DNA of 17,966 bases from an uncultured archaeon (GCA_964590575.1 CAZPWM010000020.1:1-17966), one strand, 5' to 3'. Positions 1-17,966 are shown, counted from the first letter of the stretch. The notes: generated by a model not told the origin, from the letters alone. Made by a program: numbers and translations.

Positions 1-1
1 T

Positions 2-709
2 TATGTAAAGTACGGGCTGATTGGTGTTGCTGCTTTAGGTCCAATAATGATTCTCGCAATTGTGGGATTAATGGCATTCACGATTTCTCCGACCAATCCA
101 ACAGAGTTTCTAGTTGTCATGGAACTAATGAACCCATCAATAGCTCCAATGTTGGGGATTGTAGCAATCATCCCTGCGTCATTAATTGCTGCAAATGCAT
201 TCGTGGGCGAACGTGAGCAAAATACACTTGAACCACTTCTCTGCACACCTCTAACGGATAGAGAACTACTGATTGGAAAGATTCTAAGTTCATTCATTCC
301 AAGCATAGCACTCCTGCTGGGCTCAATCCTGGCGTCCGAGGTTGGAACTGTTGTTCTTCTAATATTAGCTGGGCATGTCCCCATGTTGTTTCCGGATATT
401 GCAGGATTGTTCCTTCTCCTGACCGCAGCACCACTTATGATTCTAGCAATGAATTCTATTATGATTCTCATTTCTGGAAGAGTGAGTCGAGTCTACGAAG
501 CTTATCAGACATCAGGTGCAACAGTTATGATCTTCATTATCCCCATGATTCTGCCATATTTGTCCTTGGGCTCTGGCGGAACAATTGATCCGAGTTCAAT
601 TTGGTTCTCTAATATCATAACCGTTGTGATATCATTAGGCTTATTCTTAGTTACCTGGGCTTTAGCTTTTGGTAGATTCAATAGAGATAAGATGGTCTCT
701 CTTGTTTAA
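2..709 (+). CDS. ABC-2 type transporter permease subunit (5'-truncated)
   Basis: Frame is open from base 2 (YVKYGLIGVAALGPIM...), so the true start lies outside the window. About 6 hydrophobic segments and the ABC-2 permease motif GEREQNTLEPLLCTPLTDRELLIGK. Confidence 0.88.
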   Translation, partial: YVKYGLIGVAALGPIMILAIVGLMAFTISPTNPTEFLVVMELMNPSIAPMLGIVAIIPASLIAANAFVGEREQNTLEPLLCTPLTDRELLIGKILSSFIPSIALLLGSILASEVGTVVLLILAGHVPMLFPDIAGLFLLLTAAPLMILAMNSIMILISGRVSRVYEAYQTSGATVMIFIIPMILPYLSLGSGGTIDPSSIWFSNIITVVISLGLFLVTWALAFGRFNRDKMVSLV

Positions 710-752
710 CCGGATGAGAGGGTTAATCGCCCTCTTCTTCCTTCTCTTTCTC
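706..752 (+). terminator. Putative terminator between convergent genes
   Basis: 6-bp inverted repeat TTAACC(706-711)/GGTTAA(721-726) followed by a pyrimidine tract (cctcttcttccttctcttttct), between the permease stop and the gamma-CA stop. Confidence 0.35.
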
Positions 753-755
753 TGA

Positions 756-1283
756 CTAATCCTTGAGTTTTGTCAGACCAACAGGATATCTCCTAGCGAG
801 ATCTCGATAGATTGCTTTGAACCGCGTTAATTCTTCCTTGTGATGTTCTTGGACATCTCCAATAATCTTAGCTGGCACACCCACCGCAATCTTTCCATCA
901 GGGACTTCGAATCTCGCTCTGACCACCGCCCCTTCTCCTACGATTGCCCACTCTCCAACTACGGAATAGTCTGATATTATTGCACCCATTCCTACTACTG
1001 CTTCATTCTTCACAGTAGCGTTGTGAATAATGCATCCATGACCAAGAGTAACGTTGTCACCAATCACGGTCAGTTCATCAGGTCGAGCATGGATGATGAC
1101 ATTATCCTGCACACTGGTGCCGCTGCCAATCCGGATTTCGCCATAGTCTCCCTTCACTACGGCATTCGGAGCAACATAGCAATGTTCACCAATTGTGACT
1201 TTTCCAATTACTGAAGCTGAGTGACTGACATATGATGTTTCGCCAATAACCGGTATCCTATTTTCGAACTCGTAAACAACCAT
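756..1283 (-). CDS. Gamma carbonic anhydrase family protein (YrdA/CaiE/PaaY-like left-handed beta-helix)
   Basis: Hexapeptide repeats (VIGKVTIGEHCYV, IRIGSGTSVQDNVIIH, VIGDNVTLGHGCIIH), three metal-ligand His (H65, H82, H87), QDN motif, GVPAK turn and a C-terminal helix. Confidence 0.92.
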   Translation of the reverse strand: MVVYEFENRIPVIGETSYVSHSASVIGKVTIGEHCYVAPNAVVKGDYGEIRIGSGTSVQDNVIIHARPDELTVIGDNVTLGHGCIIHNATVKNEAVVGMGAIISDYSVVGEWAIVGEGAVVRARFEVPDGKIAVGVPAKIIGDVQEHHKEELTRFKAIYRDLARRYPVGLTKLKD

Positions 1284-1409
1284 AGAAGCACCATTGTATC
1301 TGCTGTATGTATCCGTTATTAGGTTAAAGGTGACAGAAATTCCAACCTGACGTCTCCGAAACGTTAAAGTTCTGGCTCACCTAACGTTCTGCTGATTGTC
1401 TGTGATTAG

Positions 1410-1811
1410 ATGAGTGTGCGAACAGTGAATGAAAAAAAAGATACACCCACCTTTCCTATTCTGCGAGGTGAATCAGTGAGTGAAGCAGGGGAGTTCTCTG
1501 GCAGAGTCATGATTATCTATAAACCAGAAGATCTTGAAAGAGTGTGGGACGCAGATTCAATTCCTGTTCTTCATGCTGACTTGGAGTCGTTCTTTATCAA
1601 GCATCCCGATTCCTTGAACCGTCTTTTTGAAGAGGTTACTGCGGTTCTGGCAGAATTTGGCGAGTCGATCAGTCAGTTTGCCACCATTGCTACCGAATAT
1701 AACGCAATTGCAATAGTCAAGGTGAATGATGCAACAAACGTTCTTGAGAATGACATGCGCATCCGAATTGAAGCAACCGAAAATCAGGGTGATGTATTTT
1801 TCATTGACTAA
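1410..1811 (+). CDS. Stand-alone PEP-utilising enzyme mobile (phosphohistidine swivelling) domain protein, catalytic His replaced
   Basis: LRGESVSEAGEFSGRVMII matches the LxGxxxSxGxxxGxVxVI start of the family. AVLAEFGESISQFATIATEYNAIAIVKVNDATNVLENDMRIRIEA aligns with AIVTxxGGxTSHAAIVAREYGIPAVVGxxxATxxLxxGxxVxVDG. BRE/TATA-like gaaacgttaaag at about 1358-1369. Confidence 0.75.
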   Translation: MSVRTVNEKKDTPTFPILRGESVSEAGEFSGRVMIIYKPEDLERVWDADSIPVLHADLESFFIKHPDSLNRLFEEVTAVLAEFGESISQFATIATEYNAIAIVKVNDATNVLENDMRIRIEATENQGDVFFID

Positions 1812-1895
1812 GTGTGGCTAATAACCCCTCATGAGTCGCGCTAAACATCAATGCTTTAAACCAGCTCCATGGTGAAGAAACTAGGAGACGAGATT

Positions 1896-2921
1896 ATGAC
1901 TAAACTTGAGGAGGTTTCTTCGAAGCGACTTGTTATTATTGACAGCTTCGATGCGAGAATGAACCACGTACTCATGTTCGCATTTACTCTCCTTATTGGT
2001 TCTGTCTACACCTCATTTCTCTTGCTGGTATGTTCCACAATCCCTGTAGTTGCATCGGCACTCCTTCTTTTTGGGTCCCAAATTGCTATGGGGGTTCCCG
2101 CTACCAGAGCCTATTATGATCTAGGCGTGTCAAACCGAGAGAATCTCCATTTTATTGACCCCGCGAAATTCAATAGCAATGGTCAACACCATGAGGTAGA
2201 AATCTCTCTTGGAGAGATTCCTTTGATTTTCGAAAAGATAGACCTTCAGATTCAAAAATATGATAAAGGAAGCCTTGATGATCTGAGCGACCTCATATGG
2301 TTTGGGATTTTTGTCTGGGCTACCATCTCTTCAGCCTCCTTCTACCTTGGTATTAGTGGCTATCCCGTTTGTCTTGTGGGCGCAGTAGTACTAATCACTG
2401 CATGTTTTGGAAGCTATCTGAGTGGCTATTGGACTCAACGAAACTACAGTTTCGGAGATGACCTAAGCCATCTACAGTATTATGTTGAGAAACGACTTCG
2501 AGAGATTGACACACGACTCCCCGACAATGAAGCTCGATTCTTTGTCCAACTATTAGAGCGTTGGCATGTTCTGGTCCTAGTTGATTTCAGTTTACAGCTA
2601 CAACTTGGAAATGAGGCAACGTTGGAATACCACATGGGGTTTCCCTCGAATGAAACAGAACGTATTTTGCTTCAGGGTGAAGCTGATATTCTGATGAAAT
2701 TAATAGATGACCTATCGAAAATCTCTTCAATTGTTGATACTGGATGGAAAACTGAATATCACGACTCTATTGTAGTGGTCATCAATGAATCATCAGATTT
2801 CTCTGTAAACAAGCGATCTACTTTTGTTACTAGTCCAACGAATATCGACAACACCTCTCATGCTACCTCTGACATTTTTTCGAAGATTCTTTCTCTTTCA
2901 ACATGGGGTCGTTTATCTTAG
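1896..2921 (+). CDS. Hypothetical integral membrane protein (two TM hairpins plus a soluble C-terminal domain)
   Basis: Four hydrophobic segments (VLMFAFTLLIGSVYTSFLLLV, IPVVASALLLFGSQIAMGV, LIWFGIFVWATISSASFYLGI, PVCLVGAVVLITACFGSYL). ATG 1896 is preferred over 1869 because of the TATA-like tttaaa at about 1855-1860 and a GGAG RBS at 1884-1887. Confidence 0.7.
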   Translation: MTKLEEVSSKRLVIIDSFDARMNHVLMFAFTLLIGSVYTSFLLLVCSTIPVVASALLLFGSQIAMGVPATRAYYDLGVSNRENLHFIDPAKFNSNGQHHEVEISLGEIPLIFEKIDLQIQKYDKGSLDDLSDLIWFGIFVWATISSASFYLGISGYPVCLVGAVVLITACFGSYLSGYWTQRNYSFGDDLSHLQYYVEKRLREIDTRLPDNEARFFVQLLERWHVLVLVDFSLQLQLGNEATLEYHMGFPSNETERILLQGEADILMKLIDDLSKISSIVDTGWKTEYHDSIVVVINESSDFSVNKRSTFVTSPTNIDNTSHATSDIFSKILSLSTWGRLS

Positions 2922-3072
2922 CAGGATACGATATCCATAAGTGGCTCTATGATACAACGAGTTTAGAACCGCAGTCGCATAGGCTTTGATGGCGAAATCC
3001 CTGGGGATGACTATATAGTTGAAAGTCAAGCTCAAAATCGAAAAACAGTGGCTTGAATTAGAACGAAATAGT

Positions 3073-4344
3073 ATGTCCAAAATGCTACGTGATTACGAAC
3101 AATGGGAACGTCAGACTCTCAAAAAGGCACAAGAGGCAATGGACCTCAGAAGTCTTCGAAAGGTTTTCTACGAATTAGGTGATAGATGGGAGTTTGACCA
3201 AGCAACAGGTGCATGGTTATCAGAAGGTGAACCACTTGATATGGTTGGCCTCATTTTGAAAATGCCCGGCTTTGAGTCAACAAAGGAAAGGTATGTGCTG
3301 TATGCTGTAATGGCTTACTCAAAAGGACTCACTCAAAAATTCGATCATCTCGGCGATAAAGAAAGAATCATTGTTGAACATGACAAAAAAACTGGTAGCT
3401 TATCTGCTTGGTCAACAACAGGACACGGAGCGATGGATCTTTTCCCAACTGACTTATCATCTTTCAACTCAATAGAGAATGCACTCCAATCATGTTTCTT
3501 GATTGCTCAACCGGGAGATCATGCACTCAGGATAGAGTGCCCCAAAGCATCTGGTCTGTTTGACTTTCTGACAAAGCATCTATGGGATATCGCAGGCGGC
3601 ATTTCCTCTTTTGATATGAAATCTATAGATGTGCTAACTTCTAATGATATTGAAGAATACCTTGACTTCAAATTCAATAGATATGCTAAGTCTGTCATTG
3701 AATTAGATCGAATTTGGAGGAACCTGAGTGGCGGGGCTGTAGAAAAGGCAAAGGAAAAAGTTCTGGACAAGATACCTGATCACATTGAAGAGAGAAACAG
3801 AAAGACACTACGGAAAATTGAGGGGCTCCTTCATATTCTATGGTTCCGCCCCCCAGCAGAACAGTTACCTGCAATTGAAATAATGCATAATGAACTATCA
3901 CATGAACCAACGCCCACAGATGTACAGAAGAAACTTGTTCCCTACATAGTTGAGCTTGGTTATTCATTGACCGATATTCTAGAGAAGGCAAAGTATCTCA
4001 AATGGAAGAGTGTTGTTGAAAAGAAGGATTTCAGTAGTAGTGATGTTTTCAAAAAGCTTGACCTTACACAACTAGCCAAGGAGGCCTTAGTAGTTGCGCT
4101 AGAAGACATCCTGTGCGAGCATACTCTTGCATATATTGGTTATCCAGAACAGGCAACCATGAAGAACAAGGTGCTTCGAGTTCTTCTCAATTCTATTATA
4201 CTTCCAATACGACTTGGGTCCTCATTCAGAACGAATCTATTTAGATGGATAAGTAGAATTATCCCCAAAAAAGAAAAACCCAAAACCGATGAGCCTACTG
4301 TAACAGATGCTGACACTCCAAAAAAAGAGGAAACTGACTCTTGA
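3073..4344 (+). CDS. Hypothetical protein with an NPP1/Vps62-like motif set
   Basis: Long ORF; ATG 3073 is the likely start and TTG 3019 is possible. YVLYAVMAYSKG...DHLGDKERIIVE...AWSTTGHG...IAQPGDHAL resembles the NPP1 pattern (YAIMYAWYFPKD..GHRHDWE..VVW..SxHG..NHAL) and the Vps62 pattern (NHxGDWE..SxHxxG..GxHA). The family call is by eye only. Confidence 0.6.
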   Translation: MSKMLRDYEQWERQTLKKAQEAMDLRSLRKVFYELGDRWEFDQATGAWLSEGEPLDMVGLILKMPGFESTKERYVLYAVMAYSKGLTQKFDHLGDKERIIVEHDKKTGSLSAWSTTGHGAMDLFPTDLSSFNSIENALQSCFLIAQPGDHALRIECPKASGLFDFLTKHLWDIAGGISSFDMKSIDVLTSNDIEEYLDFKFNRYAKSVIELDRIWRNLSGGAVEKAKEKVLDKIPDHIEERNRKTLRKIEGLLHILWFRPPAEQLPAIEIMHNELSHEPTPTDVQKKLVPYIVELGYSLTDILEKAKYLKWKSVVEKKDFSSSDVFKKLDLTQLAKEALVVALEDILCEHTLAYIGYPEQATMKNKVLRVLLNSIILPIRLGSSFRTNLFRWISRIIPKKEKPKTDEPTVTDADTPKKEETDS

Positions 4345-4349
4345 TTCCT

Positions 4350-5087
4350 TCATGATTGAACTTTTAAGAACGCATGGAGTAAATCTGAAATTTCACCAAT
4401 AATAAGAGTTCCTTCTGGTGCTTTCTTCGCCTCTTCACTGTCCGCCCATGTTGTGAGTATAGGCAACATTCCTGCTCGTTGAGCTGCGACTATATCTGCA
4501 TCTACAGAATTGCCAACAAACGCACATCGAATCGGGTTCACACCGATCTCATGTGCTGCGATAATTAGTGTGTACGGAAATGGTTTAGCGTAACCAGGAA
4601 CTGCTGTCCATTTGACTGTGGATAGGAACTCAAGAATTTCCCAATCTCTCAGAAGATTGGTTGGATCATCTGGACGTCGAGTGCAGATTCCAAGTTGATA
4701 TCCTCTCCTAATTAATTCGAAGAATGTAGATTTTACATCTGGTTTGAGCGATTCCCATGTTTTCAGCAGTTCCTTCCATTCCATTTCAATGGAAACCAAA
4801 AACTCGTCTGAGAGACCTTCAAATCCTAGAGATTCAAACATAATTCTGTTCGCTTCAATCCAATGTTCTGCTTCATTTCCGAAATGGATGTCCACGTCTT
4901 GTTCAATCTGATAATGTTTAAACCAGTCATCAAAACTATCAATTGCGACACTGAGTTCCTTATCCGAGAATCTTGTCAAATCAATTCCTACTGAATGAGC
5001 CACCTTCCGTGTAAGAGCGATAAAACCTTCATCAACATCTGTTATTGTCTTGTGCATATCAAAGAAAATAGCTTTGATTTTTTCCAA
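4350..5087 (-). CDS. HAD-superfamily hydrolase (C1 cap type) with atypical motifs I and IV
   Basis: Motif I KAIFFDMHKTI, motif II GICTR, motif III AKP, motif IV FVGNSVDADIVAAQRAGM. TTG 5087 is preferred as start: GAGG RBS upstream and TATA tttatata at 5123-5130 on the minus strand. Confidence 0.88.
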   Translation of the reverse strand: MEKIKAIFFDMHKTITDVDEGFIALTRKVAHSVGIDLTRFSDKELSVAIDSFDDWFKHYQIEQDVDIHFGNEAEHWIEANRIMFESLGFEGLSDEFLVSIEMEWKELLKTWESLKPDVKSTFFELIRRGYQLGICTRRPDDPTNLLRDWEILEFLSTVKWTAVPGYAKPFPYTLIIAAHEIGVNPIRCAFVGNSVDADIVAAQRAGMLPILTTWADSEEAKKAPEGTLIIGEISDLLHAFLKVQS

Positions 5088-5120
5088 TCCCCAAACCTCT
5101 GAGATTTTGGTGTTGTGTCT

Positions 5121-5130
5121 AATATATAAA
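5121..5130 (-). promoter_or_regulatory. Archaeal TATA box for the HAD gene
   Basis: Minus strand reads TTTATATATT, about 35-40 nt upstream of TTG 5087. Confidence 0.5.
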
Positions 5131-5250
5131 ACGTAGGAGTCGGGGTACAATTGCCCCCTTGATTTTAGCATATCTATTTGTCACTAACGAATCTTGCGAC
5201 ATACTCAATAAGGCATTGAGATAGTCCGAGTTTCAAGGGTGCATCATTTC

Positions 5251-6441
5251 ATGACAAGGATTGGAATCATCGGTAATGGAGTCGCAGCTACTACTGCAGT
5301 TCGTGAGATTAGAAGTAAGGACCAGAGCGTAGAGATAGATGTCTGGACGGATGAGCGACACGGATATTATCCTCGCCCAAACCTGATAGATCTGGTCGCA
5401 AACAAGCGAACTATCAAAGAAACTATTCACTATGACCTCGATTGGTACGAGAAAAACGATGTTGACCTTTTTCTCTCAAGCCCCGTTTTCCAAATTGATA
5501 CTGAGAAAAAGAGAATCATCTCTACATCAGAAGATTATGGTGACTATGATTCCCTTCTCATTGCGGTAGGATGCCGCCCCTTCATTCCTCCCTTTGAGGG
5601 TCTCGACAAGAATAACGTTCACGTCATCAGAACGTTGGATGATGCCCTTGATATCCATGAAGCTGTGAAAGGAGCTGGTCGTGAAATCGTAATAGGAGGA
5701 GGAATTCTCGGAATTGAATTGGCTGCAGCAATGAAGGAGATCGGTGGTGACCCTATTGTGGTAGATTATGAAAAGCGTCTCCTTCCAATCCAATTGGACG
5801 ACCAAGGTAGCAAAGTTTTGACCAAACAAATAGAACGAAAGGGAATCCAAGCTCTCTTCGGTTATGAGTGTAAAGGCATAACCGGCGACGACGATGCTAC
5901 TGGTATTGTGTCAAAACAAGGCGATGAGATCAAAGGAGACCTCGTTGTTATTGCCACTGGAGTCAGATCAAATACCATCATCGCAAAGAACTCGGGGATT
6001 GATTTCCACCATGGGATTACAGTAGATGACCATATGCAGACTTCGGCTCCAGGGATATTCGCTGCAGGAGATTGCATGGAGTGGAATGGAATGTGGTATG
6101 GCATAATCCCTTGGGCTACCGCATCATCAAGAATAGCGGCGCAAAATATGCTTGAGTTTGGGAGTTCGAAGTTTAAAGGTATCACTCCTTCCAATCAATT
6201 ACAAGTAGCTGGTATAGACCTGACAAGTATTGGTATTGTCCATCCAGAATCTGCAGAATATGAGAGTGTTGTGTCAGTGAATATGGAAGAAGGCAAATAC
6301 TTCAAAGTAGTCTTGAAGGATCATATACCCGTTGGAGGAATTGCTCTAGGAAGTCGTAAGGTGGCAATGGCGTTAAGAAGTGCTATCATGAAAGGTGAAC
6401 CTGTTTCGAATATCGAGGAAACACTTTTTGAAACAGTTTAA
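5251..6441 (+). CDS. FAD-dependent NAD(P)H oxidoreductase (NirB N-terminal / rubredoxin-NAD reductase-like)
   Basis: FAD Rossmann IGIIGNGVAA, YYPRPNL motif, NAD Rossmann VIGGGILGIELA, VDDHMQTSAPGIFAAGDC, and a C-terminal LQVAGIDLTSIG dimerisation domain. No CxxxxC and no CGLP-type redox Cys. Confidence 0.9.
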   Translation: MTRIGIIGNGVAATTAVREIRSKDQSVEIDVWTDERHGYYPRPNLIDLVANKRTIKETIHYDLDWYEKNDVDLFLSSPVFQIDTEKKRIISTSEDYGDYDSLLIAVGCRPFIPPFEGLDKNNVHVIRTLDDALDIHEAVKGAGREIVIGGGILGIELAAAMKEIGGDPIVVDYEKRLLPIQLDDQGSKVLTKQIERKGIQALFGYECKGITGDDDATGIVSKQGDEIKGDLVVIATGVRSNTIIAKNSGIDFHHGITVDDHMQTSAPGIFAAGDCMEWNGMWYGIIPWATASSRIAAQNMLEFGSSKFKGITPSNQLQVAGIDLTSIGIVHPESAEYESVVSVNMEEGKYFKVVLKDHIPVGGIALGSRKVAMALRSAIMKGEPVSNIEETLFETV

Positions 6442-7724
6442 TCCAGCTCGACCTTAGGTTGTCTACCCTTACCCTGGGGTATCAATGATATCACATGGTC
6501 GGTCGAGCCCTTCAGCTCCTCCATATGAGTTACCACCAGCACCTGCTTGACAACATCGAGTTTTGCGATGGCCTCAGGTAACCACATTCTACGCTGTGCA
6601 TCTAGACCTGCACCGGGCTCGTCAAGTATTATCAGTCCAGGTGGAGGACCAGTGATCGAGTGCTTTTGAAGGGCTGTATTCACAGCAACACGCAATGCAA
6701 AGTTCACGCATACATCTTCTCCCCCTGAAGCAGACATGAGTGAAACTCTATTCCCTTGTAAATCATAGAGGACAATCTCATAGTCATCGTCGATTACCAA
6801 GTCACTGTAGCGGTCTCCAAAAATTTCACGGAAGATCAATCTCGCCTCATTCCTGATATGGGGTCTCAATTGGTTCTCTGCTATATCCGGAATTGTATCG
6901 AGTAGCACCTTGAGATGCTTGGCAATTTCAGTTTCTTCTTTCAGCTCCTCTGGTTTAGCAGACAATTCGGGAGATGCAAGTTGTTCTTCGACTGCATGTA
7001 CTGATTCGCTGACCTTCTGTATGACTTCTCGAACCTGCTTCATTGGTTGCTTCTCAATAATAGACTTCTCAAGGGTGTCCAATGCCTTCAATGCAGCATC
7101 AATTTCTTTCTTTTCTGGAAGATGCCTTTGAACTTCTTTCAATCGTTTAATTGATTCCGAGATGCTCGTAGCATCCTTGTCCATCTGTCTGATTTCTTTC
7201 TGGACCTTTGAACTCTGCTTGTCGTAGACACCAAGACCCATCATTGAGTAAAGGTCAGCTCTCCTGCTTTTGGGAGCAAGTCTTGACAGTCTGTCTATCT
7301 CTCCCTGTCGAACATAAGTTAAGGCTGAAAATGCGTGGCGGTCCAATCCAATTAGCTCTACAATCTTATTATCAACTCGTGTGACTCCAGTATCCTCAGG
7401 GTCTTTTTTTCCGACCAAGAATAATTCGGCATTCGTTTCCCCTGGATGGATTGTTCTCTTCACCATGTAGTTGCGGCGATTTATCGGAGCAACGAACTCG
7501 AGTTCGACAACAGCACGCTTTCCTTTGTGATGTATGAGATCCTCTACCTGAGGCACTTTCTTCTCCTTTCGAGTGACCATTCTGAATAGACCAAATTCAA
7601 TGGCCTCAAGGATTGATGTCTTCCCTGCCCCATTTGGTCCCACGATAGCGGTAGAACCATCTTCTAGAAAAAACTCCTGGTTTTTGTAGACCTTGAAATT
7701 TTGAAGAGCAATCCGTCTAATCAC
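6438..7724 (-). CDS. rad50: Rad50/SbcC-like SMC-family ABC ATPase with very short coiled coil and no zinc hook
   Basis: LQNFKVY strand, Walker A GPNGAGKTS, Q-loop YVRQGE, signature SASGGE, Walker B/D-loop LIILDEPGAGLD, H-switch VVTH. GTG start with GGAGG RBS, 2 nt after the mre11 stop. Only 428 aa. Confidence 0.88.
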   Translation of the reverse strand: MIRRIALQNFKVYKNQEFFLEDGSTAIVGPNGAGKTSILEAIEFGLFRMVTRKEKKVPQVEDLIHHKGKRAVVELEFVAPINRRNYMVKRTIHPGETNAELFLVGKKDPEDTGVTRVDNKIVELIGLDRHAFSALTYVRQGEIDRLSRLAPKSRRADLYSMMGLGVYDKQSSKVQKEIRQMDKDATSISESIKRLKEVQRHLPEKKEIDAALKALDTLEKSIIEKQPMKQVREVIQKVSESVHAVEEQLASPELSAKPEELKEETEIAKHLKVLLDTIPDIAENQLRPHIRNEARLIFREIFGDRYSDLVIDDDYEIVLYDLQGNRVSLMSASGGEDVCVNFALRVAVNTALQKHSITGPPPGLIILDEPGAGLDAQRRMWLPEAIAKLDVVKQVLVVTHMEELKGSTDHVISLIPQGKGRQPKVELD

Positions 7725-7726
7725 TA

Positions 7727-8803
7727 CTATGCGCCTCCAAAGAACCTTGGCATCATCTTCTTCACTTGTTCTGCACGCTTGTCCTGTGTTTGCTCCATGT
7801 ATTCTAGTATAGAGGTTTCTACATCAAGTGGTTCAGACAGTTTAACCGGTCTTGCCCCAACAGAAGACCAGTTTGGTTCGATGTGGAGAAAGAGCGGGTC
7901 AAGCTTCTTCTCTCCGTACTCTAGCAGACTAACTCTTTCAATCCCTCTTTCGGTCTCGCTATCAATCAGGCCATTTACCTCTAAAATGATGATTGGTTTC
8001 TCTTTCTTTGGAGAGAGCTTTCCAAGCGAACTTTTGAGCATAGTGTTCACTTCATCTGCTCCCATTCCTGTGATATCTAACCCGGTGACGAATTTGAACT
8101 CCCTTACGTCATTGAGGGTCTGAAGTGTGTACTCATTCTTTCCAGAGCTGTCTATGTCCACCACAATGAGCTTCTTTTTCCCGCCCATCTCCCGATTCCA
8201 ATTCACAAAACATGTTGATCCAGGTCTCCCGATGTCATACTCCTTATCAAGCCAGAAATTATGTTTGTGGCCGCAGCCATAGTAGTTGAAGTAGATTGGT
8301 AGGTTTTCTGTTTGTGTCTGAATATCATGCGCGAAGAAGAGGGCAATCTTCTCTGTAGGATTAGCAGTATTCATGAAATGTTCGAGCTGGTGATTAGAAG
8401 TCCATGACACAAGATGAATCTCCACCTTCTTACCATCGAAGGTTTCTGTGTAAGTCCTGTACGGTTCTGACCCAGTAGAAACAATGAGCTCCATAGTCTC
8501 GAGACCTCTGAGCGGACTGTAAGCGTATCTGTATCCATAGGGAAGATCGTGATTGCCATCAAGAACAATGAGGTGCACCTTATCCTTCAGACTCTTGAAC
8601 AGTTCAATCGCGAATATCATATCTTCATTCTGTGGCAAGGGTGAGTGAAAGAGATCTCCGGAATGCAGTAAAATATCTGGGCTGTGTTTCATAGCCATAT
8701 CGACAGCTTTCTTCAGACACTGACGGGCATCCTCTCTCCTCTCTGACAACTGGAAGAGTGAACTTCCCAAGTGACTATCAGAGATATGAGCGATACGGAC
8801 CAT
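7727..8803 (-). CDS. mre11: Mre11/SbcD-family DNA repair metallophosphoesterase nuclease
   Basis: All five phosphoesterase motifs (DSHLG, GDLFH, GNHD, FAH, GHKH), plus PGS, a capping domain (IIILEVNG) and a C-terminal helical Rad50-binding-type segment. GGTGA RBS upstream. Confidence 0.92.
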   Translation of the reverse strand: MVRIAHISDSHLGSSLFQLSERREDARQCLKKAVDMAMKHSPDILLHSGDLFHSPLPQNEDMIFAIELFKSLKDKVHLIVLDGNHDLPYGYRYAYSPLRGLETMELIVSTGSEPYRTYTETFDGKKVEIHLVSWTSNHQLEHFMNTANPTEKIALFFAHDIQTQTENLPIYFNYYGCGHKHNFWLDKEYDIGRPGSTCFVNWNREMGGKKKLIVVDIDSSGKNEYTLQTLNDVREFKFVTGLDITGMGADEVNTMLKSSLGKLSPKKEKPIIILEVNGLIDSETERGIERVSLLEYGEKKLDPLFLHIEPNWSSVGARPVKLSEPLDVETSILEYMEQTQDKRAEQVKKMMPRFFGGA

Positions 8804-8888
8804 TCATACTCACCACCCTATCACTTGCAAATTGTGAAGGGCGGTATTTGAATCATCTCGTCAGATGGAGTCTTATTGGATGTTTATA

Positions 8889-8990
8889 TCAGACGAATGA
8901 GAATACTACTGCTACGATGATGAAAATGAAGAGGATCATGAACATCAGATAGAATATGGCTGCATCGGGTGTTATCCCCGGTGTTTGCAT
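8889..8990 (-). CDS. Putative 33-aa single-pass membrane microprotein (not in the ORF track)
   Basis: Translates as MQTPGITPDAAIFYLMFMILFIFIIVAVVFSFV*, with a 24-residue uncharged hydrophobic run. Co-oriented with mre11 and 85 nt upstream of it. Confidence 0.5.
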   Translation of the reverse strand: MQTPGITPDAAIFYLMFMILFIFIIVAVVFSFV

Positions 8991-9184
8991 CCCTATACAT
9001 CAATCGCTGTCATCTTTCTGATCTCTTTGTCATTGACGCAGAGCTGTTCCCCCTCAAACTCCCTGAAACAAGGCACTGCTTGACTAAAAACTCCGTCCCC
9101 TCCTTCATGATATTCACCCCTTAATATAGAAGACATAATCTTATTCCGACTGGGAGAGATAAGGACCACTAAGAGTCTAGAGTC

Positions 9185-10108
9185 TTATTGACCTCTTCTT
9201 TTCCTATCAGCAAAATCCCTCATGAACCTCACTTGTCCCACTTTCTCAGGATATAATTCGAGGTATTGTTCGTAAGCTTCTTCTGCCTCATCTCTGCGGT
9301 CCATTCGATCAAGTAGCGAAGCTAGAGCTAACCAAGTTTCGCTGCTGGGGTCACACTGTAGCGCCTTCCGAAACGCCTTCTCCGCATCTTCTAGACGTTC
9401 AGTTATTTGGTAATAGTTCCCCAGATTACTCCATGCTTCCATAGATGCCGGATCTATCTGCAAAGCCTTCTCGTATTTTTCCTTTGCCTCTTCCAATCTC
9501 TTTGAGAAAAACAGCAATGCTCCATAGTCTAACCATACTCGTGGGACATTATCGTCAATCTTCACAGCCTTCTTGACAGCTGATTCTGCTTCAGTTTTAT
9601 ACCCTAGATAGTAGAGTGGCATAGTTAGTGCCGACCAATTTTCTGCGAGATGCGGGGCGAACCTGATGGCTTGCAGGAATATATTGATTGCAGATTCGAA
9701 CCTATCATTTCTCGCCTCTTCCAGACCAAGCTTGTAGAAGCCCCTTGAGTCCTCAATTACTTGTGATTGATCACCTTTCTTTATCTCTGGTTTGACCTTC
9801 TCTAGTACAGTCCGAACTTCAGCAATTAACTGACTCCCTCTCAATACAGGTAATATGAGTTCTCTCTCTACCTCTGAATCCCCTTTTGCAGACTCGCTCT
9901 TTTTCTTTCGAGGTTGTTTCTTCTTCATTTGAGGCGGAGCCTCAATCCCCATCTTATCGAGATACTCTTTTGCGACTTTGTTATCGGGGTCTCGTTCAAG
10001 TGCTTTCAGGAAACATCTCTTGGCCTGTTCATAATTGAACTTTTGATACTGATTCATCCCCATACGAACCAGGTTATCGGCCTCGAATTGTTTCCTTTTC
10101 TCATCCAC
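9185..10108 (-). CDS. Tetratricopeptide repeat protein
   Basis: One N-terminal TPR (MGMNQYQKFNYEQAKRCFLKALERDPDN), a Lys-rich linker, then about 5 TPRs (e.g. WSNLGNYYQITERLEDAEKAFRKALQCDP). GTG start with GGAGG RBS. Confidence 0.9.
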   Translation of the reverse strand: MDEKRKQFEADNLVRMGMNQYQKFNYEQAKRCFLKALERDPDNKVAKEYLDKMGIEAPPQMKKKQPRKKKSESAKGDSEVERELILPVLRGSQLIAEVRTVLEKVKPEIKKGDQSQVIEDSRGFYKLGLEEARNDRFESAINIFLQAIRFAPHLAENWSALTMPLYYLGYKTEAESAVKKAVKIDDNVPRVWLDYGALLFFSKRLEEAKEKYEKALQIDPASMEAWSNLGNYYQITERLEDAEKAFRKALQCDPSSETWLALASLLDRMDRRDEAEEAYEQYLELYPEKVGQVRFMRDFADRKRRGQ

Positions 10109-10136
10109 TTATTCTTCCCTCCATTACTAGAGTTAG

Positions 10137-10147
10137 AATATATATTG
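10137..10147 (-). promoter_or_regulatory. TATA box for the TPR gene
   Basis: Minus strand reads caatatatatt, about 30 nt upstream of GTG 10108. Confidence 0.45.
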
Positions 10148-10150
10148 TAA

Positions 10151-10339
10151 CTGCCCAATCATGAAAAGGAGAACGGTCATTTCAATCTGTCGGATATTGG
10201 ATCATGAGTTTATTTTATGAAAGGTAATTATCTCAAGACTCGTGAATCATTTAGAGCTGCCCTTGAGATTGAACCATTCAGACCACTGGTACTCATTGGA
10301 CTAGGGATGTCATATCTGAAACTGGGCGAATCGGCATGA
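10151..10339 (+). pseudogene. Degenerate TPR-gene remnant
   Basis: One frame reads LPNHEKENGHFNLSDIGS*VYFMKGNYLKTRESFRAALEIEPFRPLVLIGLGMSYLKLGESA*. This fits the TPR consensus (YxxxGxYxxxxxxFxxALxxxP..LGxxYxxLG) but is interrupted by TGA at 10205 and 10337. Confidence 0.6.
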
Positions 10340-10613
10340 GGATGAAAAGTTTGGACTTCAGATGATCCAAAGCGGCCAAGTTGAAAAGAAAGAAGTTTTC
10401 AATGACATAGATTCAACGTTACCGGTTCACAATTCTATCTGACGTCGAAGATGCCATATCACACGTACCCGGGTTCCATTGGATGGGGTAATTCCATTCT
10501 CTTTATGAAAAATCTGTTACATTATAATGCATTTTCCAGCCATTTGGAGACTTCTTTCTATCTAATCATCATAGTTTCTATGCTATATTAGCTTATTTTG
10601 TTATCTTGCGTAC

Positions 10614-10645
10614 AATATAAACCCGTCAGACAAAGTCAAGACTTT
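10614..10645 (+). promoter_or_regulatory. Candidate TATA box with adjacent dyad operator
   Basis: aatataaa at about 10614-10621, followed by the perfect dyad AAAGTC-AA-GACTTT (10632-10645) at the expected transcription start. Confidence 0.3.
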
Positions 10646-10892
10646 TCCAAAGAATCATGATAGAGCGTCGATTTTTCTCACTATATTAAGCAAAGAAAAT
10701 TCCAACCTTCTGTTGAACTCCGATACTGGATTAGTGCTTAAGGTAATGAATCATGTACAAACACAACACTAACCGGTTTAATGAAACACAGAAAGTGACT
10801 GAGTCCCCCTTTGATTACATTGTTTTGAAGTGTGGTCCAGATACAGGTCAAGGTATTGAGCCATGGTGAGTGCCTGAAAGAGTAGTATGTAA

Positions 10893-10936
10893 GTCGATAC
10901 AGGCACTATTGCTCGTATCGACATTCAATTTTTTTT
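10893..10936 (+). terminator. Hairpin plus T8 tract (intrinsic terminator or attenuator candidate)
   Basis: GTCGATAC(10893-10900)/GTATCGAC(10915-10922) perfect 8-bp stem with an inner GGCA-ctat-TGCT extension, followed by T8 at 10929-10936. Confidence 0.5.
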
Positions 10937-11024
10937 GGTCGTTCGAATGCTTGTGAGTAATTTCCTAAGAAACAGTCGATAAATAACTATCATTTATCAG
11001 CAAGAATTAGATGTAAAGGTACGA

Positions 11025-12989
11025 ATGAATCCGATCCAGAATAAAATCCCTGTTGTATACTTCACAAATGGAGAACCAGAACACGGTATACTAGTATATA
11101 GTGAAAATGGGCCCAGTATACTGGATGCGATGGGATGCACAATTAATGAGTCTAACAGTGTTCTTTTCAAACTTAGGACTAACTTGAATGATTCATTGCC
11201 ACTAAAACCAGATGAGTTAGTCACTCTTCAACCTGTTTTTCAAATTAGAATGGGATACTCCCAAACCAGTATTGGTGCAGATAACATGTATCCTCCAAGC
11301 ACAAATAACTGGATTTCCCATGTTGTTGATGGTGGAGCTGAGAGTTATTATTTTGTTCAGAATATTCAAGGAACGAATAGGAAACTTTTGTCTATAATAA
11401 ATAACGATGACTCGATCCAAATCATTGCTCATAGAGTATATCCCTATGAAATAGCTTTGATAAAAATGAAGAGAGATTTAACTGCTCGTAAAGAAATGGA
11501 AGAAATAAATGCAGAACCATATGACATCTATTCAGTATTAGATAAGAACAAACCAAAATGGGATTTAATCGGAAAACTGGCTGAAGGCTTAACAATATCC
11601 AATTTATCACTTAAATCAACAATGATTGAAACACTTGAACAACTTGTTCCAGTATCTTTTCCCCTTGATACAAGAAAGCAAATCATGGCATTTCTGGCAT
11701 GGTTGGACAAAGCTGAAGTCCCAAATGTGGATCCGGTTGAATTTCGAGATAGATATGCAAAAGCCGCTGTTCTTCGTTCATTGGTTTCGGGTCATTTGAG
11801 GTGTTTGCTTGATGAAGTAGAAGCTCCTCCATATGTTCGAATCATGATGCTTGCTGATGCTGGTCAATTGAGCCTCACTGAGCGGCCAACACCAATCGAA
11901 ATTGAAAGAAATCCCTGGTTTATTGCACAATATCGGCTCTATGAATTGTTCCCAGACTGGATGGATAGAGTTTTAGATGTTGTGGAGTCTTTGAACAGAA
12001 CTGGCCAAATTATCACTAGCCTTCCTGTATCAAAGGAAGATGCAATGAAATCGAGGGAAGCATGGAGTAGTCGTTTTGCTTTAGCCTCTCAGGCGTTACT
12101 TATGAGAGGTCATGTGCAAAAGAATGCTATTGGTCTGAGGACTCTTATCTACGTTGGAGCAGCTCACAAATGGCCTCATAGGCACCTTGAATTCTCTGCT
12201 CGATTAGGATTTCAGCTGGACAAATCTTTGCAGATTCAAGTGTTGGTCCTTCCTCCCTCTGCTATCGAAAGAGTTACACGTTTGCTCCCGAATATTCATG
12301 TCATAAATTGGGAAATGAATTCGTCCAATCTGTCCCTTTATGATCGAAAGTTACGAAAATGGAAAATCAATAGTTCTACAATATTCAAATCCCTAGCACG
12401 CAGTCGTAGTTTGAAACAGCTCGAAAATGAATTTGGTACATATACAGGGAAGAAACCATTGATTCCTACTAAAGAACAAGCTATTGTACTTGATTTGATA
12501 TCTTGGTTCATGTATTTACAAGATCTGGAAAATGGACGAATATCTGAATACAATAATATCGCGACAGAAACGATAAAAGAAATTCTTAATGATCTTCGAA
12601 GAAAAGAAGTTATCCGATTCTCATATCTAATGGATATGCAAAAACTGACATCAATCTGCATTTCAGCATCAGGACCCGCAAACCATGTTTGTTCCTTGAC
12701 CCGATCGTTCTTGAAACACGCTCCAACAGCTGATACTAGAATTTCAGATAATGGTTCGTCCTCACTCATTATAGCTAGAGTTCCTGAAGATGAAGCATTT
12801 AGACTTCTAACCAATCTTCCATCAGTAGCGTTAGAAAATAAAATAGATCTGAAAGCGTATCCTATTTCAGCATATATTGGCTATAGAAATAATCTGTATC
12901 AAAGACTTCTTAGAGAGGATGGTTCTTGGGATGATGATGTGACAGGACTACTTAGCCAAGTTAGACTTCAATCTAGTGATGATGAATAG
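11025..12989 (+). CDS. 654-aa hypothetical protein with probable C-terminal winged-helix and Lrp/AsnC (RAM-like) modules
   Basis: Long ORF. TKEQAIVLDLI...RISEYNNIATETIKEILNDLRRKEVIRFSY resembles an Lrp-type wHTH and is followed by a beta-alpha-beta-beta-alpha-beta pattern (SICISASG-helix-TRIS-SLIIARVP-helix-LKAYPI). Domain call by eye. Confidence 0.6.
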   Translation: MNPIQNKIPVVYFTNGEPEHGILVYSENGPSILDAMGCTINESNSVLFKLRTNLNDSLPLKPDELVTLQPVFQIRMGYSQTSIGADNMYPPSTNNWISHVVDGGAESYYFVQNIQGTNRKLLSIINNDDSIQIIAHRVYPYEIALIKMKRDLTARKEMEEINAEPYDIYSVLDKNKPKWDLIGKLAEGLTISNLSLKSTMIETLEQLVPVSFPLDTRKQIMAFLAWLDKAEVPNVDPVEFRDRYAKAAVLRSLVSGHLRCLLDEVEAPPYVRIMMLADAGQLSLTERPTPIEIERNPWFIAQYRLYELFPDWMDRVLDVVESLNRTGQIITSLPVSKEDAMKSREAWSSRFALASQALLMRGHVQKNAIGLRTLIYVGAAHKWPHRHLEFSARLGFQLDKSLQIQVLVLPPSAIERVTRLLPNIHVINWEMNSSNLSLYDRKLRKWKINSSTIFKSLARSRSLKQLENEFGTYTGKKPLIPTKEQAIVLDLISWFMYLQDLENGRISEYNNIATETIKEILNDLRRKEVIRFSYLMDMQKLTSICISASGPANHVCSLTRSFLKHAPTADTRISDNGSSSLIIARVPEDEAFRLLTNLPSVALENKIDLKAYPISAYIGYRNNLYQRLLREDGSWDDDVTGLLSQVRLQSSDDE

Positions 12990-12992
12990 ATT

Positions 12993-15900
12993 TCATTCTC
13001 TCCACTCAGTAGGTAAGGATTCAACAACATCACGCATCTTCTTCTTCATTACAACCCCTACTACTGCTAGTATCCCGAACCCACCAACAAGAGGAGTAGT
13101 CCCTGCATCAAGTTGCAGTTGTAGAATTTCGTTTACTACAGTAACCGCCATAGGGTAGTCCTGACTATAGACAACTGGAAGCCCACTGATTATAGTGTTG
13201 AGTGTATGTGTTCCTTCCATTCGAGCATTAAACCCAATGGTCATAACCGAGTAGACCCCAATCTCGAATGTCCACTGACCCACCTCTTCTCCATTCGGAT
13301 CAGAGAGCCAAGCGTCAAGTGTCCCATTCCAGTCGGGAGTTGTACCGAGAATAGTCACTGATAGGTTCACCGAGCAGTAATATCCGATATACAAATTCGA
13401 GGTTGGTTCTATGTTCAAAACAACCACTGGAGTAATCACTAGACTTACTTCCATGGAACTTGGAGCCTGAGTCGCTGAGCCCAAGAATGATACAGTAACT
13501 GTGTGAGTTCCTGATAGGAGTCCAACTAGATTGAATGAAGCCACCCCATGACTATCAGTGGCCAAGGTTTCTTCACGCTCAACAACTCCATCTTTTGATA
13601 TAGTGAGAATAATGGTTGCCCCTGAGATCTTGCCAAGTGCTCCGTTGAGAGTTATAGAGATGGGGATTACATCACCAAAAGGCATGAGTTCAAGCATATC
13701 CACAGCAAGCGAACTAGGATATCGAACCTGTATCACTACCTCGAGAGTTGTTGTGTTTCGGAAACCATCACCCTCGAACAAGAACACAACTCGATACTCT
13801 CCCGTCAAGTTCGGGGTCCAAGAGACTTCACTTCCCTCTGCTGTGGATGTGATGGCAGTCCGGTCTGTCAGAGGACTACCATAGATTTCACGCTTTGAAG
13901 GGTTGAATATACTGACCCAAACAGTTGCATCAGTGACGGTTTCATTAAGAGAGTCCAGAAGGATGAACGAGATTGCGTGAGGCTCTGAGATGAGACCTGT
14001 TAGATCCTGTTCGGTCAGCTCAATATGTGTTTCACTCACAACAGAGAATACCAGTATTGATATGCACCCCACTCGGGTCTCAGACCACTCCACGGTTACA
14101 TTCAATGCGTAGAGCCCGACTGGTAAACCCATTGTGTTGATGGAAACTGACATCTCGCTCCAAGTCAGGTGGTCTGTGAGATTAACAGAATCTTGAGCTC
14201 CAATGAGCTCTAAAAGGACATCGAGTCCAAATAGTGGAATCGGGTCTGACAGCTCGTCGATGATGGTGATATGAATCGATGACCACACTGCACGATCAAT
14301 CTCAGCTGGAATGTCACAAGAAACCTCTGTCAATCCAAGCACCCACACCTCTAGGGCTGCGTTTGAAGCATGATAGTGTGTGGTTCCTGTGAATGAGACG
14401 ATAATCGTATAGTTGCCCATCCTGTCAACAGTAACGTTCAGAATCATAGGGTCAGTCCCAGTCTGAATGAGTGTGCCTTCAAGCACCAAGCCTAAGGTCT
14501 CATGATACGCTTCATAATGCACTGAGAATCCTTCGAGTGGCGTTCCGCCAGTGTCGACGAGAAGTATAGACAGTGAGGCTGGAGTTGTCGTTGCGATGAT
14601 ATCTCCTGTATCAATTAGAGAGAGCTCAACAACTGTCCCGTATCTAACGCTGATATCATCAGTTGTGGCAACTGGGAGATACACACCAAGACCACTGAAC
14701 GAGATGTGAAGTGTCCAGAGACCCTCGTCATCTAATGTAGAGCTCCACTGGATATGCCCAGTGGCATTCGTTATGAGACTGATTGGTCCAATGAAGTTGA
14801 TGCCTGGACCATCAACAGTGAGTGTGAGGTTTCTTCCAACAAGTAGACTACCTGCATGGTCCGTCAACTGAGAAATGACTACGAGATTATCTCCGACCTC
14901 GAGCTCATGTGTTGAAACCGTTGTAGACAACTGGGAAGCAGAGTAGATTGTATGATATGACTCTTCGATAAAGCTGTGTACCGACGTCGAACCACTGGAA
15001 GACACTTTCACGGTGTATAGACCTGCCATCGTAGGGGTGAACTGAACTACTGCTTGCCCCTCACCAACAACCACCGATATCGACATAGTGTAGGAACCAA
15101 GTTTGACCTGCTCGCCATAGGGGTTATAGAGTGAAACCGTCACGGTGAGCCCATTGATGAGGTCTCCGATTTCGTCCTCGATCCAGAGCGTGATGTTCGT
15201 GAGATTGTTGACAGCAGAAGGACTTGGTTCTAAGCTTGTTGAGATGACACAGTCGGTCATGACAATCAACTGCTTTTGGACATCTCCTCCGATCAGAAAT
15301 TGGTCCGGTGCTGGACCTGCGTTCACTCTCAGAACTCCGTGAGTTTCCACAGCTGTATAAACCACAGATGCCACGCCTGAAGAGTCTGTGACAATATCAG
15401 TACTCCACACAGGTACAAGATCCATACCTAGTACTTCGAAATGAATCGTGATGCCAACTCGAAGTCCGCTAGTCAAGTTGTAAACAAGTGTTGTCGAATC
15501 AAACAGGTCGACCTGTGCTGGGAGTAACCTGAGGTCTCCCGTTACATGCTCCAAGACGGATGCTGTGGTCGAAGTCGAGTTCGTTAAGATATACGCATCT
15601 CCCACGTGAAGAATAGTGATTGTTGCGAGACCACCTTCAGCTGGGTCCCAGTAGATACTGAGTAGACCTGTGGCTGAAGGAACCTGAAGCTCAAAGACAG
15701 TTGCACCATTCTGTTCGATTGTCACTGAGATAGTGCGCCCTGATATGTAACCACCAAGTGCATCGATATACCCTACTTGGACTTCGAAGGTCTCTCCAAC
15801 AATGCAACTAGGATTGTGATGAACCTCAATGATTGGCGTCACAAACACACGTTGCGGAACCAAGTCACTTGCAGAGGCATTGAAACCATATCCTGCGTAT

Positions 15901-17966
15901 GAAGCATTGATAACAAAGTTTCCAACACGGAGGAACTGCTGAGCGAATGTACACTTACCGAGTCCATCCGTGCACTTGAGTGTGGAGGATAGAAGTGTAT
16001 CGTTACTCCATCTGACAACGATAGTCACTTGGGCTCCTGCTAGGGGTGACCCACTCCAATCAACGAGCGTGACTACTACACCAACTACGGAGCCTTGTTC
16101 AACAGGCTGACCAGGTGTTGTGATTGTCAATGTTGTTTCAGCAAAAACCGTAGTAACATCTTCCGATGAGGTCTGGAGTAACCATCCCTGCTCTGCGAGA
16201 GAAGCTAACATCTGAAGCGTGCCTGGTGTGTCAAGAAGCAGGTTGAGCACGATTATACCGCTAACACTTGTAGTATGAAATGCATCATGGATACCAGTGC
16301 CATTCAGCGTTACGATACAATGAACTGTCGCACCTTGAACAGGAGCCAGACCCGTATCAATGACTGAAACAATCAAATCCTGTGTAATCGGAGCAACAGC
16401 ATTCGATGGTAGTGTAATAGAAATTTCAGGGGTCTCAAAAACATCCTCCATGATAATCTCACTCGCTGCCTTGTACCAGAGTTGCTTGGTTGATGTGACA
16501 ATGATTCTGTTGACCCCTCTCATGCTTGGAGTCCAGAATATTGTGGCTGGGACACTTGAGGTCACAAGCGAGTCGGTGAACAAGAGTTCATCCCCTGGAC
16601 CTCTGACTTCGACACTGATTGACAGTCCCGAAATAGGAACTGCCAAATGATTCATGGCACTGATCTCAATCCAGCTCGCAACACCAACTTCTGAATCTGG
16701 ACCAACAAGAACATTCAGGGTGACTGGTACCAGGACCTCGAAATCCATTTGGTCTATTGCAGCTCCTCTTGAGAGAGTTCCATCATATGATGCCTCTAGT
16801 CTGTATGCTCCCGCGGAGTTTGCTATCCACGTGAAACTGACTGCTCCCGAAGAGTTTGTAGTACGAGTCTGTTCAGCGATGATAGTAGATGGTAATAGAA
16901 TGACCCTCATAGTTACAGACTGTCCTTGGATTGGATTCAGTAGTGAGTCTGTGAGCTGCGCCCAGAGTGAACATGTCTTCGCTACCTCCACCTCTGCTCC
17001 AACTCCTCCGACTTGGAGATTGCTTGATGACCAAGATGTCAAAGATTCCGAGTCTAAGGTGCCAAGAAGAAGACCTGCACCTGCATAACTTGCCTGCAAC
17101 AGGTATATTCCATTTTCTGACAGAGTCAAAGTCACTGTTACATGACCTGTAGAATTAGTGGTTAGGTCTGAATCGAAGACCATGCTCATCGATGGGGCAG
17201 TCACTGTCAAATGGACTATCTGACCAGCAAGAGCCTTGCCACTCGTAGTTTCAAGTAGTACATCGAAAGAGCCTTGACTGTACTGAATCTCAATACCCGT
17301 ACCACTCCAAGAAACCCTTGTTTGCTCTGAGACTGTAATTACACCTGATGATTGACTCCCCTCAAGTGAGTAGTTTCCTGGAAAGACTATAGAGTACGAA
17401 TAGACATCCCGTGCAGCAGGACTCCATGAGAATTTGTTTGCACCAATCTTTGAAACACCTACATCATTGAAGACGACCGAATCCAGGGAGTTCATGATTG
17501 TCAGAGTCGCCTCTTGTCCTGAGATCTGGGTTGAATTAGATGCGAAGTAAAGTGACCAATCAATCAAGACCTCATCACCGACTGCTCCACTAAGGCTTGG
17601 TGAAGAGGAGATGTAAGTGGGATTTGGTTGCGCAATCGTAACCTCATCCACTAAGACTAACTGTGTACATGATGCTCGTTCAATCGTCACAGTAAATGGA
17701 TAGGTCCCGGAGTCGAATCCCGTCGTTGGAACAGAGAACCAGTATGGGGAGGTTTCATCGTAGTTCCACTCTGTTACTCCAAATGCGATTGTCACTTGGC
17801 ATTGTCCTGCATCAACGCTTCCTGCTAGAAACCAAGACGCAGTTCCATTGACATTTTCACCCATTTTGACTGTTGGAGTTTCAAGGTCTAGAGCGCCTTC
17901 TATCGTTCCTTGGACTGTAACTGCGGTCTTATCGAATGCTCTAGAAGCACCCCAATCAACCACACA
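12993..17966 (-). CDS. Giant membrane-anchored Ig-like repeat surface glycoprotein (5'-truncated)
   Basis: Frame is open to the window edge. About 16 T/S/V-rich repeats of ~100 aa with consensus LxDxxGxPIxGxxV...TxxxG...GxYxxxxxYxGxxxY, more than 20 N-x-S/T sequons, and a C-terminal TM (PLVGGFGILAVVGVVM) followed by a KKKMR stop-transfer. Confidence 0.85.
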   Translation of the reverse strand, partial: CVVDWGASRAFDKTAVTVQGTIEGALDLETPTVKMGENVNGTASWFLAGSVDAGQCQVTIAFGVTEWNYDETSPYWFSVPTTGFDSGTYPFTVTIERASCTQLVLVDEVTIAQPNPTYISSSPSLSGAVGDEVLIDWSLYFASNSTQISGQEATLTIMNSLDSVVFNDVGVSKIGANKFSWSPAARDVYSYSIVFPGNYSLEGSQSSGVITVSEQTRVSWSGTGIEIQYSQGSFDVLLETTSGKALAGQIVHLTVTAPSMSMVFDSDLTTNSTGHVTVTLTLSENGIYLLQASYAGAGLLLGTLDSESLTSWSSSNLQVGGVGAEVEVAKTCSLWAQLTDSLLNPIQGQSVTMRVILLPSTIIAEQTRTTNSSGAVSFTWIANSAGAYRLEASYDGTLSRGAAIDQMDFEVLVPVTLNVLVGPDSEVGVASWIEISAMNHLAVPISGLSISVEVRGPGDELLFTDSLVTSSVPATIFWTPSMRGVNRIIVTSTKQLWYKAASEIIMEDVFETPEISITLPSNAVAPITQDLIVSVIDTGLAPVQGATVHCIVTLNGTGIHDAFHTTSVSGIIVLNLLLDTPGTLQMLASLAEQGWLLQTSSEDVTTVFAETTLTITTPGQPVEQGSVVGVVVTLVDWSGSPLAGAQVTIVVRWSNDTLLSSTLKCTDGLGKCTFAQQFLRVGNFVINASYAGYGFNASASDLVPQRVFVTPIIEVHHNPSCIVGETFEVQVGYIDALGGYISGRTISVTIEQNGATVFELQVPSATGLLSIYWDPAEGGLATITILHVGDAYILTNSTSTTASVLEHVTGDLRLLPAQVDLFDSTTLVYNLTSGLRVGITIHFEVLGMDLVPVWSTDIVTDSSGVASVVYTAVETHGVLRVNAGPAPDQFLIGGDVQKQLIVMTDCVISTSLEPSPSAVNNLTNITLWIEDEIGDLINGLTVTVSLYNPYGEQVKLGSYTMSISVVVGEGQAVVQFTPTMAGLYTVKVSSSGSTSVHSFIEESYHTIYSASQLSTTVSTHELEVGDNLVVISQLTDHAGSLLVGRNLTLTVDGPGINFIGPISLITNATGHIQWSSTLDDEGLWTLHISFSGLGVYLPVATTDDISVRYGTVVELSLIDTGDIIATTTPASLSILLVDTGGTPLEGFSVHYEAYHETLGLVLEGTLIQTGTDPMILNVTVDRMGNYTIIVSFTGTTHYHASNAALEVWVLGLTEVSCDIPAEIDRAVWSSIHITIIDELSDPIPLFGLDVLLELIGAQDSVNLTDHLTWSEMSVSINTMGLPVGLYALNVTVEWSETRVGCISILVFSVVSETHIELTEQDLTGLISEPHAISFILLDSLNETVTDATVWVSIFNPSKREIYGSPLTDRTAITSTAEGSEVSWTPNLTGEYRVVFLFEGDGFRNTTTLEVVIQVRYPSSLAVDMLELMPFGDVIPISITLNGALGKISGATIILTISKDGVVEREETLATDSHGVASFNLVGLLSGTHTVTVSFLGSATQAPSSMEVSLVITPVVVLNIEPTSNLYIGYYCSVNLSVTILGTTPDWNGTLDAWLSDPNGEEVGQWTFEIGVYSVMTIGFNARMEGTHTLNTIISGLPVVYSQDYPMAVTVVNEILQLQLDAGTTPLVGGFGILAVVGVVMKKKMRDVVESLPTEWRE

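Follow-up and report, generated by a model that had tools for sequence, protein, structure and literature searches.

The locus described here pairs an mre11-like gene with a rad50-like gene whose product consists of an ATPase head and a short helical stub, with no zinc hook. The reading that we favor, and that we hold to be probable, is that Thorarchaeota-type Asgard archaea encode this pair on the chromosome and inherit it vertically, as an Mre11-Rad50 nuclease in which Rad50 is reduced to the head plus the stub and does not tether DNA through a hook. In Rad50/SbcC, both the zinc hook and the long coiled coils are regarded as universal and as indispensable for function. The locus was found in a stretch of 17,966 nucleotides of an uncultured archaeon, and the window denotes this whole stretch.

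The mre11-rad50 gene pair

Two genes lie on the minus strand, a 358-aa Mre11 ORF and then a 428-aa Rad50-type ABC ATPase ORF. Their features are as follows:

8804..9184, minus strand: upstream intergenic region, from the TPR-protein gene to mre11; presumed promoter site of the two-gene operon
7727..8803, minus strand: mre11-like gene (P0002), 358 aa, ATG start; metallophosphoesterase nuclease domain
7734..7738, minus strand: GGAGG within the mre11 3′ end, with the rad50 GTG 9 nt downstream; putative RBS for coupled translation
6438..7724, minus strand: miniature rad50-like gene (P0001), 428 aa, GTG start; split ABC-ATPase head and short helical stalk
7617..7640, minus strand: Walker A/P-loop GPNGAGKT, residues 29-36 (motif scan)
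6819..7232, minus strand: helical stalk, residues 165-302 (AF2 model, pLDDT 88.9)
6717..6734, minus strand: ABC signature SASGGE, residues 331-336 (motif scan)
6708-6710, minus strand: sole Cys, C339 (EDVCV), in the head just after the signature (motif scan)
6600..6638, minus strand: Walker B and D-loop GLIILDEPGAGLD, residues 363-375, with DEPGAGLD at 368
6525-6527, minus strand: His400 of the H-loop, VVTH at 397 (motif scan)

As read from the sequence, the mre11 stop codon (TAG, 7729-7727) is followed by a 2-base spacer (TA) and then by the rad50 GTG (7724-7722). Such a junction, with GGAGG 9 nt before the GTG, fits coupled translation, and the use of GTG as the start codon was supported by the relatives, since their initial M falls at the same alignment column. 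Both the tight linkage with a 2-nt gap and the ATPase length of 428 aa, which had been claimed in the original prediction, were confirmed by the ORF calls and the junction sequence. Both genes are conserved and intact, their translation appears to be coupled, and the operon promoter presumably lies within the intergenic region upstream of mre11. No tRNA or Rfam match was obtained in the whole window.

All the metal ligands of Mre11 are present in the first gene product (D9, H11, D50, N84, H85, H159, H179 and H181), and the eight residues were unchanged in 5/5 orthologues. The protein matched Pfam Metallophos with 42 bits and NCBIfam Mre11_Sulfo with 91 bits at residues 4-280 (cut-off, 500), and it was matched by the M. 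jannaschii Mre11 structures both by sequence (1.3e-12) and by profile (9e-17). The matches to solved Mre11 ended at residue 210. In a low-confidence model (pLDDT 64, 5 sequences), a beta/alpha module (residues 236-310), a putative capping domain, follows the nuclease part. Helices at 328-339 and 344-355, close to the C-terminus, could be tentatively proposed as candidate Rad50-binding elements.

The Rad50-like head and its stalk

Judging from its sequence, the short ATPase keeps every ABC catalytic motif: in addition to those listed above, a Q-loop (RQGE) is located at residue 139. The signature SASGGE and the D-loop DEPGAGLD, both noted at the outset, were found at residues 331 and 368, respectively. 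In an alignment of 33 members, the Walker A residues G29, N31, G32, G34 and K35 were invariant (33/33), and so were S333, G334, G335, E336, D337, V338 and C339 of the signature region, and D368, E369, P370, G371, G373, L374, D375 and H400. The Pfam models SMC_N and AAA_23 each matched with 80 bits. The best NCBIfam model was Rad50_Sulf (155 bits in two stretches, vs. a cut-off of 1000), and the other four NCBIfam Rad50 models scored 124-131 bits (cut-offs, 700-1087). The best sequence match in PDB was the M. jannaschii Rad50 head (1.9e-33). When the AF2 model of the head and stalk (pLDDT 88.9) was used as the query in Foldseek, the best hit of this predicted fold was 3auy_A (4.3e-24, TM 0.68/0.79), and heads of Rad50 or SbcC made up the top nine hits, of which seven came from archaeal entries (M. 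jannaschii, P. furiosus). The head is predicted to fold like the solved archaeal Rad50 heads.

The original prediction had placed a helical insert at about residues 165-300, and the AF2 model locates it at 165-302, with helices at 165-201, 205-221, 226-249 and 257-302. This insert is predicted to form a jointed antiparallel stalk of ~57 residues per arm, which would measure at most ~8.5 nm when extended and ~5.5 nm if bent back at the Leu-Pro joint. Residues L202, P203 and P279 of the stalk were invariant in the 33-member alignment, with L202-P203 forming a conserved helix break, whereas the tip (222-225) was variable, with an entropy of 3.08 bits, vs. 1.19 in helix 257-289 and 0.59-0.92 in the heads. 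The spacing from Q-loop to signature was 190-197 residues in 117/117 full-length relatives among the matches listed, and exactly 194 in 103 of the 117, a constancy that is far beyond chance; in 59 long representatives the corresponding distance ranged from 445 to 875 residues (median 567).

When the whole protein was scanned, no CxxC was found and C339 was the only Cys; furthermore, Pfam gave no match to the hook domain PF04423. With a single Cys and no Cys pair a zinc hook cannot form, as had been anticipated, and the stalk is far too short for tethering over long distances. According to PMC10418313, natural Rad50 coiled coils measure 18 nm (phages) to 60 nm (humans), and in yeast the globular domain loses functions when the coiled coil is truncated. 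Set against this precedent, a complex that functions with a stalk no longer than 8.5 nm would be an exception.

Short relatives, phylogeny and related systems

A search for relatives of the short Rad50 yielded 188 proteins (E ≤ 0.001), and the best 120 of the 188 were examined. These 120 proteins were 341-440 aa long and 59-100% identical, and the named ones were mostly labeled Thorarchaeota. CxxC was found in none of the 120, and PF04423 was absent from their precomputed Pfam lists. Members of the short family sit on contigs of up to 205 kb. In the representative library the short family is tight (P0059, 656 bits; P0124, 430 bits; P0127, 293 bits); beyond it, the scores fall to 165 bits, and proteins of 750-920 aa reach ~120 bits. 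The size of these next-best representatives, mostly 750-920 aa, agrees with the claim that a canonical Rad50 is about twice as long. A mid-protein CxxC was present in 137 of the 149 library representatives examined. We found no published description of a short hook-less Rad50 family. A membership of the protein in an already described short family had also been considered, but the protein could be assigned to no curated short family, all the NCBIfam matches being far under their cut-offs.

A quick IQ-TREE analysis of the head domain was performed with 66 rows and 301 columns, including a sample of 40 long unlabeled representatives and no SMC/RecF outgroup. In this quick tree the seven short members (7/7) formed one clade on a fairly long stem (SH-aLRT 95), and this clade grouped with P0129 and P0130 (SH-aLRT 98). 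The short clade lay within a starred group of 34 rows that includes hook-bearing archaeal Rad50s, in a tree where no branch separated the bacterial outgroup from the remaining rows. P0129 (596 aa) and P0130 (679 aa), the nearest proteins outside the short family (165 bits, 31-32% identity), are likewise without CxxC, but their coiled coil is longer and carries a hydrophobic stretch of 40-47 residues at its mid-point.

Among the known systems, archaeal Rad50 (M. jannaschii; PDB 3auy, 3av0, 5dny and 5f3w) shares with the short protein a split ABC head, the same five motif types, and the location of the ATPase gene beside an Mre11 gene; indeed, this natural Thorarchaeota protein resembles the head-only Rad50 constructs that were engineered for crystallography. 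However, the hook-bearing representatives are mostly 750-920 aa long, vs. 428 aa here, they have the CxxC/PF04423 hook that the short Rad50 lacks, and in the archaeal herA-mre11-rad50-nurA cluster herA and nurA adjoin the pair, whereas neither was found next to it here. The two-gene design of an ATPase and a phosphoesterase is also common to bacterial SbcCD and phage T4 gp46/gp47. The predicted fold of the short Rad50 strongly matched the E. coli SbcC head (7yzp_C, 4e-19), and the best phage matches were cyanophage gp46-type genes, with only ~25-29% identity along the N-terminal half. In an Atlas feature search, viral SbcC-like clusters of ~570 aa ranked first. The SbcC/gp46-type homologues are 544-1048 aa long, vs. 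428 aa here, and PMC10418313 gives ~18 nm as the length even of phage coiled coils and describes a conserved CPXC hook.

Two further relatives belong to the SMC/Rad50 superfamily. The RecF profile reached only the N-terminus (55 bits, vs. a cut-off of 172), and RecF carries a short helical insert. The profile of the ASRPs (ClsN, Sph) scored 42 bits (cut-off, 300), and the vast majority of ASRPs have a zinc hook, according to the part of PMC9389158 at hand. Unlike the short Rad50, neither RecF nor the ASRPs are partnered with Mre11.

Genomic context and role of the pair

At least four full-length related loci (L001-L004) were viewed within ±10 kb. In all four a 359-361-aa Mre11 lies directly before the short Rad50. 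Downstream, the convergent oxidoreductase is full-length (396-397 aa) in three of the four, and in L001 an ORF of the same families is shortened to 307 aa; a HAD hydrolase and two unknown ORFs come after it, as in the window. The neighborhood is metabolic, with the oxidoreductase, the HAD hydrolase and an ABC transporter. The absence of adjacent herA and nurA, which the original prediction had pointed out, held both among the 13 window ORFs (Pfam, NCBIfam) and among the 37 neighbor ORFs of L001-L004 (Pfam, ±10 kb), several of which have no assigned family. It is weak evidence; in mesophilic archaea mre11-rad50 is often unlinked from herA-nurA. Likewise, a canonical rad50 was detected neither in the window nor at L001-L004 (±10 kb).

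The conserved metabolic neighborhood and the near-constant length favor vertical inheritance over a defense island. In the mechanism that we propose for the favored Mre11-Rad50 nuclease, two heads would engage around two ATP to form a DNA-binding groove, and an Mre11 dimer would dock, through its C-terminal helices, onto helix 257-289, where the stalk base is conserved. ATP hydrolysis would then gate DNA ends or hairpins into the Mn2+ site. The binding of Mre11 to Rad50, the ATPase activity and the nuclease activity are all inferred. Since the tip of the stalk is variable and the hook is absent, the complex would act locally in sensing and cutting DNA ends, with no hook-mediated bridging of ends or of sister chromatids; any encirclement of DNA would have to rely solely on the heads, Mre11 and the short stalks. 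A conserved, naturally occurring pair that has no hook and whose stalk does not exceed ~8.5 nm would be a minimal system in which to study the contribution of the coiled coil to ATP-gated nuclease control, and a compact target for structures of the full-length complex. Of the original view of an MR-type complex, the distinct conserved pair and the lack of long-range tethering (hook-less, short stalk) were supported, and the anti-MGE nuclease role was not.

Whether the pair acts beside another Rad50 bears on its meaning. Thorarchaeota-type Asgard archaea might have no Rad50 other than the short protein, a head-only machine from a branch in which the apex is exchangeable, although we regard this as a tentative proposal. 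If it were true, a lineage near the eukaryotic stem would have dropped the zinc hook and the long coiled coils, the essentiality of hook-mediated tethering would be challenged, and a natural experiment would be available on which Mre11-Rad50 functions need tethering. Together with the sister proteins, in which a membrane-like hydrophobic hairpin occupies the position of the hook, it would reveal a Rad50 branch with an exchangeable apex module. An equally tentative possibility is that this is a second, specialized Mre11-Rad50 paralogue, with a canonical hook-bearing Rad50 (with HerA/NurA) elsewhere in the genome, so that labor would be divided between tethering and non-tethering complexes, the short one acting on a subset of substrates, e.g., hairpins or blocked ends, for which tethering is not needed. 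A paralogue is consistent with the separate clade and its rather long stem, a clade whose sisters P0129/P0130 are also non-canonical, with a hydrophobic apex for a hook, and with the Rad50 and Mre11 equivalog scores, all far under cut-off. It is also consistent with the generality of NurA in Asgard lineages, which suggests a classical resection machinery in the superphylum, although Thorarchaeota is not among the lineages listed in the available part of PMC13748450. On the other hand, of 486 longer relatives (750-2140 aa), the best 120 included no named protein from Thorarchaeota or other Asgard archaea, which is weak evidence, whereas the named short relatives are mostly Thorarchaeota, and neither canonical rad50 nor herA or nurA appeared within ±10 kb in the window and the at least four loci.

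A role as an anti-phage or anti-plasmid module, in which an ABC ATPase sensor would act with a nuclease effector as in MAD3-MAD4, OLD/Gabija, Lamassu or Septu, is improbable. Short ABC ATPase plus nuclease pairs are a common defense design, and PADLOC mad3 was the strongest single full-length profile match to the short Rad50 (115 bits, E 1.3e-33), with weaker PADLOC matches to PbeC, LmuB, AriA, DndD and PtuA (45-75 bits, at the ATPase level only); the Mre11 weakly matched the NCBIfam "anti-phage phosphoesterase" (25 bits, vs. a cut-off of 420). However, the Rad50 profiles outscored mad3 (155 vs. 115 bits). MAD3, an ABC ATPase, is similarly compact and of comparable length, but its partner is MAD4, related to OLD-family nucleases and not to Mre11, according to the available part of PMC13662399. 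MADS also comprises further genes, including a methyltransferase, while here the partner is a metallophosphoesterase and no other MADS gene was found nearby, nor any other PADLOC system gene among the six ORFs scanned. Lamassu, Dnd-Pbe, Septu and PARIS were rejected, as their partners (LmuA/LmuC, Dnd/Pbe genes, PtuB and AriB) were not found in the window. No methyltransferase or other defense gene was detected among 13 window ORFs (Pfam, NCBIfam), six ORFs analyzed with PADLOC, or the 37 neighbor ORFs (Pfam). In 50,697 phage and 72,556 plasmid records, the listed matches reached only ~34% identity, and only one place among them covered ≥80% of the query. The anti-MGE role originally put forward has little support, given the conserved housekeeping neighborhood, the contigs of up to 205 kb, the generic nature of the PADLOC ABC-ATPase similarity, and the low identity to phage and plasmid proteins.

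Finally, coiled-coil regions are of low complexity and could collapse in a metagenome assembly, but an artefact of this kind, whether a collapse or deletion in the coiled-coil repeat or a decaying full-length rad50 pseudogene, is effectively refuted, since many assemblies, independent of one another, yielded the short length again, in at least 120 protein clusters: the 117 full-length relatives among the matches listed come from NCBI, JGI, ENA and Logan assemblies with near-constant spacing, the stalk has its invariant residues, the AF2 model is continuous (no segment with pLDDT <50), and the catalytic motifs are all intact. Full-length hook-bearing orthologues at this locus, also raised as a possible objection, were not the form encountered, the short form being present in 4/4 of the at least four full-length loci.

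The mre11–rad50-like gene pair and its products

The original prediction, made from the sequence alone, described tightly linked mre11 and rad50-like genes with a 2-nt gap, and an ATPase of only 428 aa that has one Cys and no CxxC. The ORF calls and the sequence of the junction bear out this observation, and the motifs it named are all present and intact. The two genes and the ATPase motifs are as follows:

7727-8803, (-) strand: mre11-like gene, 358 aa, ATG start, ORF call
6438-7724, (-) strand: mini rad50-like gene, 428 aa, GTG start, ORF call

ATPase motifs, by residue
29: Walker A, GPNGAGKT
139: Q-loop, RQGE
331: signature, SASGGE
368: Walker B/D-loop, DEPGAGLD
397: H-loop, VVTH

The genes are coupled: the mre11 TAG stop (7729-7727) is separated by 2 bases from the rad50 start at 7724, and a GGAGG sequence lies 9 nt 5′ of the rad50 GTG, within the 3′ end of mre11. 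The single cysteine of the ATPase is C339, in the sequence EDVCV.

The ATPase matched SMC_N and AAA_23 in Pfam (~80 bits each), and the Rad50 zinc-hook domain was not found in this Pfam search. Its top NCBIfam models were five archaeal Rad50 equivalogs (124-155 bits), with the matches split into two stretches that correspond to the two head halves, and these scores are far under all five equivalog cut-offs (700-1087 bits). The nearest solved structures by sequence were Methanocaldococcus jannaschii Rad50 head constructs (1.9e-33). An AlphaFold2 model made from 33 family members was confident (pLDDT 88.9, pTM 0.76), and when the predicted fold was compared with the PDB by Foldseek the best matches were Rad50 head chains, mostly archaeal (3auy_A, 4.3e-24, TM 0.68/0.79), followed by the heads of E. 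coli SbcC and human RAD50. Hence, the natural short ATPase looks like the head-only Rad50 constructs made by crystallographers. It departs from canonical Rad50 in having neither the long coiled coil nor the CxxC hook and in scoring under the curated threshold, and since these are three defining tests of a canonical Rad50, it was classed as a variant and not as an ordinary member. The short protein appears to be Rad50-derived and Rad50-like in its working.

The gene located 5′ of the short rad50 encodes a metallophosphoesterase that is nearest to archaeal Mre11. It matched NCBIfam Mre11_Sulfo (91 bits, residues 4-280) and M. jannaschii Mre11 (1.3e-12 by sequence, 9e-17 by profile). The Mre11 metal ligands D9, H11, D50, N84, H85, H159, H179 and H181 are all present, and they are invariant in five of five orthologues. 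The fold of this protein was predicted from 5 sequences only (pLDDT 64), and the putative Rad50-binding helices depend on this weak model.

Conservation and proposed descent of the short Rad50 family

Relatives of the ATPase were sought among proteins of 235-749 aa, and 188 were found. The best 120 of these 188 are 341-440 aa long (median 429), are 59-100% identical, and stem from NCBI, JGI, ENA and Logan assemblies, some of them being located on contigs of 170-205 kb; most of those that are named carry the label 'Candidatus Thorarchaeota archaeon', and a few carry other Asgard names. None of these best 120 carries a CxxC, 105 have a single Cys, and the zinc-hook domain PF04423 is absent from the Pfam listings of all 120. 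The spacing from the Q-loop to the signature was 190-197 residues in the 117 full-length short members, and exactly 194 in 103 of them; in 59 long representatives the median was 567 (range 445-875). When 1.84 billion representatives were searched exhaustively with HMMER, the full-length family representatives P0059, P0124 and P0127 scored 656, 430 and 293 bits, respectively. Beyond the short family, two proteins of 596 and 679 aa scored 165 bits, and the next ones, mostly of 750-920 aa, scored ~120 bits. A mid-length CxxC was observed in 137 of the 149 representatives examined. The short Rad50 is a tight protein family.

The public annotation labels of the short relatives are 'AAA family ATPase' or 'SbcCD ATPase subunit', and the clusters retrieved by a feature search were generic SbcC/AAA_23 only, mainly viral. 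In the literature consulted on Rad50 and Mre11 of Thorarchaeota and other Asgard archaea, including passages of PMC13748450, PMC12993045, PMC9389158, PMC8665677, PMC12153180 and PMC4898445, we found no description of the short hook-less form, although the asCOG tables (Liu et al. 2021) may already list the family.

A head-domain tree (301 columns, coiled-coil columns removed; LG+G4 with SH-aLRT, short search) was built from 66 rows, i.e., 7 short members, 5 hydrophobic-apex proteins, 14 long Rad50/SbcC proteins with names and a sample of 40 from the ~130 unlabelled long representatives. The short family formed one clade (SH-aLRT 95), the outcome that the original prediction had proposed to look for, and P0129 and P0130, the nearest relatives outside the family, were its sister (support 98). 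Both lie within a starred 34-row group that includes hook-bearing Rad50s labelled Nitrososphaerales, Nezhaarchaeota, Methanobacteriota and Altiarchaeales, in a tree that had no SMC or RecF outgroup and that no branch divided so as to set the bacterial outgroup apart. This placement fits a descent of the short family from canonical Rad50 in which most of the coiled coil was lost.

The five hydrophobic-apex proteins, P0129 (596 aa), P0130 (679 aa), P0164, P0213 and P0264, are Rad50-like and also have no CxxC. At the mid-point of the coiled coil of P0129 and P0130, a hydrophobic stretch of 40-47 residues stands in place of the hook; such strongly hydrophobic, transmembrane-like mid-stretches (e.g., P0129 278-318 and P0130 312-358) are seen in all five, and these proteins may have a membrane-anchored Rad50 apex. 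A protein search with P0130 returned only P0130 itself and canonical Rad50s at ≤35% identity.

The stalk and the proposed working of the complex

In the AlphaFold2 model, the insert between the head halves of the ATPase is predicted to form helices at 165-201, 205-221, 226-249 and 257-302. The ascending arm breaks at the invariant L202-P203, 37 residues above the head, and the descending arm at 250-256, at about an equal distance. Because the heights of the two breaks match, the insert was read, from the list of secondary structures rather than from coordinates, as a putative jointed antiparallel stalk of ~57 residues per arm. On the same basis, its predicted length would be at most ~8.5 nm when extended and ~5.5 nm with the distal hairpin folded back. 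Natural Rad50 coiled coils range from 18 nm in phages to 60 nm in humans, each with a conserved CPXC hook at its end, and engineered truncations of the yeast coiled coil cripple head-associated functions, according to the review PMC10418313.

Entropy was lowest in the heads (0.59-0.92 bits). The helix at the descending base (257-289) had 1.19 bits, with P279, A282, E283, Q285, R287 and P288 fully or almost invariant, and this conserved base fits, by analogy with solved complexes, the place where Mre11 binds Rad50. The tip of the stalk (222-225) was the least conserved part (3.08 bits, with indels), a pattern that argues against a conserved apical dimerisation device. A complex prediction for a pair of stalks (residues 160-305), meant to show whether the apex or stalk self-associates and run without controls, scored 0.20 against a mark of 0.42, and is evidence neither way.

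We consider it fairly probable that the pair is a genuine Mre11-Rad50 nuclease acting as a head-plus-stub machine. The two heads would engage upon ATP binding to form a DNA groove, with the Mre11 dimer held on the conserved base of the stalk; ATP hydrolysis would then allow DNA ends or hairpins to reach the Mn2+ site, and there would be no bridging through hooks. The intact motifs, the coupling of the genes, their conservation and their synteny are observed, the folds are predicted, and binding, catalysis and the absence of tethering are inferred. The crippling effect of the yeast truncations speaks against this reading, as does the weakness of the model behind the putative Rad50-binding helices of this Mre11. 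A second, specialised complex that works alongside a canonical hook-bearing one is an unlikelier proposal, although one to be taken seriously; no Asgard archaeon was present among the named proteins in the best 120 longer relatives, which argues weakly against it.

Genomic neighbourhood and the remaining alternatives

Species-representative genomes were scanned with the family alignment and two patterns, one of which, LDEPG[AS]GLD, also picks up ordinary ABC ATPases. Among the matches listed, 4 of 49 loci (L001-L004, in MAGs of Thorarchaeota and 'Promethearchaeota') hold true family members; the remaining 45 were short Walker-B/D-loop matches, nearly all bacterial plus one haloarchaeon. Contigs that carry the short pair are JABCTV010000049, JABCSP010000098, CAZSWP010000036 and JBHLPF010000022. 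In all four loci a gene for a 359-361-aa Mre11 lies directly 5′ of a 428-432-aa Rad50, so that the short form, and not a full-length hook-bearing orthologue, occupies this position at these four loci. The window genes on the side of rad50 include:

5239-6441, (+) strand: rubredoxin-reductase-type flavoprotein gene, convergent with rad50 (4-nt overlap)
3019-4344, (+) strand: family-less ORF, 441 aa, soluble, charged tail; no Pfam/NCBIfam/PADLOC family
1869-2921, (+) strand: family-less ORF, 350 aa, hydrophobic membrane-like segments; no Pfam/NCBIfam/PADLOC family

As in the window, a full-length convergent pyridine-nucleotide-disulphide oxidoreductase (396-397 aa) is found in three of the four loci; in L001 this ORF is shorter (307 aa vs 396-400 aa elsewhere) and matches the same families. 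In the loci that reach far enough, it is followed by a HAD hydrolase, two family-less ORFs (~442 and 330-351 aa) and an ABC transporter. Counterparts of the 350-aa and 441-aa ORFs accompany the mre11-rad50/oxidoreductase/HAD block in L001, L003 and L004. Both ORFs were considered as divergent HerA or NurA and rejected, since neither has a P-loop motif or a family match and the 350-aa product, with its long hydrophobic stretches, reads as a membrane protein. Upstream of mre11 the flank differs between loci.

Several local features were also observed. In L001 (3363-7620) the otherwise conserved block is locally rearranged, the HAD hydrolase being preceded by an inserted 985-aa ORF that weakly matches a lamin-tail domain. 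In L003 (8093-8677) a rubrerythrin gene lies just 5′ of mre11; the link between oxidative-stress genes and the repair operon beside them may be incidental. In L004 (1-5001 of contig JBHLPF010000022.1) the region about 4-9 kb 5′ of the pair holds a RadA/Rad51 recombinase (2721-3788, (-) strand), an XPD/DinG-like helicase (1-1656, (-) strand) and four small family-less ORFs. RadA and the helicase, 5-9 kb away, were seen near the pair in only one locus, whereas two loci extend far enough upstream to show them, and this may be a coincidence.

Scans of the 13 window ORFs against Pfam and NCBIfam (and of 6 of these against PADLOC) and of the 37 neighbour ORFs of the four loci (Pfam only) detected neither HerA nor NurA, and no methyltransferase, integrase or recognised defence gene, in agreement with the earlier remark that herA and nurA are not adjacent, and in phage and plasmid collections nothing was nearer than ~34% identity. 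The conserved neighbours, the lack of defence genes and the lack of close phage or plasmid relatives therefore point to a vertically inherited pair in a core chromosomal neighbourhood rather than to a defence island. This context is at odds with a defence module, and although the ATPase has a full-length PADLOC match to mad3 (115 bits), it is outscored by the Rad50 models, and the MAD3 partner is an OLD-family-type nuclease according to PMC13662399; hence, we regard a defence role as improbable. The interpretation of the original prediction is partly supported: it stands as regards a distinct, conserved, hook-less Mre11-Rad50-type pair, and has little support as regards an anti-MGE nuclease. 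That the short gene is an artefact of assembly collapse, which the original prediction had named as a possible refutation, or of decay, has virtually no chance of being true, because 117 full-length relatives from many independent assemblies are equally short, with near-constant spacing.

The other end of the window holds two large ORFs:

11025-12989, (+) strand: 654-aa ORF; no Pfam/NCBIfam/PADLOC family
12993-17966, (-) strand: giant ORF, >1656 aa, open at the window end

The 654-aa ORF comes after an AT-rich intergenic stretch of ~900 nt that starts at 10109 (GC 0.36-0.38 vs ~0.44 elsewhere). The giant ORF carries repeated bacterial Ig-like (Big_1, Big_3_5), filamin and CarboxypepD_reg-like domains, and it probably encodes a protein of surface or adhesin type.
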